Virus record (IMG/VR): IMGVR_UViG_3300042319_002138
Location: 162,304 to 226,303 of that record
Direction: 5' to 3' (one strand)
DNA length: 64,000 nucleotides
Position numbers and translations under genes: made by a program. Every line of letters begins with the position of its first letter. Positions within the stretch are counted from its first letter, which is position 1. Positions 1 through 64,000 of this stretch are shown here, piece after piece. Below the pieces are notes generated by a model. It saw only the letters and a list, made by a program, of their open reading frames with translations. It was not told the DNA's origin and did no database searches.

Positions 1-315
1 GATGGTTCTGGTTTAATTGGTGTTAGTGGTTCTTTTACTGGTGGTACTGTAACAGGACCTACTGAGTTTACAAGTGGTTTATCAGCTGACACAATTTACG
101 CCAATTATTTTATTGGGGACGGTTCTCAGTTAGCTGGGGTAGTTGGTCTTACTTATACCGATTTAGGGTTTACAGTAACATCACCGGCACCCTCAACTAT
201 AAATCAAAATGTAGTTTTACCTTATAATTCAACAGTAACTTATCCAACACCTTTAACAGTTGACCCAGGTTTTTCTGTTACAGTACCATCTGGAACAACA
301 TTATCAGTAATCTAA
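1..315 (+). CDS. C-terminal end of Gly/Thr/Ser-rich tail fibre-like protein (partial)
   Basis: Frame 1 is open from base 1 to TAA at 313-315; contains the 'YFIGDGSQLAG' motif, also seen as 'YYGDGSGLSN' in ORF 1131. Confidence 0.6.
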   Translation, partial: DGSGLIGVSGSFTGGTVTGPTEFTSGLSADTIYANYFIGDGSQLAGVVGLTYTDLGFTVTSPAPSTINQNVVLPYNSTVTYPTPLTVDPGFSVTVPSGTTLSVI

Positions 316-360
316 TATATAAAATAATAATAAAATAATAATAAAATAAAAAAAAACAAA

Positions 361-1107
361 ATGAGTCAAATTAATGTAAATACAATAAATTCAGCTGGAG
401 ACCCAAGTATATCAATAAGTGTTCCGTTTAGATATTCATCATCAGTAGCTACAGGTGGTAGTTCTTCAGCTATAGGAAGTTCTGTTACAGCAACAGGTTC
501 TGGTTCACATGCTGAAGGATGGCAAACTTTAGCTTCAGGAAATTTTGGTTCACATGCTGAGGGGTATCAAACTTCAGCAACAACACAATCATCACACACT
601 GAGGGTTCACAAACTTTAGCTTCAGGAAATAACGCACACGCTGAAGGGGAACAAACTATAGCTTCTGGTGCTTCTTCACACGCTGAAGGGGAGGATAGTG
701 TAGCTTCAGGTACTTCTTCACACGCTGAAGGTAAAACTACAATAGCATCGGGAAATTATTCACATTCACAAGGATACCAAACAACAGCGGGAGGTGATTA
801 CTCACACGCGAGTGGTTCTGCTACTATTGCTAGTAATACATCTTCATTTATTCATTGTAATTCTGGTACTGTTGATGCTATTGCTGGAGCCGTTTTGGGT
901 GGTACAAGTAATATTTTAACTAATACAGCTACAAATAGTGCTATTATAGGTGGTAATAATATTACAGGGTCAACATCAAACACAGTTTATGTACCAGAAC
1001 TAGAAGTGACATCAGTTGGTTTTGGTATAATATTACAATCTTCTAATGGTACTAGATATAGAGTAACAGTATCGAATGGTGGTGCATTGACTGTAACAGC
1101 AGCATAA
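361..1107 (+). CDS. Tail fibre/adhesin with YadA-head-like SHAEG repeats
   Basis: About 9 tandem 14-aa repeats of the form 'SHAEGxxTxASGxx'. Confidence 0.7.
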   Translation: MSQINVNTINSAGDPSISISVPFRYSSSVATGGSSSAIGSSVTATGSGSHAEGWQTLASGNFGSHAEGYQTSATTQSSHTEGSQTLASGNNAHAEGEQTIASGASSHAEGEDSVASGTSSHAEGKTTIASGNYSHSQGYQTTAGGDYSHASGSATIASNTSSFIHCNSGTVDAIAGAVLGGTSNILTNTATNSAIIGGNNITGSTSNTVYVPELEVTSVGFGIILQSSNGTRYRVTVSNGGALTVTAA

Positions 1108-1130
1108 AATTTATTAATAAAAAGAAAATT

Positions 1131-1622
1131 ATGTCTACACAATACATTATTAATAATAACGACGGTCTATTATCTGGACAAACAATTAGTGGAGATTTAA
1201 CGGTAACTAATTCTTTATCAGCCACAACATATTATGGTGATGGTTCTGGTTTAAGTAACATAGGAGTTAGCCAACCTTATAAAGTTTATACGGCTTTATT
1301 AAATCAGGGTGGTGTTGGTATTGCTCCGACAGCTAGGGTATTAGAGAATACTTTAGGTGTTATAACTTGGGAGTATATCGATGCAGGTATATATTATGGG
1401 ACATTAACTAGTGCTTTTACACCTTCTAGTAGTGCTTTTACTTATGACAAAACAGTTGTGTTTGTACAAAGGTATCTATCTCTTTCTGCCGCAGGAGGTG
1501 GTAAAGATGTTGTTGCGTATAGGGGCAGTGATGAGAGTATTACTGTTGTAACAATGGACAATGTTGATTACATTAATAATGTTTTATATGAACAAGGAAT
1601 AGAAATAAGGTTGTATGATTAA
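1131..1622 (+). CDS. Tail fibre-associated protein
   Basis: 'SATTYYGDGSGLSNI' fibre motif; co-transcribed with fibre genes. Confidence 0.5.
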   Translation: MSTQYIINNNDGLLSGQTISGDLTVTNSLSATTYYGDGSGLSNIGVSQPYKVYTALLNQGGVGIAPTARVLENTLGVITWEYIDAGIYYGTLTSAFTPSSSAFTYDKTVVFVQRYLSLSAAGGGKDVVAYRGSDESITVVTMDNVDYINNVLYEQGIEIRLYD

Positions 1623-1627
1623 AATAT

Positions 1628-1660
1628 AAAAAAACCACAATTAATGTTGTGGTTTTTTTT
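1628..1660. terminator. Bidirectional intrinsic terminator
   Basis: AAAAAACCACAA-ttaatg-TTGTGGTTTTTTTT between convergent genes. Confidence 0.8.
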
Positions 1661-1661
1661 A

Positions 1662-2057
1662 TTATGGAACAAATATTTGTAATTGTCCAGCACTTACAGT
1701 AAAATCAGGTTTTTTCATCACGGTGATTGTGACCAGATTCCAATGATTTGTTTCTAATTTTTCAGGATTAATAATAACATTTAAATTATCACCACCTTCT
1801 CTTGAAACTATAAATCTTCTATTAGGTCTTATTTCATTATCTATAATACTATAAATTATTTCATCTTTAGCATCCTCAAGTAGGTTAATAATGTCATAAT
1901 CATATATTTTTTCACCACTCCCGTGTCTCCATTTTCTTTGTGCTGTATGACCACCTGTATCATGATATAAGTCAAAAGTAAAAGTAATTTCACTACTTAA
2001 CTCATGAAATTTTTCTTCCCTTAAGATAGTTTCTTTTATTAAAGATTTAATATTCAT
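1662..2057 (-). CDS. Hypothetical protein with IKSLIKE...LREE N-terminal tag
   Basis: ORF; ATATTTATA motif upstream on the minus strand. Confidence 0.65.
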   Translation of the reverse strand: MNIKSLIKETILREEKFHELSSEITFTFDLYHDTGGHTAQRKWRHGSGEKIYDYDIINLLEDAKDEIIYSIIDNEIRPNRRFIVSREGGDNLNVIINPEKLETNHWNLVTITVMKKPDFTVSAGQLQIFVP

Positions 2058-2134
2058 ATTTTATAAATATTTATATAAGTATTAAACGATATACTTTTAA
2101 AATAAAATTAATTAAAATTAAAAATAAAAAGGCT

Positions 2135-2464
2135 ATGAAAAAAATTATTGAGTTTGTAAAAAAATATAAAATCTACATTTTATCGGGATTATTATTTATC
2201 TTCTTTTTCCGTTCTTGTATTAAATCAGGTGAGGTAAGAAAGTTGGATAAAATTAAAACTAAAAATGAAAGAGTTATTGATAGTTTAACTTCTGTTGTTA
2301 ACGGACAAAAAGACACTATTAATAATATTTCTGAAGTAATTAGAATGGAAAAAATTAGAGTCCATAGAAATTATGATAATTATATTTCTTCTAAAGACAG
2401 GGGTGACCAATTAATGGAACTCCATATGGTTGTGAAAAAAAATATTAAAGAACTAGAAAAATGA
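2135..2464 (+). CDS. Membrane-anchored coiled-coil protein (possible lipoprotein/spanin-like)
   Basis: N-terminal hydrophobic stretch followed by 'FRSC'. Confidence 0.45.
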   Translation: MKKIIEFVKKYKIYILSGLLFIFFFRSCIKSGEVRKLDKIKTKNERVIDSLTSVVNGQKDTINNISEVIRMEKIRVHRNYDNYISSKDRGDQLMELHMVVKKNIKELEK

Positions 2465-3420
2465 GAAAAATAATTAATTGGGTTAAGGACAACCCAAACA
2501 GAAGTATGTTCTTGTTACCTATTATATTGGTAGCAGGAATTTCTATTTCACACGTTGTTTCTTGGTATGATATTACTAACCCATTTAGTTGGGCAGTTTA
2601 CTTATCAGTCGCTATTGAAATAGGTGCTATGACAGCTTTGGTCGCAGCAACAAATAAAATGAAAGGTGGGGTTTGGTTTATGTTTGGATTGATTACACTA
2701 ATCCAAATGATTGGTAACATATTCTTCTCATTTAAAGAAATTGACGCAAACGGTTCTTTATTTAAATCTTGGGTTGAACTTACGGGTCCACTTTGGGATA
2801 TGATTGGTTCAGATTCTACCGATGTTGTTTCCATGAAAAGATGGTTGGCATTTTTAGAGGGTGGATTACTACCTATTATATCACTAACCTCACTACATTT
2901 CTTTGTTAAGTATGAAAAATCTAATTCCCCAAAAAAGGAAGAGATTTCTCCAAATGAAGAGGTAATTACTGTAAATCAAGTACAAATTGAAGAAACCAAT
3001 TCCCCAAAAGAAGATGAAAACTTGTTTCAAGAAGAGGTTTATTTACCTACAAAGGAAGAGGCTTTAATCGAAATAAATGAGACTCTTAATAAAGAGGTTA
3101 AAAAAGTTTGGGCAAAAGTTGAGGAATTAAGAGAAGAAAGTAAATTACCTGAAACAACAGAAGAGGATGATTCATCTGAACCTACCACTTTAGCTAATTC
3201 TGAATATAGACTAGAAGAAATTAATGAGGAGGATGATGAACAACCATTGTTAGTTGAAGAAGAAAATCCTGAAGATGAAATAATTATTCCCATGACAGGA
3301 GACACTAGAGTAGTTGAAGTTGGAACAGATATTAAAGCTGGAAAAACTTTGGGTGATGAATTAACTAAAAGTTGGAATAGAATAATCAAAAAAAATAACA
3401 CTATCGATAGATTAGGTTAA
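2461..3420 (+). CDS. Multi-pass membrane protein with acidic C-terminal tail
   Basis: 4 hydrophobic segments, then a Glu-rich region. Confidence 0.65.
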   Translation: MRKIINWVKDNPNRSMFLLPIILVAGISISHVVSWYDITNPFSWAVYLSVAIEIGAMTALVAATNKMKGGVWFMFGLITLIQMIGNIFFSFKEIDANGSLFKSWVELTGPLWDMIGSDSTDVVSMKRWLAFLEGGLLPIISLTSLHFFVKYEKSNSPKKEEISPNEEVITVNQVQIEETNSPKEDENLFQEEVYLPTKEEALIEINETLNKEVKKVWAKVEELREESKLPETTEEDDSSEPTTLANSEYRLEEINEEDDEQPLLVEEENPEDEIIIPMTGDTRVVEVGTDIKAGKTLGDELTKSWNRIIKKNNTIDRLG

Positions 3421-4004
3421 TGATTAACGAAATATCATATCTTTTAGGTGAAAATAATTACTACAAACAAACCTACGAAAAAACTCAAATAGTAGTTGGT
3501 CATAATAGTAGAAAAGATATGCGTCACTACCATTCATGGATTAATAGGAGAAATGGTGGTTATAAAAAAACAGCCACCTTCTCAATAGATAAGGATGGTT
3601 CTATTTATAAACATTACGACCCAAAATACTATTCAGATTTTTTAGGTTGTGAACAAGATAAATGTAATATATCAATAGTATTAGTTAACGAAGGTTGGGT
3701 AAAATTAAACGATATGAACGTGTTTGTTGACTGGTTAGGGCATACTTATAGTAAAAATAGTGATTTATTAGAAAAGAATTGGAGGAACTATAAATATTGG
3801 ATAAAATACACCGAAAAACAGTTTGATTCCCTTAATTATTTAATAAATCATTTATGTGAAAACTATAATATTAAAAATAAATTTATTGGTCATAATGTTT
3901 ATGATGAAAATATAGATTTATTTAAAGGAATAACTTTTAGGAGTAATTACTTTAAGGATATAACGGATGTAAGTCCGGCTTTTGAATTTGAAAAAATAAA
4001 ATAA
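3420..4004 (+). CDS. N-acetylmuramoyl-L-alanine amidase-like protein
   Basis: Amidase_2-like layout: 'IVVGHNS', 'FSIDKDGSIY', 'NISIVL', 'IGHNVY...DVSPAF'. Confidence 0.65.
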   Translation: MINEISYLLGENNYYKQTYEKTQIVVGHNSRKDMRHYHSWINRRNGGYKKTATFSIDKDGSIYKHYDPKYYSDFLGCEQDKCNISIVLVNEGWVKLNDMNVFVDWLGHTYSKNSDLLEKNWRNYKYWIKYTEKQFDSLNYLINHLCENYNIKNKFIGHNVYDENIDLFKGITFRSNYFKDITDVSPAFEFEKIK

Positions 4005-4005
4005 A

Positions 4006-4557
4006 ATGGATGATAGAAAATTTTTAGACAAAATTAGAAAATTACAAGAAAGTGGTCAAAAAATTGGTCTAACAGAATCTACTGTAGGTAAATCTACATT
4101 AAAAGACTCTAGTTTTAGAAGACTTTTAAAAGAGTACGAGGAAAATACTAATATACAAACAGTTGAACCTGACGAACAAAGAGACGAAGAAAATAAGTTT
4201 AAAGATACTGTATCTAAATTGGTTAAATTTAACCCAATTAAGGTACATAAAGAAAACGTTGAGTGGTCAGGAAATCTTGTAAGAGAAAAGATTCAATGGA
4301 ACTACTCACTAGATGAAAAAATTGGTTGTTATATTCAATCAATGACAGATGGAGGTACTTCAGCACCAATTCAATTAACGGATGATACTTTAGAAGTTAT
4401 TAAAAAACTTAGAGGTTATTATGATGTATGGAGTGATGAATGGTCAGCAAGATTAACGGGTGGTTCAGCAGAAGAAACAACCGAAGAAACACCAGTAGAA
4501 ACTGCACCCACAGAAGCAGGTACAGAAGGTAAAGAAACAGGAGGATTTGGATTTTAA
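4006..4557 (+). CDS. Hypothetical protein
   Basis: ORF in operon with phage-like composition. Confidence 0.65.
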   Translation: MDDRKFLDKIRKLQESGQKIGLTESTVGKSTLKDSSFRRLLKEYEENTNIQTVEPDEQRDEENKFKDTVSKLVKFNPIKVHKENVEWSGNLVREKIQWNYSLDEKIGCYIQSMTDGGTSAPIQLTDDTLEVIKKLRGYYDVWSDEWSARLTGGSAEETTEETPVETAPTEAGTEGKETGGFGF

Positions 4558-4559
4558 TT

Positions 4560-5366
4560 ATGAAAGGTATTAATTTAAAAGACACCATTTTATTTGGTGG
4601 TATTATGTTTTTAATCATTTTACTTATGATGAGTAGATGTGAAAAAACTAAAATGGAAAAAGACTTGTATGAACAAGTTAGAGCAACAAATAAAGAAATT
4701 GTTAAAAACAGTAAACTAATAAAAGAAAAAGACGGGCAATACTCTAAGTTTGTCAATAATTTCAACGACCAAAAAGATTTACTTAAACAATTAAAGGAAG
4801 AAAATAAAGATTTATATAAAACAATCAAAAAAAGTGATGAAAAACTTTTAATGATTAATAATACATTGATTACACTAGAAGGACAAGTTTCGGAAGGTTT
4901 TGGTAAAATTAATCCTAGTGATAGTAATTTAATTGATTTAAAATTAAAATACCCTAACGACAAAGATTGGTTTATTTCTTGGGATGGTACAGTACATAAG
5001 AAGACAGCTTTCTATAAAGGTGACTGGACTTTTGGTAAATTACCTTTACAGATTATTTTAACTGAAACAGATAAAGGTATATGGAATAGTAGATTAATTG
5101 GACCAGAATGGTTAAAGGTTGATAAAATGGAGGTTAATGCTATTAAACCTGAAGACATTACATCACCATATGTACCACAACCACGTAATTTTGGACTTAT
5201 GTTAGGTGGTGGTTATGTAAAAGGATTTGCTAATCCAACAACTAACGCACTTTCAATAGGTATAGGTGGGTTCTTTAAAAATCATTCAGTAATAGTTAAT
5301 GGAACAACTAATAGTACGATAGGCTTTAATTATTATTACAGATTTGTTACTTTTAAGAAAAAATAA
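4560..5366 (+). CDS. Membrane-anchored coiled-coil protein with beta-rich C-terminus
   Basis: N-terminal TM 'ILFGGIMFLIILLMM' plus 'SRC'. Confidence 0.55.
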   Translation: MKGINLKDTILFGGIMFLIILLMMSRCEKTKMEKDLYEQVRATNKEIVKNSKLIKEKDGQYSKFVNNFNDQKDLLKQLKEENKDLYKTIKKSDEKLLMINNTLITLEGQVSEGFGKINPSDSNLIDLKLKYPNDKDWFISWDGTVHKKTAFYKGDWTFGKLPLQIILTETDKGIWNSRLIGPEWLKVDKMEVNAIKPEDITSPYVPQPRNFGLMLGGGYVKGFANPTTNALSIGIGGFFKNHSVIVNGTTNSTIGFNYYYRFVTFKKK

Positions 5367-5371
5367 TTGTC

Positions 5372-5698
5372 ATGAGTAGTAATTTACAGGTTAAAAGATT
5401 AATAGAAGAAATACAAGAAAACAGTCACAAAAAAGTTATTGTTTACGCATTAGATGGTTGTCCAGCGTGTGAAGAGTTTAAAAGTAAGATTGATAAAATA
5501 GGTCTTGTTTTTGAAAATATCGGTATGGATGGTAACGACGTTATGTGGAAAATGTTAAGTGAAAAAGGTGGTAGTGACTTTGTTCCACAAGTTGAAGTGG
5601 AGGGTTATTTGATTAAAGAGGAAGAATATGAAACTGTTAATGAGTTGGTTAGTAAGACCTTATCGAGACTCTTAGAACGAAAAATTATAATTAAATAA
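5372..5698 (+). CDS. Glutaredoxin-like protein
   Basis: CPAC active site and 'FVPQV' cis-Pro motif. Confidence 0.85.
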   Translation: MSSNLQVKRLIEEIQENSHKKVIVYALDGCPACEEFKSKIDKIGLVFENIGMDGNDVMWKMLSEKGGSDFVPQVEVEGYLIKEEEYETVNELVSKTLSRLLERKIIIK

Positions 5699-5793
5699 TT
5701 AAAAAATTAAAACCACTTAAAATTTAGGTGGTTTTTTTATGCTCAGAAGATATTTATCTAATAAATAATAATCGATTATTAAAAAAACACAAA

Positions 5794-5958
5794 ATGGCAA
5801 AGGTATTAAGATACAATGAAGAAGAATTCGTAACTCTATTAGAGAACATCGTAAAAAGAGTTAAAAAAGAACAAATGTTAGAAGAGGCTAGAAAAAATAG
5901 AAAAGCTAACCTATCTGAAAATTTCAATAGACTTAGAGAAAGAAGAAGTCGTAATTAA
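5794..5958 (+). CDS. Small helical protein (MAKVLRYNEEEF...)
   Basis: ATG at 5794 downstream of GATATTTAT motif. Confidence 0.55.
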   Translation: MAKVLRYNEEEFVTLLENIVKRVKKEQMLEEARKNRKANLSENFNRLRERRSRN

Positions 5959-5960
5959 TA

Positions 5961-6230
5961 ATGAAAAGTCTTATTAAACAAGTCCTTAAGGAAGAACTAA
6001 CTCGTGCCGATAAAGCTGAAATTAAAAAAATAGCAAGGACCGAGTTTGAAGACATGCTTAAAAGTTCCAACATCAAATCAAAGATAGAGGATATTGTTAA
6101 AAAACAACTTAAAAACGATAAAGCAACCCAAAAAGAAGTTGCTGATATCACACAAAAAGTATTAGTACAATTCTATAAAACCCTTTGGACTAGAAGAAGT
6201 TTTTGGGCTAATAAATTAGATAACATATAA
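5961..6230 (+). CDS. Hypothetical protein with MKSLIKQVLKEE tag
   Basis: ORF with the shared N-terminal motif. Confidence 0.65.
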   Translation: MKSLIKQVLKEELTRADKAEIKKIARTEFEDMLKSSNIKSKIEDIVKKQLKNDKATQKEVADITQKVLVQFYKTLWTRRSFWANKLDNI

Positions 6231-7858
6231 TGTCATATAATTTAATTAATAGAGACCCAATAGCTAAAGTAGGGATGAGAATCCGTATGGGTGAATTTGA
6301 TGCCAACAATCCATCTAAAAAAAATTCTGAATGGAAACCTGATGTAAGTGCAGTAAAAAAAGATTTAGAAGGTACTATATATAAAATAGATGACATTGGT
6401 ACCTTACATGTTAAGTGGGACAACGGGAGTACAATGGGGATTATACCTAATATAGACACTTATACGTTATTACCATCTTTAAAAGACCAGGTAGATTTTA
6501 ATGTTTTTGAGGCTGAAGATAAACCTATTTTAAATAATAGTAAGGCAACTCCAGCAGGAAAAAATCTATCAAAAAAGTTTAAAGCACCAATGAAAAAACT
6601 TGGTGTAAAATCTGAATCTGAGGAAAAAAATCTATCAAAAGAGGTTGATTGTGAAATGTGTGACCATTCTTGGGACATAGAACCAAAAGAAAAACACCCA
6701 TACTTATGTCATGATTGTGGTTACGATAACAAATCTAAAAAATATAACTACAAAGAACTTGAAAACTTTCGGAAGAAACATAAAAAAGAGGGTGAGTTAG
6801 AAGAAACTATGACAGCCGGTGGAGGAAATGGTTTAGCTGGTGCATCAGGTTATGCATTTACAGGTTCATTAGGTGGTACCAAAAAAACAAACGAAAACAA
6901 AATCATTAAAGTAAAAGATTTAATGAAAGAAGAAACTACCACAAGTGCTATTTCAGCAACGGTAGATTTTGTGGTAGCTAATTTATTGGGTTGGGGTACA
7001 AAGGAGGATATGAGTCCACCTTGGCCTTCACCTAAAAGAAAAGCTGATAATAATGAAATAGAAGATTGGTGGTGGCAAAAAATACCAACATACAATGGTG
7101 GTGTTATAACAGACCCTTATGCCAAAACAAACGAAACTTGGGACGACGACCAATTAGAGGTTCATATTGACGGTGATATGACGCAATTTCAAAAAGACGT
7201 TTATAAAAACCCTAAAAAATATAAACAATCTGTTATTACAATTGACAAGGGGTTTGACCTTAACGTTAGTCCACCAAATAATGATTGGAAAACATCATTA
7301 CAAAAAGGGGTAACTTTAAAAAACCAAAAATCAGAAGAACCCGCTGAACATTTTCGTAATAGACACTATTCAAGAACCATCAAGAAAGAAGAGGTATCTA
7401 ATTTTGTAAATGATTTACTTTCAGAATCTAAGAAAAAAGAAAAGGAAAAAGAGGATTTAGAAGAAACAACAACATTTGGTTCTGTATTTGGTGGTGGTTT
7501 CCCTGTAGGTCCTGCTTTTGCAGCTAAGAAAGGGAAATGGACACCATCTAAAAAACCTATATGGAAAGGTGGTAAAATCATCCAAAGATTAGATAATACT
7601 GGTATTCTAGGTGAAAACACTTTATTTACTGAAATAAATAAAATTAAGTTTGTCCCAAAAGGAGGTAAATTTGTTAAGATTAAAGACAAATGTGCTAAAT
7701 ATAATAACCAACCATGGTGTAGTCAGGGAGCAATAGATAAACCTTTAGAACTTAGTAATAATACCTTTGAAAGTATTAAAAAAGTCTCTAAAGAAACTGG
7801 TTTACCTTTTAATATTATCTTAGATAAAATCAAATTAAAGATACTAAACAATAAATAA
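6230..7858 (+). CDS. Multi-domain protein: DUF4314-like N-terminus, CxxC..CxxC module, repeated xEETT motifs
   Basis: 'GTIYKIDDIGTLHVKWDNGS'; 'CEMC...CHDC'; LEETMT, KEETTT, LEETTT. Confidence 0.55.
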   Translation: MSYNLINRDPIAKVGMRIRMGEFDANNPSKKNSEWKPDVSAVKKDLEGTIYKIDDIGTLHVKWDNGSTMGIIPNIDTYTLLPSLKDQVDFNVFEAEDKPILNNSKATPAGKNLSKKFKAPMKKLGVKSESEEKNLSKEVDCEMCDHSWDIEPKEKHPYLCHDCGYDNKSKKYNYKELENFRKKHKKEGELEETMTAGGGNGLAGASGYAFTGSLGGTKKTNENKIIKVKDLMKEETTTSAISATVDFVVANLLGWGTKEDMSPPWPSPKRKADNNEIEDWWWQKIPTYNGGVITDPYAKTNETWDDDQLEVHIDGDMTQFQKDVYKNPKKYKQSVITIDKGFDLNVSPPNNDWKTSLQKGVTLKNQKSEEPAEHFRNRHYSRTIKKEEVSNFVNDLLSESKKKEKEKEDLEETTTFGSVFGGGFPVGPAFAAKKGKWTPSKKPIWKGGKIIQRLDNTGILGENTLFTEINKIKFVPKGGKFVKIKDKCAKYNNQPWCSQGAIDKPLELSNNTFESIKKVSKETGLPFNIILDKIKLKILNNK

Positions 7859-7883
7859 AGATATTTATAATAAAAACATAGAC

Positions 7884-8852
7884 ATGTCAAATAAGATTAA
7901 TAAACTAGTTAAAAAGAACTTAAATACTTTACTTGAAACTAAAGGATTTGAGGATATGGAAGTTGCTTTTGGTGTTAAACACAAAAGTGATAACCTTTCT
8001 GACGCTGAAAAAGGCCAATTTGGTTCAATGGAGTCAATCCAAGACAAAGAAAGTGGTGTTGTTAAATTAGGTACTTCTACTGTACAACCAGCATTAAATA
8101 AAGTACATAAAGAAGATGTGAAAGATGCTGAAGAGTATTACAAAATGGTTTTGGATAGAATGAGAAACTTCCAAAAGACAGATACTTCTGAACCATCACA
8201 AATTGGTGAGGCTTTTAAACCTAAAAAGGTTAATAGAGAAGATGACCAAACAAAAGATTATGATGTATATGATACTGAAGCTTTAGGACCTGGTATGTTA
8301 GCACTAAAATATGATAATGAAGGAACACCTGTTCACGATGAATTCGTGAAAAGACAAGATGAGTTAAACGGTAACGACTCTACATATCTAAAATTAAGAG
8401 GTTATTCAGAAAAGTATTTAAAACACAAATACGGAACACCTGATGAATACCACTACTCACCAAAAGTTAGAACAACTGATAAACCTATTGCTGAATCAGA
8501 TAAAAAATACTCTGACGTTATTGAAGAAAATATATTCAAAACAAAAAGTAAGATAACATCAAAAGAACAGGTTATTAGATTAACAGAAAAGTTACCTTCT
8601 AGAGTTAAGATTGATGAGACAGTATTTGCTGTTACTGACGGTAATAACTATTATAGATTGATTTGGGAAGGTGAAGAAGACGGTGAAGCGGTTATTACAC
8701 ACGAAAAAAATACTAAGGTAGTTAGTGAGTCGATTGATAAAATGAAACATTTGTGGGGTTATAAAGCATCGGATTCTATTTCCACTAAAAACATTGTTAA
8801 AGAAAACGAAGAAGATAAGTTTAAAACATTATTTAGACAAATGAAAAAATAA
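7884..8852 (+). CDS. Hypothetical protein (possible head-associated)
   Basis: GATATTTATA motif upstream; several xxE motifs. Confidence 0.6.
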   Translation: MSNKINKLVKKNLNTLLETKGFEDMEVAFGVKHKSDNLSDAEKGQFGSMESIQDKESGVVKLGTSTVQPALNKVHKEDVKDAEEYYKMVLDRMRNFQKTDTSEPSQIGEAFKPKKVNREDDQTKDYDVYDTEALGPGMLALKYDNEGTPVHDEFVKRQDELNGNDSTYLKLRGYSEKYLKHKYGTPDEYHYSPKVRTTDKPIAESDKKYSDVIEENIFKTKSKITSKEQVIRLTEKLPSRVKIDETVFAVTDGNNYYRLIWEGEEDGEAVITHEKNTKVVSESIDKMKHLWGYKASDSISTKNIVKENEEDKFKTLFRQMKK

Positions 8853-8857
8853 TCACT

Positions 8858-9184
8858 ATGGCAAATGAAAAAAAAATAAACACGGAACCAACAAAAAAGA
8901 AGTGGTATTCAGTAGCAGCAGAAAAAATTAAATGGTTTTTTACTGAAGTTATGAATATGTATTCAGCTAGTGATTCTTATTTTTCTAAAAAAAGAATTGA
9001 ATCTGGTGTAGCTTTTGTTATAGCTCAATGGGGGATGATATTTTTTTTAATGGAAAAACATAGTAAACTAAGTATGGGTGAATTTCTATTATGGGCTTCA
9101 GCGGAATTTGCGGTCGCGGGATGGATGATTACTAAAATACAGAAAGAAAAAAATACAAATCATAACGAAGAAAACCCTCAGTAA
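8858..9184 (+). CDS. Small membrane protein, holin candidate
   Basis: Two hydrophobic helices, charged C-terminus, near lysozyme gene. Confidence 0.45.
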   Translation: MANEKKINTEPTKKKWYSVAAEKIKWFFTEVMNMYSASDSYFSKKRIESGVAFVIAQWGMIFFLMEKHSKLSMGEFLLWASAEFAVAGWMITKIQKEKNTNHNEENPQ

Positions 9185-9219
9185 GAGGGTTTTTTTATTT
9201 ATAATCATATTTATGTAAT

Positions 9220-9603
9220 ATGAAAAAAGTAATTAGACTTACAGAATTAGATTTAACAAGAATTGTCAAAAGAATTCTTAAAGAAGAGGCTGAAGAAAAA
9301 GTTGAGGTAACATATAGTACTTCACATGGTGATATAACTTATATTGGGCAATTAGGTAGAAACCCTAACGAAGATTTATATTATTTTAAACCAGAGGAAG
9401 GTGGGTTTGAATTTATGTCTAATAGTAGTATGAAACCTAATTGGGGTCTTGAAAAAGAATTTAATAGATTAGTCGGAAAAAAATTAACTGTTGATTATGA
9501 ATATGGTCCTTCTATTAAATTAGGTGGTCAAATAAATCATGGTAAAATGTTTATTAAAGGCCTCTTAAACGGTGAGGAGAATGTTAAAATAAAAAAAATT
9601 TAA
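9220..9603 (+). CDS. Hypothetical protein with MKKVIRLTELDLTRIVKRILKEE tag
   Basis: ORF; ATATTTAT upstream. Confidence 0.65.
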   Translation: MKKVIRLTELDLTRIVKRILKEEAEEKVEVTYSTSHGDITYIGQLGRNPNEDLYYFKPEEGGFEFMSNSSMKPNWGLEKEFNRLVGKKLTVDYEYGPSIKLGGQINHGKMFIKGLLNGEENVKIKKI

Positions 9604-9673
9604 TTTATTAAACCCCATCTTTATATAGTTAGGGTTTTTTTTATGTCTAAGAATATTTATAAATAAAAACATT

Positions 9674-10132
9674 ATGAAAATTACAAAAACAAGTGAGAAA
9701 GGTATTGATTTAATTAAATCTTTTGAAGGATTTATGTCAAAACCTTATTTATGTCCAGCTAAAATCCCAACAATTGGGTATGGAGCAACTTTTTACCCTG
9801 ACGGTAAAAAAGTAACCTTAAATGACAAAGCGATTACTGAAGCGGAAGGTGTTGCGTTATTAAAAAGTATGTTAGTAAAGTTTGAACAATACGTTGATTC
9901 TTACTGTGTGGATACAATTAATCAAGGTCAATTTGATGCATTAGTTTCTTTCGCCTATAACTTAGGTCCAGCTAACTTAAAATCTAGTACATTACTTAAA
10001 AAAGTTAATACTGACCCTAACGACCCAACTATTGAAGTTGAATTCTTAAAATGGACTAAAGCTGGTGGTAAAACACTTAAAGGTTTGGTAAGAAGAAGAG
10101 AGGCTGAAGTTAAATTATATTTTAATAAATAA
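9674..10132 (+). CDS. Lysozyme (GH24-type endolysin)
   Basis: 'IKSFEG...YLCPAKIPTIGYG', 'QFDALVSFAYNLG', 'GLVRRREAE'. Confidence 0.92.
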   Translation: MKITKTSEKGIDLIKSFEGFMSKPYLCPAKIPTIGYGATFYPDGKKVTLNDKAITEAEGVALLKSMLVKFEQYVDSYCVDTINQGQFDALVSFAYNLGPANLKSSTLLKKVNTDPNDPTIEVEFLKWTKAGGKTLKGLVRRREAEVKLYFNK

Positions 10133-10138
10133 AAAAAA

Positions 10139-10729
10139 ATGAGTTATACAAGAGAACAAATTGAAACAGCAGTTAAATCAAAAGGATACGTTTGGTTTGA
10201 AGGCACTAAAGATTACGATGTGAACATTGTAGGGGTAAGAAATTCCGCTACTGGAGATAAAGTTACTAATGTATTTGATGATACAATGACTATATCTTAT
10301 AAAGAAAATGGTGAATGGAAATTCCGCACTTGGTCATGTACAACAGACCCAGGTAAAAAAGGGGTTATGGAGTATCATAACGCAGCTGGTGTAGCTAGAT
10401 TAGTGGAAGGTCAGTACAGAGGTTCACACACAATTAGATTACACCAAGGTAAGTATGAGGCGTTAGGTCAAGCAAAGAATGTTAAAGTTTATCGTGATGC
10501 TAATCGTGATATGAAATATGATGAGACTAAAATTACTGAAGGTGTTTACGGTATCAATATTCATAAAGCAGGTGCTGATTCTACTTACGTAGAGAATTGG
10601 TCAGAAGGTTGTCAAGTATTTAAAAAATCAGCTGATTTTGAAGAATTTATGAAAATCTGTAGAAAAGCTAAAGATATTCATGGAAATTCATTTACCTACA
10701 CTCTTATTGAGTCAAAAGATATTGTTTAA
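10139..10729 (+). CDS. Putative peptidoglycan-acting enzyme (GINIH...WSEGCQV, L,D-transpeptidase-like His/Cys pair)
   Basis: His in 'GINIHK' and Cys in 'SEGCQV'; adjacent to lysozyme. Confidence 0.55.
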   Translation: MSYTREQIETAVKSKGYVWFEGTKDYDVNIVGVRNSATGDKVTNVFDDTMTISYKENGEWKFRTWSCTTDPGKKGVMEYHNAAGVARLVEGQYRGSHTIRLHQGKYEALGQAKNVKVYRDANRDMKYDETKITEGVYGINIHKAGADSTYVENWSEGCQVFKKSADFEEFMKICRKAKDIHGNSFTYTLIESKDIV

Positions 10730-10783
10730 CAATATTTAAACAGTAAACCTATAAATCTAAGAAATAGTCATTAATATTAATAA

Positions 10784-11263
10784 ATGGGTAAAATTAATAA
10801 GATATCAAAGACTATAGATTTTATAGAGTACATATCAAAAAATATGGAAAAAGACGATTTAATGTTGTTATATAAAATTAATAATATAACACAAGAAAAA
10901 TTAGAGTTATTTTTCGATTTTATATACTCACTAAATGAGTTAGTTTTAACTACATATATGGGTGATGATGTTACTATCGGTGAAGAAAAGAATAATCATT
11001 TTAAATGGTGTTGGTCAAAAGTGATTAGTTCCTTTAAAGAAGAGAGAATCTACTTCATCGATGTAACAGAATTATTTAATTATTTTAAAGAGTTTTATAA
11101 AGAATCTTTTTATTACGAAGAAGATAAAGATATTGATAGTACAAAAAAGATAACCGAGTTTTGGGGACAGTTGTTTGATTTTAGTAAAGGTAAAACAATG
11201 TCTGAATATGAAACTCTTTTAGAACTCTACAAAATATTTAATAAAAGTTTTGTAGTAAATTAA
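10784..11263 (+). CDS. Hypothetical protein
   Basis: ORF only. Confidence 0.6.
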   Translation: MGKINKISKTIDFIEYISKNMEKDDLMLLYKINNITQEKLELFFDFIYSLNELVLTTYMGDDVTIGEEKNNHFKWCWSKVISSFKEERIYFIDVTELFNYFKEFYKESFYYEEDKDIDSTKKITEFWGQLFDFSKGKTMSEYETLLELYKIFNKSFVVN

Positions 11264-11327
11264 TATTATTTTAACCCAATACTGTTTAATTTTAAACAAA
11301 TTAGGTTAATTTAAATAAAAATGTTTT

Positions 11328-11567
11328 ATGAATTTTAAAGATTTAAATATTGTAAGTAACGAACTTATACAGGAAAAATTAAAAGCCGAATCCAATATCG
11401 AACACTTGATATTAGATAAAAATTTAAATCCAGAAGAAAAAATAAAAAGCATAATCAAGGAATTAGGTAGACTAAAAGACGCGTCATTAATGATTACGTA
11501 TTGGGAGTCTTTTATATCTAATAATTTAATAACCCCTAAAAACGAAGGGGAAAATAATAATGAATAA
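11328..11567 (+). CDS. Hypothetical protein
   Basis: ORF only. Confidence 0.55.
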   Translation: MNFKDLNIVSNELIQEKLKAESNIEHLILDKNLNPEEKIKSIIKELGRLKDASLMITYWESFISNNLITPKNEGENNNE

Positions 11568-11579
11568 AAAATAATTAAA

Positions 11580-11765
11580 ATGGAAAAAATTATTGAACTA
11601 GAAAATCTTGTAAAATCTTTTAGAGATGATTACGAAAAATTTATTGAAAAAGGTAATAAAACTGCTGGTACTAGAGCAAGAAAAACTTTACAAGACATTC
11701 GTAATGTGGCTAAAGACACTAGAGATGAAATTAGTAACACTAAAAAACAAATGGTAACACCGTAA
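11580..11765 (+). CDS. Histone H1-like (Hc1-family) small DNA-binding protein
   Basis: 'KGNKTAGTRARKTLQDIRNVAKDTRDEI' motif. Confidence 0.75.
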   Translation: MEKIIELENLVKSFRDDYEKFIEKGNKTAGTRARKTLQDIRNVAKDTRDEISNTKKQMVTP

Positions 11766-11968
11766 TGGGAGAATTTTTTTTAAATAAAGTTTTATTAGTT
11801 ATATTCATAATGGGTGTCTTTAATGTACTTAAACACTCTTGGAATATAATAAATGGGTTGAGGTCGGAAGTACCCACTAAATACGAAATCTCTACTTGGG
11901 ACAGGTTTTTATTGGGTCTTTCTATCTCATACATTATCACAGCATTACTCACAGGAATTCAATTATAA
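11765..11968 (+). CDS. Small two-TM membrane protein
   Basis: Two hydrophobic segments. Confidence 0.55.
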   Translation: MGEFFLNKVLLVIFIMGVFNVLKHSWNIINGLRSEVPTKYEISTWDRFLLGLSISYIITALLTGIQL

Positions 11969-12417
11969 TGATACAAAAAAGAATAGACAAACTACAACCT
12001 TTTTTTAAGGGGTTAAAAGTTGCTGAAGGTTATAGAATAGTTGAGGTTAACTTAAGAAAGACTTGGGAAATAGAGGAAACAGATGAAATTCAGGTTTCAC
12101 AAAAAGAAACCAAAGAACAAGGTTCTCTTTATAATATGTTTTATTCAGATACAAAAAGTTTTGATGAAATTTTAGATTATATTGAAGAAAAGGTAATTAA
12201 CTATAATCTAGAAATTGAGGAAAAAGAAAGATTACTTAAAGCTAAGGTTGAGGAACTTAAAAGAGTTTTTGAAACAAAAAGTTTAGATGAACTTAATCAC
12301 CTTAAATTCACTACAGAAGAGAATAATCTAAAGTTGAACGCAAAAAACATTATCGCTAATGTTACTACAACAAACGAACAACAAGATAATAACAAAACAA
12401 CAGAAAAAATTTCTTAA
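11968..12417 (+). CDS. Hypothetical coiled-coil protein
   Basis: ATG at 11968 overlaps the upstream stop. Confidence 0.6.
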   Translation: MIQKRIDKLQPFFKGLKVAEGYRIVEVNLRKTWEIEETDEIQVSQKETKEQGSLYNMFYSDTKSFDEILDYIEEKVINYNLEIEEKERLLKAKVEELKRVFETKSLDELNHLKFTTEENNLKLNAKNIIANVTTTNEQQDNNKTTEKIS

Positions 12418-12418
12418 A

Positions 12419-12817
12419 ATGGGGGTTCCTAAAAATTTTCACCAAACAGTTAATCTACCTAAAATGGCTGAGGCTTTAAATGAACTAAGTTTTTATGATT
12501 TTGAGTATTCAGTGGTTTTAACCGAAAATTATAATAAACAATTACGTGAAGCCGAAATCCTAGGTCACATCATTGAAACCGATTTAAATGTTATTGGTAG
12601 AGGTGGTGATTTAGAATTTAGATGTACAAAAAGTTTTAGTGCTTTAGATGACGAAACCGCTAATAATAAAATTACAGAATGGTTAGACACTAAAGTAGAT
12701 AAGGGTGAGATATCACACTACGAAATAAATGGGATGAATTCTAACACTTTTTATGAAGAACTAGAAGAAAGACATTTGGATAAATTATTTGTTAAAGAAG
12801 AAAAAGGGACTAATTAA
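12419..12817 (+). CDS. Hypothetical protein
   Basis: ATG at 12419; terminator at 12802-12829. Confidence 0.55.
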   Translation: MGVPKNFHQTVNLPKMAEALNELSFYDFEYSVVLTENYNKQLREAEILGHIIETDLNVIGRGGDLEFRCTKSFSALDDETANNKITEWLDTKVDKGEISHYEINGMNSNTFYEELEERHLDKLFVKEEKGTN

Positions 12818-12827
12818 GTCCCTTTTT

Positions 12828-13172
12828 TTATTCCTCATTAAAGGCTCTTTCAGCCATTTCCTGAAATGTATGGATTAACCAAGTAGTACCTGAGGCTAAC
12901 ATACCGTCAAAAAATACGGAAGTAACTTCATTAGGTATTGTAAAAAATCCAAGATTTAAATCTCCTAAACCATAGTACAAACTAGGTGAGAAAAATGTTA
13001 ATGAAAGGAAGAATCCTGCCCATGTAGGAAAACACATCATACAAGAAACTAGTTTACCCCAAAAATTAGGGCTCTTCTTAGTCAAAAACTCTCTCATACT
13101 GCCAAATATTGTTCCATAAACAATGATATTTGACAATCCATAACAAACTAAAATAAATAATAATGTATTCAT
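12828..13172 (-). CDS. Membrane protein, DUF1360-like
   Basis: Hydrophobic helices with 'LVSCMMCFPTW' CxxC motif. Confidence 0.6.
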   Translation of the reverse strand: MNTLLFILVCYGLSNIIVYGTIFGSMREFLTKKSPNFWGKLVSCMMCFPTWAGFFLSLTFFSPSLYYGLGDLNLGFFTIPNEVTSVFFDGMLASGTTWLIHTFQEMAERAFNEE

Positions 13173-13218
13173 ACTGTATTGTTTTTATATTTATAAGTAT
13201 AATGAATTTATATATATA

Positions 13219-13653
13219 ATGAAAGAGTCTGTAGGAATTTTAATAATAGCAAGAGATACAAATAACTTTCTTTTGTTACATAGGTCTGATAGGCCAATAG
13301 TATGGTCCATTTTAACGGGTACTATGGATGTTGAAGGTGAGACACCATTAGATTGTGTTAAAAGAGAGATTGAAGAGGAAATAAGGGTAGATTCTAGTCA
13401 AATACAAAACATTAAGTTATTAGATACAATAACAAATGATTACGGTCTTTTTCATGTCTTTGTTGGGTTTGTTGATGAAGAATTTAAACCTAATCTAAAA
13501 TTAGATGAAAATGATGATTATATGTGGTCTAATGAAAATAATTTACCAAAACCAATACATAAAGGTTGGAATAAAACTTTCCAATTAGTAGAACCCATAT
13601 TAAATTTAAGAGAATCAATTAACAGAAAATTAAACAAATTGTTATATGAATAG
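13219..13653 (+). CDS. NUDIX hydrolase
   Basis: Nudix box 'GTMDVEGETPLDCVKREIEEEI'. Confidence 0.88.
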   Translation: MKESVGILIIARDTNNFLLLHRSDRPIVWSILTGTMDVEGETPLDCVKREIEEEIRVDSSQIQNIKLLDTITNDYGLFHVFVGFVDEEFKPNLKLDENDDYMWSNENNLPKPIHKGWNKTFQLVEPILNLRESINRKLNKLLYE

Positions 13654-13843
13654 AGAAGAATGGGAAATAGAACAAGAAAGAAGAAAAATTGTACAAGACC
13701 AATTAGTAACTGAACATAAAAAAAATAAGTTCATTAATGAGATAATGGGTGGTTTGGGTGAAATCATTAAAAAAGAACCAAATACAGTTCAAAAAAAACT
13801 CACTAAATGGGAAAAATTTAAAAAATTAATAGGATGGAATTAA
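13646..13843 (+). CDS. Hypothetical protein
   Basis: ORF in operon. Confidence 0.55.
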   Translation: MNREEWEIEQERRKIVQDQLVTEHKKNKFINEIMGGLGEIIKKEPNTVQKKLTKWEKFKKLIGWN

Positions 13844-14070
13844 AAAGTTTTGTTGATTTTGCTTACTCCATGGTCAATATGGATGAAGTAAAAGCAGGTA
13901 AATTCCTTTTACCAAAAGAAATAGTATATGATTTACGTGATGATTTACATAGAGAAATCCATAGAGAAATCCAAAGAGAAATTAAAAAAGATAACAACAC
14001 TAATTTAGACCAAGAGTTTGAGGTAGAAATTTATAACATAAATTTTAAATTCTTAAAAAACACTATATAA
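13834..14070 (+). CDS. Hypothetical protein
   Basis: ORF in operon. Confidence 0.55.
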   Translation: MELKSFVDFAYSMVNMDEVKAGKFLLPKEIVYDLRDDLHREIHREIQREIKKDNNTNLDQEFEVEIYNINFKFLKNTI

Positions 14071-14672
14071 TGGGTTTAAAATCATATTTACACACAGATT
14101 TAGTAGAATGTGGTGTTGATGAGGTCGGTAGAGGTTCGTTAGCTGGACCTGTTTTTGCGGCAGCAGTAATCCTACCCAAATATTTTACATCTGAACAAAT
14201 TAAAGACTCAAAAAAACTAACAGAAAAAGGTAGACAAAGAGCTCTTAAAGAAATTGAAGAAAATGCGATAGCTATTTCAGTTGAGATGGTTGATGTGGAA
14301 GGTATCGACACCTACAACATCCAAAACGCAACATTTGGTGCAATGAATAAAGCTATTACTTCTTTATCAGTTAAACCTGAACATATCTTGGTTGATGGTA
14401 ATATTTTTGATTCTTTTGAAGAGATACCTTATACTTGTGTTATTAAAGGTGATAATGAATATCTTTCTATTGCTGCTGCTTCAATTGTAGCTAAAGTTTA
14501 TCGTGATGAATACATGAACTTTCTCCACGAAAAATTTCCTTCATATAAGTGGGATAAAAATAAGGGGTATGGAAGTAGTCACCACATTCAAACTATAAAA
14601 GAAGAAGGTATAACTAGTCACCATAGAAAAAGTTTTTTAAAGAAAATTTTAACGACTACTACTTCTATATAG
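14070..14672 (+). CDS. rnhB: Ribonuclease HII
   Basis: 'GVDEVGRGSLAGPV', 'DSKKL', 'VIKGD...SIAAASIVAKVYRD', 'KGYG'. Confidence 0.95.
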   Translation: MGLKSYLHTDLVECGVDEVGRGSLAGPVFAAAVILPKYFTSEQIKDSKKLTEKGRQRALKEIEENAIAISVEMVDVEGIDTYNIQNATFGAMNKAITSLSVKPEHILVDGNIFDSFEEIPYTCVIKGDNEYLSIAAASIVAKVYRDEYMNFLHEKFPSYKWDKNKGYGSSHHIQTIKEEGITSHHRKSFLKKILTTTTSI

Positions 14673-15290
14673 TCTATTGTAACCTACACCAGTTACTGAA
14701 TTCAATTTTTTGTACCATTCTTTTTTATTTTCTTTAGGTACAGAACCAAAGAAAATAATGTGTTTAACTCTGTTGTCATAGCAATGGATACGTAATCTAT
14801 TGTACAATCTAGTGGCCTCACTAACATCCTTACAAGTAACCATATTTAAAGCTAAACCTTCTATAACAATTTTATTATTTAAAATAACAACCTGTTTAGG
14901 GTTTTTATCACTTAATTTACTCAACAAAACGTAACTAATAATCTCTTGGGTGTTTAATTTTCTATTTGCACCCGTTACCGAAAATTGTTCCTCTATTTGA
15001 TATTCAGAACGGCCTAAAACAACCCAATCAGGGTCCTCCATAAATGATTCTAATAATTTACCATATTTATCCCGTAGAATAATACTTTTATCACCCTCAC
15101 CTCTTTTCTTTAAGAGTAAGACATGATAAACTACCTCCGTTAAAACTTTGTTTTTATAAACTTGTTTTTTCGGATATTGTATTTGTTTATTACTTACGTT
15201 TGTAAAACGATAAAGAGCATCATATTCCCGACTATATTTGTATAGTGTTTTGACTTTCTTATCATTTTCTGTTAATATTATTTCGTACAT
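14649..15290 (-). CDS. Hypothetical basic protein
   Basis: 213-aa ORF. Confidence 0.6.
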   Translation of the reverse strand: MYEIILTENDKKVKTLYKYSREYDALYRFTNVSNKQIQYPKKQVYKNKVLTEVVYHVLLLKKRGEGDKSIILRDKYGKLLESFMEDPDWVVLGRSEYQIEEQFSVTGANRKLNTQEIISYVLLSKLSDKNPKQVVILNNKIVIEGLALNMVTCKDVSEATRLYNRLRIHCYDNRVKHIIFFGSVPKENKKEWYKKLNSVTGVGYNRLYRSSSR

Positions 15291-15348
15291 ATTACTTTTT
15301 AATATTACATACGTTTACAAAAAATGTCCACACTATTATTATTAACAA

Positions 15349-16281
15349 ATGAAAGAATATTATGATATTTTAGGTTTAAATGAAGGAGCTAAAGAAGAAG
15401 ATATAAAAAAGGCATATAGAAAAATGTCTAAAAAATATCACCCAGATTTAAACCCAAACAACAAAGAGGCTGAAGAAAACTTTAAAAAGGTTGTTGAAGC
15501 TTACGAAATATTAACAGGGAAACAAAAACCAAAAAACCAAGGAAATCCTTTTGGTGGTTTTAACCCTTTCCAAGGAGGTCCACAAAAAGCTAGACCTTTA
15601 AAATTAGTTATAGAATTAACCCTTGAGGAATCTTATTATGGTTGTGATAAGATTATTAATTTCCATTCTACCGAAGCTTGTGACAAATGTCATGGGGAAG
15701 GAGGTTTTGAACCACAACAGTGTAACCAATGTGGTGGGAATGGTCATATACAACAAGGCCCATTTTTATTTATGTGTAATAATTGTGGTGGTAACGGTAA
15801 ATTATTTAAATCTGTTTGTTATCACTGTAATGGTAATGGTGCTGTTAAAACGATTAGAAGTGTTGAGGTTAAAGTACCTAGTGGAACAGTTGATGATTCT
15901 TTCTTTACCTACCCTGGTTTAGGTGATTGGGTTAAGAATGCCCAAAGGGGGGATTTGTATTTTATTACCAAGTTAAAACCACATGATGTTTATACTTTAG
16001 AAGGTTTAAATCTTAAAAGAAAATTAGACATTCCAATCCTAGACATTTTATTAGGTATTGAAAGTGAGTTTAGTACTTTAGATGGTAGTGTTAAAGTAAA
16101 GATACCTAAGTTATCTGAGACAAATAAAACGTTTAGATTACGTGGTAAGGGTTTTGTGGATGGTTCTACTGGTATAACCGGTGATTTATACGTTACATTA
16201 AACCCAATAATACCAAAAGAATTATCTGATATTGAAGAATATAAGATAAGGGAGTTAAAAAATATGCCCAACTTTAGTTAA
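15349..16281 (+). CDS. dnaJ: DnaJ chaperone
   Basis: J domain with HPD, four CxxCxGxG repeats, C-terminal domain. Confidence 0.93.
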   Translation: MKEYYDILGLNEGAKEEDIKKAYRKMSKKYHPDLNPNNKEAEENFKKVVEAYEILTGKQKPKNQGNPFGGFNPFQGGPQKARPLKLVIELTLEESYYGCDKIINFHSTEACDKCHGEGGFEPQQCNQCGGNGHIQQGPFLFMCNNCGGNGKLFKSVCYHCNGNGAVKTIRSVEVKVPSGTVDDSFFTYPGLGDWVKNAQRGDLYFITKLKPHDVYTLEGLNLKRKLDIPILDILLGIESEFSTLDGSVKVKIPKLSETNKTFRLRGKGFVDGSTGITGDLYVTLNPIIPKELSDIEEYKIRELKNMPNFS

Positions 16282-16304
16282 AGGATATTTATAATAAAAC
16301 TTTA

Positions 16305-17504
16305 ATGAAAAAAGTAGAATTACTTAACGAGATAATGGGTGTCCCTAAAGATTTGGACCCATGGGTTGAATCTTTAACAAAATTACTATTGGATGAGATT
16401 AAATCTGAAATAAGAGGTGGTTGGGCCGAAGAAGGTAGATTTAACTACACAGACCCAAACACAGGAGAAGAAATAGAAGATTTTGCTAATAAATCAAATG
16501 ATGTTGAAATATCTGGTGGTGAGGTAATGGATTTTGTTATGAAAGACAATGGTTTTAGTGATATGAAAGATTTCCTAAATTCAAAAATGTTTCAATCATT
16601 GCCAATATGGAAACCTAGGATAACTTTTAATGTTGTAGGAATACCTTCGATAGTGTTAAAACAAGAGGATGGGACAATACAAGCCTCTGTAGGTGGTGAG
16701 ATAACCCAAAAACTAAGTAAACTAGGTAAACATATGGTTTTATCAAAACTATACCTAGATTTTAATGTAATTATTGAAAAAGAAGGTATGTCTACTAAAG
16801 ATGTTAATGAATTAAGAGAAACTATAGCTCACGAACTTTTACACGTTTATCAAAAATGTAAACAATTAAAGGCTGGTAAAGATGTACATTTTGGTAAAGA
16901 AACCGCTCTAAATGCTGTGGCTAATAACCATTATTTTAGGGAAATAGGTATTGATTGGTGGCGTGATTTTCTTAATTTAGTATACCTACACTTATCTTTT
17001 GAGATTAACGCTAGAATTGAACAGTTATATTATAAATTAAAAAATAAGGACATTAAAACAACTGATGATTTTGTAAGAGAATTACATAAATCAGAGGTTT
17101 GGCGTCAAATGAAGATGTTGGAAGATTTTAACGCTGAAGAATATTTAAAAAGTTTCCAATTACCGTCAGCTGGTAGTAAACGTAATCCATTATATATGTT
17201 ACATAAATTAATGAGAGATACACAACTTAAGTCTATGGGAGTAGACACAAGTTCCAAGGATAGTGCTATAAAATCTTTAATAAACCTTTGGGATACTGTA
17301 TTAGAGAACGGTGTAAAAGGAATTCAATCTGTTGGGGTAAATATTAGTATGGATAAAGTTCCACAAAAAGCTAAAGAAGACCCTTACGTATTTTTTAAAT
17401 TCTTTGAAAAACGTTTTCATAAAAAAGCTGAAACATGGAAGAAAAAAATGTACCGAGTTGGTGCATTAATTTTACAAGAAAACAATGAAGGTACTTTACA
17501 ATAA
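16305..17504 (+). CDS. Putative zinc metallopeptidase-like protein
   Basis: 'TIAHELLHVYQ' HExxH plus downstream 'EINAR'; GATATTTATA upstream. Confidence 0.55.
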   Translation: MKKVELLNEIMGVPKDLDPWVESLTKLLLDEIKSEIRGGWAEEGRFNYTDPNTGEEIEDFANKSNDVEISGGEVMDFVMKDNGFSDMKDFLNSKMFQSLPIWKPRITFNVVGIPSIVLKQEDGTIQASVGGEITQKLSKLGKHMVLSKLYLDFNVIIEKEGMSTKDVNELRETIAHELLHVYQKCKQLKAGKDVHFGKETALNAVANNHYFREIGIDWWRDFLNLVYLHLSFEINARIEQLYYKLKNKDIKTTDDFVRELHKSEVWRQMKMLEDFNAEEYLKSFQLPSAGSKRNPLYMLHKLMRDTQLKSMGVDTSSKDSAIKSLINLWDTVLENGVKGIQSVGVNISMDKVPQKAKEDPYVFFKFFEKRFHKKAETWKKKMYRVGALILQENNEGTLQ

Positions 17505-17554
17505 GTTTTTTTAATAGTAGATTTAATATATAATAAAAATAAAATATTGTTAAA

Positions 17555-17968
17555 ATGATTAAAGAAGGAAGTAAAGTAAAAGTACATTACACAGGTAAAT
17601 TTGAAGATAATAATGTTTTCGATTCATCTACAGGTAAAGACCCAATCGAATTCGTTGTTGGTGAGGGTAATTTGATTCTTGGTTTTGAACAAGGTGTTAT
17701 GGGGTTGTCGGCAGGTGATAAAAAAACTGTTGAATTAGAACCAGAGCAAGCTTATGGACCATATAACGAAGAACTAGTTAACCAAGTACCTCTTGATAGA
17801 GTACCTGAAGGAGTACAAGCAGGTCAAATGTTGGAAGCACAAACAGAAGCGGGGCCAATTCCTGTTGTTGTTACTGATGTAAACGAAGAAACTGTTACCA
17901 TCGATGCTAATCACCCATTGGCTGGTAGAAAATTGATTTTTGAATTGGAAATTGTTGAAGTAGCGTAA
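17555..17968 (+). CDS. FKBP-type peptidyl-prolyl isomerase (SlyD/FkpB-like)
   Basis: 'VKVHYTGK...FDSS', 'PEQAYG', 'IDANHPLAG'. Confidence 0.93.
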   Translation: MIKEGSKVKVHYTGKFEDNNVFDSSTGKDPIEFVVGEGNLILGFEQGVMGLSAGDKKTVELEPEQAYGPYNEELVNQVPLDRVPEGVQAGQMLEAQTEAGPIPVVVTDVNEETVTIDANHPLAGRKLIFELEIVEVA

Positions 17969-18038
17969 TTTTTAAAAAAATCATAAAAAAAATAATCCTA
18001 TATGTTAATCATGTGGGATTTTTTTTTATCTTTGTGTT

Positions 18039-18212
18039 ATGAAAAAACCCTGTAAAGAATGTCCTCACTTTATCCGTAATCGTCATAATGATATGATTGT
18101 GGAGTTCGGTGAAAAAACGGGAAAGAAACACAATTGTCACATGACGGAAGGAAAAAAAGATTTGTGGAATGTGACGGATAAAAAACTTGAATGTTATGGA
18201 AGTAAAAACTAA
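18039..18212 (+). CDS. Small Cys/His (putative Zn-binding) protein, not in the ORF track
   Basis: 57 aa MKKPCKECPHF...HNCHM...LECYGSKN; TATCTTTG promoter directly upstream. Confidence 0.6.
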   Translation: MKKPCKECPHFIRNRHNDMIVEFGEKTGKKHNCHMTEGKKDLWNVTDKKLECYGSKN

Positions 18213-18525
18213 ATTTGGAACATATATAGAAATGGAAACAGAAACTAGTACAAAAATAAGTACAGATAAACTCGGAGTGTTTGTTGAACGACTTAAAAAA
18301 ATAGGAATTGATGTAAAACTATCAGGAAATTTTCCTTGGGTTTATCTTGGTAAAATCAATGGTGTTAGAGTTACTGAAACATTTTATGCTAATCACGGGT
18401 TTACTGTGATGTTTCTTCCTAGTAGAATGGATAGTCCACCATCCGAGTTTACAGACATTACGGAGATTTTTAAATTAATTAGAAAATATACAAAAAAACC
18501 TATTGACAAATCAGAAAATAAATAG
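18187..18525 (+). CDS. Hypothetical protein
   Basis: ORF; probable ATG at 18196. Confidence 0.55.
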   Translation: MNVMEVKTKFGTYIEMETETSTKISTDKLGVFVERLKKIGIDVKLSGNFPWVYLGKINGVRVTETFYANHGFTVMFLPSRMDSPPSEFTDITEIFKLIRKYTKKPIDKSENK

Positions 18526-18573
18526 TATAATTTATAACTGTTTTAAAGAAACCTAATTAAAAAAATAGAAATT

Positions 18574-20016
18574 ATGTCAAGATTAACTGAAGCATTACAA
18601 ACTGAAAACACAACCACTAAGAACGGGATGGAAACTAATTCATCTTCTCTTAATGAGTGTGTTAACCTTTTCTTCTCCATTGGAGCAATGAGAGGTAAAA
18701 GTTCTGAGAGTGTTGTAAAACTTTTCTCAAAGGCTTTCAGTGAAGAACCAACTACAGCATTAAGAATCCTTTTTTGGGCAAGAGATGTTAGAGGTGGTGC
18801 TGGTGAGAGAAAAATCTTTAGAGATATTTTATCTTACCTAGTTGATAACTACTCAAAAGTAGTTAAAGTTAATCTTAACTTAATTCCTGAATACGGGAGA
18901 TGGGATGACGTTCATATCCTTTTCGGAACTGAATTGGAAAATGACGCCATCACACTTCTTGTAGAAGGTTTAAAAAGTGGTAATGGTTTATGTGCTAAAT
19001 GGATGCCCCGTAAAGGTTTGGTATTTAATAAAGTACGTAAAGCACTTAAGTTGGACCCAAAATCCCTTAGAAAATTACTTGTGTCTTTGTCAAACACGGT
19101 AGAACAAAAAATGTGTTCGAAAAGTTGGGCAGAGATTGAGTATTCAAAGACACCATCTTTGGCTATGTCAAGGTATACAAAAGCTTTTGGCAGAAACGAC
19201 CAAGAAAGATTTGGTCAATTTATTGAAGCCCTTCAAAAAGGTGAAACTAAAGTTAACGCCGGAGCTTTGTATCCTTACGATGTTACCAAGAATCTTAGAT
19301 TCGGTAATAAAGATTTGGCTAATGAACAATGGAAAGCCCTACCAAATTATATGGAAGGTTCAACAGAACTTGTCCTACCTTTGGTTGACGTTTCAGGTTC
19401 AATGGATTGTTCGGTAGGAGGTAATCCAAACCTTACATGTATGGAGGTGGCTATTTCTTTGGGTATGTACATCTCTGAAAGAAATGAGGGAGCATTTAAA
19501 GATATGTTTATGACATTTTCTTCAAATCCCGAAATTCAAAAATTGATGGGTCCACTTAGTGACCGTTACAATCAATTAGCTAGAGCTAAATGGGGTATGT
19601 CAACTAATTTAGAAGCAGCGTTCAAGACTATCTTGAATCAAGCAGTTAAATTTGGTGTTCCACAGGAAGAGATGCCAACAAAGATTCTTATCCTATCCGA
19701 TATGGAGTTTGATTCCGCTACTAGTAGTGGTTGGGGAAATGAATCTGATTGGAATCCCTCGGCTATGTCGATGATTGATGAAATGTACACTAACGCTGGT
19801 TATGTAAAACCTGGAATTATTTTCTGGAACCTACATTCCAACGGGGGTAATTTCCCAGCAAGATTTGATGAGGTTGGAACTGCTTTAATTAGTGGTTTCA
19901 GTCCATCAATCTTGAAATCGGTTCTGAATAATCCTAACAGTTTAACACCTGTTAATATTATGAATGAAACCGTACATTCAGAAAGATATGAACCTGTAAA
20001 GGTTTGGATTCTTTAA
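18574..20016 (+). CDS. DUF2828-type Ro60/TROVE-like protein with vWA domain
   Basis: 'FWARDVRGGAGER', 'PEYGRWDD', 'AKWMPR', MIDAS 'DVSGSM', 'ILSDMEFD', 'IIFWNL'. Confidence 0.8.
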   Translation: MSRLTEALQTENTTTKNGMETNSSSLNECVNLFFSIGAMRGKSSESVVKLFSKAFSEEPTTALRILFWARDVRGGAGERKIFRDILSYLVDNYSKVVKVNLNLIPEYGRWDDVHILFGTELENDAITLLVEGLKSGNGLCAKWMPRKGLVFNKVRKALKLDPKSLRKLLVSLSNTVEQKMCSKSWAEIEYSKTPSLAMSRYTKAFGRNDQERFGQFIEALQKGETKVNAGALYPYDVTKNLRFGNKDLANEQWKALPNYMEGSTELVLPLVDVSGSMDCSVGGNPNLTCMEVAISLGMYISERNEGAFKDMFMTFSSNPEIQKLMGPLSDRYNQLARAKWGMSTNLEAAFKTILNQAVKFGVPQEEMPTKILILSDMEFDSATSSGWGNESDWNPSAMSMIDEMYTNAGYVKPGIIFWNLHSNGGNFPARFDEVGTALISGFSPSILKSVLNNPNSLTPVNIMNETVHSERYEPVKVWIL

Positions 20017-20020
20017 AATA

Positions 20021-20178
20021 TTGTGGTATTGAGGAATAATTGCAGCAAAATTAAAATCTTAAATTTATAGCTACATAAGAGAGGGCTTTGATAACCCGTC
20101 TAACCACAAGGGTGTAAAGGTGAAAGCCGGGGACCACTCAGAGTTAGACAAAAGAGTCAAACGATTCTGTTACCACAA
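20021..20178 (+). ncRNA. Candidate structured RNA A downstream of the Ro-like gene
   Basis: Terminal stem TTGTGGTA/TTACCACAA and inner GAAT..GCAGCAA ... ATTCTG. Confidence 0.6.
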
Positions 20179-20189
20179 AATTATTAAAA

Positions 20190-20512
20190 AGGTGTAATGG
20201 GTACGTCAAACGAGACTATAAGACCCAATAAACGAATGGTTTCTGCAAATTCTTCTAGAAACTTGTAAGAACGACGAGGGGTTTTACCGATTTACCCCAA
20301 ATTAAATTATAAATTGGCGACCATAGGAGAGTTTAAACGTGGGAAAATCTCACACTTGAGGTCGTAAAACATACCTCTTGATTATCACAAGTAAAAATGG
20401 TAGTTGGATTTGTCTCAATCAAATAAAAGACACCCGAACCAAAATGGGTTAATAATATTGGGGTGGTTACTCAGCCACCGAAAATAACAAAAGGACCACC
20501 ATTCCGACACCT
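20190..20512 (+). ncRNA. Candidate structured RNA B downstream of the Ro-like gene
   Basis: Terminal stem AGGTGT/ACACCT and inner GAATGGT..CTGCAA ... ACCATTCCG; followed by terminator at 20521-20545. Confidence 0.6.
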
Positions 20513-20600
20513 AATTTTTTAAAGGGAGCTTGTCTCCCTTTTTTTATTTTACTATACTTAATAATTAACGGTTTTATTATATTTATTTAATATTAAATTA

Positions 20601-20825
20601 TTGGAAATGACTAGAATAGAAGAGATATTTTTTGAGGCTTTTGAATTGGGTATTCAAAATAAAATGTACGACACAGTATCTAAAATGGTTGGTAGTGGCG
20701 ATTATAAATACGTGGAACTCCGCCAAATTTATGAAATTGCTTTTGAAAAAGAAAAAAAGGTTTTAATTAATAATAATTTATATGAACAAACAAACAGTTC
20801 AGAAGTTTATCAACCGAGAGCTTAA
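20601..20825 (+). CDS. Hypothetical protein
   Basis: ORF. Confidence 0.5.
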   Translation: MEMTRIEEIFFEAFELGIQNKMYDTVSKMVGSGDYKYVELRQIYEIAFEKEKKVLINNNLYEQTNSSEVYQPRA

Positions 20826-21513
20826 GGCTAAAGATATTTTCTATTTAAAAGAAGTTACCAAAAAAGAGGCTTACGATTTTGTTAAAACTTATCACTACTT
20901 GGGTGAAGCTAAATTTTTTGCTAAATTTTCTTATGCTGTAATTGATAGGGAGACTGAAGATATCATTGGTGTTGCTACTTTCTCTAATCCACAAGGTAAT
21001 GTAGCTTTAAAGGGTTGGTTTGGTTTATCCAATGATAACCAAACGGTTTTAGAACTTAGTAGACTTTGTGTTTTACCTGAATTAAATGGTACAAACCTAA
21101 CTTCATACCTATTAGGTGGTAGTATTAGATTACTAAAAAAAGAAGGTGTTAAGGCAGTTATAACATTAGCGGATGATAGTAGACATAGCGGTAGTATATA
21201 TCAGGTCTGTAACTTCACCTATTACGGCTTAACAGATAAGAAATCAGATTTTTTTAGATGGGATGGTAAGGTTAACCCTAGAGGTTCAACAAAAGAAGTC
21301 CAAGGTGTTTGGATTCCTAGAACAAGGAAACATAGATATGCTTATATTATTGATAAATCTTTAAAGTGCTTATATATTGAAGAAATGAGACCACAAAAAG
21401 GTGATACAAATGAATATGATTGTTGTGCCGGTAAAAAACAAATTTACGACAATAGATTTAAAAAATGGTATTCTTGCCCCAAATGTGATGAAATAACTGA
21501 ATTAGCTTTTTAA
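20782..21513 (+). CDS. Mom-like (GNAT-fold) DNA modification protein
   Basis: 'VKTYHYL', 'LELSRLCV', 'ADDSRHSGSIYQVCNFTYYG', 'KHRYAY'. Confidence 0.7.
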   Translation: MNKQTVQKFINRELKAKDIFYLKEVTKKEAYDFVKTYHYLGEAKFFAKFSYAVIDRETEDIIGVATFSNPQGNVALKGWFGLSNDNQTVLELSRLCVLPELNGTNLTSYLLGGSIRLLKKEGVKAVITLADDSRHSGSIYQVCNFTYYGLTDKKSDFFRWDGKVNPRGSTKEVQGVWIPRTRKHRYAYIIDKSLKCLYIEEMRPQKGDTNEYDCCAGKKQIYDNRFKKWYSCPKCDEITELAF

Positions 21514-21514
21514 A

Positions 21515-22309
21515 ATGAAATATTTTTTTGAAATTAAAGAGATAGATAAAACTCTTGCTATAGAATTTGTACAAGAAAGACACTATTCAAAAGTAATGCC
21601 TAAATTAACCAAACATTGGTTAGGTTGTTTTTTAAACAATGAGTTAGTTGGTGTTGTTACATTGGGGTGGGGGACACAACCCTTACAAACAATTAAAAAG
21701 TTATTCCCGAACTTAAAATCAGAGGATTATTACGAAATTGGTAAGATGTGTATGGATGATTCTATGCCTAGAAATTCAGAGTCACAGATGTTAGCTCAAG
21801 TAGTTAGATGGATGAAAACTAATTTACCTGAAAAGAAATTTCTTTATACATGGGCAGATGGAATTGTGGGTAAAGTTGGGTATGTGTACCAAGGGTCTAA
21901 TTTTTATTATGGTAATTTTATTTGGACCGATATCTACATATCACCTTTAGGGGAGAAAATACACCCAAGAAGTTCAAAAGCTTTATTGAAAGAAAATGCT
22001 GAATTTTCGGGTAAAGAAAAATTATTTTGGATGACCCCTGATTTTATAAAAATAAAAGGTATTCGTAGAATTAGAGGAAAACAATTTAGATATATATACC
22101 CCCTGAATAAAAAATCAAAAGAACTTTTAAGAAGAGAATCTACGGTAGTATGGAACAAAATATACCCAAAAGAAGTTGACCTGTTATGGAAAGAACAAAA
22201 AGGTAAAGGTGATTATGTTTTATTAACGAGTAAACCTGAAATGAATTTAAGTGTTGTTGAATATAATCAAAACAATGTTAATGCACATAAAAAGTTAAAG
22301 AAATCTTAG
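21515..22309 (+). CDS. Second Mom-like (GNAT-fold) DNA modification protein
   Basis: 'VQERHYS', 'YEIGKMC', 'WADGIVGKVGYVYQGSNFYYG', 'KQFRYIY'. Confidence 0.7.
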   Translation: MKYFFEIKEIDKTLAIEFVQERHYSKVMPKLTKHWLGCFLNNELVGVVTLGWGTQPLQTIKKLFPNLKSEDYYEIGKMCMDDSMPRNSESQMLAQVVRWMKTNLPEKKFLYTWADGIVGKVGYVYQGSNFYYGNFIWTDIYISPLGEKIHPRSSKALLKENAEFSGKEKLFWMTPDFIKIKGIRRIRGKQFRYIYPLNKKSKELLRRESTVVWNKIYPKEVDLLWKEQKGKGDYVLLTSKPEMNLSVVEYNQNNVNAHKKLKKS

Positions 22310-22320
22310 GATATTTATTA

Positions 22321-23226
22321 TTGATGAAAAAAACTATTAGAAAAGTATTAAGAGAAGAACAATTATCATTGTTCGATGATTACGAAGACACCAGTTATAA
22401 AATATGTTCCCATTTTAAAGATGAGGACCAGCAGAACCTATGTTCAAATTTAAATTCTCTTGGTAAATTTTTATATTCAGAGGATGGTTTAGGTTTACAA
22501 AGAATCATTGATTTTAAAACCAACCAAATGAAAAAACTTGTTGATTTAAACAATCAATACCAAGAACCACTAGCTATTTTATGGGAAACAGGTAAATACA
22601 ATCAATCAGGTAGATATGATTATATCTCAAAAGAAAATGACTACTATCAAAATGAGGCCATGAAATCTGTTAATAGAGTTTATGATGATAATGGTAAATG
22701 GGATTCTATTAATAAATTAAACACAAATTATTCTGATTTAGCTGAACTATTAACAGAATTATTTATCAGAGGTAATATGGTAGGTACCCTAAAAGATAAA
22801 AACGCTTTAGGATTAAGGAAGTATCTTATATCTATTAAAGATAAGTTAGAAAGAGTTATAGATAAGTATATAAAATTAGATGAGTTTAAATCTTTCGTAA
22901 GAAATACAAAACACTTATCAAAAATAGGTGAAAAAGCTGAAAACGATGTTAAAAACATTTTAACAAAGGCTCAAATAGATACAGTGTATCAGGGGGGTGA
23001 TGGGGACTTTGTTGATATGATTTTTGGTGTAGACCTTATAGTGAATTCTGGTGGTGAGGTTTATACGATACAAGTTAAGAGTAATGAGATTCAGGCAAAA
23101 GAATCTAGAGGATTAAAAAAATATGGAAAGATTGACTTTACTGCTTCACCTACCGATTATGGTATTATTATGTTTGATATAGATAATAACGAATTAAAAT
23201 TCGATAAAAATGGTGATGAAATCTAA
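22321..23226 (+). CDS. PD-(D/E)xK nuclease-like protein with MKKTIRKVLREE tag
   Basis: 'GEKAE...DMIFGVDLIV...YTIQVK'. Confidence 0.55.
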   Translation: MMKKTIRKVLREEQLSLFDDYEDTSYKICSHFKDEDQQNLCSNLNSLGKFLYSEDGLGLQRIIDFKTNQMKKLVDLNNQYQEPLAILWETGKYNQSGRYDYISKENDYYQNEAMKSVNRVYDDNGKWDSINKLNTNYSDLAELLTELFIRGNMVGTLKDKNALGLRKYLISIKDKLERVIDKYIKLDEFKSFVRNTKHLSKIGEKAENDVKNILTKAQIDTVYQGGDGDFVDMIFGVDLIVNSGGEVYTIQVKSNEIQAKESRGLKKYGKIDFTASPTDYGIIMFDIDNNELKFDKNGDEI

Positions 23227-23229
23227 TAA

Positions 23230-23466
23230 ATGGAACCAAAAAAACTTTTAAAAATACATAGTTTTTTATATGGTATAAATGAAATCTTAGGATATAAGGG
23301 TAATACTATTATAGAGACTGATTATATCTACGCACCATATTTACCTATGTTTATAGAAGAAGATTTTAGACCTAGGCAAGGGATTGCTTCAAGGTATGCA
23401 CGAAAAATCGTGAATAACAATTTTTATGGGAGAGTTACACTTGGAGCCGATACGCAAAATACCTAA
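23230..23466 (+). CDS. Short protein matching the C-terminal segment of a T4 gp23-like major capsid protein
   Basis: 'YIYAPYLPM...FRPRQGIASRYA...FYGRV'. Confidence 0.7.
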   Translation: MEPKKLLKIHSFLYGINEILGYKGNTIIETDYIYAPYLPMFIEEDFRPRQGIASRYARKIVNNNFYGRVTLGADTQNT

Positions 23467-23851
23467 ATTTAATTTTGACAATTCAATAAATTTTAATTTT
23501 AATTCTTACACTGTTAATGCGGGTGCAAGAACAATACGTGCAACATGGTCACCCGAATTAGCACAAGATTTACAAGCATACCACGGGATAGACGCTGAGG
23601 CTGAATTAACGAGGTTATTATCTGAGGAATGGGCTAGAAGTATTGATAGAGAAATTATTAATACTCTTCTTGCTCAAGATTTAATAACCGTACAACCATT
23701 AGGCCGACCAATCGGTCATCTTTTTTATTTCGATTCCCAATACGAAACATTCGAACCTAAAGTTTATGACGATGGTTCTTGGAGTCTAAAAAATATTTTT
23801 GAAAGTTCCATTGGTTTTAAAATAGAAATATCCCCACATAAGTTTATTTAA
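23426..23851 (+). CDS. Short protein matching middle then N-terminal segments of a gp23-like capsid protein
   Basis: 'VNAGARTIRATWSPELAQDLQAYHGIDAEAELTRLLSEE...IDREII' followed by 'LITVQPLGRPIGHLFYFD'. Confidence 0.75.
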   Translation: MGELHLEPIRKIPKFNFDNSINFNFNSYTVNAGARTIRATWSPELAQDLQAYHGIDAEAELTRLLSEEWARSIDREIINTLLAQDLITVQPLGRPIGHLFYFDSQYETFEPKVYDDGSWSLKNIFESSIGFKIEISPHKFI

Positions 23852-23870
23852 TTAATTTTGCCGATATTTA

Positions 23871-24209
23871 TTGTTAAATGAATTTAACGTGCAAAATAAC
23901 CTTTTCAATAGATTTTTATTGTTATTGGGATTTTTTAAATTTAAAAAAACTGAATCAAAAGATGAGGCTTTTAATAGATTAAAAAAATTAGTTCTTTCTG
24001 TTAAAAATAGGGAGGATTTAATTAATGCTGTTAAACTAATAAACCACTTTAATAAAACTTATGAAATAAATCCTGAATCAGCGGAATTTATTTATTTTAA
24101 CAAAATAGTTAATTTAATGAGATTGATTATTCGTAAAAAACATAAGAAAAGTGGTGACAAAAATGACGAGGGTCAGTGGAAATGCGAAATAGAATTAGAA
24201 AGATATTAA
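23871..24209 (+). CDS. Hypothetical protein
   Basis: ORF; start uncertain. Confidence 0.5.
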   Translation: MLNEFNVQNNLFNRFLLLLGFFKFKKTESKDEAFNRLKKLVLSVKNREDLINAVKLINHFNKTYEINPESAEFIYFNKIVNLMRLIIRKKHKKSGDKNDEGQWKCEIELERY

Positions 24210-25552
24210 AAGAAAATTCTGATGAGTTAGGTAATTGGTTTAATGAAATCGAACCGACCTTTAAAAATTGGAATTTTGAGTTTGATGGTAAACACGAATA
24301 TTGGGTCGATTTAACTAAAATGACTAAAGATGAAATTAGTGTTGTTGCTGATTACATTTTAAAATGTTTACCAAACATTAGTGGGTTACGAAAAACTAAG
24401 TTTAAAAATTTAGGAGATTATGATGGTGTTGTCATTCATTGCGGTAGTGAAGATAATGATTATTATCCCACAGAAAATTATGTATGTTTTATGGAGTTTT
24501 CTTTTGATGATGACGAAGAAAAAAATAATAGTATTTATATTGACGGTAGAGAAGTGTATGAGTACATCAAAATCAAAGAAGAACAAAATTTAAAAGAAAG
24601 TTTAAATTGGTCTGATAAAGACACAATTAATTGGGATAAAGACCCTAATTGGGGTACTGATAACTATTATGGCCCTGACACTAACAATTGGACAACCGAT
24701 ACAGCAAAAAGCCAATGGGTACAAGGTGATGGAGGTGGTGTCTCAAAATCATCAGAAGATACAATGTCAGAAGAAGATGAAATAGAATTTGGTGACGATT
24801 TTGATTGGGCTAAAAATACTGGGGTACAACCAAATTATAATGGACATCCACAAGGTGTGGTTTATCTTCGTGACCATGATGAAATTGATGAATTTTGTGA
24901 TATTATAGAAACTTATAATGGTGGTGAATTACCTAGAGGTAATGTAAGAGAAAATTTACATAGTGGTTTAGAAAATAGTAGGGATGAATTAGAGGGTAGT
25001 GACTATAACCCTTCTAATGCTGTAATATCAGTCTCATTTTTTGTAGAAAAAAACAAACCCAGTTTATTGTCCGTTGGTTATTGGGGTTATGATGTAGCTG
25101 ACAGGTCAATTTTTGAATGGTTAGAAGATGGTGACACATTTAACAATGAATATGAATTATATACCAATTTAAATCAAGTTAAAAAGGTTTTTGAAGATTA
25201 TCAAAATCCTGAATTAGTGAAAGAATCTACTGACCCAGAATGGGAGTGGCTAAATGATGTACCTGTTACAATCCCATTTGAAATGGTTGAATTACATAAA
25301 AAATATAAAATAGAAGTAAAAGAAGATTTACGAGACGCTATTGAGTCATGTGGTGATAATTCAAGAATATTTGTACAAGGGTATTACGGTGTTGTCACCA
25401 AAACTGATACAATATCTTATAATCGAATACATTGTGATTCAGAAATAGAAGATGAAGTTTTTACTTTACAATTATATTTTTATGATATAGATGATAATAA
25501 AATTAGTTACTTTTGGGTATCCTCTAATATGGTAGATTTTTACGAAATATAA
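24182..25552 (+). CDS. Acidic multi-module protein with MRNRIRKILKE tag and internal LKES/VKES repeats
   Basis: Internal 'NLKESLNW' and 'LVKESTDPEWEWL'. Confidence 0.65.
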   Translation: MRNRIRKILKENSDELGNWFNEIEPTFKNWNFEFDGKHEYWVDLTKMTKDEISVVADYILKCLPNISGLRKTKFKNLGDYDGVVIHCGSEDNDYYPTENYVCFMEFSFDDDEEKNNSIYIDGREVYEYIKIKEEQNLKESLNWSDKDTINWDKDPNWGTDNYYGPDTNNWTTDTAKSQWVQGDGGGVSKSSEDTMSEEDEIEFGDDFDWAKNTGVQPNYNGHPQGVVYLRDHDEIDEFCDIIETYNGGELPRGNVRENLHSGLENSRDELEGSDYNPSNAVISVSFFVEKNKPSLLSVGYWGYDVADRSIFEWLEDGDTFNNEYELYTNLNQVKKVFEDYQNPELVKESTDPEWEWLNDVPVTIPFEMVELHKKYKIEVKEDLRDAIESCGDNSRIFVQGYYGVVTKTDTISYNRIHCDSEIEDEVFTLQLYFYDIDDNKISYFWVSSNMVDFYEI

Positions 25553-25980
25553 TGAGAAATTTAATTAAAAAAATATTAAAAGAATCTACTGACCCAGATT
25601 GGGCATGGCTAGATGAGATACCACCAATTATAGATGGTTGGGATTTATATCATAACAAATTAAAAGGTGAATCTTTTACAATAAATCTTAAATCTGAAGT
25701 TATGACTGATGATTGTGTTGATGAATACTTCCCAGATGATGTTGATTATGAATCTGAAGTAAAAGTAATATTAGTAGAAGTGGTACCAAAAATGAGGGTA
25801 AAAACAAATGGTTGTTATACTAAAGAGGTAGAAGTATTATTATTAAAATTTTATGAAAGTACTAATGGACATGATGGGATTAGTGACAATTTTAGTGGTG
25901 AAAAAAATGGGGAGATTGCTAATATGTGTGATAATAGATGTTGGTGGGTTTACCCTGGGTTAATAAACGTAAATTATTAA
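25552..25980 (+). CDS. Acidic protein with MRNLIKKILKESTDPDW tag
   Basis: N-terminus repeats the internal 'KESTDPEWEWL' of the upstream gene. Confidence 0.65.
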   Translation: MRNLIKKILKESTDPDWAWLDEIPPIIDGWDLYHNKLKGESFTINLKSEVMTDDCVDEYFPDDVDYESEVKVILVEVVPKMRVKTNGCYTKEVEVLLLKFYESTNGHDGISDNFSGEKNGEIANMCDNRCWWVYPGLINVNY

Positions 25981-26154
25981 AGATTTCTTAACATTAGATA
26001 TTTGTCCTTTTTACTTTTATGACCTATATATTGTTATATGAAAATAATATTATTAACACTAATAATAACAACAATCACATTTTTATTACTGACAGTCTCA
26101 AAAGACAGAAAAGAGTATTTTGATTATTACGGAAAAAAGTAATATCTTTGTCTT

Positions 26155-26364
26155 ATGGAAATAATTGATTATACTTGGTTCACAACATCCCAAACAGTTG
26201 GTATTGTTTTAGTTAAAGACCCCTATGATGGGTATAAAGCATATATTGGTGTGGCGAAGGGTGGTAACGAACTTGACGATGTTACCCATATTACAAAATG
26301 GGGGAGTAGTTTCCCTATCGAAGCGGCAAAAAAATTATTTACACACATAAATTTTACAAATTAA
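26155..26364 (+). CDS. Hypothetical protein
   Basis: TATCTTTG promoter upstream. Confidence 0.6.
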   Translation: MEIIDYTWFTTSQTVGIVLVKDPYDGYKAYIGVAKGGNELDDVTHITKWGSSFPIEAAKKLFTHINFTN

Positions 26365-26394
26365 TTGACAATTTAAAAACTTTTATTATCTTTG
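26365..26394 (+). promoter_or_regulatory. Bacteroidota-type promoter for leader 1 / tRNA cluster 1
   Basis: TTGACA at 26365 and -7 element TATCTTTG at 26387. Confidence 0.75.
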
Positions 26395-26423
26395 TAACAT
26401 ATTTAATTAATAAGAATAAAAAA

Positions 26424-26534
26424 ATGATAACAAATAACATACATATCAGCAATCGTAATCAGTGGTATCAGCCGTGTTTTATTAACAATGGTAAGGGTAT
26501 GTTATGTGTAAATGGAAGTGAGGAAATAATTTAA
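26424..26534 (+). CDS. Leader peptide 1 (36 aa, MITNNIHISNRNQWYQPCFINNGKGMLCVNGSEEII)
   Basis: Short ORF between promoter and terminator; codons mirror tRNA cluster 1. Confidence 0.8.
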   Translation: MITNNIHISNRNQWYQPCFINNGKGMLCVNGSEEII

Positions 26535-26560
26535 TCACAGAAGTAAATAAAAATATAACA

Positions 26561-26590
26561 AACCCAATTCCAAAAGAGTTGGGTTTTTTG
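26561..26590 (+). terminator. Attenuator terminator of tRNA cluster 1
   Basis: AACCCAATTC-caaaa-GAGTTGGGTT plus T-tract; competing pairing 26495-26505 with 26555-26565. Confidence 0.8.
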
Positions 26591-26604
26591 TTTATAAAAA
26601 AAAA

Positions 26605-26678
26605 CGATGTGTATATCAGTTGGTTAGATAGACACTCTGATAAGGTGTAGGTCGGAGGTTCGAGCCCTCCCACATCGA
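26605..26678 (+). tRNA. tRNA-Ile(GAU)
   Basis: Cloverleaf; anticodon loop CTGATAA. Confidence 0.93.
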
Positions 26679-26718
26679 CAAAAAAGAAAAAGTTCTTTGA
26701 TGTATTGGTATTAGTAAT

Positions 26719-26791
26719 GACTCAGTAGCTCAATTGGTAGAGCTCCACACTGTTAATGTGGCCGTTACAGGTTCAAGTCCTGTCTGAGTCG
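26719..26791 (+). tRNA. tRNA-Asn(GUU)
   Basis: Cloverleaf; loop CTGTTAA. Confidence 0.93.
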
Positions 26792-26794
26792 CTG

Positions 26795-26915
26795 AGGTTG
26801 ATTGGGGAATGATATAACGTTAACGTGTCAGTAGTCGTGGTTATATCGGAGTTGTAACTGTCCGAGTAAAGCCAATCGTAAAAGGGGATGTCCACACAAC
26901 CATCTTCCCCTTTCC
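26795..26915 (+). ncRNA. Candidate structured RNA between tRNA-Asn and tRNA-Tyr
   Basis: GATTGG/CCAATC, GATATAAC/GTTATATC and GGGGATG/CATCTTCC stems. Confidence 0.5.
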
Positions 26916-26921
26916 TAACTT

Positions 26922-27002
26922 GGGAACTGAAAGTCGTTTGGATACGGCAGCGAAACTGTAAATTTCGTCCTCGCGGGAGTGGTTCGAGTCCACCAGGTCC
27001 CA
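26922..27002 (+). tRNA. tRNA-Tyr(GUA), atypical D arm
   Basis: Loop CTGTAAA, T arm GGTTCGAGTCC, acceptor GGGAACT/AGGTCCC. Confidence 0.75.
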
Positions 27003-27070
27003 CAAAAAAAAATAAATGTAATATAAGTGGATTTTAACTCTGTTTGTTATATTTATAATAAAAGAATATT

Positions 27071-27520
27071 ATGAAACAGAGAGAAGTTAAAATTACTGAT
27101 GAAGAAATAAAGTTGGCATATGACAAATACGACACACTACATCAGGCATCCGCAGAATTAAAAATGACTACTGTGTCATTATGGAGAAGGGCAAAAAAAA
27201 TTGGTTTAGCCTGGAAAGATAAAAACTTTAAACCTGAACAACAAAAAATACCTTTAAACGAGATTATAGAAGGTAAACATCCGTACTACCAAACCTTAAA
27301 ATTAAAAAAAAGGTTATTGAAAGAAGGGGTTAAAGAAAATAAGTGTGATATTTGCGGTATAATAGATTGGAATAATATAGAGTTATCAATGCAATTAGAC
27401 CATATTGATGGTGACTCACACAACCACAAATTGGATAATTTAAGGATGGTTTGCCCTAACTGCCATTCACAAACAAACACTTATTGTGGTAAAAATAAAA
27501 AAATCAAAGCGGAAATTTGA
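27071..27520 (+). CDS. HNH homing endonuclease inside tRNA cluster 1
   Basis: 'KCDICG...QLDHIDGDSHNHKLDNLRMVCPNCH'. Confidence 0.9.
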   Translation: MKQREVKITDEEIKLAYDKYDTLHQASAELKMTTVSLWRRAKKIGLAWKDKNFKPEQQKIPLNEIIEGKHPYYQTLKLKKRLLKEGVKENKCDICGIIDWNNIELSMQLDHIDGDSHNHKLDNLRMVCPNCHSQTNTYCGKNKKIKAEI

Positions 27521-27550
27521 AAACAACATGTCTTCCTGTATATTTTATAC

Positions 27551-27622
27551 GCGTCTTTGGTGTAATTGGTAGCACGGCTGGTTCCAACCCAGTCGGTCAG
27601 GGTTCGAGGCCTTGGGGATGTG
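27551..27622 (+). tRNA. tRNA-Trp(CCA)
   Basis: Loop TTCCAAC; G-U-rich acceptor. Confidence 0.8.
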
Positions 27623-27627
27623 CAAAT

Positions 27628-27703
27628 GGTGATGTAGCTCAGTTGGTAGAGCAAAGGACTGAAAATCCTTGTGTCGAAGGTTCAATTCCTTCCATCACCA
27701 CCA
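27628..27703 (+). tRNA. tRNA-Phe(GAA)
   Basis: Loop CTGAAAA; encoded CCA. Confidence 0.95.
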
Positions 27704-27707
27704 TTAT

Positions 27708-27782
27708 AGGGTAATGGACTAATTGGCAAGTCACCACGTTTGGGACGTGGGCATCGTGAGAGTTCGAGTCTCTCTTACCCTA
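27708..27782 (+). tRNA. tRNA-Pro(UGG)
   Basis: Loop TTTGGGA. Confidence 0.9.
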
Positions 27783-27790
27783 CTATACAA

Positions 27791-27863
27791 TGTCCTATGG
27801 TGTAATTGGCAACACGTCGGTTTTTGGTACCGAAGAGTCGAGGTTCGAACCCTTGTGGGACAA
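27791..27863 (+). tRNA. tRNA-Gln(UUG)
   Basis: Loop TTTTGGT. Confidence 0.9.
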
Positions 27864-27869
27864 CAATAT

Positions 27870-27943
27870 GGTGTTTGAAGCATTAAGGTGATGTACTAGT
27901 TTGTGGGACTAGGAAAGACGGGTCGGTACCGTCCTTACACCCA
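27870..27943 (+). tRNA. tRNA-His(GUG), non-canonical T loop
   Basis: Loop TTGTGGG; G-1 extended acceptor; T loop GTCGGTA. Confidence 0.75.
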
Positions 27944-27947
27944 AAAA

Positions 27948-28037
27948 GGAAAGGTGGGTGAGTGGCTAAAACCAACAATCTGCTAAGTTGTCGTACCTGT
28001 AAGGGTACCGAGGGTTCGAATCCCTCCCTTTCCTCCA
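27948..28037 (+). tRNA. tRNA-Ser(GCU)
   Basis: Loop CTGCTAA, long variable arm, CCA. Confidence 0.93.
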
Positions 28038-28040
28038 TAT

Positions 28041-28112
28041 GTGGATGTGATGTAACGGTTAACATGAGACTCTTATACAGTCTTCTCGGTGGTTCAACTC
28101 CACCCATCCATA
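28041..28112 (+). tRNA. tRNA-Ile(UAU)
   Basis: Anticodon arm AGACT-CTTATAC-AGTCT. Confidence 0.8.
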
Positions 28113-28117
28113 CTATT

Positions 28118-28191
28118 ACACTCTTAGCTCAATGGATTAGAGCACAACGTTACGGACGTTGGGGTTGGTGGTTCGAGTCCATCAGAGTGTA
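28118..28191 (+). tRNA. tRNA-Arg(ACG)
   Basis: Loop TTACGGA. Confidence 0.9.
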
Positions 28192-28200
28192 CAATAATAA

Positions 28201-28271
28201 GGCACCATGCCCGAGTGGTTAGGGGTCGGTCTGCAAAACCGCTTACATTGGTTCGAACCCAATTGGTGCCT
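28201..28271 (+). tRNA. tRNA-Cys(GCA)
   Basis: Loop CTGCAAA. Confidence 0.92.
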
Positions 28272-28354
28272 CTATCTTTAATTTCTTTTATATTCAATAT
28301 AGGCCCAAACACCAACAAATATTGGGGTTAGTATAGCAATAACTATTTCTGTAT

Positions 28355-30562
28355 TCATCGCATAATTGTTAAATGTCCTGTTATCATTTTACGTGAGTCA
28401 TCATACTCAGACCCATACATTATTCTCCAAACATAAATCCCATCAAAACACATTTTATTATTATAAGTACCATCCCAACCAACGGTATGATTGTATGATT
28501 CAAAAATTGTTTCACCCCATCTATTGAATACCAATAAATTATAATCATAGACATCAAACCCATCAGTAAATATTGGTAACCAAATATTGTTGAAAGCATC
28601 ACCATCGGGGGTAAATGTATTAGGTATATAAATTAATTCTTGTGGACATTCTTGTATTGCTATATTAGCTTGTTCTTCATTAGAAACACAACCATTAACC
28701 GTTTGGGAAACGCTAATTGTATAAAAACCAACATTATTCCAAACATAAGGTAAACTATTATCTTGTATTGTATCACCTTCAACAACCCAATCAAACAACC
28801 CAGATAAAGATGAATAAGCTGTATAGATTCTAAAAATACTATCACCTTCACAAAGTTGGTTAAATTCATATGAAGGTGTTACAGATGTTATGATTGGTTG
28901 TGGGTTTACAATAACGTTGATTGTTGTATCAAATGGGCAATTACTTTGTGTATATGTATAAGTTACATCATTGTTTGTTATGATACCTTGTTGTGGGCAA
29001 AATTCATCAGTCTGAACCCCATTGACTAAGAAAGTACCATTTAAAGGTGAACCCACTAAATCTACACAACCATCATAATCACAAAAAGGACCAATAGGGT
29101 CTATTGTAGGGTTTATGTTTAAAATAAATGTAGTGAAGTAAGAGGTATCACTATTACAACCAATAGGACTAGTAGAATAAACACTTATAGAGTCTTGATA
29201 TAAACCACTAGGTTCTAATGACCAATCCGTTGTTATATTATCAGTACCTTGACCATTTATTATTTGTGGTGTTGTAGACCATATGTAGTTGTAACCAACA
29301 CCCATAGAAGGTACACTATAACTTTCTGATGTTGATAAATAACATACCGTATCAGGACCACTAATAGGTGTCATTATTATTTGTGCTGGGTTAGTGAGTG
29401 TTGCATTACCTGTTACGGTACAACCTATACCGTCTGTAATTAAAAAACTATAATTACCATAACAAAGGTTAGTGGGGTTAAAAGTTGTTTGTAGAGTATT
29501 CCAAGAAATAGTAGTGACACCATTGGTTCCGTTAGGGATTACATTAATACTACCATCACAATAGTTATAACAAGTTGGGTCAATAAAAGTAATTGTAGGT
29601 TGTGGTAAGTTAGGTGGACCAGGTTGTACAAACACCGTATCAGGTCCTGGACCGGCAATACTATTACAAGTATTCCATCCAACATTACAAGAAGGATATA
29701 CTAGTTGACAAGTATAATTAGCTCCTTGTACAGGTGGTGTAACCGTAATGGACGCACCAACCCCAATTGGATTTGGGTTACCTACAATATACCATGTTGG
29801 TACAGGTAAAACAGTTGGTCCACTTGGAGTGTATCGGTACGCATCATTATTTGCTGTCCATTGTGTGGAATTCCTACCTGGTACAGTTATCGCCACGGTT
29901 CCTGTGGTATTATGTAATCCTTGAACCGCGGTACCTCCCGCCCAAGCTAGACAGTTTGGTTTTGATTGAATATAATTTTCTATTACGTTTGTTGATTCAT
30001 AAATCACTGTATGAAATGTCCCCAGTAAATTTGTACATGAAAACATAGGGACACCAACCCAACTAACAACTAATTTTCTACAAGGTGCTGTACCTTGAAC
30101 TTGGTACCTAATTTGCCCACCTAAACCTGGGTGCCAATCTTGCCAAGGACCCATGACACAATTTTTTGGTACTGTACCCGCACCATTAGGTATTGTTGCT
30201 GAAGTAAATGTTGTTGGTTGTGCCGGTGAAAAAGAAATCCAACCGTTAGAACCAACCCAAAATTGATTGTATGTTTGTCCAAAGAAACAAAATGTAAACC
30301 CAATATTAAAAGGACCTTGTTGTGAATCATCCGACATAAATAATTGTGTACCAGTATTTGTTTGTGTTACATAAGGAATATTTGTAACACCGTAGTTTGT
30401 TGTTTGATTTGGATTTGAACCTGGTCCACATTGACTAAAATCGGCAGTTAATGTTGTTGACCCAACACCACAAGGTAGTATTTGGTCTGGTCCTAAATAA
30501 GGACAGTATTGTGAATAGGTCACAAAAGAAATTAGTATAAAAAGGTATTTAATTAAGTTCAT
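28355..30562 (-). CDS. Secreted adhesin-like protein with T9SS type B (gliding motility-associated, CHU_C) C-terminal domain
   Basis: Signal peptide ending YSQ; C-terminal 'YIPNTFTPDGDAFN...VFNRWGE...GWDGTYN...GIYVW'. Confidence 0.88.
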   Translation of the reverse strand: MNLIKYLFILISFVTYSQYCPYLGPDQILPCGVGSTTLTADFSQCGPGSNPNQTTNYGVTNIPYVTQTNTGTQLFMSDDSQQGPFNIGFTFCFFGQTYNQFWVGSNGWISFSPAQPTTFTSATIPNGAGTVPKNCVMGPWQDWHPGLGGQIRYQVQGTAPCRKLVVSWVGVPMFSCTNLLGTFHTVIYESTNVIENYIQSKPNCLAWAGGTAVQGLHNTTGTVAITVPGRNSTQWTANNDAYRYTPSGPTVLPVPTWYIVGNPNPIGVGASITVTPPVQGANYTCQLVYPSCNVGWNTCNSIAGPGPDTVFVQPGPPNLPQPTITFIDPTCYNYCDGSINVIPNGTNGVTTISWNTLQTTFNPTNLCYGNYSFLITDGIGCTVTGNATLTNPAQIIMTPISGPDTVCYLSTSESYSVPSMGVGYNYIWSTTPQIINGQGTDNITTDWSLEPSGLYQDSISVYSTSPIGCNSDTSYFTTFILNINPTIDPIGPFCDYDGCVDLVGSPLNGTFLVNGVQTDEFCPQQGIITNNDVTYTYTQSNCPFDTTINVIVNPQPIITSVTPSYEFNQLCEGDSIFRIYTAYSSLSGLFDWVVEGDTIQDNSLPYVWNNVGFYTISVSQTVNGCVSNEEQANIAIQECPQELIYIPNTFTPDGDAFNNIWLPIFTDGFDVYDYNLLVFNRWGETIFESYNHTVGWDGTYNNKMCFDGIYVWRIMYGSEYDDSRKMITGHLTIMR

Positions 30563-30705
30563 TTTTTTTTTATTTATAAATATAATATTAAGACGTATTT
30601 AAATGTAAATAGAAGGAACACTTATCCCAAAAGGTGGGATTGGAGAATATCTAGTACTTTTGGCTTATTTTTTAAATTTACGATTAAATAGAATATTTAT
30701 ATTAT

Positions 30706-31455
30706 ATGAAGTTAATTAGAGAATTCGATGATTTTAGTTGGACTAATATGGGTACACTTAATCCGTTTATGAGTGATGACCCACTTGTTGTTGTATGGTT
30801 AGATAAATCTGCCACTGAATCAGAGATTAATAAATTATATGATATGCTTTTGGAAGTTAATATAGAAATTAGTACATCAAAGTCAGATTTTGTAAAAAGT
30901 TTATTAACATATTCTAGAAATGGGTCTGCATATGTTAAATCTTACATAGCTCAAAATGGTGAAAAAAGAGCTGGGTATGGTGATACAAAAGCTTTATTTG
31001 ATGAACATAAATATTGGAAAGCTATGGAAGATTTAGACGGTAAACCATATATAGAATATAAATTAGGTGATATCTTTAAAGATAGATTAAATGAGTCTGA
31101 AGAGTTAAATTGGATTATAGAAAGTAACCCATCATTTAGAAACAAGATAATTATTTTTGAACCACTGATTATTGAGGATGAGTATAATATTGTTATAGAT
31201 GGTTTATTAGAATTTGATGAGGACCTTTATACCTATAGTGGTAATTTAGAAGAATTAAGACCTTTCACTTCTTATGATTATTTACACCATTTAGTTATAG
31301 GTTTAAATGGTGTAGTAGCTTATGGTGGGGCCAATGAACATAACAACGAAGACTGGGGTGGTTTTATGGATAACGTAGAAAATTACATAGGTAATTATTA
31401 TAAAAATTTTAACAACCCAGAAGTTATTGATGGAAGAAAATATTTTAATCTTTAA
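30706..31455 (+). CDS. Acidic two-module protein (MKLIREFDDFSW; internal RLNESEELNWI)
   Basis: ATATTTATA upstream; shared motif family. Confidence 0.6.
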   Translation: MKLIREFDDFSWTNMGTLNPFMSDDPLVVVWLDKSATESEINKLYDMLLEVNIEISTSKSDFVKSLLTYSRNGSAYVKSYIAQNGEKRAGYGDTKALFDEHKYWKAMEDLDGKPYIEYKLGDIFKDRLNESEELNWIIESNPSFRNKIIIFEPLIIEDEYNIVIDGLLEFDEDLYTYSGNLEELRPFTSYDYLHHLVIGLNGVVAYGGANEHNNEDWGGFMDNVENYIGNYYKNFNNPEVIDGRKYFNL

Positions 31456-31479
31456 TAACTCCAATTAATACTTATTGAT

Positions 31480-33405
31480 ATGGATAAAAATTTTTACATT
31501 AATAAATTAAATAAAACTTTAATTTCACAAACACATAACCCTCTTTTTTATAAAGGGGATATAGTAGAAGGTTCTAAAATTCTAACTAAAGAAGTTGTAG
31601 ACTCAATTAATGTTGATAGATGTTCTATATGGTTATACAACAAAAATAAAACATCTATTGTTTGCCAACAATTATATGTTAAATCTGAAAATATGTGGTA
31701 TGATGGTTTAGAAATCTTTGAAAAGGATTTTGGACCGTATTTCGAAGAATTAATAAAGAACCCAATAATAATAGCTAATGATGCTGAAAAACATCCAGCA
31801 ACATCTTGTTTTACTGATGGTTATTTAAAACCACTGGGTATTAAATCTATGTTAGATGTACCTATCATTTATTTTGGGGAAACTATTGGTGTTATATGTA
31901 TTGAAAGTTTTACATTACGTGAATGGGATTCTTTTGAGGTTGATTTTACTCAATTATTATCTTCTTTATACACTTTTGCTTATTCAATAAAAGAAACAAA
32001 CAATTTAAATAAAAAAATAGAAGAAACAGAAAAATTTATTGACGTATCGACAATTATATCTACTGCTGATAAAAGAGGTAAAATTACATATGTTAATAAA
32101 AAATTTGAGGATGTTTCTGGGTGGTCTTTGGATGAGGTAGTTGGTAAAGACCATGTTATTGTTAATTCGGGATTACAACCTGATGGATATTGGGGTAAAA
32201 TGTATGAAACGGTAATGAAAGGTGATGTATGGAATGACGTTGTTACCAATAAAGGAAAATCAGGAGAATTATATTACGTTGATACTTTTATTAGAGCAAT
32301 TTTTGATACCGATGGTAAATTGGATGGATTTGCTTCAATAAGACAAGATGTTACAGAACTTAAAAAAAAGGAAGTTGAAATTCGCAATAGAATGAACGCG
32401 ATAAATAAATCTAACGCAGTTATTGAGTTTGATTTAGAAGGAAACATCATTTTTGCTAATAATTTGTTTTTAGAAACTATGGGATATTCTTTACAGGATG
32501 AAGTAGTTGGAAAACACCATAGAATTTTTATAGATGAGGAATACTCAAAAAGTGAAGAATACTCTCTTTTTTGGGAAAAATTAAATGAAGGGGTGTTATT
32601 TACCGGTGAAATTACTAGAATTAAAAAAGACGGTTCTTTAGTGTATCTACAAGCAACATACAATCCAGTTATCGGTTTAGATGGTAAGGTTTATCGTGTT
32701 ATGAAAATCGCGACAGATATCACCAATTCCTACGAACAAAAGAAAGAAATTGAAAAGAAAAACACTTACCTAGAACATGCGGCTAAAATATTAAGACACG
32801 ATATGCATTCAGGTATTAATACTTATATGCCAAGAGGATTAAGTTCTTTAGAAAGAAGATTAACCCCCGAAGATATTAAAACTTTAAAAATTGAGGCCCC
32901 AATTAAAATGATTAAAGAGGGTTTAAAACATTCCCAAAAAGTATATAAAGGGGTTTACGAATTTACAAATCTTGTAAAGAAAGATGTTGTTTTAAATAAA
33001 ACGGAATGTAATTTAAAAGATATACTTGAGGATTATTTATCAGCGACAGCATATAGTAGTCAAGTTATTATTGATGAGTTACCAACGATAGAAGTTAATG
33101 AACCATTATTCTGTACCGCAGTCGATAATTTAATTCGTAATGGGTTAAAGTATAATGATAGTAATACAAAATTTGTTAAAATATATATGGAAGATGGTAA
33201 TCTAATTATACAAGACAACGGTAGAGGGATTACACAAAAAGATTTTATTCATTTATCCCAACCATATACCAGAAAAGAAGGCCAAAAAGAATCTGGAACT
33301 GGTCTAGGGCTTAATATATGTGTAGCTATTTTAGAAGAACATAAATTTAATATTTCGTGTGAGAAAAATGACATAGGGACAAAAATGAAAATTGAACTAA
33401 AATGA
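31480..33405 (+). CDS. Cytoplasmic sensor histidine kinase (GAF-PAS-PAS-HisKA-HATPase)
   Basis: GAF 'MLDVPII..GVICIE'; two PAS/PAC; H box 'RHDMHSG'; N box 'DNLIRNGLKY'; 'DNGRG'; 'GTGLGL'. Confidence 0.93.
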   Translation: MDKNFYINKLNKTLISQTHNPLFYKGDIVEGSKILTKEVVDSINVDRCSIWLYNKNKTSIVCQQLYVKSENMWYDGLEIFEKDFGPYFEELIKNPIIIANDAEKHPATSCFTDGYLKPLGIKSMLDVPIIYFGETIGVICIESFTLREWDSFEVDFTQLLSSLYTFAYSIKETNNLNKKIEETEKFIDVSTIISTADKRGKITYVNKKFEDVSGWSLDEVVGKDHVIVNSGLQPDGYWGKMYETVMKGDVWNDVVTNKGKSGELYYVDTFIRAIFDTDGKLDGFASIRQDVTELKKKEVEIRNRMNAINKSNAVIEFDLEGNIIFANNLFLETMGYSLQDEVVGKHHRIFIDEEYSKSEEYSLFWEKLNEGVLFTGEITRIKKDGSLVYLQATYNPVIGLDGKVYRVMKIATDITNSYEQKKEIEKKNTYLEHAAKILRHDMHSGINTYMPRGLSSLERRLTPEDIKTLKIEAPIKMIKEGLKHSQKVYKGVYEFTNLVKKDVVLNKTECNLKDILEDYLSATAYSSQVIIDELPTIEVNEPLFCTAVDNLIRNGLKYNDSNTKFVKIYMEDGNLIIQDNGRGITQKDFIHLSQPYTRKEGQKESGTGLGLNICVAILEEHKFNISCEKNDIGTKMKIELK

Positions 33406-34016
33406 TAAAACTAAAAAATTTATTAACCATATTTTTCATAAGTATGGTAAGTATAGTGTATTCACAACCAACCTACCCTATCCAGACACAATTAAAAGGT
33501 GATTCTGTGGTTATTCTTACAAAAAAACAATCTGATGATATTAATTCACTAATTGAGAATCAAAAAATTAGAATACAAAAATATAAAACAGAAATAAAAT
33601 TAGTTAATGATACTAACACGTTATTAAATAACGATATTAAAATAAAAGATAGTGTTATTAACCAATTGGATAGTTTGTTAACCGTCCAAAACAATTATTA
33701 CGATAGTTTAATTTCTAAAATAGATACGTTAGAGAATTGGATTTTATCGTCGTCGATAGATAATGGGTACCTATATTATTCTTGGCAAGACTCAACAGTT
33801 AAAGTTATTGATTTAAGTTTGTATATGTTAGTATCGCATAGAGGAAGTGGTAATTATAGTTTAATTACAAGAGGTGATGTTACTAATATATATTATTGGA
33901 AACAAATAAATCTACTTAAAGAAGAAAGTCCTGAGATTGGTTGGGAATTAAATATATCCCCAAAATATAAACCAAGAATAGTATTATTCCCATATAAATT
34001 AACCCCAAAATTATGA
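33402..34016 (+). CDS. Secreted coiled-coil protein in two-component locus
   Basis: Signal peptide ending YSQ. Confidence 0.6.
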   Translation: MIKLKNLLTIFFISMVSIVYSQPTYPIQTQLKGDSVVILTKKQSDDINSLIENQKIRIQKYKTEIKLVNDTNTLLNNDIKIKDSVINQLDSLLTVQNNYYDSLISKIDTLENWILSSSIDNGYLYYSWQDSTVKVIDLSLYMLVSHRGSGNYSLITRGDVTNIYYWKQINLLKEESPEIGWELNISPKYKPRIVLFPYKLTPKL

Positions 34017-35416
34017 TAAAAAATATTTTAATAACAATAATGTTTTTGGGTTTTTTTACTTCTTTAAATGTAAATTCACAGACTGATAATAACCCCAAAA
34101 AAACAGAGATTGAACCTACATGTCCTAGTGATAGTCGTATAACTAGTTTAATTAAAAAATTAAATTACGAACCAAATAAAAAATTAACTAAATACCAATC
34201 AAGCTTATGTCAAGAAATTGGTATCTCTTTTTATAATAAAGGTATGTATGATGAGTCAGATTGGTATTTAGATAAGGTTAGTACCTATATTGATGTTGTT
34301 GATTTAAAACCTGAAAAAGTTTTTGACACACCTAAAGAAGAACCCGTACAAGAGTTAAGTGACTCAGAATTATCTAGTATTAAAGCCGACCAAAAATTTT
34401 TAGATGACCTACCAAAATCATACGATAATTTATCTAAAAAAGATATAAAAAAAATTGCTGATGAGATAGAGTCAAAACTCCAAAAACTATTAAAAGAAAA
34501 AAAAGAATTATTAAAAAATAAAGCTAGTCAAGAAGTTATCAGTTCTAAAACAAGTACTATACAAATATTAGGTAAAGAAAAAAATATCATTAATCTTAGT
34601 GTTAAAAATGATGATTTAGTTACCGATAAAAAAACCTTAAAAAAATATTTATGGTGGTCCACAATTGTTCTTTCTGTTTTGGTTTTAGGTATTATTGTTT
34701 TATTACAAAGAAAAACAATTAAAGTCCAAGACATAGAAATCGAAAACCAATTAAAAGACATTAACAAGAAAAACACTTACCTTGAATATGCGGCTAGAAT
34801 AATTAGACACGACATGCATTCAGGTATTAACACCTATATACCAAGAGGGTTATCGTCATTAGAAAAAAGAATTTCAATTGAGGAAATGAATAACTTAAAA
34901 ATTACACCCTCAATTAAAATGATAAAAGATGGTTTGGCACACACACAAAAAGTATATAAAAGTGTTTATGAGTTTACAAACCTTGTGAAAAATACTGTAG
35001 TTTTAGATAGAAATATGGTTGATATAAAAGAATCTTTATTAAAATACTTAACAAATACATCATATAAAAATCAGGTAGAAATTAGTGAATTAGTTACACT
35101 AAATGTAAATGAAACTCTTTTTTGGAACGCTATTGATAATTTAATTAAAAATGGGTTAAAATATAATAGTAGTGAAAATAAAGAAATTAAAATTTACATG
35201 GATAATAATGATTTAATTATTGAAGATAATGGTGTTGGATTTTCACAAAAAGAGTTCGAAAGAACAACAGGTGAATATTTAAATAAAAAGAGTAATTCCG
35301 AAGTTGGTTTAGGTTTAGGTATAACCAAAACAATTTTAGAAGAACATGGTTTTAGTATGATGTGTGAAAAAATTAACACTGGTACAAAAATAACGGTTAA
35401 ATTAAATAAAAATTAA
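34013..35416 (+). CDS. Membrane sensor histidine kinase
   Basis: Signal peptide, periplasmic domain, one TM, H box 'RHDMHSG', 'DNLIKNGLKY', 'DNGVG', 'GLGLG'. Confidence 0.9.
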   Translation: MIKNILITIMFLGFFTSLNVNSQTDNNPKKTEIEPTCPSDSRITSLIKKLNYEPNKKLTKYQSSLCQEIGISFYNKGMYDESDWYLDKVSTYIDVVDLKPEKVFDTPKEEPVQELSDSELSSIKADQKFLDDLPKSYDNLSKKDIKKIADEIESKLQKLLKEKKELLKNKASQEVISSKTSTIQILGKEKNIINLSVKNDDLVTDKKTLKKYLWWSTIVLSVLVLGIIVLLQRKTIKVQDIEIENQLKDINKKNTYLEYAARIIRHDMHSGINTYIPRGLSSLEKRISIEEMNNLKITPSIKMIKDGLAHTQKVYKSVYEFTNLVKNTVVLDRNMVDIKESLLKYLTNTSYKNQVEISELVTLNVNETLFWNAIDNLIKNGLKYNSSENKEIKIYMDNNDLIIEDNGVGFSQKEFERTTGEYLNKKSNSEVGLGLGITKTILEEHGFSMMCEKINTGTKITVKLNKN

Positions 35417-35423
35417 AAAAAAA

Positions 35424-35861
35424 ATGATTGATTCTATATTATTAGTTGATGACGAGGATTTATTCCATTTAGTATTTGAGGATGCGTGTTCCTTATTAGA
35501 TATAAGTTTGTCTTTAAACGCGTTAAACAGTTCTGACGAAGCAGCAAAACTATTCCAAAAATGGTTCCAAAGTGGTAATGAAGACAATAAACCAGAATGT
35601 GTTTTTGTTGACTTAAATATTATTGGTAGTTCTTTTGATGGTATTGAGTTAATTAGAAAAATAAACTTTGAATATGGTAACCATGTGGTTATTGGTATAA
35701 TTTCATCGTCTAATGAACCAGATGAACAAGCTAAAGCATTACAAGCTGGAGCACAGTTTTGGATTATTAAATCAGACGATATAGAACCAAGACTAGAAGA
35801 ATTTAGAAAAGATTACGAAGGTTATAAAAATAGAACCGCACCATTTAAAGTTTACAAATGA
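35424..35861 (+). CDS. Stand-alone response regulator (receiver domain)
   Basis: 'ILLVDD', phosphoacceptor 'FVDLN', 'ISSS', 'WIIKS'. Confidence 0.92.
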   Translation: MIDSILLVDDEDLFHLVFEDACSLLDISLSLNALNSSDEAAKLFQKWFQSGNEDNKPECVFVDLNIIGSSFDGIELIRKINFEYGNHVVIGIISSSNEPDEQAKALQAGAQFWIIKSDDIEPRLEEFRKDYEGYKNRTAPFKVYK

Positions 35862-36535
35862 TTAAAATAGAAAGTTTTACTAAAAAAAGTTTAATAGATT
35901 TATATAAAGAAAAAAATGTAGGTCTTGAGGGTAATATCACAAAATTAATTGATTCTGAGGATGATGAAGAATTTAAAGATTATTTAAAAGATTGTGAATT
36001 AAGAGATACCGAAAAAAGGAAGAAGCGTCTTGATATGACAAAAAAAATACAAAAACAAAATCAAGAACTATCTAATTTAAATAATGAAAACGAAAGAATT
36101 CTAGAAGAATTACAGGAAACTTTAAAAGACGTTGAGGATTCCAAGTTGACGTATGAGGTTCAGAATAAGGAACTTAATGAGTGGAAAGAAGATAACCTTA
36201 GATTAACTGAAGAGTTAAAAAATGAAATGGCTAAATCTGAAAAGGCTAGAATAGATGCGGAAAAAGCTAAAGATATGGCCGAAAACGATTTAGATTTATT
36301 ACAAAAAAGAACTCAAAATGAACTAATCTCCACCATTGTTAGAGTTGCTCTATGGATAATCATGGGTGTGGGTTTTGTAACAACTGGTGTTTATGTCTTC
36401 ACATTATTAATGGGCAAAGACACTCAAGTTATTAGTGCTACTTGGTCTAACATATTTGGTATTCTATTAACAAATGCATTTTCTATTGTAGGTACCATTA
36501 TGGGTATAAAATACGCAACAGAAAAAAAAGAATAA
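35858..36535 (+). CDS. Coiled-coil protein with two C-terminal TM helices
   Basis: Long E/K heptads, then two hydrophobic segments. Confidence 0.65.
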   Translation: MIKIESFTKKSLIDLYKEKNVGLEGNITKLIDSEDDEEFKDYLKDCELRDTEKRKKRLDMTKKIQKQNQELSNLNNENERILEELQETLKDVEDSKLTYEVQNKELNEWKEDNLRLTEELKNEMAKSEKARIDAEKAKDMAENDLDLLQKRTQNELISTIVRVALWIIMGVGFVTTGVYVFTLLMGKDTQVISATWSNIFGILLTNAFSIVGTIMGIKYATEKKE

Positions 36536-36541
36536 AAATAG

Positions 36542-36572
36542 TTTGACAATTAATAAACTTTTACTATATTTG
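36542..36572 (+). promoter_or_regulatory. Bacteroidota-type promoter for leader 2 / tRNA cluster 2
   Basis: TTTGACA and TATATTTG; flanking sequence closely resembles the leader-1 promoter. Confidence 0.75.
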
Positions 36573-36614
36573 TACCATATTTAATTAATACGAACAAAAA
36601 TTTTTATAAATTCA

Positions 36615-36716
36615 ATGAAAACAACAATGACATACAAACAAGGGACCGTTAAAACGGTTGATGGGAAAGTGGATTCACTTTTCTACGGACATGGGTTGTC
36701 ATACTGGAGTTGTTGA
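36615..36716 (+). CDS. Leader peptide 2 (33 aa, MKTTMTYKQGTVKTVDGKVDSLFYGHGLSYWSC)
   Basis: Short ORF between promoter and terminator; codons mirror tRNA cluster 2. Confidence 0.8.
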   Translation: MKTTMTYKQGTVKTVDGKVDSLFYGHGLSYWSC

Positions 36717-36741
36717 TTTGAATTTACTCTATATATAGAAT

Positions 36742-36773
36742 AACCCTGGGTCCAAAAGATTCAGGGTTTTTTG
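36742..36773 (+). terminator. Attenuator terminator of tRNA cluster 2
   Basis: AACCCTGGGTC-caaaa-GATTCAGGGTT plus T-tract. Confidence 0.8.
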
Positions 36774-36799
36774 TTCTTTGATATATCGGTTTAAAAAAA

Positions 36800-36889
36800 G
36801 GAAGGGTGGCAGAGTTGGTCTATTGCATCTGATTTGAAATCAGAAGTACCTTTGAAAGGGTACCGTGGGTTCGAATCCTACCTCTTCCT
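36800..36889 (+). tRNA. tRNA-Ser(UGA)
   Basis: Loop TTTGAAA, long variable arm. Confidence 0.93.
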
Positions 36890-36896
36890 CATAAAT

Positions 36897-36968
36897 GGTC
36901 CATTGGTGTAGTGGCCAACATACATCCCTGTCACGGATGTGCCGCGAGTTCGATTCTCGCATGGACCG
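36897..36968 (+). tRNA. tRNA-Asp(GUC)
   Basis: Loop CTGTCAC. Confidence 0.92.
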
Positions 36969-37009
36969 CAACTAACCATAAATCCTAGTAACCCCTAGGT
37001 TGGTTAAAC

Positions 37010-37082
37010 AGTTCCTTAGCTCAGCTGGGAGAGCAACTCGCTTACATCGAGAAGGTCACAGGTTCGAACCCTGTAGGAACTA
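37010..37082 (+). tRNA. tRNA-Val(UAC)
   Basis: Loop CTTACAT. Confidence 0.92.
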
Positions 37083-37091
37083 CAATAAATT

Positions 37092-37166
37092 GCCTCATTA
37101 GCTCAGCTGGCTTAGAGCGTCTGATTTGTACTCAGAAGGCCGTGGGTTCGATTCCTACATGAGGCT
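37092..37166 (+). tRNA. tRNA-Thr(UGU)
   Basis: Loop TTTGTAC. Confidence 0.92.
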
Positions 37167-37228
37167 CAATTAATAACAAACAAATAAAAACGTCAGATTA
37201 TGGAAAGTGGCAAGTATGGCAAACACAA

Positions 37229-37300
37229 TCCCTCGTAGCAAACAAGTGTAGGCAACGGACTTTTAATCCGTGGGGCTGGGAGCGTTACCCGGCGGGGGAA
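37229..37300 (+). tRNA. tRNA-Lys(UUU), non-canonical T loop
   Basis: ACGGA-CTTTTAA-TCCGT; T arm CTGGG-AGCGTTA-CCCGG; 7-bp acceptor. Confidence 0.75.
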
Positions 37301-37308
37301 CAAAACAC

Positions 37309-37378
37309 ACCGAGGCTTAGTGGTAAAGAACTATCTCTCATAAGGATGGTCAAGTGGGTTCAATTCCCATACTCGGTA
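37309..37378 (+). tRNA. tRNA with CAU anticodon (Met or Ile2), short D arm
   Basis: Loop CTCATAA; T arm GTGGG-TTCAATT-CCCAT. Confidence 0.7.
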
Positions 37379-37386
37379 CATTATAT

Positions 37387-37457
37387 TGCGGCAAGGTGTA
37401 ATTGGTTGCATGGGAGTCTCATAAACTTCAGGGGTGGTTCGAGTCCACAGCACGCTA
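37387..37457 (+). tRNA. tRNA with CAU anticodon, imperfect acceptor stem
   Basis: GGAGT-CTCATAA-ACTTC; bulged acceptor. Confidence 0.6.
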
Positions 37458-37462
37458 CTAAT

Positions 37463-37537
37463 GGGGATATAGTTTAATTGGCTAAAACATCTGATTTGCA
37501 TTCAGAAGATGTCTCGGTTCGATTCCGAGTATCTCCA
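37463..37537 (+). tRNA. tRNA-Ala(UGC)
   Basis: Loop TTTGCAT; G3-U70. Confidence 0.92.
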
Positions 37538-37570
37538 CAATAAAATAACAAAAGAAAAAGAAAGAAATTA

Positions 37571-37690
37571 ATGAAGATAGTGTTAACAGGTAAATTAGAA
37601 TCACATAGAGAAATTTTTAGAGGAGAAAGAGAAAAAAATAAATTGATTAAAAGAATAAAAAAATTTATTTTTAAAAGAAAAAACGCTTAA
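37571..37690 (+). CDS. Small basic ORF inside tRNA cluster 2 (39 aa)
   Basis: ATG 37571 to TAA 37690; not in the ORF track. Confidence 0.35.
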   Translation: MKIVLTGKLESHREIFRGEREKNKLIKRIKKFIFKRKNA

Positions 37691-37734
37691 TAGAACAAAG
37701 TACAAGTTCAGGGTGGGGTGCGGTTCCCACAAAT

Positions 37735-37811
37735 GCGGGTGTAGCTCAATTGACTAGAGTACTAGCCTTCCAAGCTGGGAGTTGCGGGTTTGAATCCCGC
37801 CACCCGCTCCA
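37735..37811 (+). tRNA. tRNA-Gly(UCC)
   Basis: Loop CTTCCAA; CCA. Confidence 0.92.
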
Positions 37812-37812
37812 T

Positions 37813-37895
37813 ACGTCAGTGGCGGAATTGGTAGACGCGTTGGTTTTAGGAACCAATATCGTTAAGATGTGGGGGTTCGACTCCCCCCTGACGTA
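37813..37895 (+). tRNA. tRNA-Leu(UAG)
   Basis: Loop TTTAGGA, long variable arm. Confidence 0.93.
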
Positions 37896-37938
37896 CTTTT
37901 ATTTTGCCAATTAAACAATAACCCTTATATTTGTAATT

Positions 37939-38634
37939 ATGAAAAAATTAACCTTTATTAGTGACACACACACCAAACACGAGAAACTTAACGGTTTTCT
38001 TCCTGGTGGTGATATGTTAATCTGTGCTGGTGATATCACTAGTAGAGGTTATAAAACTGAAATTGAAAATTTTCTTAAGTGGTTTGATAAAATTGATAAC
38101 TATGACCACAAAATTTTCATAGCAGGTAATCACGACTTTGGTTTCCAAGACCAACCTAATGAAACTAAAGGTTTGTTAACTGGTTATAAAACAGTTGAAT
38201 ATTTACAAGACGAACTTTTATTGGTTGGTGATGAGGATTATGACGATATGGTTAAAGTTTGGGGTACTCCTTGGCAACCTGAATTTCATAATTGGGCATT
38301 TAACTTACCAAGAGGACAAGCTTTAAAAGAGAAGTGGGATATGATAACAGTTGGTACTGACATTCTTATCACTCACGGACCACCATTTGGCAAATTGGAT
38401 TACGTAAAATACCCAAATCAAAATGTTGGTTGTGAAGAACTAATGAAACGAGTTGAAGTAATCAAACCAAAAATTCACGTATTTGGACACATCCACGAAG
38501 GTTATGGTTATGTGTTTGATGGAAATACTCACTACATTAACGCAGCTGTGTTAAATGGACGATATGAGTTCCGCAATAAACCTGTGAATGTTTTATGGGA
38601 TAAAAACACAAATCATTTGGAATTTGTTGATTAA
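37939..38634 (+). CDS. Calcineurin-like metallophosphoesterase
   Basis: 'SDTH', 'AGD', 'AGNHD', 'THGPP', 'FGHIH'. Confidence 0.92.
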   Translation: MKKLTFISDTHTKHEKLNGFLPGGDMLICAGDITSRGYKTEIENFLKWFDKIDNYDHKIFIAGNHDFGFQDQPNETKGLLTGYKTVEYLQDELLLVGDEDYDDMVKVWGTPWQPEFHNWAFNLPRGQALKEKWDMITVGTDILITHGPPFGKLDYVKYPNQNVGCEELMKRVEVIKPKIHVFGHIHEGYGYVFDGNTHYINAAVLNGRYEFRNKPVNVLWDKNTNHLEFVD

Positions 38635-38651
38635 TAGGTTATCTTTGTGGT

Positions 38652-39113
38652 ATGAATAAAGTAAAAATATATTTGGATGACATAAGAACTCCTAATGACA
38701 AAGATTGGTTGGTTGTTAGGAGTTTTTATGAATTTGTAGACTTAATAAATAAAGTTGGTTTGAATAACATCGAATTAATTTCATTAGACCATGACTTGGG
38801 TGATACTGCTATGAATGAGTATTATAACAATGTTTCACCTAACTACAAATTAGATTATGAGAACATAGAAGAAAAAACTGGTTACGACGCGGTTAAATGG
38901 TTAGTTAATTTGTTTTATTCTTTGAATGAACATAGAATCAACATGAGTAGGTCTGAGAAAAAAAGGGATAAAAATTTTTATTTCCCTAAAGTTGTGGTTC
39001 ATTCAGCTAACCCAATAGGTTCAGCTAATATCATGGGTTATATCAATAACTTTTTAATGAATGAAGGTAAATCACAAGATTGTATAAGAGTTAAAATTGA
39101 GTATTATGTATGA
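38652..39113 (+). CDS. Cyclic-phosphate processing receiver-like domain protein
   Basis: 'IYLDDIRTP', 'ISLDHDLG', 'TGYD', 'VHSANPIG'. Confidence 0.8.
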   Translation: MNKVKIYLDDIRTPNDKDWLVVRSFYEFVDLINKVGLNNIELISLDHDLGDTAMNEYYNNVSPNYKLDYENIEEKTGYDAVKWLVNLFYSLNEHRINMSRSEKKRDKNFYFPKVVVHSANPIGSANIMGYINNFLMNEGKSQDCIRVKIEYYV

Positions 39114-39233
39114 TACTGAGGGACCAGAATTAACAAAACAACAAAAAAAAGATATTAAAAAAGTTGTTGACCGTTATCTTAGAATTAGATTCAAGAGAAG
39201 GGTTAGATTATTAATAGGATTAAAATTAAAATA

Positions 39234-39623
39234 ATGAAAGTTTCATTTGATTTTGATGGTACGCTTTCTCTTAAGAGTGTCCAAGAATACGCCAAAGATT
39301 TGGTGAGTAGGGGTTTAGATGTCCACATTGTTACTAGTAGACATAGTGATAAAGCAGCCAAAGAAGCTGGTTGGTGGTGGATATTGGACCAAAATAAAAA
39401 TCTATTTAATGTTGCTCAAGAATGTGGTATTGATGAAAAAAATATTACCTTCACAAACGGAAGGGACAAGATAGAATATTTGAAAGGTAAAGACTTCAAA
39501 TTTCATTTGGACGATGACGAAATTGAATTAATGTTAATTTTTGAATCTGATGAAAAGTGTATGCCTTTGAACGTTGGTCATAGTGATTGGCGTGATAATT
39601 GTGAAACAGAAATTAAAAGTTAA
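39234..39623 (+). CDS. HAD-superfamily phosphatase
   Basis: 'SFDFDGTL', 'VTSR', 'K...HLDDD'. Confidence 0.8.
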   Translation: MKVSFDFDGTLSLKSVQEYAKDLVSRGLDVHIVTSRHSDKAAKEAGWWWILDQNKNLFNVAQECGIDEKNITFTNGRDKIEYLKGKDFKFHLDDDEIELMLIFESDEKCMPLNVGHSDWRDNCETEIKS

Positions 39624-39624
39624 T

Positions 39625-40200
39625 ATGAAAGTAATTTTTCTTGATAATGATGGTGTAATCTGTTTGGCAGATAATTGGGGTAGTAGAATGAAAAAATTTA
39701 AAAAATATCATTCTAAAAATCCTGATGTTAAATTTGATGATAGACCAATTGATTGTAGATTAGATAACTTTGATGTGAAAGCAATTAAAGTTTTAAATAC
39801 CATCCTTGAACAAACAGGAGCTGAGATTGTGGTATCTTCTGATTGGAGATACCAAGCTTCTCTTGAGGAACTTGGGGACTACTATCAAAGTCAAGGAATT
39901 ATCAAAAGACCTATTGGGGTTACTGACATGTTTAAAGATATCTACCCAAGAGAATGGCAAAGATTGAGAAACTACGCCAAACTTGAGTATGAGAGACAAG
40001 CAGAAATCAAACATTGGTTATCGCAACATCCTGAAGTAACTCATTGGGTTGCAGTTGATGATTTAGATATGTCAGAAAAGTTTGGGTCAATCTCTGGTAA
40101 TCCTAATAGTGGGTTAACTAACTTTGTCCTAACACCAAAATCAACACAGGGAATTAAACAATCAGGGATTAAAGAAAAAATCTTAAAATTTTTAATGTAA
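39625..40200 (+). CDS. HAD domain protein (RNA-repair Swiss-army-knife type)
   Basis: 'IFLDNDGV', 'IVVSSDWR', 'WVAVDD'. Confidence 0.8.
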   Translation: MKVIFLDNDGVICLADNWGSRMKKFKKYHSKNPDVKFDDRPIDCRLDNFDVKAIKVLNTILEQTGAEIVVSSDWRYQASLEELGDYYQSQGIIKRPIGVTDMFKDIYPREWQRLRNYAKLEYERQAEIKHWLSQHPEVTHWVAVDDLDMSEKFGSISGNPNSGLTNFVLTPKSTQGIKQSGIKEKILKFLM

Positions 40201-40201
40201 T

Positions 40202-40489
40202 ATGGCTAGATTAAGTAGAGAAGAAAAAATGAACAAAGCTGTTGTCGACATTATTAATGAAATGTTTAAGATAGCAGGTCATGAGGTAACTTATGACGAT
40301 ATCAAGGACCGTAAGGATAATTGGTACGCCCAATGGACCATGACTGAAGCTCAATACGACGAATGGAAAAAATGGGGTAAAAAATATCTCCAAAAGAACC
40401 TTCGTATGTATGCAAAACAAGCAGAAAAAGAAATGTTATGGGTAGGTATGATGTGGGGATTAAAATTTTCTGACCTACAACTTGGTTAA
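40202..40489 (+). CDS. Hypothetical protein
   Basis: ORF. Confidence 0.6.
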   Translation: MARLSREEKMNKAVVDIINEMFKIAGHEVTYDDIKDRKDNWYAQWTMTEAQYDEWKKWGKKYLQKNLRMYAKQAEKEMLWVGMMWGLKFSDLQLG

Positions 40490-40542
40490 TTAGTGTTTTT
40501 ATTTCTTTTATAGGATATTTATAATTAACAAATTAATTAGTT

Positions 40543-41163
40543 ATGAGTAGAAATATTAATAGAAGTACTTCAGCTATTGTTGATGAAATTCTTAGAAAGA
40601 GTAGAATTCGTGAACAAGAAGAGGAAGAAGAAAACAAAGATACTGAAGAAAAGAAAACTGAAACAAAAGGTGAACCTGAACTTTATAAATTAAGTAGTAA
40701 GGTTATAGAAATTCTTAATAATAGAATTAAAGATGAGTATACAGCTCATTACTATTATAGAGCGGCTACTAACTGGTGTCAGGATATGAATTATAAGAAA
40801 GCTGCTGAGTTCTTTAAAAATGAGGCTGACGATGAGTTAGAACACGCTCAAAAACTACAAGAGTATATGACAGGTTTTAATATTTTACCTGAAATAGAAA
40901 AAACAGAAACAAAACACACTTTTGGTAATTTACTTGATGTTGTTTATGGAGCTTACACTATGGAGTTGGCTTTAATGAAAGATTATAATAAAGATTCTCA
41001 GGATGTTTTTTCTGATGATATCACAACATTTGATTTTTTAACTGAATTTAGAGAAATCCAAAAAGGAGCTGTAATTGAATACAATGATTTGATTAACGCA
41101 TCCAATTTGATTGATAAAGGGGATAAATTCCAAATACTTTATTTTGAACAAACTTATTTTTAA
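40543..41163 (+). CDS. Ferritin-like protein with N-terminal extension
   Basis: 'LNNRIKDEYTAHYYY', 'EADDELEHAQK', 'EIQKGAVIE'. Confidence 0.82.
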   Translation: MSRNINRSTSAIVDEILRKSRIREQEEEEENKDTEEKKTETKGEPELYKLSSKVIEILNNRIKDEYTAHYYYRAATNWCQDMNYKKAAEFFKNEADDELEHAQKLQEYMTGFNILPEIEKTETKHTFGNLLDVVYGAYTMELALMKDYNKDSQDVFSDDITTFDFLTEFREIQKGAVIEYNDLINASNLIDKGDKFQILYFEQTYF

Positions 41164-41258
41164 GTAATTGTATCATCGAATAAGGACCCCTTTCAGAAAT
41201 GTTAGGGGTTTTTTGTTTTTATATTGTTTAATTAAAAAAATAACTATATATTTGTGTT

Positions 41259-41450
41259 ATGGAATATTTTAAATTGTTTTTAATGTGGTTAGCATTTATT
41301 GTTATCACAACTTATTACGGGGATTACCTTGTAAGTAGAGAAGTAAACGGGTTCATCCAACTTTTAGGTTTCGTTGGAATGGTTGCACTCGTAGGATTAG
41401 TAGGAAACGAAACCATCAAAGTTTTAAATAATAAAAAAGAAGAAAAATGA
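41259..41450 (+). CDS. Small two-TM protein
   Basis: Hydrophobic helices; TATATTTG promoter. Confidence 0.6.
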   Translation: MEYFKLFLMWLAFIVITTYYGDYLVSREVNGFIQLLGFVGMVALVGLVGNETIKVLNNKKEEK

Positions 41451-42397
41451 TTAGTACAGTAATTTTTGTAGTATGTTTAATTGCGGTTATCCTTACCGTT
41501 CTAAAAACAAGAGGTAGTATGTTTACGGTAACCCAAAACCATTACGGTCATGATAGTAAACGATTCAACCCATCTTGGCTCATTAAACCGATTGGTATTT
41601 TTGTTGTAGGTATCGTTATTTCAATGACCCAACCGTTTGCGATTGAAAAAGTTGACGCAGGTCACAAAGGATTAAAGATTAATTTGGTCGGAGACCAACG
41701 AGGTGTATCAAGTTATCAGTATAAAACTGGTTGGGTACTTTATAACACTTGGACAGAACAAGTATTGGAGTTTCCAACATACCAACAACACATTGAGTAT
41801 GAAGACCAAGGTGTAATCCTTAAAGGTGGATTCTCAGCAACCATTAAACCAACATTTAACTATTCTCTACGTGAGGATGCTATTGGTGATATGTTTGTTA
41901 ATTTAAGATTATCTATTAGTGAAATTGAAAAGGGTTGGTTGAAAAACGCTATTATTGGGGCAGTAAATGACGTAGCTAACACATGGGAGGTAGATAGTAT
42001 TTTTAATCACCGACAAGCATTTGAATCAGCAATTGTTGCAGAATGTAATGTTAGGTTATCTAAATGGTTTAACGTATCTCAGTTGAGAACTAATATCACA
42101 CCACCTGAGGCATTACAAGAGTCAATTATCGCTAAAACAAAGGCTATCCAACAAGCTGAAGCCTCTGAACAACAAGCTATCGCAGCAATCTCTGAAGGAA
42201 GACGTAAAGTAGCCGTAGCAAGAGCGGATTCTGCTGAAACTATAATCAACGCAAATGCGTCAGCACTTTCAATTAAGATTAAACAAACTCAATTAACACC
42301 TATGTATATTGAGTACTTAAAGGCGTCTGCTTGGGATGGAAAATTACCAACAACGGTAGCAGGTGGTTCAGGATTGTTTTTAAACCTAAACAAATAA
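41447..42397 (+). CDS. SPFH/band-7 (prohibitin-like) membrane protein
   Basis: TM anchor, 'VDAGHKG', 'NITPPEALQESIIAK', 'WDGKLP'. Confidence 0.88.
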   Translation: MISTVIFVVCLIAVILTVLKTRGSMFTVTQNHYGHDSKRFNPSWLIKPIGIFVVGIVISMTQPFAIEKVDAGHKGLKINLVGDQRGVSSYQYKTGWVLYNTWTEQVLEFPTYQQHIEYEDQGVILKGGFSATIKPTFNYSLREDAIGDMFVNLRLSISEIEKGWLKNAIIGAVNDVANTWEVDSIFNHRQAFESAIVAECNVRLSKWFNVSQLRTNITPPEALQESIIAKTKAIQQAEASEQQAIAAISEGRRKVAVARADSAETIINANASALSIKIKQTQLTPMYIEYLKASAWDGKLPTTVAGGSGLFLNLNK

Positions 42398-42666
42398 TGA
42401 AGAATGGATTTATTGGGATGGTGACAGTACTTGTTACCATCCTATTTCTAACAGGATGTGGTTGTAGTGACGAAGAATATTACAAACAAAAGTTTAAATT
42501 CAAAAACGGTGATTTTGTAACACATAAGGTTAGTGGTAGTAAAATTTTAATTATTGATACACTAAGATTTAATAATGATTGTGGGTGTGAAGTTGAGTTA
42601 GAATATCTTGGAGTAAACTCAAAAGAACTTAATGAACGTTATAAAGAAATTGAATTAACTAAATAA
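42397..42666 (+). CDS. Putative lipoprotein
   Basis: Lipobox-like 'LFLTGC'. Confidence 0.55.
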   Translation: MKNGFIGMVTVLVTILFLTGCGCSDEEYYKQKFKFKNGDFVTHKVSGSKILIIDTLRFNNDCGCEVELEYLGVNSKELNERYKEIELTK

Positions 42667-42684
42667 ATTTATTATATTTGTGTT

Positions 42685-42924
42685 ATGGAAAAAAGAAGCA
42701 CACATTACGGAGACGTATCAAAATGGATTGAAAAGGTAATTGATTCTTGCGAGACATACCAACAGACATTTACTGTTAAAAAATTGATTAGTAATTTTGC
42801 AAAACAATTAAGAAATAGTGCCCCTGATAAATATTGGAACAGTTATCAATACACAGTTATTTGGCCACTTGAACATAAATTAAAATATAAAAGACAATCA
42901 TTCATAGATAAGATTGGGGAATAA
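42685..42924 (+). CDS. Hypothetical protein
   Basis: TATATTTG promoter upstream. Confidence 0.6.
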   Translation: MEKRSTHYGDVSKWIEKVIDSCETYQQTFTVKKLISNFAKQLRNSAPDKYWNSYQYTVIWPLEHKLKYKRQSFIDKIGE

Positions 42925-43082
42925 TGGGGAATAATGAAATTGAACTAGAAAAAAATTATCTACCCGAATTTATTGACCAATTTGGTGATGGTCCTCTCGG
43001 TGAATTAGACCCTGAAGAATGGGGAGCATTAGAGTTTCTCAGATGGTTAGAAATTAATAATTATAAAATTATAAAAAAATAA
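42924..43082 (+). CDS. Small hypothetical protein (52 aa)
   Basis: ATG overlaps upstream stop; not in the ORF track. Confidence 0.5.
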   Translation: MGNNEIELEKNYLPEFIDQFGDGPLGELDPEEWGALEFLRWLEINNYKIIKK

Positions 43083-43089
43083 TAAATTT

Positions 43090-43236
43090 ATGGAAAATAT
43101 GAAAAGAGTTGATTGGTTTTTGTTAATAATATTTGTAGCAAACTTATGTGCTAGCATTCCATTAGGGTCTTTACCAAACATTCTTGGTTGGTCTTGTGCG
43201 GCAATGGTACAATTAAGAATTTGTTTAACCAAATAA
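43090..43236 (+). CDS. Small membrane protein (48 aa)
   Basis: MENMKRVDWFLLIIFVANLC...; not in the ORF track. Confidence 0.45.
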   Translation: MENMKRVDWFLLIIFVANLCASIPLGSLPNILGWSCAAMVQLRICLTK

Positions 43237-43306
43237 TATAAAAGGTAATAATTGTTAATTACAAAATTTGACTTTTTAAGAAATACAACTATATTTATAA
43301 TATAAA

Positions 43307-43375
43307 ATGAAAAATACGAACATCATATCATTATTAGAAAGATTAGAGAGATTTAGTCTAATGGAGATGGTATGA
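43307..43375 (+). CDS. Leader peptide 3 (22 aa, MKNTNIISLLERLERFSLMEMV)
   Basis: Core codons TTA TTA GAA AGA TTA GAG AGA match downstream Leu(UAA), Glu(UUC) and Arg(UCU). Confidence 0.78.
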   Translation: MKNTNIISLLERLERFSLMEMV

Positions 43376-43396
43376 TTATTTTTTAAATAATATTTT

Positions 43397-43432
43397 AAAA
43401 CCCGTCTCTTAAAACAGATGGGTTTTTTTTTT
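43397..43432 (+). terminator. Attenuator terminator of tRNA cluster 3
   Basis: AAAACCCGTCT-cttaaaac-AGATGGGTTTT plus T-tract. Confidence 0.8.
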
Positions 43433-43486
43433 GAAAAAGATTTGGTAGATTAAAAAAGATTACTTACATTTGTAAGACAAACAACG

Positions 43487-43915
43487 GGGGTAGGAAGTTA
43501 GAGATGAGTGTCCTACTCCCGTGACAAAAAGAAAAAGTTCTTTGACATATTAAAACGGGGACAAGGTAACCACAAACCCACTGGTAATAGGCAGTTCTTG
43601 AGATGGAATGCAAGACAGAACGTAACCCCTACCTTGTTCTTTTTTAAAATATATTGTGGTGGTAAGAAAAGGTGAACTCGTTAAGTTCATAGGCCTGTTG
43701 ACAAAAGATGGTGAAACGAGTGTGGTTGTCGACTACTGCATCACATATATAATACATTGTGTTGTTCCCTTGAGAAAGGAATCAAGAATAAGAGTGGACA
43801 GACTTTAAGCACTACAACACAGAGGACTCAACCTCAAAGAACCTGTACCCTTGAAAAACTCGTTTAAGTAAAGCAGGTTTGCTCCGAAATAAAAGGGTAT
43901 GAGAATAAGGAGTAT
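43487..43915 (+). ncRNA. Tandem array of candidate structured small RNAs
   Basis: Consecutive closed stems: GGGGGTAGGA/TCCTACTCCC, ACAAGGTA/TACCTTGT, TGTGGTG/CATCACA, TGTGTTGT/ACAACACA, and a pseudoknot-like AACCTG/CAGGTT with TACCCTT/AAGGGTA. Confidence 0.55.
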
Positions 43916-43917
43916 TT

Positions 43918-44000
43918 GCTCGGGTGGTGAAATAGGTATACACGTTTGACTTAAAATCAAATTCCCATTGGGAGTGAGGGTTCAAGTCCCTCTCCGAGTA
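43918..44000 (+). tRNA. tRNA-Leu(UAA)
   Basis: TTTGA-CTTAAAA-TCAAA, long variable arm. Confidence 0.92.
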
Positions 44001-44061
44001 CTGTGAAATGAACAACGTCACCACAAGAGTTGTACCTTTATGGTTTTATAATGTGGTATTT

Positions 44062-44133
44062 GGTCCTATCGACTATCGGTTAGGTCGTCAGGTTTTCATC
44101 CTGGAAAGCGGGGTTCGATTCCCCGTAGGACTA
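44062..44133 (+). tRNA. tRNA-Glu(UUC)
   Basis: Loop TTTTCAT. Confidence 0.92.
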
Positions 44134-44216
44134 CAAAAGAGGTGGATACTTTGTACGTAGATAATTTAGTAATATCTTGTCGTAGTGCACCGTTGACGAA
44201 ACCTCTTTTATTTTTG

Positions 44217-44289
44217 GGTCCCGTAGTGTAATGGATTAACATAAGGAGCTTCTACCTCTTTGATTCAGGTTCGAATCCTGACGGGACTA
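44217..44289 (+). tRNA. tRNA-Arg(UCU)
   Basis: Loop CTTCTAC. Confidence 0.9.
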
Positions 44290-44356
44290 CTAAAAAAATA
44301 TTAACTACTAGGTTCGATTTTTAATAAACCTTAAATATTTATTAATAAAATATATT

Positions 44357-44962
44357 ATGAATTTTGAGGAAAAATATAATAAAGAAGAACTTGAGAAGTT
44401 AATTTTTGTTGAGAGTAAGAGTTATCGTGAAATTGGTAAAATTTATGGTGTTAGTGACGCATACATAAAAAAAGTGTGTGGCAGATTAGGGATTAAACTT
44501 AGAAAAAGAAAAAATTTTCCTGAAAATTTTATACCACACAATAAAGGTATGGGTAAAAAAGTTATATGTAAAAATTGTGGTAAAGAAACAAAAAGTTCAC
44601 ACGATAAACAAATATATTGTTCATTTGATTGTAATGTGGAACATAAAAATAAAAATAAATACAAAGATTACTTAGACAATCAAGAAAAATATTGTAATAC
44701 CACATCAGGTTTGCGATGGTTAAAAAAATATTTTTTAATAGACCAAGATAATAAGTGTAATATTTGTGGAATAGATAATTTTTGGAACGGTAAACCATTA
44801 GTTTTTGTTATGGACCATATAAACGGTGATGCTAGTAATAACAAAAGAGATAATCTAAGATTAATATGTCATAATTGTGATTCACAGTTAGACACATACA
44901 AATCTAAAAATAAGAATTCAGCAAGGAAAGAAAGATATTTGTTAAACTACAAAAATATTTAA
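44357..44962 (+). CDS. HNH homing endonuclease inside tRNA cluster 3
   Basis: 'KCNICG...VMDHINGDASNNKRDNLRLICHNCD'; N-terminal CxxC module. Confidence 0.9.
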   Translation: MNFEEKYNKEELEKLIFVESKSYREIGKIYGVSDAYIKKVCGRLGIKLRKRKNFPENFIPHNKGMGKKVICKNCGKETKSSHDKQIYCSFDCNVEHKNKNKYKDYLDNQEKYCNTTSGLRWLKKYFLIDQDNKCNICGIDNFWNGKPLVFVMDHINGDASNNKRDNLRLICHNCDSQLDTYKSKNKNSARKERYLLNYKNI

Positions 44963-45177
44963 AATAAACGAGAAAGAGATACTCGTAGGGTTTTTAAGTA
45001 TCCCTCAAAACTTAACGGAGCTGGTACCACCACGTCAAGGGGTACTCGTTGGGAATCGGAAGGAAGACTCTCCTATCCCCCAAGTAAGAGTTGACTTTTA
45101 AGTGGTAAGACACGTTGGGTTTTGAAATAGAAAAACTGTGAATATCTACTCACCATTAATCTCAGGTGGGGAAACAT

Positions 45178-45283
45178 AGTCAGGTGGCGGAATTGGTTAG
45201 ACGCTAAATTAACGAGTGGATAGTGTGCCATTGGGGAAGGGCCAAGAAAGTTACACATACAGGTTCAAGTCCTGTCCTGACTA
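45178..45283 (+). ncRNA. tRNA-like RNA (Leu-type D arm, T arm, acceptor AGTCAGG/CCTGACT) lacking a canonical anticodon arm
   Basis: TGGCGGAATTGGTTAGACGC ... ACAGGTTCAAGTCCTGT; the middle does not form a 5-bp stem with 7-nt loop. Confidence 0.7.
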
Positions 45284-45300
45284 CAAAAAAATAAAAAATT

Positions 45301-45549
45301 ATGGAAAATAAAGAAACATACCAAATGGTGAATTATGATGGTGATAGTTACGACAGTAAGATCCCTGTGGAATTAGTTGAGTCGTTCCTTAAAATGAAAG
45401 AACTAATGGAACAGGTGTCTAATGGGAAATATTATTGTACACCAAGTATGTATTATACAGATGAATTGGAAGGTGTTTCAGTAGGTATAGTTGAGGTTAA
45501 TGGTGACGGGACACATATTAAAACACCATTTAGTTTAATTATCAAATAA
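45301..45549 (+). CDS. Hypothetical protein
   Basis: ORF between the two tRNA-like RNAs. Confidence 0.55.
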   Translation: MENKETYQMVNYDGDSYDSKIPVELVESFLKMKELMEQVSNGKYYCTPSMYYTDELEGVSVGIVEVNGDGTHIKTPFSLIIK

Positions 45550-45554
45550 AAAAT

Positions 45555-45635
45555 AGTCAGGTGGCGAAATGGTGACGCCTAAATGAGACCCGTGGGGCGA
45601 AAAGACTCTCGTAGGTTCAAATCCTGTCCTGACTA
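45555..45635 (+). ncRNA. Second tRNA-like RNA with identical acceptor AGTCAGG/CCTGACT and no anticodon arm
   Basis: TGGCGAAATGGTGACGC ... GTAGGTTCAAATCCTGT. Confidence 0.7.
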
Positions 45636-45640
45636 ATTTA

Positions 45641-45714
45641 GGTCCTTTAGCTCAGTCGGTTAGAGCAACAGACTCATAATCTGTGGGTCCACGGTTCGAG
45701 CCCGTGAAGGACCA
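45641..45714 (+). tRNA. tRNA(CAU), probably Ile2 (lysidine type)
   Basis: ACAGA-CTCATAA-TCTGT; body resembles bacterial Ile2. Confidence 0.8.
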
Positions 45715-45797
45715 CAATCCCTTTGTATTGACAAGGGGATTTTTATTTTGATATTTAAAAATAATTCCTTATCTTTGTAGAAATAAAATAAGGGACT

Positions 45798-46199
45798 ATG
45801 ATTTTTGAGTATACACAACCAAAGGGAATTGAGGATATCAGATGTAATAAAGACTGTATGGTCAGGGCTGTAGCAAATATCACAAAAGAAAATTATTCTA
45901 AGGTTCATAAACTTATGTATGGTCATGGTTGGAGAGCCTCTAGAAAATCATCTAAAGGTAATTGGGAAGACCAAGTAACAAAGACTTTGGACGACTTGGG
46001 TGTTAAGTGGGAAAGAATTTCGTTCCCTGGAGTTAAGGGTCAAAAAAGAATGACAGCTAAGGAATTGGTGGAAATGGACCCTAACGGTAAATATATCATC
46101 AGAATTACCAAACATGTTGCCGCATTGGATGGTGGTAAGTTATTGGATACTTGGGATTGTTCTGATAAGTGTGTTTATTTTGTATGGAAAATTAAATAA
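45798..46199 (+). CDS. Hypothetical phage protein
   Basis: 'DCMVRAVA' and 'HVAALDGG..DTWDC' motifs; TATCTTTG promoter. Confidence 0.65.
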   Translation: MIFEYTQPKGIEDIRCNKDCMVRAVANITKENYSKVHKLMYGHGWRASRKSSKGNWEDQVTKTLDDLGVKWERISFPGVKGQKRMTAKELVEMDPNGKYIIRITKHVAALDGGKLLDTWDCSDKCVYFVWKIK

Positions 46200-46202
46200 G
46201 GT

Positions 46203-46478
46203 ATGTATTATAGAATTGGTACTAAGGTTAGAATTGAGAAGGGTAAAAGAAGTTCCGTTTGGGATGGTATGACTGGCACTTTTGCTCATATATCGATGCC
46301 TGATAGATTTGGTTTTTGGATGTACGGTATTGATTTGGATGAACCTGATGTTAATGGGAAAACAAAGGTTATTATGGTTTCTACTAAACCAAATGAGGCA
46401 CATAAAAGATTAACCAAATTGGATACCTCTGAACTACACCCAAAATTTATTAACTATAAAAAATTTAAATTTAAATAA
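46203..46478 (+). CDS. Hypothetical protein (KOW/SH3-like beta pattern)
   Basis: 'IGTKVRI...GMTGT...YGIDLD'. Confidence 0.55.
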   Translation: MYYRIGTKVRIEKGKRSSVWDGMTGTFAHISMPDRFGFWMYGIDLDEPDVNGKTKVIMVSTKPNEAHKRLTKLDTSELHPKFINYKKFKFK

Positions 46479-46479
46479 A

Positions 46480-47268
46480 ATGAAAAACATACATTTAATA
46501 CCAACGGATAAGGAACAACATTCCATTGTTCAAAAACATACAGGATTACTTTTAATTCAAACGCCACGTAAAGAGTATAGTGGAACAAAATTAAACATCT
46601 ACATCACTTCTAACGAAGAAATTAAAGAAGGAGATTGGTTTTATTCTGTAAGAGAATTAATTGAAAAAGCAATAATTAATTATCCTAAAGGAGAAAATTT
46701 TGGTAAAATAATCCTAACAACAGACCAATTTTTAATAGATAACGGTGTTCAAGCTATTGATGATGAGTTCTTAGAATGGTTTGTTAAGAATCCAAGTTGT
46801 GAGAGTGTTGATATTGACTATAAAATAAAGTCATTTATTGAAATTAGTCATCCATCTGATAAAAAATCAACTCAATATATAGAAAAACTACATAAAATCA
46901 TCGTTCCACAAGAAGAACCTAAAACGAATTTAGAAAAGCATTTAGACACTTTACCTGATTCACATTTCATTAGAAGAAGTGCTGTCATTCCACAAGAAGA
47001 ACCTAAACAAGAATGTACTTGTGGTGTATGTGATAACTGTGAAGAAAAAGAATCTATTCAAATTCTAAAGGAAGCAAAAGAAAATGCTTTAAAACAAGAA
47101 ACACTAGAAGAAGCGGCAACTAAAGTATTAGATAGGAAATACCCTTACCATCGACCATCAGATGCAGGTTATTGGAAAGATATGTTTATATCAGGAGCTA
47201 AATGGATGGAAGAAGAGATGGAGAAGTTAAAAGATTTTGATACTTGGAAAGAATGGAAAAATAAATAG
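46480..47268 (+). CDS. Hypothetical mosaic protein
   Basis: Duplicated 'PQEEPK' and 'KQETLEEAA' module. Confidence 0.6.
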   Translation: MKNIHLIPTDKEQHSIVQKHTGLLLIQTPRKEYSGTKLNIYITSNEEIKEGDWFYSVRELIEKAIINYPKGENFGKIILTTDQFLIDNGVQAIDDEFLEWFVKNPSCESVDIDYKIKSFIEISHPSDKKSTQYIEKLHKIIVPQEEPKTNLEKHLDTLPDSHFIRRSAVIPQEEPKQECTCGVCDNCEEKESIQILKEAKENALKQETLEEAATKVLDRKYPYHRPSDAGYWKDMFISGAKWMEEEMEKLKDFDTWKEWKNK

Positions 47269-47286
47269 TTATAAATAAAAGGCCTT

Positions 47287-47796
47287 ATGAAAGTGTTAGT
47301 ATTAAACATGGACTACAGCCCAATAAACATTACCACACTACAAAAGGGTTTTAAATTAGTGTTTAAAGGTAAGGCTGAAGTCGTGACTCACGAGTCAGAA
47401 AACCCAATTGTGACAGATAAAAAAGATTATATTAGACCAACGGTAATTCGGTTACTGAAGTATATTGTTTTGCCTTTTAAGAAAGTTCATCTATCTAGAC
47501 AGAATATTTTTAAAAGAGATGATAATGAATGTATTTATTGTGGTGCTACAACTGATTTAACCATTGACCATGTTATCCCTAGGTCTAAAGGTGGTTCTAA
47601 TACTTGGGAAAATTTGGTTACTTGTTGTGGTATTTGTAATGTTAGAAAGTGTAGTAAGGATGTTGATGAGTTTTTATCAGAGTATAATTTAACCATGAGA
47701 CATAAACCTTTCAGACCTTCTTATTTATATTTTGTTGAAAAAATAAATAGAATTAGTAATGATTGGAAACAATATTTAGGATTTAAAAATGGATAA
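47287..47796 (+). CDS. HNH endonuclease (McrA-like)
   Basis: 'IFKRDDNECIYCG...TIDHVIPRSKGG...ENLVTCCGICN'. Confidence 0.92.
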   Translation: MKVLVLNMDYSPINITTLQKGFKLVFKGKAEVVTHESENPIVTDKKDYIRPTVIRLLKYIVLPFKKVHLSRQNIFKRDDNECIYCGATTDLTIDHVIPRSKGGSNTWENLVTCCGICNVRKCSKDVDEFLSEYNLTMRHKPFRPSYLYFVEKINRISNDWKQYLGFKNG

Positions 47797-47980
47797 AGAT
47801 TTTATATTTGAAGAAGGTAAGGATTATTACCTAGAGAATGGGGCTATTGTTTTAACTGAACGATACCATAAAAAACGTGGTACTTGTTGTGGCAGCGGTT
47901 GTAGACACTGTTGTTTTGACCCAATACACCAAAAGGGTAATAAAAATCTTAAAGAATATCTGAAGACTAAAGAAAAGTAA
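47789..47980 (+). CDS. DUF5522-like Cys-rich protein
   Basis: 'LTERYHKKRGTCCGSGCRHC'. Confidence 0.8.
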   Translation: MDKDFIFEEGKDYYLENGAIVLTERYHKKRGTCCGSGCRHCCFDPIHQKGNKNLKEYLKTKEK

Positions 47981-47991
47981 GATATTTATTA

Positions 47992-48456
47992 TTGATGAAA
48001 CGATTGATTAAGAAAATTTTAAAAGAGTCTTTTTTGGATGATTTTGGTATGTCATCCAATTATAAATATGATCCTTTAAATTGGGAACAAGATGCTCAAG
48101 ATGTGGGTGGTGCTAAAAAATTAGCAGATGAAATTTATGGTGGTGACTATAATAATTTCTTAGATAGAATTCCACAATTAGAAGAGGAACAACTTAAAAC
48201 TGATACTATAAAGGTAATGACTGTTAACGGTAAAAGCGTTGAGAGGGATTATAGATATGTAATGTATAAAGATGGTGAAAGAGATATTATGGCTTACGAC
48301 CATGACACTAACCAAATGTTTGTAGATGATTCTATTTGGACGTTTTTGAGACAGGGATTTGATCTGAATTCTTCAGAAATATCAGATATATTCCGAGATT
48401 GGATAAAAGAAAATTATGGATTAGACGTTCCTTATATCCATTCACAAAAACTTTAA
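47992..48456 (+). CDS. Hypothetical protein with MKRLIKKILKES tag
   Basis: GATATTTAT upstream. Confidence 0.65.
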   Translation: MMKRLIKKILKESFLDDFGMSSNYKYDPLNWEQDAQDVGGAKKLADEIYGGDYNNFLDRIPQLEEEQLKTDTIKVMTVNGKSVERDYRYVMYKDGERDIMAYDHDTNQMFVDDSIWTFLRQGFDLNSSEISDIFRDWIKENYGLDVPYIHSQKL

Positions 48457-48460
48457 TTAT

Positions 48461-49249
48461 ATGAAATTAGTTGAGGTATATAATGATTTAATGGTTGAAA
48501 AGGCCTGGAAAAAATTAGATGAGATATTATTAAATGCTGATATTTTACAAGAAGCTGACCCAACTAAATTAAATGACCTATTAAAAAAATCAAAGGTATT
48601 AATATTTGATGCATTTGGTATTAATCCTTCTCAACGTGAATACTTTATCGCTGGTTCTGCTAGATTATTTAAAAATCCCATGTTATTGAAGGCTTTAAAC
48701 CAAATGGATAGTAGAACTTGGTCCATGGATATTGGTGATTTGGATATTGTTGTACCTGATGAAAGTAATTGGAAAACATTATATACAAATTATACCACTG
48801 ATTCAGAGTTTTTAAAAAAAATAGGTAATGTTATAGGTGAAGAAAACGTACCAAAGATTGTTGAACGTTTTAAAAAACAATGGGAAGATTTTGGTGGTAA
48901 GGTTTACAGACCAGGTTTAGGTAAAAATGGTTTAGGTCTTATTAAAGAAGATATGGAAGCTTTTACTACATGGGACCCCAAAAGGGCTAAAGTTCAAGGA
49001 GCAAATGATTTTGATGTTAGGGACGAACAATCAATATTAAAAGATTCTGTTAACATGGGTGGTTTTTATTTTATGAGTATCTATGATGTTATGGATTATA
49101 AATCAAAATTAAACAGAGAAAAAGAAACAGAATTAGTTAAGTTTGTTAACCAATTTATAGAACAGGGTGAGACACCACAAGCTAAAGAAGTACTATTCAA
49201 AAACATATACACACTTTTTAAAGCTGAACAACAACAAAAATCAAAATAA
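48461..49249 (+). CDS. Putative nucleotidyltransferase-fold protein
   Basis: 'FIAGSARL' plus 'DIGDLDIVV' (GS...DxD). Confidence 0.55.
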   Translation: MKLVEVYNDLMVEKAWKKLDEILLNADILQEADPTKLNDLLKKSKVLIFDAFGINPSQREYFIAGSARLFKNPMLLKALNQMDSRTWSMDIGDLDIVVPDESNWKTLYTNYTTDSEFLKKIGNVIGEENVPKIVERFKKQWEDFGGKVYRPGLGKNGLGLIKEDMEAFTTWDPKRAKVQGANDFDVRDEQSILKDSVNMGGFYFMSIYDVMDYKSKLNREKETELVKFVNQFIEQGETPQAKEVLFKNIYTLFKAEQQQKSK

Positions 49250-49267
49250 TTTTATTATATTTGCCTT

Positions 49268-49546
49268 ATGAAAGGTAAAGACTACTTTAATTGGTTGAAT
49301 GAGGAAGAACAATCCAAATGGATTGCCAATTTTAACTCATTGAATAAATTTAACTATTCTGTAGAGGAATTTTTAGATTTAGAATTTATCAGCTGGATGG
49401 GGTTTATTGGTGTTTCTTTTGAATTTAGAAAAACACTCGAAGGTGTTAATTATTGGGCTGACGTTTATTCTAAATACAGAAAGTATGATAATCTAAAAGT
49501 TAAACCAGGTTTTAATAATTTTAAAACACCACCTAAAATTTTGTAA
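49268..49546 (+). CDS. Hypothetical protein
   Basis: TATATTTG promoter. Confidence 0.55.
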   Translation: MKGKDYFNWLNEEEQSKWIANFNSLNKFNYSVEEFLDLEFISWMGFIGVSFEFRKTLEGVNYWADVYSKYRKYDNLKVKPGFNNFKTPPKIL

Positions 49547-49577
49547 AAAATTGTTATATTTGTAAAAAATAAAAATT

Positions 49578-49742
49578 ATGGAAAGATTTTCGATGAAACA
49601 GGTTATTGCCAACAAGTATGGTGAAACAGAGAAGAACACAAAAACAGCAAAGTCCACAAAACGTTCCCAAGGTAAAACAAAGGACCAAGGGAAATATATG
49701 GTTAAGATTGTTGATGGGGTAAAATACATGGTCTTAAAATAA
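49578..49742 (+). CDS. Small basic protein (54 aa)
   Basis: TATATTTG promoter; not in the ORF track. Confidence 0.5.
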   Translation: MERFSMKQVIANKYGETEKNTKTAKSTKRSQGKTKDQGKYMVKIVDGVKYMVLK

Positions 49743-49804
49743 TTAAAAAAAAAATTGACAGATTAAAAAAAAGTTATTATCTTTGTTAAACAAATAAAAA
49801 ACAT

Positions 49805-49913
49805 ACACAAGTGGTGAAATTGGTAAACACGGGGTGTAACAACTCTGACCGAAAATAATCTACCTTCGGGTCGATAAAAGTAGGTTTTGGAGGTTCGAAT
49901 CCTTCTTTGTGTA
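49805..49913 (+). ncRNA. tRNA-like RNA with aberrant anticodon arm and expanded variable region
   Basis: Acceptor ACACAAG/TTTGTGT, D arm TGGTGAAATTGGTAAACAC, T arm GGAGGTTCGAATCCTTC. Confidence 0.65.
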
Positions 49914-50002
49914 CACTAATCACATAGTATCACTATCATTATCTAGTGAGTAAATAGTAGAGTAAATCTACAGCTATGTGATAAAGTTCTTTGAAATAAT
50001 AC

Positions 50003-50292
50003 ATATAAGTGGCGGAATTGGTAGACGCTTACGTTTGAAAAGAGAGTAAGGTTAGATTGGGAGTTCTGTAAAAGCCTAAAAGACCTTAGATTTAGCTAAT
50101 CTTGGTGGTCTATAATCAGACTGGTCAAGAGGTTTGGTTACGGTACTCTTTAAAAACCAACTGTAACAAGTTATATAGATAGATTTAATAATATGATAGA
50201 ATTAAATCCTTAGACTCTTGTAAAATGTATGGACTGAAAGAAACCTAGTTTTGAATAAGTTCGTGGAGGTTCGAATCCTCCCTTATATACCA
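50003..50292 (+). ncRNA. 290-nt RNA with tRNA ends (acceptor, D arm, T arm, CCA) and an insert of about 235 nt
   Basis: ATATAAG-TGGCGGAATTGGTAGACGC ... GGAGGTTCGAATCCTCC-CTTATAT-ACCA. Confidence 0.75.
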
Positions 50293-50297
50293 TATAT

Positions 50298-50370
50298 TGT
50301 GGGATGGAGAAGTTGGTATCTCAGCAGGCTCATAACCTGAAGGCCGCTGGTTCGAGTCCAGCTCCCGCTA
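50298..50370 (+). tRNA. tRNA-Met(CAU), initiator-like
   Basis: Loop CTCATAA; mismatched 1:72 pair. Confidence 0.85.
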
Positions 50371-50376
50371 CTAATA

Positions 50377-50419
50377 GTACCTATCACGCTACCCATAAGA
50401 ACAGCGTCCCAGGATAGGT
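50377..50419 (+). ncRNA. Small structured RNA after tRNA-Met
   Basis: ACCTATC/GATAGGT enclosing ACGCT/AGCGT. Confidence 0.45.
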
Positions 50420-50563
50420 CTTTTAACCCCACCGTTGGAAACAACGGGACCCTCTAGTTCTCAGGTTCTAGAGTTTTACGCCCCACACCGATTTCGAATA
50501 AGTGTGGGGTTTTTTATTGACAAAATTTAAATCTGTATTATATTTATAATAAAAAAATAAAAT

Positions 50564-51043
50564 ATGAGTGATTTTGGATTTAATGGTATGAGTGATGAAG
50601 AGTTTAATAAAGAATTTTTAAGATTTTTGAATATGTATCAGTCAGGTCTTGAAAGTTTTATGAAAAAAAATTTAGGTTCACAAAATAATAGTTTTTTTGG
50701 TTCACATCCAATGAACATAGAGCCTTTTGATATGGATTCTTTAAGAAAAATATTATCACAACTTAATGATGATATGGGACTTGAAAAGGGTAATGATGAA
50801 AACGGTGAATGGGAAAAAAGAAATTGGTTGTCACCCGATGGTTCTACTAGTTTTAGTTCTTTTAGTAGAAACCAATATTTCAATCCATTTGAAGGTAGAG
50901 TATCTAAATATAGAAAAGAACCTGAGATTGATACAATAAAACTTTTAACTAAAAAACTAAATCAGGCAATTTCTGATGAAAAATACGAAGAAGCGGCAAA
51001 AATTAGAGATTTAATTAAATCTTTAGGAGATGATAATAAATAA
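50564..51043 (+). CDS. UVR (UvrB/UvrC motif) domain protein
   Basis: C-terminal 'LNQAISDEKYEEAAKIRDLI'. Confidence 0.75.
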   Translation: MSDFGFNGMSDEEFNKEFLRFLNMYQSGLESFMKKNLGSQNNSFFGSHPMNIEPFDMDSLRKILSQLNDDMGLEKGNDENGEWEKRNWLSPDGSTSFSSFSRNQYFNPFEGRVSKYRKEPEIDTIKLLTKKLNQAISDEKYEEAAKIRDLIKSLGDDNK

Positions 51044-51141
51044 AAAAAACCCACTACTAAGTGGGTTTTTTATTTTACAAAGATTGGTCAGGGTGCCAAT
51101 CATAGTCATCTAGCAAATCTTCCATGATTATTAATTTAAAA

Positions 51142-51735
51142 CTATTGGGTTATTAAAAATTTTTTATAGTCTGTTGTTAGTGGTTTTTCATTTTTAAAAT
51201 AATAAGTTTCTTTCTTACCATCATAATTTATTATTTTATAAAATCCGTCTGGTATTGTAGCTCCCGAAGGTAGTACAACAGATTTTTTTGAAAATACACA
51301 TCTTATTTCAACAGTTACTTCATATTTTAAAGCCAAAGTCCTTTCATGTTCTTCTAATAATCTCCATGTAGTTCTATTTAAATCTTGATTTTGTAAAACA
51401 CAATTTAAATAACTAAAAGTCATTTTTAACATTTCTTTGGTACAATTAAAATCGGCTGCTGGAGCCATATGACCTTTATCCCAAATGTTGTTAATATAAT
51501 CTTGATTGTCTGATGTCTTAATTGAATCATTACTATAAAAATCCATACCCTTTCTTGAGGCATTTCCTGTAGGGCATTCTACAACATATTCAATCCATTT
51601 TGGTTGTTCTAATTTCTCTGAATAAACCAAAGTAAAAATTTGGGTTTCTATATAGATACTATCACGAAGTTTACTTTGTGAAAACGTTTTAAGTATTATA
51701 AATAAAAACAGTGTGATGGTTAATATTTTTCTCAT
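51142..51735 (-). CDS. Secreted DNA/RNA non-specific endonuclease (NucA-like)
   Basis: Minus strand (track label wrong); signal peptide ending FSQ; 'WDKGHMAPAADF', 'LQNQDLNRTTWRLLE'. Confidence 0.9.
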   Translation of the reverse strand: MRKILTITLFLFIILKTFSQSKLRDSIYIETQIFTLVYSEKLEQPKWIEYVVECPTGNASRKGMDFYSNDSIKTSDNQDYINNIWDKGHMAPAADFNCTKEMLKMTFSYLNCVLQNQDLNRTTWRLLEEHERTLALKYEVTVEIRCVFSKKSVVLPSGATIPDGFYKIINYDGKKETYYFKNEKPLTTDYKKFLITQ

Positions 51736-51785
51736 TAATATATAAATATGATTTATTTTAATAAAAAACCAATTAGGTTTATTAA

Positions 51786-52295
51786 ATGGAACCAAAAAAG
51801 AAATTAAAAAAATTTAACGAATTTAAAGCCAAAAAAAAGAGTGAATTTGTATCACTTGGTATTAATTACGTTGCTTATGAACCGATGAGACAAAATAGGT
51901 ATCTGATGGAATTTCCTCTTGGTGACACTATGTTTAATTGTCTTGTTAATTGTGAATTGCCATCAGTTTCTATAACAAGAGGACACCGAGAATTTGATAT
52001 GTACCGACCACAATGGCAACCCGTACAGGTTGTGATTAGAGATGTTATTGGTGATGAAACTCATAGAAATTTATTTTACAGTAGAATTCGTGATTGGTTT
52101 AATGATTATAATATTACTGGAAGAAAAATTAATTCAACCATATCAAGGTTAGACCCAACAGGTGTTGTTATTAGTAGATGGGATTTAAGAGGTTGTTTTT
52201 GTAGTTCTTTACACTATAGTAATACTTACTTAGATTTTGAGCAACCCGAATTAGAAATAACTTTACATTACGATTATTGTACTATTGTTATGTAG
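51786..52295 (+). CDS. T4 gp19-like tail tube protein homolog
   Basis: 'EPMRQNRYLMEF', 'WQPVQVVIRD', 'LDPTGVVISRWDLRGCF', 'ITLHYDYC'. Confidence 0.7.
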   Translation: MEPKKKLKKFNEFKAKKKSEFVSLGINYVAYEPMRQNRYLMEFPLGDTMFNCLVNCELPSVSITRGHREFDMYRPQWQPVQVVIRDVIGDETHRNLFYSRIRDWFNDYNITGRKINSTISRLDPTGVVISRWDLRGCFCSSLHYSNTYLDFEQPELEITLHYDYCTIVM

Positions 52296-52330
52296 ATTAA
52301 TTATTTATTATTACTTTTGTAAAAAAAAAT

Positions 52331-53092
52331 ATGCCAGAATTAGCTGAGGTAAAAATAATGTCTGAATATATAAATTATGTTTCAGATAAAAGAACTTTCA
52401 ACAAAGTTAAAAAATCACCACAAAACAAAAATCCTGAATTAATAATTGGGGGTGAGTTCAAAATAAAGGCTCACAACCGTGGTAAAGAATTGATATTACA
52501 AATTAATAATAAAAAGTTATTGTGTAATATGGGGATGTCGGGTAATTGGGTTTTTGTTAAAACAGGAGAAGAACCCAAACACGCTCATCTAATGTTTGAT
52601 ACCACAGATGGTTATACACTTGCCTTAGTTGATTTTAGGCGTTTTTCTAGATGGAAATGGGTCGAAGGTTGGTCTGATAACCGTGGTCCTTGTATGTTAA
52701 CCGAATGGGATGATTTTGTTACCAATCTAAAAAACAATTCACACAAAAAAATATTCGATAAATCAATCTATGAATTGATGTTAGACCAAAAATATTTTAA
52801 CGGTTTGGGCAACTATCTACGTGCCGAAATATTAGACCGCTCTAACCAAAACCCTTTTGTATCTTCTAGGGAGTCAATCAACAACCAATTAATGTTAGAA
52901 CTTTGTAGAGATATTGTAATGGAGGCATACCAATTAGGCGGTGGACAACTTTTACAATGGACTAACCCTTACTTTGATGACAAGGTTACTTTTAGAGAAT
53001 GGTTACAATGTTATGGGAAAAAAGAAAAAATTGTTGATTCAAAAGGACGTACATTTTGGTTTGATAGAAAATATAAAACCTCTCTTACTTAA
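52331..53092 (+). CDS. Fpg/Nei DNA glycosylase, zincless-finger type
   Basis: N-terminal PELAE, 'GKEL', 'MGMSG', H2TH 'LDQKYFNGLGNYLRAEIL', C-terminal 'GRTFW' with no Cys4 finger. Confidence 0.9.
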   Translation: MPELAEVKIMSEYINYVSDKRTFNKVKKSPQNKNPELIIGGEFKIKAHNRGKELILQINNKKLLCNMGMSGNWVFVKTGEEPKHAHLMFDTTDGYTLALVDFRRFSRWKWVEGWSDNRGPCMLTEWDDFVTNLKNNSHKKIFDKSIYELMLDQKYFNGLGNYLRAEILDRSNQNPFVSSRESINNQLMLELCRDIVMEAYQLGGGQLLQWTNPYFDDKVTFREWLQCYGKKEKIVDSKGRTFWFDRKYKTSLT

Positions 53093-53176
53093 AAAAATTA
53101 AAATAATCAAACCTTTTTTAAAAAAAATATTAACAAAATATTGATTATTTAAAAATTTAACATATCTTTGTATTAA

Positions 53177-53299
53177 AGTGAGTGGTGGAGAGCATACACG
53201 GTCCCATGACGGTGGGATTGGTTTCCCTAAATAAGGTTGTCGGATGAAAAACCGAAACACGAAAAGATTCATCGGAGGGTTTAATTCCCTCCCTCACTG
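53177..53299 (+). ncRNA. tRNA-like RNA with multi-hairpin insert
   Basis: AGTGAG/CTCACT acceptor, D-like TGGTGGAGAGCATACAC, T-like GAGGG-TTTAATT-CCCTC; own TATCTTTG promoter and terminator. Confidence 0.55.
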
Positions 53300-53308
53300 T
53301 TCAAAAAC

Positions 53309-53337
53309 AAAAAAGGGACCTTCGGGTCCCCTTTTTT
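53309..53337. terminator. Bidirectional terminator
   Basis: AAAAGGGACC-ttcg-GGTCCCCTTTT. Confidence 0.85.
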
Positions 53338-55231
53338 ATATTCTACTATAAAGGTCTTCTAAAAAATATTCTTTCATATCTGAATTGGTGGCGTAATCAC
53401 TGTAATGTGGGCTTAAATCTTCATTTTCTTCGTCCAAGACATCAGCATAGAAATCATTAAAATAAGACCAATGACCAAATGGTTCATCTATACATTCTTC
53501 ACAAAAACTTTCAAAAGCTTCTATTTCATCTGCATGTTCTGTAGTGTCATAATGTCTTTCAGGGTCATAATATTTTTTACAACTGTCCCAACATCCAGAT
53601 ATTTTGTTTTTTATTACATCTAAAATTAAATCTGTAGATTCAAAAACAAGATTATTATTTTCCCATATAGGTTGACCTAATAAATCTTTAATACTATCTA
53701 CAGCTGTAGTGTAAATACCACTAGATACAGCATTGTTATATGAACTTGCATAAGCCCAACCTAATTCCATTTTTAAATCATCAAACATTTCGTCTTCATT
53801 TATCAGGTCACCCATTAAATCATCATCTAATAACATGTCTTCCCTAAATGGTTCACCGTTTTCCAATTCTCCGTCTATAAAACCACCTTTCCTAATATAT
53901 TTTTTTATATACTCTAAAGCTTTTTGGTCATCTGTAACCAAATCCCACACATTACTTTTCCATTCACGACCAATAAGGTCACTGGCTGAGTAAGGTTCCC
54001 AATAATCTTCATCACAAAAAACAGCTTTGGCTAGATACCTATTCATATAACTGTAACCACCATCATTATCTTCAAATAATCGTATAAGGTCACACCAATC
54101 ACCAGCAATAAAATATAATTTACCACTTCGATATTCTATATCTATAAATTGACCAGCAATATAAGGACCAACTATTTCTATAGGGAATGTTTGGTATCTA
54201 TTATAAATTTGTGCCGGAGTTAAATCAGTTTTTACTTCAATTTCTTTAGCCCAACCCCAATCATCTTCTTCAGATTCATTTAATTTATTTCCTTGGCTGA
54301 CAACTATTAAATCCTCCCAACTGTAACTATTTGTACGACCAATCCATTTAACTTGTATGGGTAAACTATCACCAAAAGTCGTGTAAACGTCATTAATGAT
54401 ACCCACTTCTTCTATTGGATTATCTTCATCGTCGGCATTATAAAATCTTGAATTTTCAGATATTCTAACGTTAAAACCAAGAACATCTGTCAATTCATAA
54501 CCTAAATCTTTAAAATCTTTAAGTGGTGTTTCAATATCACCCCTCATCCAATCAATGTCATCTAATTCTTTAGATTCATTCATTGTTTTTGGTTCTAATG
54601 GTGGACTTAATAAGAACTTTTGATTAATCCAATTTCTCAATTCATTCTCAACAAAATATTCTGGAACTGGTTCTGAATCTGGTTTTGATGCTGCTAATTC
54701 AGATATATATCTAGCAAATTTAATTTTGAATTTTCTATCCATCATATGTAACAAACCATCTGAGATAAAAAATATTTTTGATATGGGGTCTTCGTGAGGG
54801 ATATCACCCTCAACAGCATCCATAACATGAATTAAAGTTCTACCCCACCATTTTTTATAACCTCTAGTATCTTCTAATCCTGGTTTTATTATTTTATTGA
54901 AAGCCCTAATAGAACTACCAACAAAACCGGCCACAGCTATTTGTGGAAAAAACCACGGTATCAATCTTATTAAGGCTTTATAAACCCCCTCACCGATATC
55001 GTATGTTAAATTTTTATTTTGAGCAGTTTCAACTAAAGTTCTTAATTGACCAAAAGTGATTGGGCCCTGTTTTTTACAAAACTGTTCTTTTTCACAAACA
55101 TCTGAAATAACTTTTTGAGATGGAGCAACAACACCCTTAGATGGTTCAGTATGTTTTGGTAAATCTATTAGGTTTGAGTTGTCTAACTCTTCCTCAGTTT
55201 CCTTTAATATTTTTCTAATGATTTCTTTCAT
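53336..55231 (-). CDS. Acidic multi-module protein with MKEIIRKILKE tag and internal NES repeats
   Basis: 'MNESKELDDIDW' and 'KLNESEEDDWGW'. Confidence 0.65.
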   Translation of the reverse strand: MKEIIRKILKETEEELDNSNLIDLPKHTEPSKGVVAPSQKVISDVCEKEQFCKKQGPITFGQLRTLVETAQNKNLTYDIGEGVYKALIRLIPWFFPQIAVAGFVGSSIRAFNKIIKPGLEDTRGYKKWWGRTLIHVMDAVEGDIPHEDPISKIFFISDGLLHMMDRKFKIKFARYISELAASKPDSEPVPEYFVENELRNWINQKFLLSPPLEPKTMNESKELDDIDWMRGDIETPLKDFKDLGYELTDVLGFNVRISENSRFYNADDEDNPIEEVGIINDVYTTFGDSLPIQVKWIGRTNSYSWEDLIVVSQGNKLNESEEDDWGWAKEIEVKTDLTPAQIYNRYQTFPIEIVGPYIAGQFIDIEYRSGKLYFIAGDWCDLIRLFEDNDGGYSYMNRYLAKAVFCDEDYWEPYSASDLIGREWKSNVWDLVTDDQKALEYIKKYIRKGGFIDGELENGEPFREDMLLDDDLMGDLINEDEMFDDLKMELGWAYASSYNNAVSSGIYTTAVDSIKDLLGQPIWENNNLVFESTDLILDVIKNKISGCWDSCKKYYDPERHYDTTEHADEIEAFESFCEECIDEPFGHWSYFNDFYADVLDEENEDLSPHYSDYATNSDMKEYFLEDLYSRI

Positions 55232-55291
55232 TCTTATATAAATATTTTGCCAAACAAAAAAGTATGCTTATATTTGTATAAATAATAAGTT

Positions 55292-55750
55292 ATGGTAAAG
55301 AATTTTATATATTTCATCGTTTTTGTTTTTACTTTTGTCCTTACTTCATGTAAGAAAGAACCTAATAACCACAAAATAAAGTATGAGATTGAGTTTATTG
55401 AGGGTTGTCAATCAGGTAGTTCAAATGCTATTGATGTAAACTGTACACCACATTATAATGATGTACCATCAGATTTACCTTATATTAATAAAACTCAAAT
55501 ACAACATGGGTTTATATGGAAGTATGAGTATTGGCAATTGCATGATGGTGACAAAGTATTTTTCAATGTTATGCCACAACAAGGATATCATTTTATTATG
55601 AGAGTTTATGTAGATGGTACATTGGTCTCGTATCGAGAAATATTAACAAGTTATGGTTCTTATTATGTTACCACTACTTTAGATATTTGGGGTATCAATA
55701 ACAAAGCTGATGTTGATAGTGGTGTTATAGAATTTATTTATTCAGAATAA
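55292..55750 (+). CDS. Putative lipoprotein
   Basis: Lipobox 'VLTSC' followed by KKE. Confidence 0.65.
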   Translation: MVKNFIYFIVFVFTFVLTSCKKEPNNHKIKYEIEFIEGCQSGSSNAIDVNCTPHYNDVPSDLPYINKTQIQHGFIWKYEYWQLHDGDKVFFNVMPQQGYHFIMRVYVDGTLVSYREILTSYGSYYVTTTLDIWGINNKADVDSGVIEFIYSE

Positions 55751-55840
55751 CTTTTACTGTTTTAGTATATATTTAATAATGTTGACAACGTAATTTCGCC
55801 CCTCGTTAGTTTATTTAGATGGTAAGAGGTTGTTGGTGAC

Positions 55841-55873
55841 AAAAAAGGGGACTTAATGTCCCCCTTTTTTTTT
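55841..55873. terminator. Bidirectional terminator
   Basis: AAAAAAGGGGAC-ttaat-GTCCCC-T-tract. Confidence 0.8.
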
Positions 55874-55875
55874 TA

Positions 55876-57300
55876 TTAAATTTTTGTTGATTTTTCTTTT
55901 ATAGTTTCTAAAACAGAAGTAGGTATATCTGATGTAGATTTACCAATGTAATCATCAAGGAAACCAGATTCAGTTTTAATACCATACATTGAAGTATCAG
56001 GTTGTACTTGTTTTCTTAGTTTCATCATGTTGATTGTTCTATATGATTCTGGGTCTAATGGGTCAACTTTAACTATCTTCTCAACTAAGTCTTCTGGATT
56101 AGATAAGAATACATAGAAAGAAGTTTGACCGTGTTTTGCTCTTTCTTCAGCACTCATAGACCATTTTCTAAACAATACTTTACTATCTGTATTGTTTATT
56201 TGTTTTGCGTCAACTACTTTAGATAATTCATATTTTTGGTCATCTGTCAATTCCTTATTCAAGTCATTCATAACATCAATATTATTAAGAATAGATGGAT
56301 TGAATTTAACTAAAGTCATTTTTTGTAACTCTGTTAAATGTTCTTGCATTTGTTTATAATCATTAGCGTTAACTGTACCTTTGACGTAGTTAGTGATAAA
56401 GTCCATTTTTTGTTTATCATTAAGGTCAGACGCTAAAATACTAAAAGCTTTAGAGTTAAGTCCACCTTTTTTAATAATTTTACTAATCACGTTAGTTTTT
56501 TGTTCAGGTGTAATATAATCTTTAAATTTAGCGTACTCATCAAATTTAGGGTCATCAAGGAAAGAAGCTATTTTTATAGCTAATTTTTTCTTAGTGTGTG
56601 AAGGATTAAAAGCTTCCACAACCGCCATCATATCAGGAGTCACCCAATAAGGTGCGTTACTGTGTGAATCATCTCGTGCATCCCACCAAGTTAAATCTCT
56701 ACCATTACCATCAAATCTCCATTGTAAAGCGTATTTGTAATGTGTACTATCACTATTAACTAAATTATTGTTAATAAAAAAGTAGAAATTTGAGTGTTCA
56801 CTATAGGAGTCAAAATAAGTATTTAAATTATTATCACCACTTTTACCAGCTATACACCACTTAGACCCAGCACCATATTTACATGAAGCTTCAACTGTGA
56901 ATGGTACGTAAATCACAACACCATCTTTGTCATAAATTTTTGTCGCTTCTTTAGAAATTCTTTTGTCTTTTTCATCTTTTAAAGCTTGAGCAACAACATC
57001 ATTTAATTCAGATAAAGATTTATAAGTATTAATATCTTTTTGTTTAATTCTAGGTAATAGTCTATGATAGTCCACTACAGCTTTAGCTATTTGGTCAGCC
57101 ATTGGTATACTGTCATCTTGATTTTTACCTAAAGCGGTTTTAATCATCCAGTCAAGATATTTGTTATTTCCTGATGGGTCAACCTCAACAAACATATCAA
57201 CAAGTTCGGTATGGTCTTCACCATATTTTTTAATTACATCTTCTCTTCTACCTTCTAATAATATAGTAGATTCTAAAATTTGAGATAAGTTAAATTTCAT
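55876..57300 (-). CDS. 'YGAGSKWC' family protein (PcfJ-like) with helical repeats
   Basis: 'DPSGNNKYLDW', 'ASCKYGAGSKWCI'. Confidence 0.6.
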   Translation of the reverse strand: MKFNLSQILESTILLEGRREDVIKKYGEDHTELVDMFVEVDPSGNNKYLDWMIKTALGKNQDDSIPMADQIAKAVVDYHRLLPRIKQKDINTYKSLSELNDVVAQALKDEKDKRISKEATKIYDKDGVVIYVPFTVEASCKYGAGSKWCIAGKSGDNNLNTYFDSYSEHSNFYFFINNNLVNSDSTHYKYALQWRFDGNGRDLTWWDARDDSHSNAPYWVTPDMMAVVEAFNPSHTKKKLAIKIASFLDDPKFDEYAKFKDYITPEQKTNVISKIIKKGGLNSKAFSILASDLNDKQKMDFITNYVKGTVNANDYKQMQEHLTELQKMTLVKFNPSILNNIDVMNDLNKELTDDQKYELSKVVDAKQINNTDSKVLFRKWSMSAEERAKHGQTSFYVFLSNPEDLVEKIVKVDPLDPESYRTINMMKLRKQVQPDTSMYGIKTESGFLDDYIGKSTSDIPTSVLETIKEKSTKI

Positions 57301-57301
57301 T

Positions 57302-57712
57302 TTATTTCTTTTTTTTATAAATATCACCTTTCCGCTTAAATTTCCTTAAAACTTTATGTGATTCTTCAGTTATTTTATATCCTTTCCTTATGTTATCCTC
57401 TGAAGGTATAAATCTTAGGTTAGAAATACCCCCTATTTTTTCGGGTGGGATGTTATTATTGTAACCGTAAATTATTGGTACCGTGTGGTCCAAATGATAA
57501 CAGGAAGGTCCCCTAAAACACCGTTTGTCATAGTTTATTAATTTAAAAAGTGGTTGTGATTCAGTTATAACCCATACTTTTATATAATAAAGTCTTTTTT
57601 CTAAATCTTTTATAGCATTTAATTTACGTTTTTTGAGGTGTGGGTTTTTTCTAACCAAGACTCTACATTCCTGAATTAACTCAAGGTCCTTTTTACTTTT
57701 AGGTATAGCCAT
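57302..57712 (-). CDS. HNH-like nuclease
   Basis: 'YHLDHTVPI...ISNLRFIPSEDNIRKG'. Confidence 0.6.
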   Translation of the reverse strand: MAIPKSKKDLELIQECRVLVRKNPHLKKRKLNAIKDLEKRLYYIKVWVITESQPLFKLINYDKRCFRGPSCYHLDHTVPIIYGYNNNIPPEKIGGISNLRFIPSEDNIRKGYKITEESHKVLRKFKRKGDIYKKKK

Positions 57713-57749
57713 TTACTTATTTTAATGTATACATATAATTATATAAAAA

Positions 57750-57944
57750 TTGTATATTATGAATAATGAACAAAAGGCAAAAATTTACGACCAAATACTT
57801 AGAGAACATGATGAAATGGCTAGACAAGTATCGGCTATAAAAAATAAATTTGATTTAACTAGAGAAGATGAAAAACAAATGGAATCTTTAAAAAAAGAAA
57901 TGGATTTATTACAAAGAAAAGCAATGTCTTTAGGTAGTCTTTAA
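57750..57944 (+). CDS. Small coiled-coil protein
   Basis: ORF. Confidence 0.5.
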   Translation: MYIMNNEQKAKIYDQILREHDEMARQVSAIKNKFDLTREDEKQMESLKKEMDLLQRKAMSLGSL

Positions 57945-57995
57945 TTTGATTATTTAATATTTATTCTTATATTTGTAAGAGTTCTTTGAATTATT

Positions 57996-58388
57996 GGGGG
58001 TGTTTTTGGATTTGACTGGTTAACGATTGGTAATGGGTAAGCATGTCGTGAAATAATACTATCACGTTAATACACGTATTGAAACTTCAAACGGCGACGT
58101 ATTCGCAAACGCAACTGTAGGTCACTTTGTGACTGAAGGTGCAACAGTAGCTGCCTAATCATATTAGGTGTTACTACGGGGTCGGCAGACATATAACCTA
58201 GCAACAGAAGTCGTAGTTGTGGTGGATTATCATTGAACCCAAAATCGAATGATACCCATTGTTTGTTGATTTACAATGGTAAATAATAAATCAAATATTT
58301 TGTCCATTTAGATTAAAATGGAATAAGCATGTAGAAGACGTTAGTAATGTAACGCAGGACGAGGGTTCGAAACCCTCCACCTCCACCA
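57996..58388 (+). ncRNA. ssrA: tmRNA
   Basis: GGGGGTG/CACCTCC-ACCA acceptor with G3-U70, T arm GAGGGTTCGAAACCCTC, tag ORF 58093-58158 GDVFANATVGHFVTEGATVAA*. Confidence 0.92.
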
Positions 58389-58484
58389 AAATTAATCCTC
58401 AGTAAAATGGGGGTTTTTTATTTTAAATAAATTTATTACACTTGAAAAATGATAATTAAATAATTATATTTAAATAAAAGTGGG

Positions 58485-58600
58485 ATAACTTGTGTAGGTG
58501 CCACAGAGTTCTGCAGACTCACTACACTCTAACTGTTTCCTTGTTTAGAAAAACAAGGTGGTGGAATCCGAAAGATATTATATCCATTCGGCCCTATTAA
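58485..58600 (+). ncRNA. Candidate structured RNA downstream of tmRNA
   Basis: GC-enriched non-coding block with CCTTGTTT/AAACAAGG and CCGAA/TTCGG stems, closed by a terminator. Confidence 0.4.
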
Positions 58601-58648
58601 GACTCACAGAAATGTGGGTCTTTTTTTTTGTACAGTATATTTATTAAT

Positions 58649-59824
58649 ATGAATATTAAAAAAATTATTTTAGAAGAAATTAAACGTTCACTTTTTGAGG
58701 GTATTGAACATATACAAAATCTTTATAAATCTTGGGCTAATAAGAAAAGTGGTAACCCTGAGGCTGCCATGAAAATAATGGATGATGTAATTGATAATAG
58801 AAGAAGTCTACCAAAAAAAGATTTTGCTAATTACAATTCTTATGAAGAATTATTAAAAGATTTAAATCAAATTAAAAAGGCTAAAGCCCCTGATGATGTT
58901 ACTAAGTTTTATGAAGATAAAGACTTGTTGGTAGTGGCAGCTAATACGTGGGAAGCGTCTTGTAAATATGGTGCGGGTTCTAAATGGTGTACAACTGCTA
59001 AAGATACTAGTTCATACTGGGATAGACATAATACTACTGGAACTGAATTCTTTTGGATTTTTAAAAACAAACCACAGGACGACCCAAATCATAAATTTTC
59101 TTACCATATTAAAGCAGGGGGTGGAACCGATTGGTGTAATGCAGTTAATAATTGTAAAACAAATCCTCAAATTATAATTCATCTACATCCAAAATACGAA
59201 CAAATTATTGAAAAATTAATGGAGTACCACAACTCAAGAAAAATGACGGCATCACCAGAACAAATTGGTCGTATTAATTATAACTATATTAATGATTGGT
59301 TAACTAATAATGGACATGATTTTATTACAACATTTGAGGATTTAATAAATTTTAAGAGTTTTATTGAAAGTCACTCATATTTTATAATAAATAATGAAGT
59401 TATGGATGGATTATTTGACTCACCTGGTTTTGATCTGGAAGAGTTATTACACCTCGGTATGGATAAGGAAGAGTTATATGATATGTTATTACAAGATTTG
59501 AATAATTCACCATTTAATGATTATTATATTGATAGAGATATGTTATTACGAGAATTAACCTATACGGTTAAATTAATATTAGGACAGAAGTATAATATTA
59601 ACCCAGACCTACCCATTGGGGAAGAAATAGAGAGAGTGTTTGGCAGACCTTTAGAAATCTCAGATGTTTTAACTGAAGAAATAGTTGATGAATATGAAGA
59701 AGAATTTAATGAAATATTAGATGAAGTAGTAGGGTTTGAAATGAGTAACCATTATTATAAAGAAGCAGAATTATTTATTGGAGATTATTTAGAAGAATAC
59801 AAAATAAAAAATAATCTTGATTAA
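58649..59824 (+). CDS. 'YGAGSKWC' family protein with acidic C-terminus
   Basis: 'ASCKYGAGSKWCTT'; MNIKKIILEE tag. Confidence 0.6.
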   Translation: MNIKKIILEEIKRSLFEGIEHIQNLYKSWANKKSGNPEAAMKIMDDVIDNRRSLPKKDFANYNSYEELLKDLNQIKKAKAPDDVTKFYEDKDLLVVAANTWEASCKYGAGSKWCTTAKDTSSYWDRHNTTGTEFFWIFKNKPQDDPNHKFSYHIKAGGGTDWCNAVNNCKTNPQIIIHLHPKYEQIIEKLMEYHNSRKMTASPEQIGRINYNYINDWLTNNGHDFITTFEDLINFKSFIESHSYFIINNEVMDGLFDSPGFDLEELLHLGMDKEELYDMLLQDLNNSPFNDYYIDRDMLLRELTYTVKLILGQKYNINPDLPIGEEIERVFGRPLEISDVLTEEIVDEYEEEFNEILDEVVGFEMSNHYYKEAELFIGDYLEEYKIKNNLD

Positions 59825-59849
59825 TTAAAAAAAAGATATTATATTTGTA

Positions 59850-59985
59850 CTGTTGAGTGATTAAACGGTCTCCCCAGGGTAACTAAAATGGGTTGAAGAT
59901 AGTAGTAGAATTAGTTACATCCACTTTTCACCACAAAGTAGCTACGACCCCCTTGATGATAGTACGTAATCATGGGGGTTTTTTT
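59850..59985 (+). ncRNA. Candidate small RNA
   Basis: TATATTTG promoter immediately upstream; GTAACTAA/TTAGTTAC stem; terminator hairpin; no ORF. Confidence 0.4.
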
Positions 59986-60011
59986 ATGCCTATTATATAT
60001 TTATAATAAAA

Positions 60012-60548
60012 ATGAAAAATATAATTAAAAAAATATTAAAGGAATCTGATTTAGATTGGATTAAAGATATTTCTGATGAAGTACCTTCTTGGAGTAATAG
60101 AGTTAAATTACCTATCGAAGATTTAGTGTTTGATTACATGTTAGAAAATACTAATTTATTCAACGAATTATACAGAGAAGGGTATTATTCACCAACGGAA
60201 GAGTATAAATTAAGATTTACACCTGAAGAATGGGATGACTATGGGTTTGACCAATGGGAAAGTGGTGATTGGAAAGAAAATGGTGAATGGGATAATACAC
60301 CTAACCTTACTGATTGGAGTATAATGGAACCACTTTTAAAGGATTGTTCTAAATGGGAACATATGTCACAAGAAAATGTAGATTGGGATTTAGATGCCCA
60401 ATCTTTTACAGATAGACTTATTTGGCAAAGAAAAAGTGATGGTAGATATTTTGGTGCAACTATTTATGGTACATCTTACGATGGTTGGGAAGGTAATGAC
60501 GAATTTTTGAGGGAGATATTCCAAAAGAAAGTAACAATTTTTGTATAG
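60012..60548 (+). CDS. Acidic Trp-rich protein with MKNIIKKILKESDLDWI tag
   Basis: ATATTTATA upstream. Confidence 0.65.
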   Translation: MKNIIKKILKESDLDWIKDISDEVPSWSNRVKLPIEDLVFDYMLENTNLFNELYREGYYSPTEEYKLRFTPEEWDDYGFDQWESGDWKENGEWDNTPNLTDWSIMEPLLKDCSKWEHMSQENVDWDLDAQSFTDRLIWQRKSDGRYFGATIYGTSYDGWEGNDEFLREIFQKKVTIFV

Positions 60549-60552
60549 TATT

Positions 60553-60975
60553 ATGGATAAATTTTTAAGAAAAATAATCAAAGAAGAACTTGACGATTCA
60601 ATGGATTGGATTAAACAACATGCTTTCCATTTGGATTTAATGTCACAAAATAAAAGAAAGATAGAATCATTATCAGAAGTTAAAAAAATATTATTTAATC
60701 CGGCTGTACAAACATTTAGTGAAAAGTTTAAGACTGTGGCATATTATTTAGAGGACATGAATTACATGCCTGAAAATCTTATCTTTGATGAATATCTTTC
60801 TTATATAGAAATAAAAAGACACCCACAAGGTAAAGGTCTTTTTATTAAAAAGGGTAGATATTTTGTTGGACCAACAGTAAGTGATGATGAACTTATTGAA
60901 ATGAGTAAAGAAGTAGGTTCTTTTTGGTTTGAGGAATTTGTTGGCAGTTTTTTACCAAATAGATTATATAGGTAA
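60553..60975 (+). CDS. Protein with MDKFLRKIIKEELDDSMDWI tag
   Basis: Shared N-terminal motif. Confidence 0.6.
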   Translation: MDKFLRKIIKEELDDSMDWIKQHAFHLDLMSQNKRKIESLSEVKKILFNPAVQTFSEKFKTVAYYLEDMNYMPENLIFDEYLSYIEIKRHPQGKGLFIKKGRYFVGPTVSDDELIEMSKEVGSFWFEEFVGSFLPNRLYR

Positions 60976-61278
60976 TTTATTTTCACGAATCATTTTTTGA
61001 ATGTAAGTTTTTAAATTACCGACTATTTCTTTGTAGTTAACTTCAGGAAATTCATTAGGGTATCTCTCGTTTAACGTTTCTTGTTCCCTTATATCATTAC
61101 AACTATTATAGATATCACGAATCATTTCTAGATAAATTAATTCTTTATCATATACGTCTTCAACTTTTCTTTCCAATACTTGTCCTTCAAGTTCTTGACA
61201 ATACTCAATTAGTTCTTCAACAGGCCCAAAACCCGTTAGATGTTCATTACCTTTGAATATTTGTCTTATATTTTTCAT
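60964..61278 (-). CDS. Hypothetical protein
   Basis: ORF. Confidence 0.6.
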   Translation of the reverse strand: MKNIRQIFKGNEHLTGFGPVEELIEYCQELEGQVLERKVEDVYDKELIYLEMIRDIYNSCNDIREQETLNERYPNEFPEVNYKEIVGNLKTYIQKMIRENKLPI

Positions 61279-61357
61279 CCTAAATAATTTTTATTGATTT
61301 TATACTACAAATATACAAAAATTTATTATATTTGTAAGAACAATAAAAACAAAAGAT

Positions 61358-61834
61358 ATGGACTTCGTAAAAATACCTACAACATCAAAACCAACATTTC
61401 AATTTGTACCTGAAGCACAACTACGTGGACAACAACTACGTGATTTTGTTTTCGCTGGTAACGCCCTATTCACTATCTTAAATAAAGACAGTGGTAACTA
61501 CTTTACTTACAAGGTTAAAAAACATAAGGAGGATGATGTTTGGTTTGTACAGGTACTTAGTGGTCATGATTATGTTTTTATTGGGACTTGTTTTGAGGAC
61601 AAAAAATTTAAGTACAGTGAAAAATCTGTATTAGGTTTGGACAATCAAAAAGTTAAAACATTTGATTGGTTCTTGGAAAAATTCTTTAATGACCAAAACA
61701 AATTTTCACAAGTAGAGGTTTATCATCATGGTCGTTGTGGGCATTGTTATAAAACCTTGACAACACCTGAGTCAATCAAGACAGGTATTGGACCTGTATG
61801 TAGTGGTAAAAAGTATAAGAAAGTGACTAGATAG
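61358..61834 (+). CDS. DUF6011-like protein
   Basis: 'GRCGHCYKTLTTPESIKTGIGPVC'. Confidence 0.75.
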   Translation: MDFVKIPTTSKPTFQFVPEAQLRGQQLRDFVFAGNALFTILNKDSGNYFTYKVKKHKEDDVWFVQVLSGHDYVFIGTCFEDKKFKYSEKSVLGLDNQKVKTFDWFLEKFFNDQNKFSQVEVYHHGRCGHCYKTLTTPESIKTGIGPVCSGKKYKKVTR

Positions 61835-61899
61835 TCACTTTTTTTGTTTATTTAAAAAATTATACCTATATTTGTACCGTAATTTAAAAATAAAAGGTC

Positions 61900-62727
61900 A
61901 TGTCTAGGAAATTAGAAGAATTAAAAACTAAATACGGTGTATCTGAAAGGTCTGTTGCGTTAATTGGTAGAATGGACCCAACCACTAACCAAAAATATAT
62001 TGAATGGTTATTCAAAGTTAGATATATTAGTCTTACTAATGGTAAGTATAGACTTAACCCTGATTTTCCAGCATCATTGGAAAACCCTGTTAAAGAATCT
62101 TTAATTTGGTTTGAAAGAAACTTAAATGGCAAAATCCCAACTGATTTTAGAGATATAAACAAATTTAAAACTGTCAATGAATTTCTTTTAAAGGTACAAG
62201 AATTAAATATACCTTCTAGGTCTGAGGTTAAGAATGATGTAAGAGTTGTTTTTGAAGATGATAATTGGAAAATTCTTGTTCCACTTAGTTTCGATTCTTC
62301 TAAACTATATGGTATGGGTACTAAGTGGTGTACAACTCAAAAAGGTTATTACGATAGCTATATGAGGGAAGGTTTCTTATACTACATCATAGATAAAAGA
62401 ATTAATAGAAAGTTTGGAGTTCCTATTAATAGCAATAAAGGTTTAACTGTTAATGTTAATAGTTTTACATTTTATAACAATGAAGATGCTGGTTTAAATC
62501 TAGGTCAAATTAAACTTATCTATGGTGACAATTTTAACTTTGCCGCAGAAAAAGTTAAAGACGACTTTGTTCAACAACTTAAGTTGAAGTTAAAAACAAG
62601 ATTCATGACAGAATCAAAAGTATCTGTACAACGTGCAGTAGAAACTTTAAGGTCTGTAGACTTAACTAACGATGAGGTTAATGAAGTATTAACCTCTGTA
62701 TTAAAAACAATGGGTGTTATCAAATAA
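61900..62727 (+). CDS. Third 'YGxGxKWC' family protein
   Basis: 'DPTTNQKYIEW', 'SKLYGMGTKWCTT'; TATATTTG promoter. Confidence 0.6.
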   Translation: MSRKLEELKTKYGVSERSVALIGRMDPTTNQKYIEWLFKVRYISLTNGKYRLNPDFPASLENPVKESLIWFERNLNGKIPTDFRDINKFKTVNEFLLKVQELNIPSRSEVKNDVRVVFEDDNWKILVPLSFDSSKLYGMGTKWCTTQKGYYDSYMREGFLYYIIDKRINRKFGVPINSNKGLTVNVNSFTFYNNEDAGLNLGQIKLIYGDNFNFAAEKVKDDFVQQLKLKLKTRFMTESKVSVQRAVETLRSVDLTNDEVNEVLTSVLKTMGVIK

Positions 62728-62757
62728 AAAAAAGGTGGGATATCCCACCTTTTTTTT
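62726..62757. terminator. Bidirectional terminator
   Basis: AAAAAAAGGTGGGA-TA-TCCCACCTTTTTTT. Confidence 0.85.
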
Positions 62758-63835
62758 ATCTATAAATCTTCTTATTTGTTCCATCAGAGTACACCTCAAA
62801 AAAGAACCCTCGGTAATCTTTATCTACCACTTGACCTAACAAATTAACGTATTTAATAACCACTTTCTTTGTTGTTCTGTTATCGATTGATATTGGTCCA
62901 TATATTTTATATTCACCATTAAAATCTACTTGGGTGATTCTATAGTAATTTATTGTTTCTCTAAAATTGTTATCTAAAAAACTATACTCCATTACTTGGT
63001 TACTATTACCAGCTGCGGTTTTATTACCTATAACCGTACTTTCATTAAACTCACCTGTGGTAGAACATTCAATTAAATAATAATCTGAATTATGTTCGGA
63101 AGCGGTTTTCCATACTAGTAGGTTACCCTCCTCATGGTTTGTACCTTCAAAAGAAATCATTTCTACTGGTAGTGGGAATATTTCTATCAATTCAATATTA
63201 TCAATCCACCATTCCTCACCAGCTGAATTTACTCTACAAAAAATATCGATTGCTATTTGAGAAATTCCAGATGGGAGATTCAAAGTAACCGTAGACGGTC
63301 CCGTTGTAGTTGAACCTGCAGGAGCTTGATATATGTCACCTGTTGGAGCCAAAGAATTTGTATATGAACCATTTGCATTATGACTGATTACACCTGTTGC
63401 AGTGTATGGCCAAATTGCATTTGCATTTCCTGTAATTCTAAGCTCAGAAACATATGCGCCTCCATTTCTTGAAACTTGAACTTCAACTAAATCTGTAGCA
63501 TCCAATCCACGTGTTAATGCCGTTGGACCTGTAAATGTTTGTGACGCTAAACGGAATTTTAATTGGTATGGATGTGATGTATTTAACCCTGTAATATTTG
63601 GTAATACATACCAAGCTTGTTCAACTCCAGAAGTTCCACTTCCAGCTCCATATATTACAGCACTCTGAGTAGGAGAAACTGATATATTTGTTGCCCACGT
63701 TGCTGTTGGTGCTCCAAACCAACCAGAAGTTGCGTAACCTGTTGACCATGTTTCCATGTAGTCATATTGAATAACAGTTTGACCATATGACAATGTACTT
63801 AATAATAAAAATAACGATAATAATAATTTTTTCAT
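62756..63835 (-). CDS. Secreted protein with Bacteroidota T9SS-like C-terminal region
   Basis: Signal peptide ending YGQ; 'PLPVEMISFEG...W.TASE.N..Y...YYRI.QVDFNG' and 'VNLLGQ...EVYSDGT'. Confidence 0.75.
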   Translation of the reverse strand: MKKLLLSLFLLLSTLSYGQTVIQYDYMETWSTGYATSGWFGAPTATWATNISVSPTQSAVIYGAGSGTSGVEQAWYVLPNITGLNTSHPYQLKFRLASQTFTGPTALTRGLDATDLVEVQVSRNGGAYVSELRITGNANAIWPYTATGVISHNANGSYTNSLAPTGDIYQAPAGSTTTGPSTVTLNLPSGISQIAIDIFCRVNSAGEEWWIDNIELIEIFPLPVEMISFEGTNHEEGNLLVWKTASEHNSDYYLIECSTTGEFNESTVIGNKTAAGNSNQVMEYSFLDNNFRETINYYRITQVDFNGEYKIYGPISIDNRTTKKVVIKYVNLLGQVVDKDYRGFFFEVYSDGTNKKIYR

Positions 63836-64000
63836 AATGTATTTATTTATAATTATCTTAATATAAGAATTGCGTTTATTATTGTACATAAATTTTTAAT
63901 AAAAAATAAATGATGAATGCTTTTTTAATTAGAAATAAGTTATTATATTTGTATCATTAATCATTTAAAAAACAAAAAACATTATGGCAAAATCAGGAGG

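Follow-up and report, generated by a model that had tools for sequence, protein, structure and literature searches.

A probable leader-peptide transcription attenuator ahead of a tRNA operon in a large phage genome

Results

Promoter, short ORF and terminator lie ahead of each of three tRNA clusters

We analysed a stretch of 64,000 nt (positions 162,304-226,303 of IMGVR_UViG_3300042319_002138, one strand), which is called the window below. The window has a G+C content of about 31%, nearly all of its genes lie on the + strand, and it contains 24 tRNA genes and one tmRNA. DNA identical to the window was found solely in uncultured viral contigs, with sizes up to 226 kb. The nearest cultured relative of one neighbouring protein belongs to Flavobacterium phage FL-1 (45% identity), and the promoters of the window match the Bacteroidota pattern TTTG-N19-21-TAnnTTTG. 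The window is thus a piece of a large phage genome, probably with a host from the Bacteroidota. Three tRNA clusters are present, each with an upstream region that consists of promoter, short ORF and terminator:

26367-26590: candidate attenuator 1, with promoter, leader ORF (26424-26534) and terminator (about 26560-26590)
26605-28272: tRNA cluster 1, 11 tRNA species
36542-36774: candidate attenuator 2, with promoter (36542-36572), leader ORF (36615-36716) and terminator (36742-36768)
36800-37896: tRNA cluster 2
43918-44290, + strand: tRNA cluster 3, with tRNAs Leu(UAA), Glu(UUC) and Arg(UCU)
43918-44001, + strand: tRNA-Leu(UAA), anticodon taa, first proposed target gene
44062-44134, + strand: tRNA-Glu(UUC), anticodon ttc, second proposed target gene
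44217-44290, + strand: tRNA-Arg(UCU), anticodon tct, third proposed target gene
45641 and 50298: CAU tRNAs outside the three clusters

Between tRNA-Arg and the next tRNAs lies an ORF of 201 aa (44357-44962). Its DNA matches genes of crAss-like and other phages that are annotated as HNH endonucleases, which makes it a likely homing endonuclease gene within the tRNA region. Several tRNA-like genes were overlooked by ARAGORN (45178-45283, 45555-45635, 49805-49913 and 50001-50295). Two of these are paralogous to each other; their acceptor, D and T arms look normal, and a stretch of 24 nt or 47 nt replaces the anticodon arm; one is an Rfam tRNA match of 109 nt, and one resembles a tRNA split by about 200 nt. 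The CAU tRNA at 50298-50371 has a mismatch at position 1/72 (T opposite T), as in initiator tRNAs. No tRNA-His was found in the window; relatives do encode one. The tmRNA (57945-58388 including its promoter) matches Rfam with 99 bits, encodes the tag ANATVGHFVTEGATVAA and has its own full-consensus promoter (57945-57975).

The leader ORF ahead of cluster 3 carries a run of codons read by the cluster 3 tRNAs

The last protein ORFs upstream of cluster 3 are located at 42924-43236, and the terminator of leader 3 is found 160 nt beyond them. The following elements make up the leader region:

43267-43297, + strand: leader promoter (TTTG 43267-43270, N19, TATATTTA 43290-43297)
43307-43375, + strand: leader ORF, 22 codons (MKNTNIISLLERLERFSLMEMV), ATG at 43307, TGA at 43373-43375
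43331-43351, + strand: predicted sensor run, codons 9-15, TTA TTA GAA AGA TTA GAG AGA (LLERLER)
43397-43432, + strand: intrinsic terminator, 5′ arm 43397-43407, 3′ arm 43416-43426, 11 pairs, T-run

The leader promoter has the Bacteroidota -33/-7 layout with the final G replaced by A. A preliminary description of this DNA had assigned it to another promoter class, and it does carry the TATATTTA box instead of TAnnTTTG. It can alternatively be parsed as TTGACT-N16-TATATT, and a protein gene at 50517 has a promoter of the same class (TTGAC-N17-TATATTTAT). Relatives carry a homologous leader promoter, but the distance from the -7 box to the ATG is 9 nt here and about 29 nt there, which makes the 5′ UTR about 20 nt shorter. 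Since the -7 box lies just 9 nt before the ATG, the mRNA of leader 3 would be nearly leaderless; a Shine-Dalgarno sequence is absent. Neither an Rfam leader family nor a T-box was found, at the gathering threshold in the whole window or with E <= 1 in 43200-45800.

The leader ORF was proposed earlier for 43307-43375. It is indeed present there, as the sole + strand ORF of at least 20 aa within 43268-43475. Sequence and tRNA genes confirm that codons 9-15 are exclusively TTA, GAA/GAG and AGA and match the next three tRNAs, as had been noticed: all seven are read by cluster 3 tRNAs and all three species are represented, while codons read by these tRNAs make up 16% of the codons in the long ORFs of the genome. 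In a Monte Carlo test with 21-codon ORFs sampled from the codon usage of the genome, a run of at least seven Leu-UAA/Glu/Arg-UCU codons had p = 4.4e-5. In all six frames of the window this is the longest run of such codons and the sole run of seven. This AT-rich genome uses TTA, AGA and GAA by default, and thus the signal in leader 3 lies in the choice of amino acids and not of synonymous codons.

The three codons that follow the run (FSL) do not match cluster 3, and the equivalent positions in relatives do not track the tRNA content, which fits a spacer between the sensor and the antiterminator strand described below. If a ribosome is assumed to cover about 14 nt 3′ of its A site, the run would end approximately where the 3′ edge of a stalled ribosome starts to cover this strand. 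The preliminary description had further assigned the ATA and ATG codons of the leader to the CAU tRNA at 45641. This part is weak: one CAU tRNA cannot read both codons, and the reader of ATA, tRNA-Ile(UAU), is encoded within cluster 1. The CAU tRNA at 45641 is on the + strand like the cluster 3 tRNAs, has a paired G1-C72 and lacks three consecutive G-C pairs in the anticodon stem; it looks like an elongator or Ile2 type tRNA.

The leaders of the other two clusters show the same kind of match. Leader 1 has 24 of 35 codons that are read by cluster 1 tRNAs, with a run of 15 and all 11 tRNA species represented (p = 3e-6), and its run is the longest of cluster 1 codons in the six frames of the window. 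For leader 2 and cluster 2 the numbers are 21 of 32 codons and a run of 13 (p = 3e-4). The leader-by-cluster matrix is diagonal, with runs of only 1-4 for mismatched leaders and clusters. In split codon families, leaders 1 and 2 take the family that is read by the isoacceptor of their own cluster; their choices include AGC (1% of the Ser codons of the genome) and CGT (12% of the Arg codons). Leader 2 has no Ala codon although cluster 2 contains a tRNA-Ala.

The leader ORF is conserved in related viral contigs

With the tRNA-Leu(UAA) DNA and the leader start as baits, we collected 38 distinct versions of the attenuator from related uncultured viral contigs (alignment A1). An SPFH-like neighbour gene used as bait gave 80 loci, most of them without nearby tRNAs. 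In the 38 homologues, start and stop codons of the leader ORF are in aligned columns and the only indels are of 3, 3 and 6 nt. Some variants differ at third positions only, for instance GGA/GGC/GGT. The aligned ends, the indels in multiples of three and the third-position differences show that the ORF is under coding constraint. The N-terminus MKN(L/T)(H/N)I is conserved. Terminator pairing is retained in 99.2% of the cells of the alignment, and in many relatives the terminator is located 28-90 nt ahead of tRNA-Leu(UAA), which is the plain arrangement that an attenuator would have.

Beyond these contigs, 185,579 reference genomes were scanned for the conserved leader start, which gave 97 stretches and no true leader plus terminator; one stretch lies near the end of its locus and is prone to being filtered out. 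Two cultured Bacteroidota phages with similar tRNAs, Flavobacterium phage immuto and Bacteroides phage DAC19, do not have a leader plus terminator before their tRNAs.

The end of the leader ORF can pair with the terminator arm

The preliminary description had pointed to a pairing of 8 bp between 43363-43370 and 43402-43409. This pairing is present (GGAGATGG with CCGTCTCT, including two G-U pairs). The segment 43402-43409 in the region of the terminator 5′ arm doubles as the antiterminator partner, and the two pairings are mutually exclusive. The antiterminator duplex plus flanks has a folding energy of -11.7 kcal/mol, which was matched by 13 of 1000 shuffled leaders (p ~0.013). Across the 38 distinct homologues 96.1% of the cells are paired, and both sides have changed at four of the eight pairs (18 cells), in covariation counts that include closely related sequences and therefore overstate the number of independent events. 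None of 500 shuffles equalled this result, and pairings slid along the alignment reached 45-68%. One of the pairs is U-A in 20 sequences and G-C in 14. This switch costs a change of the codon from Met to Arg, which suggests that selection acts here on the RNA pairing and not on the peptide.

Minimum-energy folds of the full-length RNA always contained the terminator, with or without ribosome masks, and thus the switch must be a kinetic one. For a co-transcriptional fold, the RNA was cut before the terminator 3′ arm and a ribosome footprint was placed on the sensor codons. Under this constraint the minimum-energy fold is the antiterminator pairing, in the window and in all six homologues that were folded. 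The window contains in addition a leader hairpin:

43308-43336, + strand: region 1, 5′ strand of the leader hairpin, pairs with 43362-43385; apical hairpin 43340-43359
43362-43385, + strand: region 2, 3′ strand of the leader hairpin, contains GGAGATGG and the stop codon

The leader hairpin has a folding energy of -21 kcal/mol (z = -4.9; 0 of 200 shuffles). In the absence of a ribosome it would hold the antiterminator strand, and together with antiterminator and terminator it completes a predicted trp-like 1:2 / 2:3 / 3:4 layout. Its helix is not predicted in the relatives that were folded, where the untranslated RNA forms the antiterminator.

Two non-homologous attenuators of relatives, with unrelated terminator stems (L072 and L006), also have a matching strand inside the ORF (p = 0.002 and 0.013). 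In the window, leaders 1 and 2 gave no significant result in this simple duplex test, and neither did one leader of a large cluster.

Leader codons covary with the tRNA content of the downstream cluster

In relatives, homologous leaders lie immediately 5′ of tRNA-Leu(UAA). Leaders with the sequence LLGADLEAGD are followed by Leu, Gly, Ala, Glu and Asp tRNAs, those with LLIGGDLAE by Leu, Ile-UAU, Gly, Glu and Asp tRNAs, and leaders of the type SLRGLA... by clusters containing Arg-UCU. The association was analysed for Arg in 25 non-redundant pairs of leader and cluster for which 3 kb or more of sequence was available downstream. AGR sensor codons and a downstream tRNA-Arg(UCU) occur together (counts 7/1/1/16; Fisher p = 1e-4). 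AGA codons are found at three leader positions that are not homologous, which suggests separate gains. Among the 25 leaders, that of the window is the only one without Gly and Asp codons, and its cluster is the only one without those tRNAs. A second family of leaders, located ahead of clusters of 11-17 tRNAs, carries complementary amino acids and has almost no Gly, Ala, Asp and Glu codons. Not every codon follows this rule: Ala codons are untracked, since 21 leaders contain them and no tRNA-Ala is seen in the clusters behind these leaders, and Thr, Ser and Phe codons located beyond the run are likewise not tied to the downstream tRNAs in the 25 leaders.

Genomes with at least two leaders allow an internal comparison. 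Here the match of a leader averaged 0.56 with its own cluster and 0.20 with the other cluster, and it was higher with its own in 18 of 21 leaders. Leu, Ser and Arg codons that are read solely by the isoacceptor of the leader's own cluster were found 69 times, those read solely by that of the other cluster five times. Related sequences are among these counts, which are thus not numbers of independent events.

In some relatives leader, terminator and tRNAs are no longer found together. The closest divergent relative (L081) is approximately 90% identical to the window over 43475-43748, and its cluster 3 has the same promoter, modules and tRNAs, but neither leader nor terminator. L081 still keeps the cluster 1 leader, although most of the cluster 1 tRNAs are replaced by an endonuclease-like ORF (variant regions of L081: 3528-4868 and 12289-12400, reverse strand). 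In L158 (465-600) the leader is kept, the terminator is deleted and a tRNA with the anticodon CUA lies downstream. The overall fit is thus strong, though imperfect, and evolving lineages have evidently acquired the attenuator, lost it or had it parted from its genes.

A second promoter and a structured spacer lie between terminator and tRNA-Leu

In the window the terminator and tRNA-Leu are 486 nt apart. This interval contains a second promoter, followed by about 440 nt of structured RNA:

43441-43472, + strand: second promoter with full consensus (TTTG 43441-43444, N20, TACATTTG 43465-43472)
43476-43917, + strand: non-coding spacer, with modules that are conserved to 75-95% in relatives, where their order differs and a tRNA usually follows directly
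43484-43522, + strand: spacer 5′ hairpin
43550-43647, + strand: long stem ending in U6 (z = -3.1), an optional insertion of about 97 nt

A promoter-like element had been noticed earlier at about 43465-43472, after the terminator, and it turned out to be part of this complete second promoter, which is a likely source of basal, unattenuated transcription. The cassette of the second promoter recurs several times in related loci. Promoters between terminator and tRNA-Leu are common in relatives that have intact attenuators, and pairing a basal promoter with an attenuated one upstream of it therefore seems to be part of the normal design.

The spacer also holds the motif GTTCTTTGACATATT (43537) and two further conserved segments. 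One spacer segment is protein-like on translation, but has no start codon. No Rfam family and no ARAGORN match was found in 43432-43917. Since the spacer is located between terminator and tRNA-Leu, read-through transcripts must cross all of it to reach the tRNAs, and the long stem plus U6 (43550-43645) could itself terminate transcription.

The motif GTTCTTTGAnATATT has five + strand matches in the window (26692, 36773, 43537, 49986 and 57981), with 0.56 expected. The majority of them precede, by 15-27 nt, the 5′ end of a tRNA, of the tmRNA or of a structured RNA (43557). In relatives it is found directly after the T-run of the attenuator, and at the tmRNA its position is the one expected for the start of the transcript. 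The motif may be a shared 5′ leader of the precursors or a processing signal.

Discussion

A probable tRNA-sensing attenuator

The element ahead of cluster 3 probably controls a phage tRNA operon by ribosome-mediated attenuation of transcription at a leader-peptide ORF. That such an attenuator would sense tRNAs Leu(UAA), Glu(UUC) and Arg(UCU) was proposed in the preliminary description, and this predicted function is now supported by four independent lines, namely by an exceptional run of cluster-specific codons, by covariation of leader codons with tRNA content, by compensatory changes in the pairing and by the footprint-constrained fold. What has been computed is the set of parts, the statistics and comparisons that back them and the way in which the pairings exclude each other. 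Translation of the leader, coupling of transcription and translation, a response to tRNA supply and any read-through as far as the tRNAs of this locus are inferred. On the strength of codon statistics, gene-content covariation and compensatory changes, we consider it quite likely that the element works as a tRNA-sensing attenuator. Our confidence is higher for the family as a whole than for the element in this copy, and it is lower for the claim that read-through adds much to the tRNA output of this genome, since the second promoter and about 440 nt of structured RNA with a stem-U6 intervene, and read-through may add little or not arrive.

According to the proposed mechanism, transcription would start from the promoter at 43267-43297, and a ribosome would translate the 22-codon leader while the RNA polymerase advances. 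If charged Leu(UAA), Glu(UUC) and Arg(UCU) tRNAs from host and phage are plentiful, the ribosome would reach the last codons and the stop codon. There it would cover GGAGAUGG (43363-43370), the terminator hairpin (43397-43426) would form and the transcript would end at the U-run. If any of the three tRNAs is limiting, the ribosome would stall within codons 9-15, which would open the leader hairpin and leave GGAGAUGG free. The free strand would pair with 43402-43409 and block the terminator, and the polymerase would continue toward the tRNA genes. The tRNA products would then relieve the stall, which amounts to negative feedback on decoding capacity, with a basal tRNA level provided by the second promoter at 43441-43472.

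Alternative explanations

The alternative that survives best, which we consider unlikely though clearly the most serious one, is that the attenuator family is real but this copy is a decoupled relic. Cluster 3 would then be transcribed only from 43441-43472 or from promoters further downstream, and the leader would end a short transcript or at most feed the small structured RNA at 43479-43645. The architecture of the locus gives this some weight: the promoter after the terminator has full consensus, the stem plus U6 at 43550-43645 could halt read-through, tRNA-Leu is 486 nt away from the terminator and not 28-90 nt as in many relatives, and the 5′ UTR has been shortened by about 20 nt. L081 moreover manages without the attenuator. 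Yet a promoter in this position is common among relatives with intact attenuators, and the leader is re-tuned exactly to its own cluster, with LLERLER and no Gly or Asp codons, which is unique among the 25 leaders. Frame, antiterminator and terminator are intact, and the predicted protective leader hairpin is strongly non-random. The re-tuned codons together with the intact parts and this hairpin argue for continuing selection in this lineage.

It is very improbable that the locus serves foremost to make a trans-acting product, either the terminated leader RNA as an sRNA or the 22-aa peptide, comparable to rnTrpL and peTrpL, and that it regulates the downstream genes only in second place. Trans functions of attenuator-derived sRNAs and leader peptides are described for Sinorhizobium (PMC6614838, PMC7298713), which provides a precedent, and the conserved N-terminus MKN(L/T)(H/N)I would suit a functional peptide. 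The middle of the peptide is, however, rewritten between relatives in step with the tRNA content, and the C-terminal change from Met to Arg preserves the RNA pairing, which is not how a functional peptide would be expected to vary. There is no evident target, and a trans function would be compatible with attenuation and not exclusive of it.

Finally, an ordinary terminator of the upstream genes (42924-43236) with a chance short ORF and no sensing might be proposed from the 160 nt between the last upstream protein ORF and the terminator, from the abundance of short ORFs in AT-rich DNA and from promoter-like matches that are no commoner than in shuffled sequence, but this reading, the least probable of all, is made very unlikely by a run with p = 4e-5 that is unique in six frames, the same design at three of three clusters, a frame kept in 38 homologues, leader codons that covary with tRNA content and compensatory covariation that links the 3′ end of the ORF with the terminator arm.

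Comparison with known systems

Leader-peptide attenuators are classic for the amino acid operons of enterobacteria (trp, his, leu, thr, ilv and pheA). The element described here resembles them in having a short ORF close to the promoter that holds regulatory codons in a run, in its intrinsic terminator and in an antiterminator that shares the terminator 5′ arm and would be covered once a ribosome reaches the ORF end. It also shares a kinetic competition, with the terminator as the more stable of the competing structures, and in the window a predicted hairpin of the 1:2 type. It differs from them in that tRNA genes and not enzymes would be controlled, so that the product would relieve the stall directly. 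Rather than repeating a single amino acid, the run combines codons for three tRNAs, and in the sister family for as many as 17, and its codon set shifts with the tRNA content. Furthermore, the element is phage-borne, has a Bacteroidota-type promoter, lacks a Shine-Dalgarno sequence and is nearly leaderless as predicted. The Trp, His, Leu, Thr and Phe leaders of Rfam do not match here, and the downstream genes are tRNA genes and not biosynthetic ones.

The pheM leader attenuator controls pheST, the genes for phenylalanyl-tRNA synthetase. It is similar in controlling a component of the decoding machinery and in reading the supply of charged tRNA, but it is cellular, responds to a single amino acid and has a synthetase as target. 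The tRNA-Phe genes of E. coli, a possible precedent, were rejected as such: pheV and pheU of MG1655 have neither a leader ORF nor an attenuator. T-box riboswitches bind uncharged tRNA via a specifier codon and the T-box sequence and do not need translation. Like the element proposed here they sense tRNA status and set terminator read-through by an alternative antiterminator; in contrast to them, the present locus has a conserved ORF and no T-box motif or Rfam match.

The tRNA cluster of phage T4, which is interspersed with co-transcribed small stable RNAs and homing-endonuclease genes, resembles the window in this mixture of tRNAs with small structured RNAs and homing-endonuclease genes; it is not known to have a leader-peptide attenuator. 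The leaderless polycysteine sORF attenuators of mycobacteria (bioRxiv 10.1101/834739) are similar in that a short ORF at or near the 5′ end senses decoding for a downstream operon. Those sORFs sense Cys only, precede protein-coding operons and belong to another phylum.

In the literature that we searched, leader-peptide attenuation of tRNA genes is not described, which is an absence there and not a proof of novelty. In the structural respects that can be tested, the predicted anatomy is that of a leader-peptide attenuator; new are the tRNA genes as target and the mixed-codon sensor.

Implications for phage tRNAs

tRNA genes are usually regarded as promoter-controlled, and the reason why phages carry them is debated. 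Proposals include the compensation of codon usage and the replacement of tRNAs that are destroyed by host defences (e.g., PMC10264068). We consider it fairly likely that a clade of large uncultured phages, probably of Flavobacteriia or other Bacteroidota, keeps its tRNA operons under attenuators in which the leader is a codon "barcode" for the tRNAs that follow it, makes tRNAs on demand only and rewrites the barcode as the genes move between operons. If this is true, it would be the first attenuation of tRNA genes, a textbook mechanism would gain a new class of targets, and the leader would be a natural multi-input sensor of decoding capacity. Such a compact, re-programmable sensor of chosen tRNAs would also be of use for synthetic biology. 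The phage would gauge the decoding of its host codon by codon and regulate its tRNAs by demand. L081 and L158 are natural variants that are suited to testing the attenuator model. The tRNAs that become limiting during infection would be readable from the leaders, and the debate about phage tRNAs would become an experiment.

Follow-up and report, generated by a model that had tools for sequence, protein, structure and literature searches.

Phage tRNA islands have been known for 50 years to hide non-tRNA RNAs whose functions are still open. The closest precedents for the locus described here are RNA C and RNA D of phage T4 (species 1 and 2 stable RNAs of the T4 tRNA cluster), small non-tRNA RNAs of still unknown function encoded among the phage tRNA genes on the same strand and made together with the tRNAs (PMC9697503). 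RNA C and RNA D are cut out of the tRNA precursor. GOLLD and ROOL are large ornate RNAs of phages or prophages, also of unknown function, often found near tRNA islands and possibly co-transcribed with them (PMC12286853, PMC5737381); they are single RNAs of 580-800 nt or more with a fixed architecture. Theta (minimal HDV-like) ribozymes abut tRNA genes in Caudoviricetes phages of Bacteroidota, whose tRNAs lack an encoded CCA; they start within about 5 nt of a tRNA 3' end, have a P1/P2/P3/P1.1 nested double pseudoknot with a catalytic C and are reported almost only from gut phages (PMC10879173). The freshwater-1 motif (Rfam RF02979) is a short structured RNA of unknown function from freshwater metagenomes.

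The stretch of DNA analysed here (the window, 64,000 nt) is the last 64 kb of a 226-kb IMG/VR virus record of a jumbo phage, estimated to be about 70 % complete. Near-identical DNA occurs in lake-water metagenomes from more than 20 studies. The window has a GC content of 0.31 and holds 24 tRNA genes and a tmRNA gene, all on the + strand. The sequence-only reading had claimed that about 430 non-coding, GC-enriched bases in one of the tRNA clusters fold into four or five separate units of 40-100 nt, each closed by a terminal stem, with further units between the tRNAs, and this observation was confirmed. Its interpretation, that the units may be processed small RNAs or self-cleaving ribozymes, was supported only in part: they are conserved, strand-specific structured RNAs for which processed small RNAs remain the best reading, whereas the ribozyme idea was not supported.

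Organization of the RNA/tRNA unit

The region begins behind an intrinsic terminator of the upstream genes, an 11-bp stem followed by a T-run (feature 43397-43432, + strand; terminator at 43397-43426), which marks the start of a separate transcription unit. It is followed by promoter P0 (43441-43472, + strand) of the Bacteroidota type, TTTG-N20-TAcaTTTG, with -33 and -7 boxes matching the consensus in PMC7366714. The pattern TTTG-N18-20-TAnnTTTG occurs 13 times in the window against 2.9 expected, 12 of them on the + strand, which points to a Bacteroidota host. The same element recurs upstream of RNA units in relatives and upstream of the tmRNA gene at 57945-57975.

The segment 43484-43917 has a GC content of 0.35-0.43 in 100-nt windows, against 0.15-0.34 in the flanks. 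It holds only short unconserved ORFs, the longest of which (43508-43675) is broken by one-base indels among close relatives. On the + strand it comprises a 5'-terminal hairpin, U1 (43484-43522), and four compact modules, U2 (43557-43645), U3 (43655-43745), U4 (43758-43835) and U5 (43841-43913), each closed by a terminal stem. They are followed on the same strand by class II tRNA-Leu (UAA, 43918-44000), spacer S1 (44001-44061), tRNA-Glu (UUC, 44062-44134), spacer S2 (44135-44216) and tRNA-Arg (UCU, 44217-44290), the last RNA gene of the unit. An HNH-like ORF lies downstream at 44357-44962.

Folding energy alone was weak evidence. Against shuffled sequences the z-scores were -5.5 for U1, -2.9 for S2, -2.2 for U5, -1.9 for U4, -0.9 for U3, -0.6 for U2 and +0.1 for S1, and the whole block scored -1.5 on the + strand and 0.0 on the - strand. 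The decisive support came from comparison with other phages. In total, 225 related loci were found through the neighbouring SPFH-domain protein, and IMG/VR was then scanned with short patterns taken from each unit. Every unit except S2 has homologues: the U4 core in more than 120 viral contigs (a lower bound), U2 in 27, U3 in 21, S1 in 19 and U5 in 15. Complete genomes that carry them range from 97 to 304 kb. Within the record itself, a U4 covariance model run with filters off and HMMs of the other units found one copy each; U2 is not a scoring relative of U4 despite a similar UUGAGA loop.

Predicted structures and conservation of the modules

U1 is a strong hairpin (-22 kcal/mol) and probably a 5' stabiliser of the primary transcript. 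It is conserved in 9 related loci, and in the related locus L221 a G-U wobble moves within the stem, which only works on the + strand as RNA. Between U1 and U2 lies the M motif (43535-43551, + strand; AAGTTCTTTGACATATT), a promoter-like or leader signal specific to RNA genes. All five intergenic + strand copies of GTTC[TA]TTGA (43537-43545 here) in the 226-kb record lie 7-19 nt upstream of RNA genes, namely tRNA-Asn, tRNA-Ser, U2, a tRNA-like gene at 50003 and tmRNA, and the motif also lies upstream of U2, U3, U4 and tRNAs in relatives. An extended -10 promoter was considered, but it does not fit the tmRNA 5' end; the motif may be a variant -7 box, as a second promoter element specific to RNA genes, or an RNA-level processing signal.

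U2 is a multi-stem RNA of about 85 nt. Its closing stem (43557-43568 with 43630-43641) has 8 of 10 pairs changed on both sides, an internal hairpin with the conserved loop AUGGAA(A/U)G has 4 of 4 covarying pairs, and the junction strands are invariant. In the alignment of 18 sequences 94 % of cells were paired against 35-48 % when partners were slid, 12 pairs showed changes on both sides, and 0 of 500 shuffles were as good. A U6 tract (43640-43645) follows, so that the end of U2 looks like a terminator, and most of the 18 homologues have a U-run right after the closing stem. However, the 12-bp stem encloses about 60 nt and was not called by a terminator scan allowing loops of 3-8 nt.

U3 is an RNA of about 91 nt with a 7-bp closing stem P1 (43655-43661 with 43739-43745), which covaries, and an 8-bp helix P3 (43697-43704 with 43726-43733), which is 100 % paired with four doubly changed pairs in 15 distinct sequences. 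The invariant ACUCGU can pair either with ACGAGU inside the P3 loop (a pseudoknot) or locally in a small hairpin; since those bases never vary, the data do not discriminate between the two.

U4 is a three-way junction with a 3' hairpin. It comprises a stem also labelled S1 (43758-43765 with 43814-43821; distinct from spacer S1), H1 (43766-43781) with loop CUUGAGAAA, a variable hairpin and hairpin H2 (43822-43835), whose loop (CUCAA here, UUCUCA elsewhere) pairs with the H1 loop (UUGAG here). In a 52-sequence alignment 94 % of cells were paired against 40-48 % when slid, and the kissing helix was 86 % paired. Stem S1 and H2 show compensatory changes, for example U-A to A-U at the outer S1 pair and G-C to A-U in H2, while H1 is invariant partly because it was used for the search. 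The 19-nt core is exact in the more than 120 viral contigs and in 8 phage-like MAG contigs. The 14 exact hits in cellular genomes are either phage-like low-GC MAG contigs or chance matches lacking the flanking helix, as in Streptomyces and Cohnella.

U5 consists of two hairpins (CCUG/CAGG at 43842-43845 with 43874-43877 and GCUCC/GGAGU at 43881-43885 with 43909-43913) whose loops pair over 7 bp (UACCCUU, 43846-43852, with AAGGGUA, 43893-43899). In 11 sequences this loop-loop pairing is 100 % kept with one compensatory change, and the 3' hairpin changes C-G to U-A in some members. The unit next to tRNA-Leu is pseudoknot-capable, as the sequence-only reading had proposed, but it ends 4 nt before the tRNA and not 2-3 nt.

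Spacer S1 is nearly invariant. It has a hairpin, ACAAC/GUUGU, whose loop ACCACA can pair with UGUGGU downstream, followed by a U-rich run; in relatives ACCGCA also pairs with UGUGGU. S2 has a 9-bp closing stem (AAAAGAGGU/ACCUCUUUU) followed by AUUUUUG. The AAAGAGG/CCTCTTT stem noticed earlier is present, but S2 has no homologue in the related loci compared and no convincing one in 30 related phage records, and it is a lineage-specific hairpin.

The order and content of the modules differ between phages. U4 precedes U5 here and in the related locus L215, but U5 precedes U4 in L095. U1-M-U3 occurs without U2 in L219, in L073 a promoter leads directly into U3 with U4 lying 4 kb away, in L228 U3 is followed by S1, and in L246 and L252 U2 sits behind the stop codon of an ORF, outside tRNA arrays. 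This argues for independent cassettes and against a single large RNA.

U4, U5 and S1 usually sit 3-8 nt upstream of a tRNA. In 33 of 62 distinct U4 copies of type A, ARAGORN found a tRNA or tRNA-like gene starting 3-7 nt after H2; seven of the 12 canonical ones are tRNA-Leu, and many of the others carry the Leu-type D-arm (GGCGGAAUUGGUAGACGC) with extra sequence in the anticodon region. When a tRNA precedes U4, a linker of about 4 nt (often CAAA) separates them. U5 sits 3-8 nt before tRNA-like genes, and S1 is directly upstream of tRNA-Glu or tRNA-Asp in 10 of 10 distinct sequences, mostly directly after another tRNA. A second U4 architecture, type B (48 copies), embeds the same core in a 100-300-nt RNA that ends in GGGUGCUAA and is mostly not next to tRNAs. 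Type B was considered as a tmRNA leader or a cis-regulator, but ARAGORN found a tmRNA downstream in only 3 of 48 copies, although it missed at least one tmRNA that Rfam finds, and no conserved downstream protein or constant neighbour gene turned up.

RNA libraries and known RNA families

Metatranscriptome contigs from four runs were compared with the region. In run X19 a 172-nt contig, about 97 % identical (3 other letters, 2 gaps), covers exactly 43478-43647, that is from the predicted transcription start, 6 nt after the -7 box, to just behind the U6 tract of U2. Contigs in X20 and X22 also lie on U1-U2, and one X20 contig runs on into the U3 of a relative. U3 of this phage has no coverage in the four runs, and U4 and U5 are covered only over short conserved pieces that may come from relatives. 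No coverage was found at 43300-43447 or 44300-44400 in any run, which argues against plain DNA carry-over. Since these are assembled contigs at low depth (2.5-6), they demonstrate presence in RNA libraries and not ends, strand, processing or abundance.

A covariance scan of 43250-44400 against Rfam 15, with permissive filters and E <= 10, returned only the three tRNAs and none of the self-cleaving families (HDV, hammerhead, twister, twister-sister, pistol, hatchet, hairpin, glmS and others), and ARAGORN found no further tRNA. Across the window and 30 homologous loci, scanned at gathering thresholds and at E <= 10, only tRNA, tmRNA, one GOLLD (262 bits, in L149, a phage that also carries U4) and one freshwater-1 (86 bits, inside the tRNA cluster of L133, a related U4-carrying contig) matched; weak hits to RAGATH-9 (18.8 bits) and DUF2693 (13.7 bits) did not recur at homologous positions. 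U2 had no match in the window or in 6 homologous loci, nor did U4, U5 and U2 homologues in 18 other loci. Freshwater-1 differs from the modules in sequence and fold and is not present in the window. The GOLLD and ROOL models did not match here; the present units are of 40-95 nt, independent and re-orderable.

A relaxed theta/HDV-like descriptor was built from the domain-delimited sequences in the supplementary data of the theta ribozyme paper, with the order P1-J1/2-P2-P3-L3(with P1.1)-P3'-P1'-P1.1'-L4-J4/2(starting with C)-P2'. It recovered 3 of 3 published examples. In 43400-44400 it gave a single hit with mismatches inside tRNA-Glu, equal to the shuffle background of 0.53, and none starting near the tRNA 3' ends at 44000, 44134 or 44290. 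Moreover, U1-U5 lie upstream of the tRNA, and the 3-8 variable bases separating U4, U5 and S1 from the downstream tRNA mean that RNase P would still be needed. A distant BLAST of 43300-44400 against 50,697 GenBank phage records matched only the tRNAs, so there is no sequence similarity to T4 RNA C/D, whose host phylum also differs. Like those RNAs, the modules are encoded within a tRNA cluster, on the same strand and without coding capacity, but there are at least five of them here, with kissing-loop or pseudoknot folds, each widespread among lake phages. A search for the core motif sequences in 8.4 million papers gave no hits.

Possible roles of the modules

The favoured explanation, held with moderate confidence, is that 43478-44290 is a polycistronic non-coding RNA/tRNA transcription unit of a lake-water jumbo phage probably infecting Bacteroidota. 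In this view the host-type promoter P0 starts an RNA that opens with the protective hairpin U1, and the following cassettes, each belonging to its own conserved phage RNA family that different phages combine in different orders, would be freed as discrete stable small RNAs by RNase P cutting at the tRNA 5' end and by 3'-end processing of the preceding tRNA, as for T4 RNA C and RNA D. U4, U5 and S1 would act as 5' leader modules, U4 and U5 mostly of Leu-type tRNAs and S1 of Glu or Asp tRNAs, and U1-U2 would in addition be made as a separate RNA of about 170 nt ending at the U-tract behind the closing stem of U2. The analysis itself establishes that the region is non-coding, conserved, structured at the RNA level on a defined strand, associated with tRNA genes and present in RNA libraries. 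Co-transcription with the tRNAs, the processing route and release as stable species are inferred, as is action through a conserved protein or RNA partner, suggested by the near-invariant loops and helices, above all of U4 and the U2 junction. The very high conservation of U4, even within its helices, is not explained by a passive leader or spacer role, and the stem plus U-run ending U2, S1 and S2 could mean regulated termination rather than processing. The occurrence of U2 outside tRNA arrays, the U4-like core in the larger type B RNA that is mostly not next to tRNAs, the missing conservation of S2 and the lack of coverage of U3 in the RNA libraries also speak against this explanation.

Of the alternatives, conditional attenuation is unlikely but the least so: U2, S1 and S2 each end in a long closing stem followed by a U-run (UGUGGU plus U5-6 for S1 in relatives, ACCUCUUUU AUUUUU for S2) just upstream of the next RNA gene, and could be ligand-, protein- or tRNA-responsive terminators setting how much polymerase reads on into U3-U5 and the tRNAs. 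The end of one contig at 43647, the read-through of another from a relative into U3, and the resemblance of the invariant U2 junction with covarying stems to a riboswitch aptamer would fit this. On the other hand, the stems enclose 50-70 nt and were not called as terminators, no alternative anti-terminator pairing was found, U4 and U5 have no U-run, no ligand or gene association points to a signal, and U2 homologues behind ORFs look like plain 3' ends. Self-cleaving ribozymes of an undescribed class, with U4, U5 or S1 cutting near their own ends to free neighbouring tRNAs, are also unlikely, although they cannot be excluded by computation. The compact pseudoknotted folds with near-invariant unpaired nucleotides packed against tRNAs, the existence of theta ribozymes, and a sub-threshold HDV-like hit (33 bits against a 44-bit cut-off) elsewhere in the tRNA region of a relative (L224) speak in favour, but the negative Rfam and descriptor results, the variable linker and contigs from relatives that run uninterrupted across the 5' border of U4 speak against.

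A single multi-domain ornate RNA of about 430 nt, of the GOLLD or ROOL kind, appears improbable. The region is contiguous, on one strand and next to tRNAs in a phage, GOLLD itself occurs in a U4-carrying phage, and the loop-loop complementarities could equally act between molecules; however, modules occur singly, in other orders and with other neighbours, some have their own promoter-like motif, U2 has a terminator-like end and one contig stops after it. The least likely reading is that of decayed tRNA genes or chance structure in GC-richer spacer DNA. It draws on the 7-bp acceptor-like closing stem of U3, the many aberrant long tRNA-like genes of this phage group and the non-significant z-scores of U2, U3 and S1, but no unit gave a tRNA model hit at E <= 10, covariation supports non-cloverleaf folds in U2, U3 and U5, and conservation extends over dozens to more than 100 phage contigs. 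It is largely refuted for U2-U5 and S1 and remains possible only for S2.

A more speculative and doubtful possibility is that U4 represents a new functional RNA class tied to leucine tRNAs. One of its hairpin loops reads like a tRNA-Leu(GAG) anticodon loop (UUGAGAA) and kisses a second loop carrying the Leu codon CUC or CUU followed by A, while U4 is attached mostly to Leu-type tRNA genes and is almost invariant across more than 120 phages. It may sense or compete with a host tRNA-Leu, like a normally masked T-box specifier, or it may catalyse a step in maturing the odd Leu-like tRNAs with inserted sequences. U2, in the same vein, may be a riboswitch-like aptamer.

That phage tRNA islands contain non-tRNA RNAs is not new, but this locus shows that freshwater jumbo phages carry a whole toolkit of short, modular, strongly conserved RNAs built into their tRNA arrays, at least five families of which have no Rfam entry. 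Their small size, clear covariation-backed folds and appearance in environmental RNA libraries make them unusually tractable for structure probing, pull-downs and cleavage assays. The tight link of U4 and U5 to Leu-type tRNAs, and of S1 to Glu/Asp tRNAs, gives a concrete handle on the question of how phages control, protect or exploit the maturation of their own tRNAs.

Atypical tRNA-like genes and their surroundings

Two tRNA-like genes, at window positions 45178-45283 and 45555-45635, were found to have the acceptor GUCAGG.../...CCUGACU and a Leu-type D-arm, but 20-55 extra bases between the D-arm and the T-arm. The Rfam tRNA model scored them at only 34-35 bits and ARAGORN missed them. The same kind of gene, often with a 9-nt 'anticodon' loop or a predicted short insert, follows the RNA modules U4 and U5 in many related phages. 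Directly upstream of the tRNA-like gene at 45178 lies a second GC-enriched (0.39-0.49) non-coding block of about 210 nt (44963-45177), which is probably another set of RNA modules. The preceding 201-aa ORF (44357-44962), located right after tRNA-Arg, demonstrated a weak HNH endonuclease signature (HNH_3, 20.3 bits, below the Pfam cut-off of 24.8 bits), which is typical of homing endonuclease genes lodged in phage tRNA clusters.

A further tRNA-like gene (50003-50292) comprises acceptor halves (ATATAAG ... CTTATAT), a Leu-type D-arm, a T-arm and an encoded ACCA end, but about 235 bases are inserted in between. No Rfam intron family matched it at gathering level. The M motif, GTTC[TA]TTGA, lies 9 nt upstream of this gene.

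Structured RNAs in related phage contigs

The U4 core is also embedded in a larger conserved RNA of 100-300 nt, referred to as U4 type B, in related loci such as L110 (positions 1888-2160), L241 and L238. This RNA has a 5' hairpin (loop GUAAU), further long-range helices and a GGGUGCUAA end. It occurs in 48 distinct phage contigs, has no Rfam match and no constant neighbouring gene, and is sometimes located upstream of tmRNA.

Phage contigs that also carry U4 or the module U3 were found to hold RNAs of known families, namely a freshwater-1 RNA (86 bits) inside a tRNA cluster (contig L133, 1382-1443, - strand) and a GOLLD RNA (262 bits) directly before a tRNA (contig L149, 1293-1710, + strand). 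One also has an HDV-F-prausnitzii-like hit 27 nt upstream of a tRNA (contig L224, 1838-1905, - strand), but this hit was sub-threshold (33.4 bits against a 44-bit cut-off). The tRNA regions of a 150-kb relative (L073, 5040-5520 and 8370-9000) contain many further GC-rich, apparently structured non-tRNA segments, one example being a recurrent element ending GGAGCGAGACGGGUACUCCAUCAC just before U4.

Recurrent short motifs

The modules U2, U4 and U5 each display a similar CUUGAGA/CUUGAAA string in a hairpin loop (43603-43612, 43769-43777 and 43849-43858, respectively), whereas U3 and U5 share AACUCGU(U)UAAG. Since the conserved part of U2 proved to be AUGGAA(A/U)G, at least that resemblance may be due to chance.

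In the whole 226-kb record the M motif precedes only RNA genes (5 of 5 intergenic copies, at window positions 26692, 36773, 43537, 49986 and 57981, all on the + strand). At the tmRNA gene it directly follows a standard -7 box. The motif may be a promoter variant specific to RNA genes, but it could also be a leader/processing signal.

What the first reader, a model, noticed from the sequence alone, without database searches (positions are those of the whole stretch)
45178..45635. Twin anticodon-less tRNA mimics with identical acceptor stems
Two RNAs share AGTCAGG/CCTGACT-A, Leu-type D arms and near-identical T arms, but their middles differ (about 55 versus 30 nt) and neither forms an anticodon arm. 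They flank an 82-aa ORF. LeuRS largely ignores the anticodon (established), so they may be chargeable decoys for tRNA-targeting defences or elbow-binding proteins (inference).
Basis: partly seen in the sequence, partly recalled or inferred. Interest (0 to 1): 0.65.

Follow-up and report, generated by a model that had tools for sequence, protein, structure and literature searches.

The report
Phage tRNA-like RNAs with swappable cargo
The two "anticodon-less tRNAs" are real genes of a large, apparently undescribed family of phage RNAs that keep the top half of a leucine tRNA but carry hundreds of different, exchangeable inserts where the anticodon arm should be; what the inserts do is still unknown.

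Summary
E1 (45178-45283) and E2 (45555-45635) have a perfect acceptor stem AGUCAGG/CCUGACU plus A73, a Leu-type D arm and a T arm, but no anticodon arm. They flank an 82-aa ORF. They are not private pseudogenes. It occurs in only 4 of about 185,000 prokaryote species genomes, three of them Bacteroidota MAGs. The middle ("cargo", 17 to over 140 nt) falls into about 200 unrelated types. Stems of the top half covary. Each cargo type is conserved (median 89%) while its flanks are unalignable. Closely related phages carry unrelated cargos at the same locus, so cargos are swapped as cassettes. Some phages hold arrays of 7-10 members. Five near-complete 60-110 kb phage genomes carry 1-3 members and no other tRNA. 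A73 and U48 are 90% conserved. The D and T arms match a host tRNA-Leu(CAA). My reading: these are non-decoding, tRNA-processed, possibly leucylatable scaffold RNAs that display an exchangeable effector domain. The decoy idea is neither shown nor excluded. The function of the cargo is unknown.

The parts
45178..45283 (+). E1, a tRNA-like RNA of 106 nt. Acceptor 5' strand 45178-45184, D arm 45187-45204, cargo 45205-45258 (single-stranded linker plus a hairpin that ends next to the T stem), T arm 45259-45275, acceptor 3' strand 45276-45282, discriminator A at 45283.
   Evidence: The E1-type cargo is conserved at 87-98% in 7 other viral contigs whose flanks do not align. One compensatory change (U-A to C-G) lies in the cargo helix.
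45301..45549 (+). 82-aa ORF between E1 and E2, function unknown.
   Evidence: ORF listed. No significant Pfam or PHROG family and no Atlas lead. The only copies found are 100% identical, in near-identical contigs.
45555..45635 (+). E2, a tRNA-like RNA of 81 nt. Acceptor 5' strand 45555-45561, D arm 45564-45578, cargo 45579-45610, T arm 45611-45627, acceptor 3' strand 45628-45634, discriminator A at 45635.
   Evidence: E2 fits the family pattern used. Its cargo type was seen only in this phage lineage.
45641..45715 (+). Canonical tRNA-Met (CAU), 5 nt downstream of E2.
   Evidence: 71.5 bits.
45716..45751 (+). Intrinsic-terminator-like hairpin with a T tract. It closes the unit E1 - ORF - E2 - tRNA-Met.
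44357..44962 (+). HNH homing-endonuclease-like ORF of 201 aa, directly upstream of E1.
   Evidence: This is not a general neighbour of the family: HNH was found in 2 of 150 neighbouring ORFs.
49805..49913 (+). E3, a third RNA of the same build. Acceptor ACACAAG/TTTGTGT, Leu-type D arm, middle of about 57 nt, T arm. A Bacteroidota-type -7 promoter motif (TAnnTTTG) lies at 49778-49785.
   Evidence: 48.4 bits. This acceptor type was found only in this phage lineage.
50003..50292 (+). E4, a fourth RNA of the same build. Acceptor ATATAAG/CTTATAT, A73 and an encoded CCA, Leu-type D arm, structured middle of about 235 nt, T arm.
   Evidence: fold z = -2.05. No group I intron match. Model R1 matches the two halves separately.

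Best explanation
E1 and E2, and also E3 and E4, are working genes of a large phage-specific family of non-decoding RNAs derived from tRNA-Leu. The family occurs in phages of Bacteroidota.

Shown: the family keeps the acceptor/T-arm minihelix and usually the Leu-type D arm, with a tRNA-like core (A73, U48, G18G19, T loop). The anticodon arm is replaced by a cargo domain of about 17 to more than 140 nt. The cargo belongs to one of hundreds of unrelated types, each of them conserved. Cargos are exchanged as cassettes between related phages, with breakpoints exactly at the conserved arms.

Inferred mechanism: the RNA is transcribed with its neighbours or from its own host-type promoter. The host tRNA machinery (RNase P, RNase Z, CCA-adding enzyme) cuts it out, and it folds into a stable L-shape. 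It cannot read codons. Many members may be leucylated, because the LeuRS identity set is kept. The top half serves as a generic handle for processing and stability, and at the DNA level as a recombination handle. The cargo is the specific effector and binds a host or phage partner that is still unknown. No phage protein partner is conserved, so the machinery that reads the top half must be the host's.
For: Family size and specificity:
- Only 4 hits in the genome collection, 3 of them in Bacteroidota MAGs.

Selection at the RNA level on the top half:
- 15 pairs are 98.7% paired, 10 pairs show changes on both sides, and 0 of 500 shuffles reach this.
- Variant acceptor stems covary.

Core and identity:
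- A73 is 90% and U48 is 90% conserved, although the pattern did not fix them.
- The D arm is identical and the T arm nearly identical to a host MAG tRNA-Leu(CAA). The 3' trailer (C after A73) is the same as in host tRNAs and in 715 other ARAGORN tRNA calls from the same contigs.
- LeuRS needs neither the anticodon nor the variable arm (PMC9976931).

Cargo is functional and modular:
- About 200 cargo types.
- Within a type the median identity is 0.89, while the 300-nt flanks are at random level in 90 of 94 pairs.
- 12 compensatory pairs lie in cargo helices, and unpaired cargo columns are as conserved as paired ones.
- Among 83 syntenic pairs with about 90% identical flanks, cargo identity is bimodal: 46 pairs at 0.9 or more, 37 pairs at 0.4-0.5. 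The breakpoints sit at the arm borders.
- Arrays of 7-10 members with different cargos exist.

Not a by-product of tRNA arrays:
- Five near-complete genomes of 60-110 kb carry 1-3 members and no other tRNA.

Expression signals:
- 91% of neighbouring ORFs are co-oriented.
- The Bacteroidota -7 motif peaks 0-9 nt upstream of the 5' end in 21 of 279 cases.
- A terminator follows the E1-E2-tRNA-Met unit.

No conserved phage partner.
Against:
- No target or partner of any cargo was identified.
- No motif is shared across cargos and no Rfam family matches them.
- Cargos show no antisense match to the phage's own genome and no homolog in 401 sampled Bacteroidota genomes.
- The shortest members carry only a 4-bp hairpin, which fits a function that lies in the top half.
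- Conservation of a cargo type next to unrelated flanks could partly reflect recent horizontal transfer rather than purifying selection.
- All family loci were collected with patterns that fix parts of the arms, so the invariance of the arms is overstated.
- E2's own cargo type has no diverged homolog.
Confidence: 0.6

Rival explanations
1. Top-half decoy or sponge. The function lies only in the tRNA-Leu-like acceptor, T and D core. It would titrate or distract LeuRS, an acceptor-end-modifying toxin or another elbow-binding factor. The middle would be structural filler that only needs to avoid being an anticodon arm.
For: - The LeuRS identity set is conserved (PMC9976931).
- Minimal members of 70-73 nt carry only a short hairpin whose stem covaries.
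- There is no universal cargo motif.
- The acceptor/T minihelix is the most invariant part.
Against: - Cargo sequences, including their unpaired parts, are as conserved as the scaffold.
- Discrete cargo types recur in unrelated phages.
- Cargos are swapped at syntenic loci in an all-or-none way.
- Single genomes keep up to 10 different cargos.
- Some members lack the D arm that LeuRS needs.
Confidence: 0.15
2. DNA-level element. The conserved 25-nt arms would be recombination, homing or attachment sequences, for example targets of the homing endonucleases common in phage tRNA clusters. The RNA itself would have no function.
For: - Cassette replacement occurs with breakpoints at the arms.
- The same element sits in unrelated flanks.
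- An HNH gene lies next to E1.
- T4 has segB inside its tRNA cluster.
Against: - Compensatory changes keep the acceptor, T and cargo helices paired.
- U48 and A73 are conserved.
- Some members have their own promoter placed at the 5' end.
- HNH occurs in only 2 of 150 neighbouring ORFs and no integrase was among the 25 commonest of 46 neighbour families.
- Orientation always follows that of the neighbouring genes.
Confidence: 0.07
3. Decaying tRNA-Leu pseudogenes that are tolerated or kept only as RNase P/Z cutting signals (punctuation) for polycistronic transcripts, such as the one that carries the 82-aa ORF.
For: - In this window E1 and E2 bracket an ORF with 18-nt and 5-nt spacers and sit in a tRNA cluster.
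- ARAGORN assigns family members random or impossible anticodons.
Against: - The family has hundreds of members with nearly invariant Leu-type arms across unrelated phages.
- Cargo is conserved and covaries.
- In phages without any tRNA it is the sole tRNA-like gene.
- Some members have their own promoter.
- Punctuation would work with any tRNA type and would allow drift.
Confidence: 0.05
4. Interrupted tRNA-Leu genes whose middle is an intron (group I or another kind) and which yield a decoding tRNA after splicing.
For: - Bacterial tRNA-Leu genes can carry group I introns (established knowledge).
- E4 has an insert of about 235 nt with a significantly stable fold.
Against: - No anticodon-stem halves are conserved on either side of the insert. 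The first and last cargo nucleotides vary, apart from U48.
- Inserts as short as 17 nt leave no room for an anticodon arm.
- No group I or other Rfam match.
Confidence: 0.03

Closest known systems
Canonical class II tRNA-Leu (host Bacteroidota tRNA-Leu(CAA); the phage's own tRNA-Leu at 37813-37896 and 43918-44001)
   Same: Same 7-bp acceptor plus 5-bp T stem, and A73. The D arm is identical and the T arm nearly identical to a host MAG tRNA-Leu(CAA). The 3' trailer is the same. U48, G18G19 and the T loop are kept.
   Different: There is no anticodon arm, so no decoding is possible. The acceptor sequence AGUCAGG differs from the host Leu acceptor GCCCAGA. The region between the D and T arms is hypervariable.
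Engineered 'tRNA scaffold' for recombinant RNA (Ponchon and Dardel; described in PMC3753655)
   Same: The architecture is the same: the acceptor stem, T arm and D arm are kept, and the anticodon stem-loop is replaced by an arbitrary structured insert. In E. coli this gives correct processing and protection from nucleases.
   Different: That scaffold is man-made. Here the design is natural, specific to phages, based on tRNA-Leu and apparently exchanged between genomes. Processing and stability are inferred here, not shown.
Phage T4 stable RNAs species 1 and 2 (rnaC, rnaD) in the tRNA cluster
   Same: They are small stable phage RNAs of unknown function, encoded inside a tRNA gene cluster next to a homing endonuclease gene. 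The 3' 92 nt of rnaC match the family's top-half model at 27.8 bits, with an acceptor-like stem and a T arm.
   Different: There is no sequence homology of the arms. There is no Leu-type D arm, rnaC has a 5' extension, and no family of swappable inserts is known for them.
tmRNA tRNA-like domain
   Same: It has an acceptor stem plus T arm without an anticodon arm, a large insert between the halves, is aminoacylated and does not decode by an anticodon.
   Different: tmRNA has alanine identity (G3-U70), a degenerate D arm, pseudoknots, a tag ORF and needs SmpB. None of these is present here. The phage's real tmRNA lies at 57996-58388.
Bacterial and phage Y RNAs of the YrlA type (partners of Ro60)
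   Same: They are non-coding RNAs with a tRNA-like module that tRNA enzymes modify and cut, and they occur in phages too (PMC4201824).
   Different: Their topology is permuted: the RNA ends lie in the Ro-binding stem, not in the acceptor stem. The Rfam YrlA score is 21 bits against a gathering score of 69. The Ro-like DUF2828 protein is present in this phage but in only 3 of 50 family-bearing viral records.
Minimalist tRNA-Leu of Larkin et al. 2002 (PMC115294, as summarised in PMC9976931)
   Same: It lacks the anticodon and variable arms and keeps the D arm, T arm and A73, and E. coli LeuRS still charges it.
   Different: It is a laboratory construct tested with E. coli LeuRS. Charging of the phage RNAs by Bacteroidota LeuRS has not been tested.

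Membership tests
Canonical tRNA (Rfam RF00005) | Acceptor stem, D arm and T arm with conserved loop nucleotides | tested here: met
   34.5 and 34.8 bits against a gathering score of 29, with the three arms aligned.
Canonical tRNA (Rfam RF00005) | Anticodon arm: 5-bp stem and 7-nt loop with an anticodon | tested here: not met
   The model replaces it with local insertions of 47 and 24 nt. ARAGORN makes no call. Across the family ARAGORN gives random, unnatural or '???' anticodons.
tRNA-Leu identity (substrate of bacterial LeuRS) | A73, A14, A15:U48, G18G19 in a Leu-type D loop, and D-loop/T-loop tertiary pairs | tested here: met
   A73 in 255 of 284 and U48 in 255 of 284 sequences. GG is correctly placed in 265 of 284. 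The D arm is identical to host tRNA-Leu(CAA). E1 meets all of these. E2 has C48 and a shorter D loop.
tRNA-Leu identity (substrate of bacterial LeuRS) | Actual aminoacylation with leucine | not testable with these tools
   This needs an in vitro LeuRS assay or acid-gel or periodate analysis of RNA from infected cells.
tmRNA | G3-U70 alanine identity, tag-peptide reading frame, pseudoknots | tested here: not met
   Pair 3-70 is U-A. There is no tmRNA match at E1 or E2, whereas the true tmRNA at 57996-58388 scores 99 bits.
YrlA / Y RNA | Match to the Rfam YrlA model and linkage to a Ro60-type protein | tested here: not met
   21.2 bits against a gathering score of 69, and the match spans E2 and the neighbouring tRNA-Met. 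DUF2828 is present in 3 of 50 family-bearing records.
tRNA gene interrupted by a group I intron | Intron core (P3-P9), and exon halves that rebuild an anticodon arm | tested here: not met
   No Intron_gpI match up to E = 5 around E3 and E4, or in 19 family loci. No anticodon-stem halves are conserved.
tRNA pseudogene | Decay without compensatory change, and no conservation beyond the lineage | tested here: not met
   The top half covaries, with 0 of 500 shuffles reaching the observed values. Cargo helices hold 12 compensatory pairs. The family has at least 274 loci in unrelated phages.
T4-type stable RNAs of phage tRNA clusters (rnaC, rnaD) | Small non-decoding RNA encoded within a phage tRNA cluster, with a tRNA-like acceptor and T domain | tested here: inconclusive
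   The location matches for E1-E4. The family model hits T4 rnaC at 27.8 bits, but the arms share no sequence, and many family members lie outside any tRNA cluster.

The most novel reading that the evidence does not exclude
Phages of Bacteroidota run a natural 'tRNA-scaffold display' system. A common tRNA-Leu-like handle gives host-driven processing, stability and perhaps charging. It also acts as the recombination handle through which a shared pool of hundreds of small structured RNA effectors is shuffled between phages. The effectors would be weapons in the phage-host arms race, expressed from their own host-type promoters. Examples would be RNA decoys or sponges for defence proteins, or mimics of antitoxin or guide RNAs. 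This would make the loci the RNA counterpart of anti-defence gene islands.
Probability: 0.3. Interest if true: 0.9.

Novelty: new variant of a known kind. Interest (0 to 1): 0.8.

Why it matters
If this is right, a common class of phage genes has been hidden in plain sight. Gene finders either miss these genes or label them as tRNAs with random anticodons, which distorts phage tRNA censuses and inferences about codon usage. Biologically it would be the first natural example of the tRNA-scaffold principle that RNA engineers invented independently. It would also be a modular system of RNA effectors exchanged by cassette swapping, with hundreds of uncharacterised structured RNA domains to explore. 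It offers a direct test of whether non-decoding, possibly leucylated tRNA mimics play a part in infection. It may also throw light on the T4 species 1 and 2 RNAs, whose function has been unexplained for 50 years.

Tried and rejected
**Searches that found nothing**
- Cultured-phage records hold no member. Megablast and blastn with E1/E2 and with a consensus-like member gave only partial matches to the T arms of other tRNAs.
- The 82-aa ORF gave no family, no relatives beyond identical copies, and no Atlas lead.
- Acceptor types like those of E3 and E4 occur only in this phage lineage.
- Five literature searches, one of them for DUF2828 alone, found no description of such a family. [quoted passage not shown] Fremin et al. 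2023 (PMC10690425) list unnamed tRNA-like candidates from IMG/VR that might overlap, but no supplement is held, so this could not be checked.

**Ideas tested and dropped**
- A Ro60-like partner: the window encodes a DUF2828/phrog_850 'RNA-binding protein', but it co-occurs with the family in only 3 of 50 records.
- A conserved neighbouring protein: none. The largest cluster covers 8 of about 120 loci. Terminase genes lie next to a minority, and HNH was found in 2 of 150 neighbours.
- A conserved distal protein in 9 genomes: only terminase and portal are shared. A protein with a gamma-glutamyl cyclotransferase domain lies next to the element in G012 and has homologs in 3 other genomes.
- Cargo acting as antisense to the phage's own genome: matches are at chance level only.
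- Cargo as a known RNA family: only tRNA hits.
- Cargo copied from the host: two elements compared with 401 Bacteroidota genomes match only through their arms.
- A universal cargo motif, including Shine-Dalgarno-like motifs: none found.
- A group I intron in E4: no match.

Full report
**1. Setting.** The window is the last 64 kb of a 226-kb record of an uncultured virus (30.8% G+C, about 70% complete), that is, a jumbo phage. It carries 24 canonical tRNA genes and a tmRNA. Several clues point to a Bacteroidota host. The window encodes a protein with a CHU_C type IX secretion domain. The promoter motif TAnnTTTG occurs in front of genes here. The only prokaryote assemblies that hold the element are mostly Bacteroidota MAGs.

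**2.
- E1 (45178-45283, 106 nt) and E2 (45555-45635, 81 nt) have the same 7-bp acceptor stem followed by A.
- Both have a 3-bp D stem with the D loop typical of tRNA-Leu, and a 5-bp T stem with a standard T loop.
- Between the D and T arms lie 54 and 32 nt that form no anticodon arm.
- Rfam's tRNA model passes its threshold only by treating the anticodon arm as an insertion. ARAGORN is silent.
- The 82-aa ORF between them is open but has no recognisable relatives.
- tRNA-Met follows E2 after 5 nt, and then a terminator-like hairpin.
- Two further RNAs of the same design, E3 and E4, lie 4 kb downstream in front of the second tRNA-Met. E4 has an insert of about 235 nt and an encoded CCA.

**3. 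They belong to a very large family.**
- Together with a scan that fixed only the D and T arms, this gives at least 274 loci and 284 distinct sequences. Lengths are spread evenly from 70 to 127 nt within the gaps allowed. Members of 130-169 nt appear in arrays.
- The same pattern hit only 4 contigs among about 185,000 species genomes. Three are Bacteroidota MAGs, and in at least two of them the contig carries an array of the elements.
- No cultured phage record holds one.
- ARAGORN of 123 members, with random or unnatural anticodons or '???'. In databases they must therefore appear as odd tRNAs.

**4. The top half is under RNA-level selection and looks like tRNA-Leu.**
- In an alignment of 50 members chosen to include variant acceptors, 98.7% of cells in the 15 top-half pairs are standard pairs. 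Ten pairs show changes on both sides. No shuffle out of 500 and no slid register comes near this.
- When the search fixes only the D and T arms, about 80% of hits still have the acceptor AGUCAGG. The others have fully compensated stems.
- Two positions that no pattern fixed are each 90% conserved. One is the discriminator A73. The other is the U just before the T stem (position 48), which sits at the end of an otherwise hypervariable segment.
- With A14, A15, G18G19 and the T loop, this is the set that E. coli LeuRS uses. That enzyme still charges tRNA-Leu lacking both the anticodon and variable arms (PMC9976931, citing Larkin 2002).
- tRNA-Leu(CAA) of two of the MAGs has the same D arm and nearly the same T arm, and the same trailer (C after A73). 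The other ARAGORN tRNA calls in these phage contigs share that trailer.
- The acceptor differs from that of the host tRNA-Leu. Its top four pairs and the T arm equal those of a host tRNA-Arg.
- A few members have lost the D arm, so the acceptor/T minihelix is the true constant.

**5. The middle is cargo, not debris.**
- The 284 middles fall into about 200 unrelated clusters, 150 of them singletons.
- They share no motif and match no Rfam family.
- Within clusters the cargo is conserved (median identity 0.89), while the 300 nt on either side are at the identity of random sequence in 90 of 94 pairs.
- E1's own cargo type occurs in 7 other contigs at 87-98% identity with unalignable flanks. It shows a compensated U-A to C-G change in its main helix.
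- Over 16 clusters there are 12 compensatory pairs and very few broken ones. Unpaired cargo columns are as conserved as paired ones.
- The commonest layout is a single-stranded linker after the D arm, followed by a hairpin that ends 2-3 nt before the T stem.

**6. Cargos are swapped as cassettes.**
- Among 83 pairs of loci whose flanks on both sides match at about 90%, cargo identity is bimodal. It is 0.9 or more in 46 pairs and 0.4-0.5 (unrelated) in 37 pairs.
- In one set of related phages the upstream gene end, a TAnnTTTG promoter motif 5 nt before the RNA, both arms and the downstream sequence are conserved. Yet the cargo is one of at least three unrelated types of 86-119 nt.
- The same types turn up elsewhere in other contexts, for example inside an array.
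- Arrays of 7-10 members with different cargos, mixed with real tRNAs, occur in contigs of 62-75 kb.

**7. They stand alone.**
- Five near-complete phage genomes of 60-110 kb have 1-3 members and no other tRNA gene. Two more have a single other tRNA.
- No protein is a constant neighbour. No non-structural protein is shared by nine genomes that carry the family.
- The Ro-like DUF2828 protein of this phage is absent from 47 of 50 records.
- Whatever reads the top half must therefore come from the host.

**8. Interpretation.**
- Shown: this is a phage-specific family of non-decoding RNAs derived from tRNA-Leu, with selection on both the scaffold and the cargo, and with modular exchange of cargo.
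- Inferred from established knowledge: RNase P, RNase Z and the CCA-adding enzyme recognise the acceptor/T minihelix and the elbow. These RNAs should therefore be cut out and stabilised like tRNAs. This is exactly how the engineered tRNA scaffold works in E. coli (PMC3753655). Many members may be leucylated.
- Inference only: the cargo is the effector and acts on a host or phage partner.
- The pure decoy reading is less likely but not excluded. The pseudogene/punctuation, DNA-only and intron readings are each contradicted by several results (see the rival explanations).

**9. Limits.**
- There are no expression data.
Counts are therefore lower bounds, and the uniformity of the arms is overstated.
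- Cargo structures are thermodynamic and alignment predictions.
- Host assignment rests on indirect clues.

Noticed in passing
window 49805-49913 and 50003-50292: Two further anticodon-less, Leu-type tRNA-like RNAs (E3, E4) with other acceptor stems lie just upstream of the second tRNA-Met. E4 has a structured insert of about 235 nt and an encoded CCA. Both acceptor types are private to this phage lineage.
   Followed up: partly
window 57996-58388: A full-length tmRNA gene (99 bits, tag peptide ANATVGHFVTEGATVAA) is encoded by the phage.
   Followed up: no
window 18574-20016: A 480-aa protein with DUF2828 and DUF7788 (phrog_850, 'RNA-binding protein'), which I take from memory to be Ro60-related (not tested). 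About 50% identical homologs occur in 711 cultured phage records, mostly large phages (KVP40, Cronobacter S13, mycobacteriophages, Listeria and Staphylococcus phages). It is not linked to the tRNA-like family: 3 of 50 records.
   Followed up: partly
window 37309-37378 and 37395-37448: A third CAU-anticodon tRNA (30.3 bits) that ARAGORN does not call, followed by a partial tRNA-like stretch (23.5 bits) whose acceptor does not pair. No tRNA-His was found among the tRNAs called in the window.
   Followed up: no
window 44963-45177: A 215-nt non-coding stretch between the HNH gene and E1 looks relatively G+C-rich. It contains a repeated TACTCGT(A/T)GGG motif and short inverted repeats. It has no Rfam match and could be another structured RNA or a remnant of a mobile element.
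   Followed up: no
window 31480-33405 and 34013-35416: The phage encodes a sensor histidine kinase-like protein with GAF, PAS and HATPase domains, and a second HATPase protein. This is unusual for a phage.
   Followed up: no
window 28355-30562 (- strand) and 41447-42397: A 735-aa protein with a PKD domain and a CHU_C type IX secretion sorting domain, which is a clue to a Bacteroidota host. Also an SPFH/Band 7 protein.
   Followed up: no
L020:1-3800 (- strand) and L075:2600-3900 (- strand): Dense arrays of 7-10 family members with different cargos (85-169 nt), interleaved with ordinary tRNAs, in viral contigs of 62 and 75 kb. Some members have no D arm.
   Followed up: partly
L318:910-1001 (- strand; phage T4 rnaC): The 3' 92 nt of T4 'species 1' RNA match the family's top-half model (27.8 bits). 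They have a 7-bp acceptor-like stem, a T arm, a discriminator A and the trailer CAA.
   Followed up: partly
L338:16156-17250 (- strand; genome G012) and homologs in G014, G024 and G047: A protein of about 365 aa with a gamma-glutamyl cyclotransferase-like domain. In G012 it lies directly downstream of the element. Homologs occur in three other complete phage genomes, where their position relative to the element was not checked.
   Followed up: no
L374:1454-1528 (host tRNA-Arg): tRNA-Arg(CCG) of one sampled Bacteroidota genome has the same T arm as the family and the same top four acceptor pairs. tRNA-Arg(CCU) genes in three other genomes match the same 25 nt at 92% (their sequences were not read). 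The family's minihelix may therefore be chimeric in origin: a Leu D arm with an Arg-like minihelix.
   Followed up: partly
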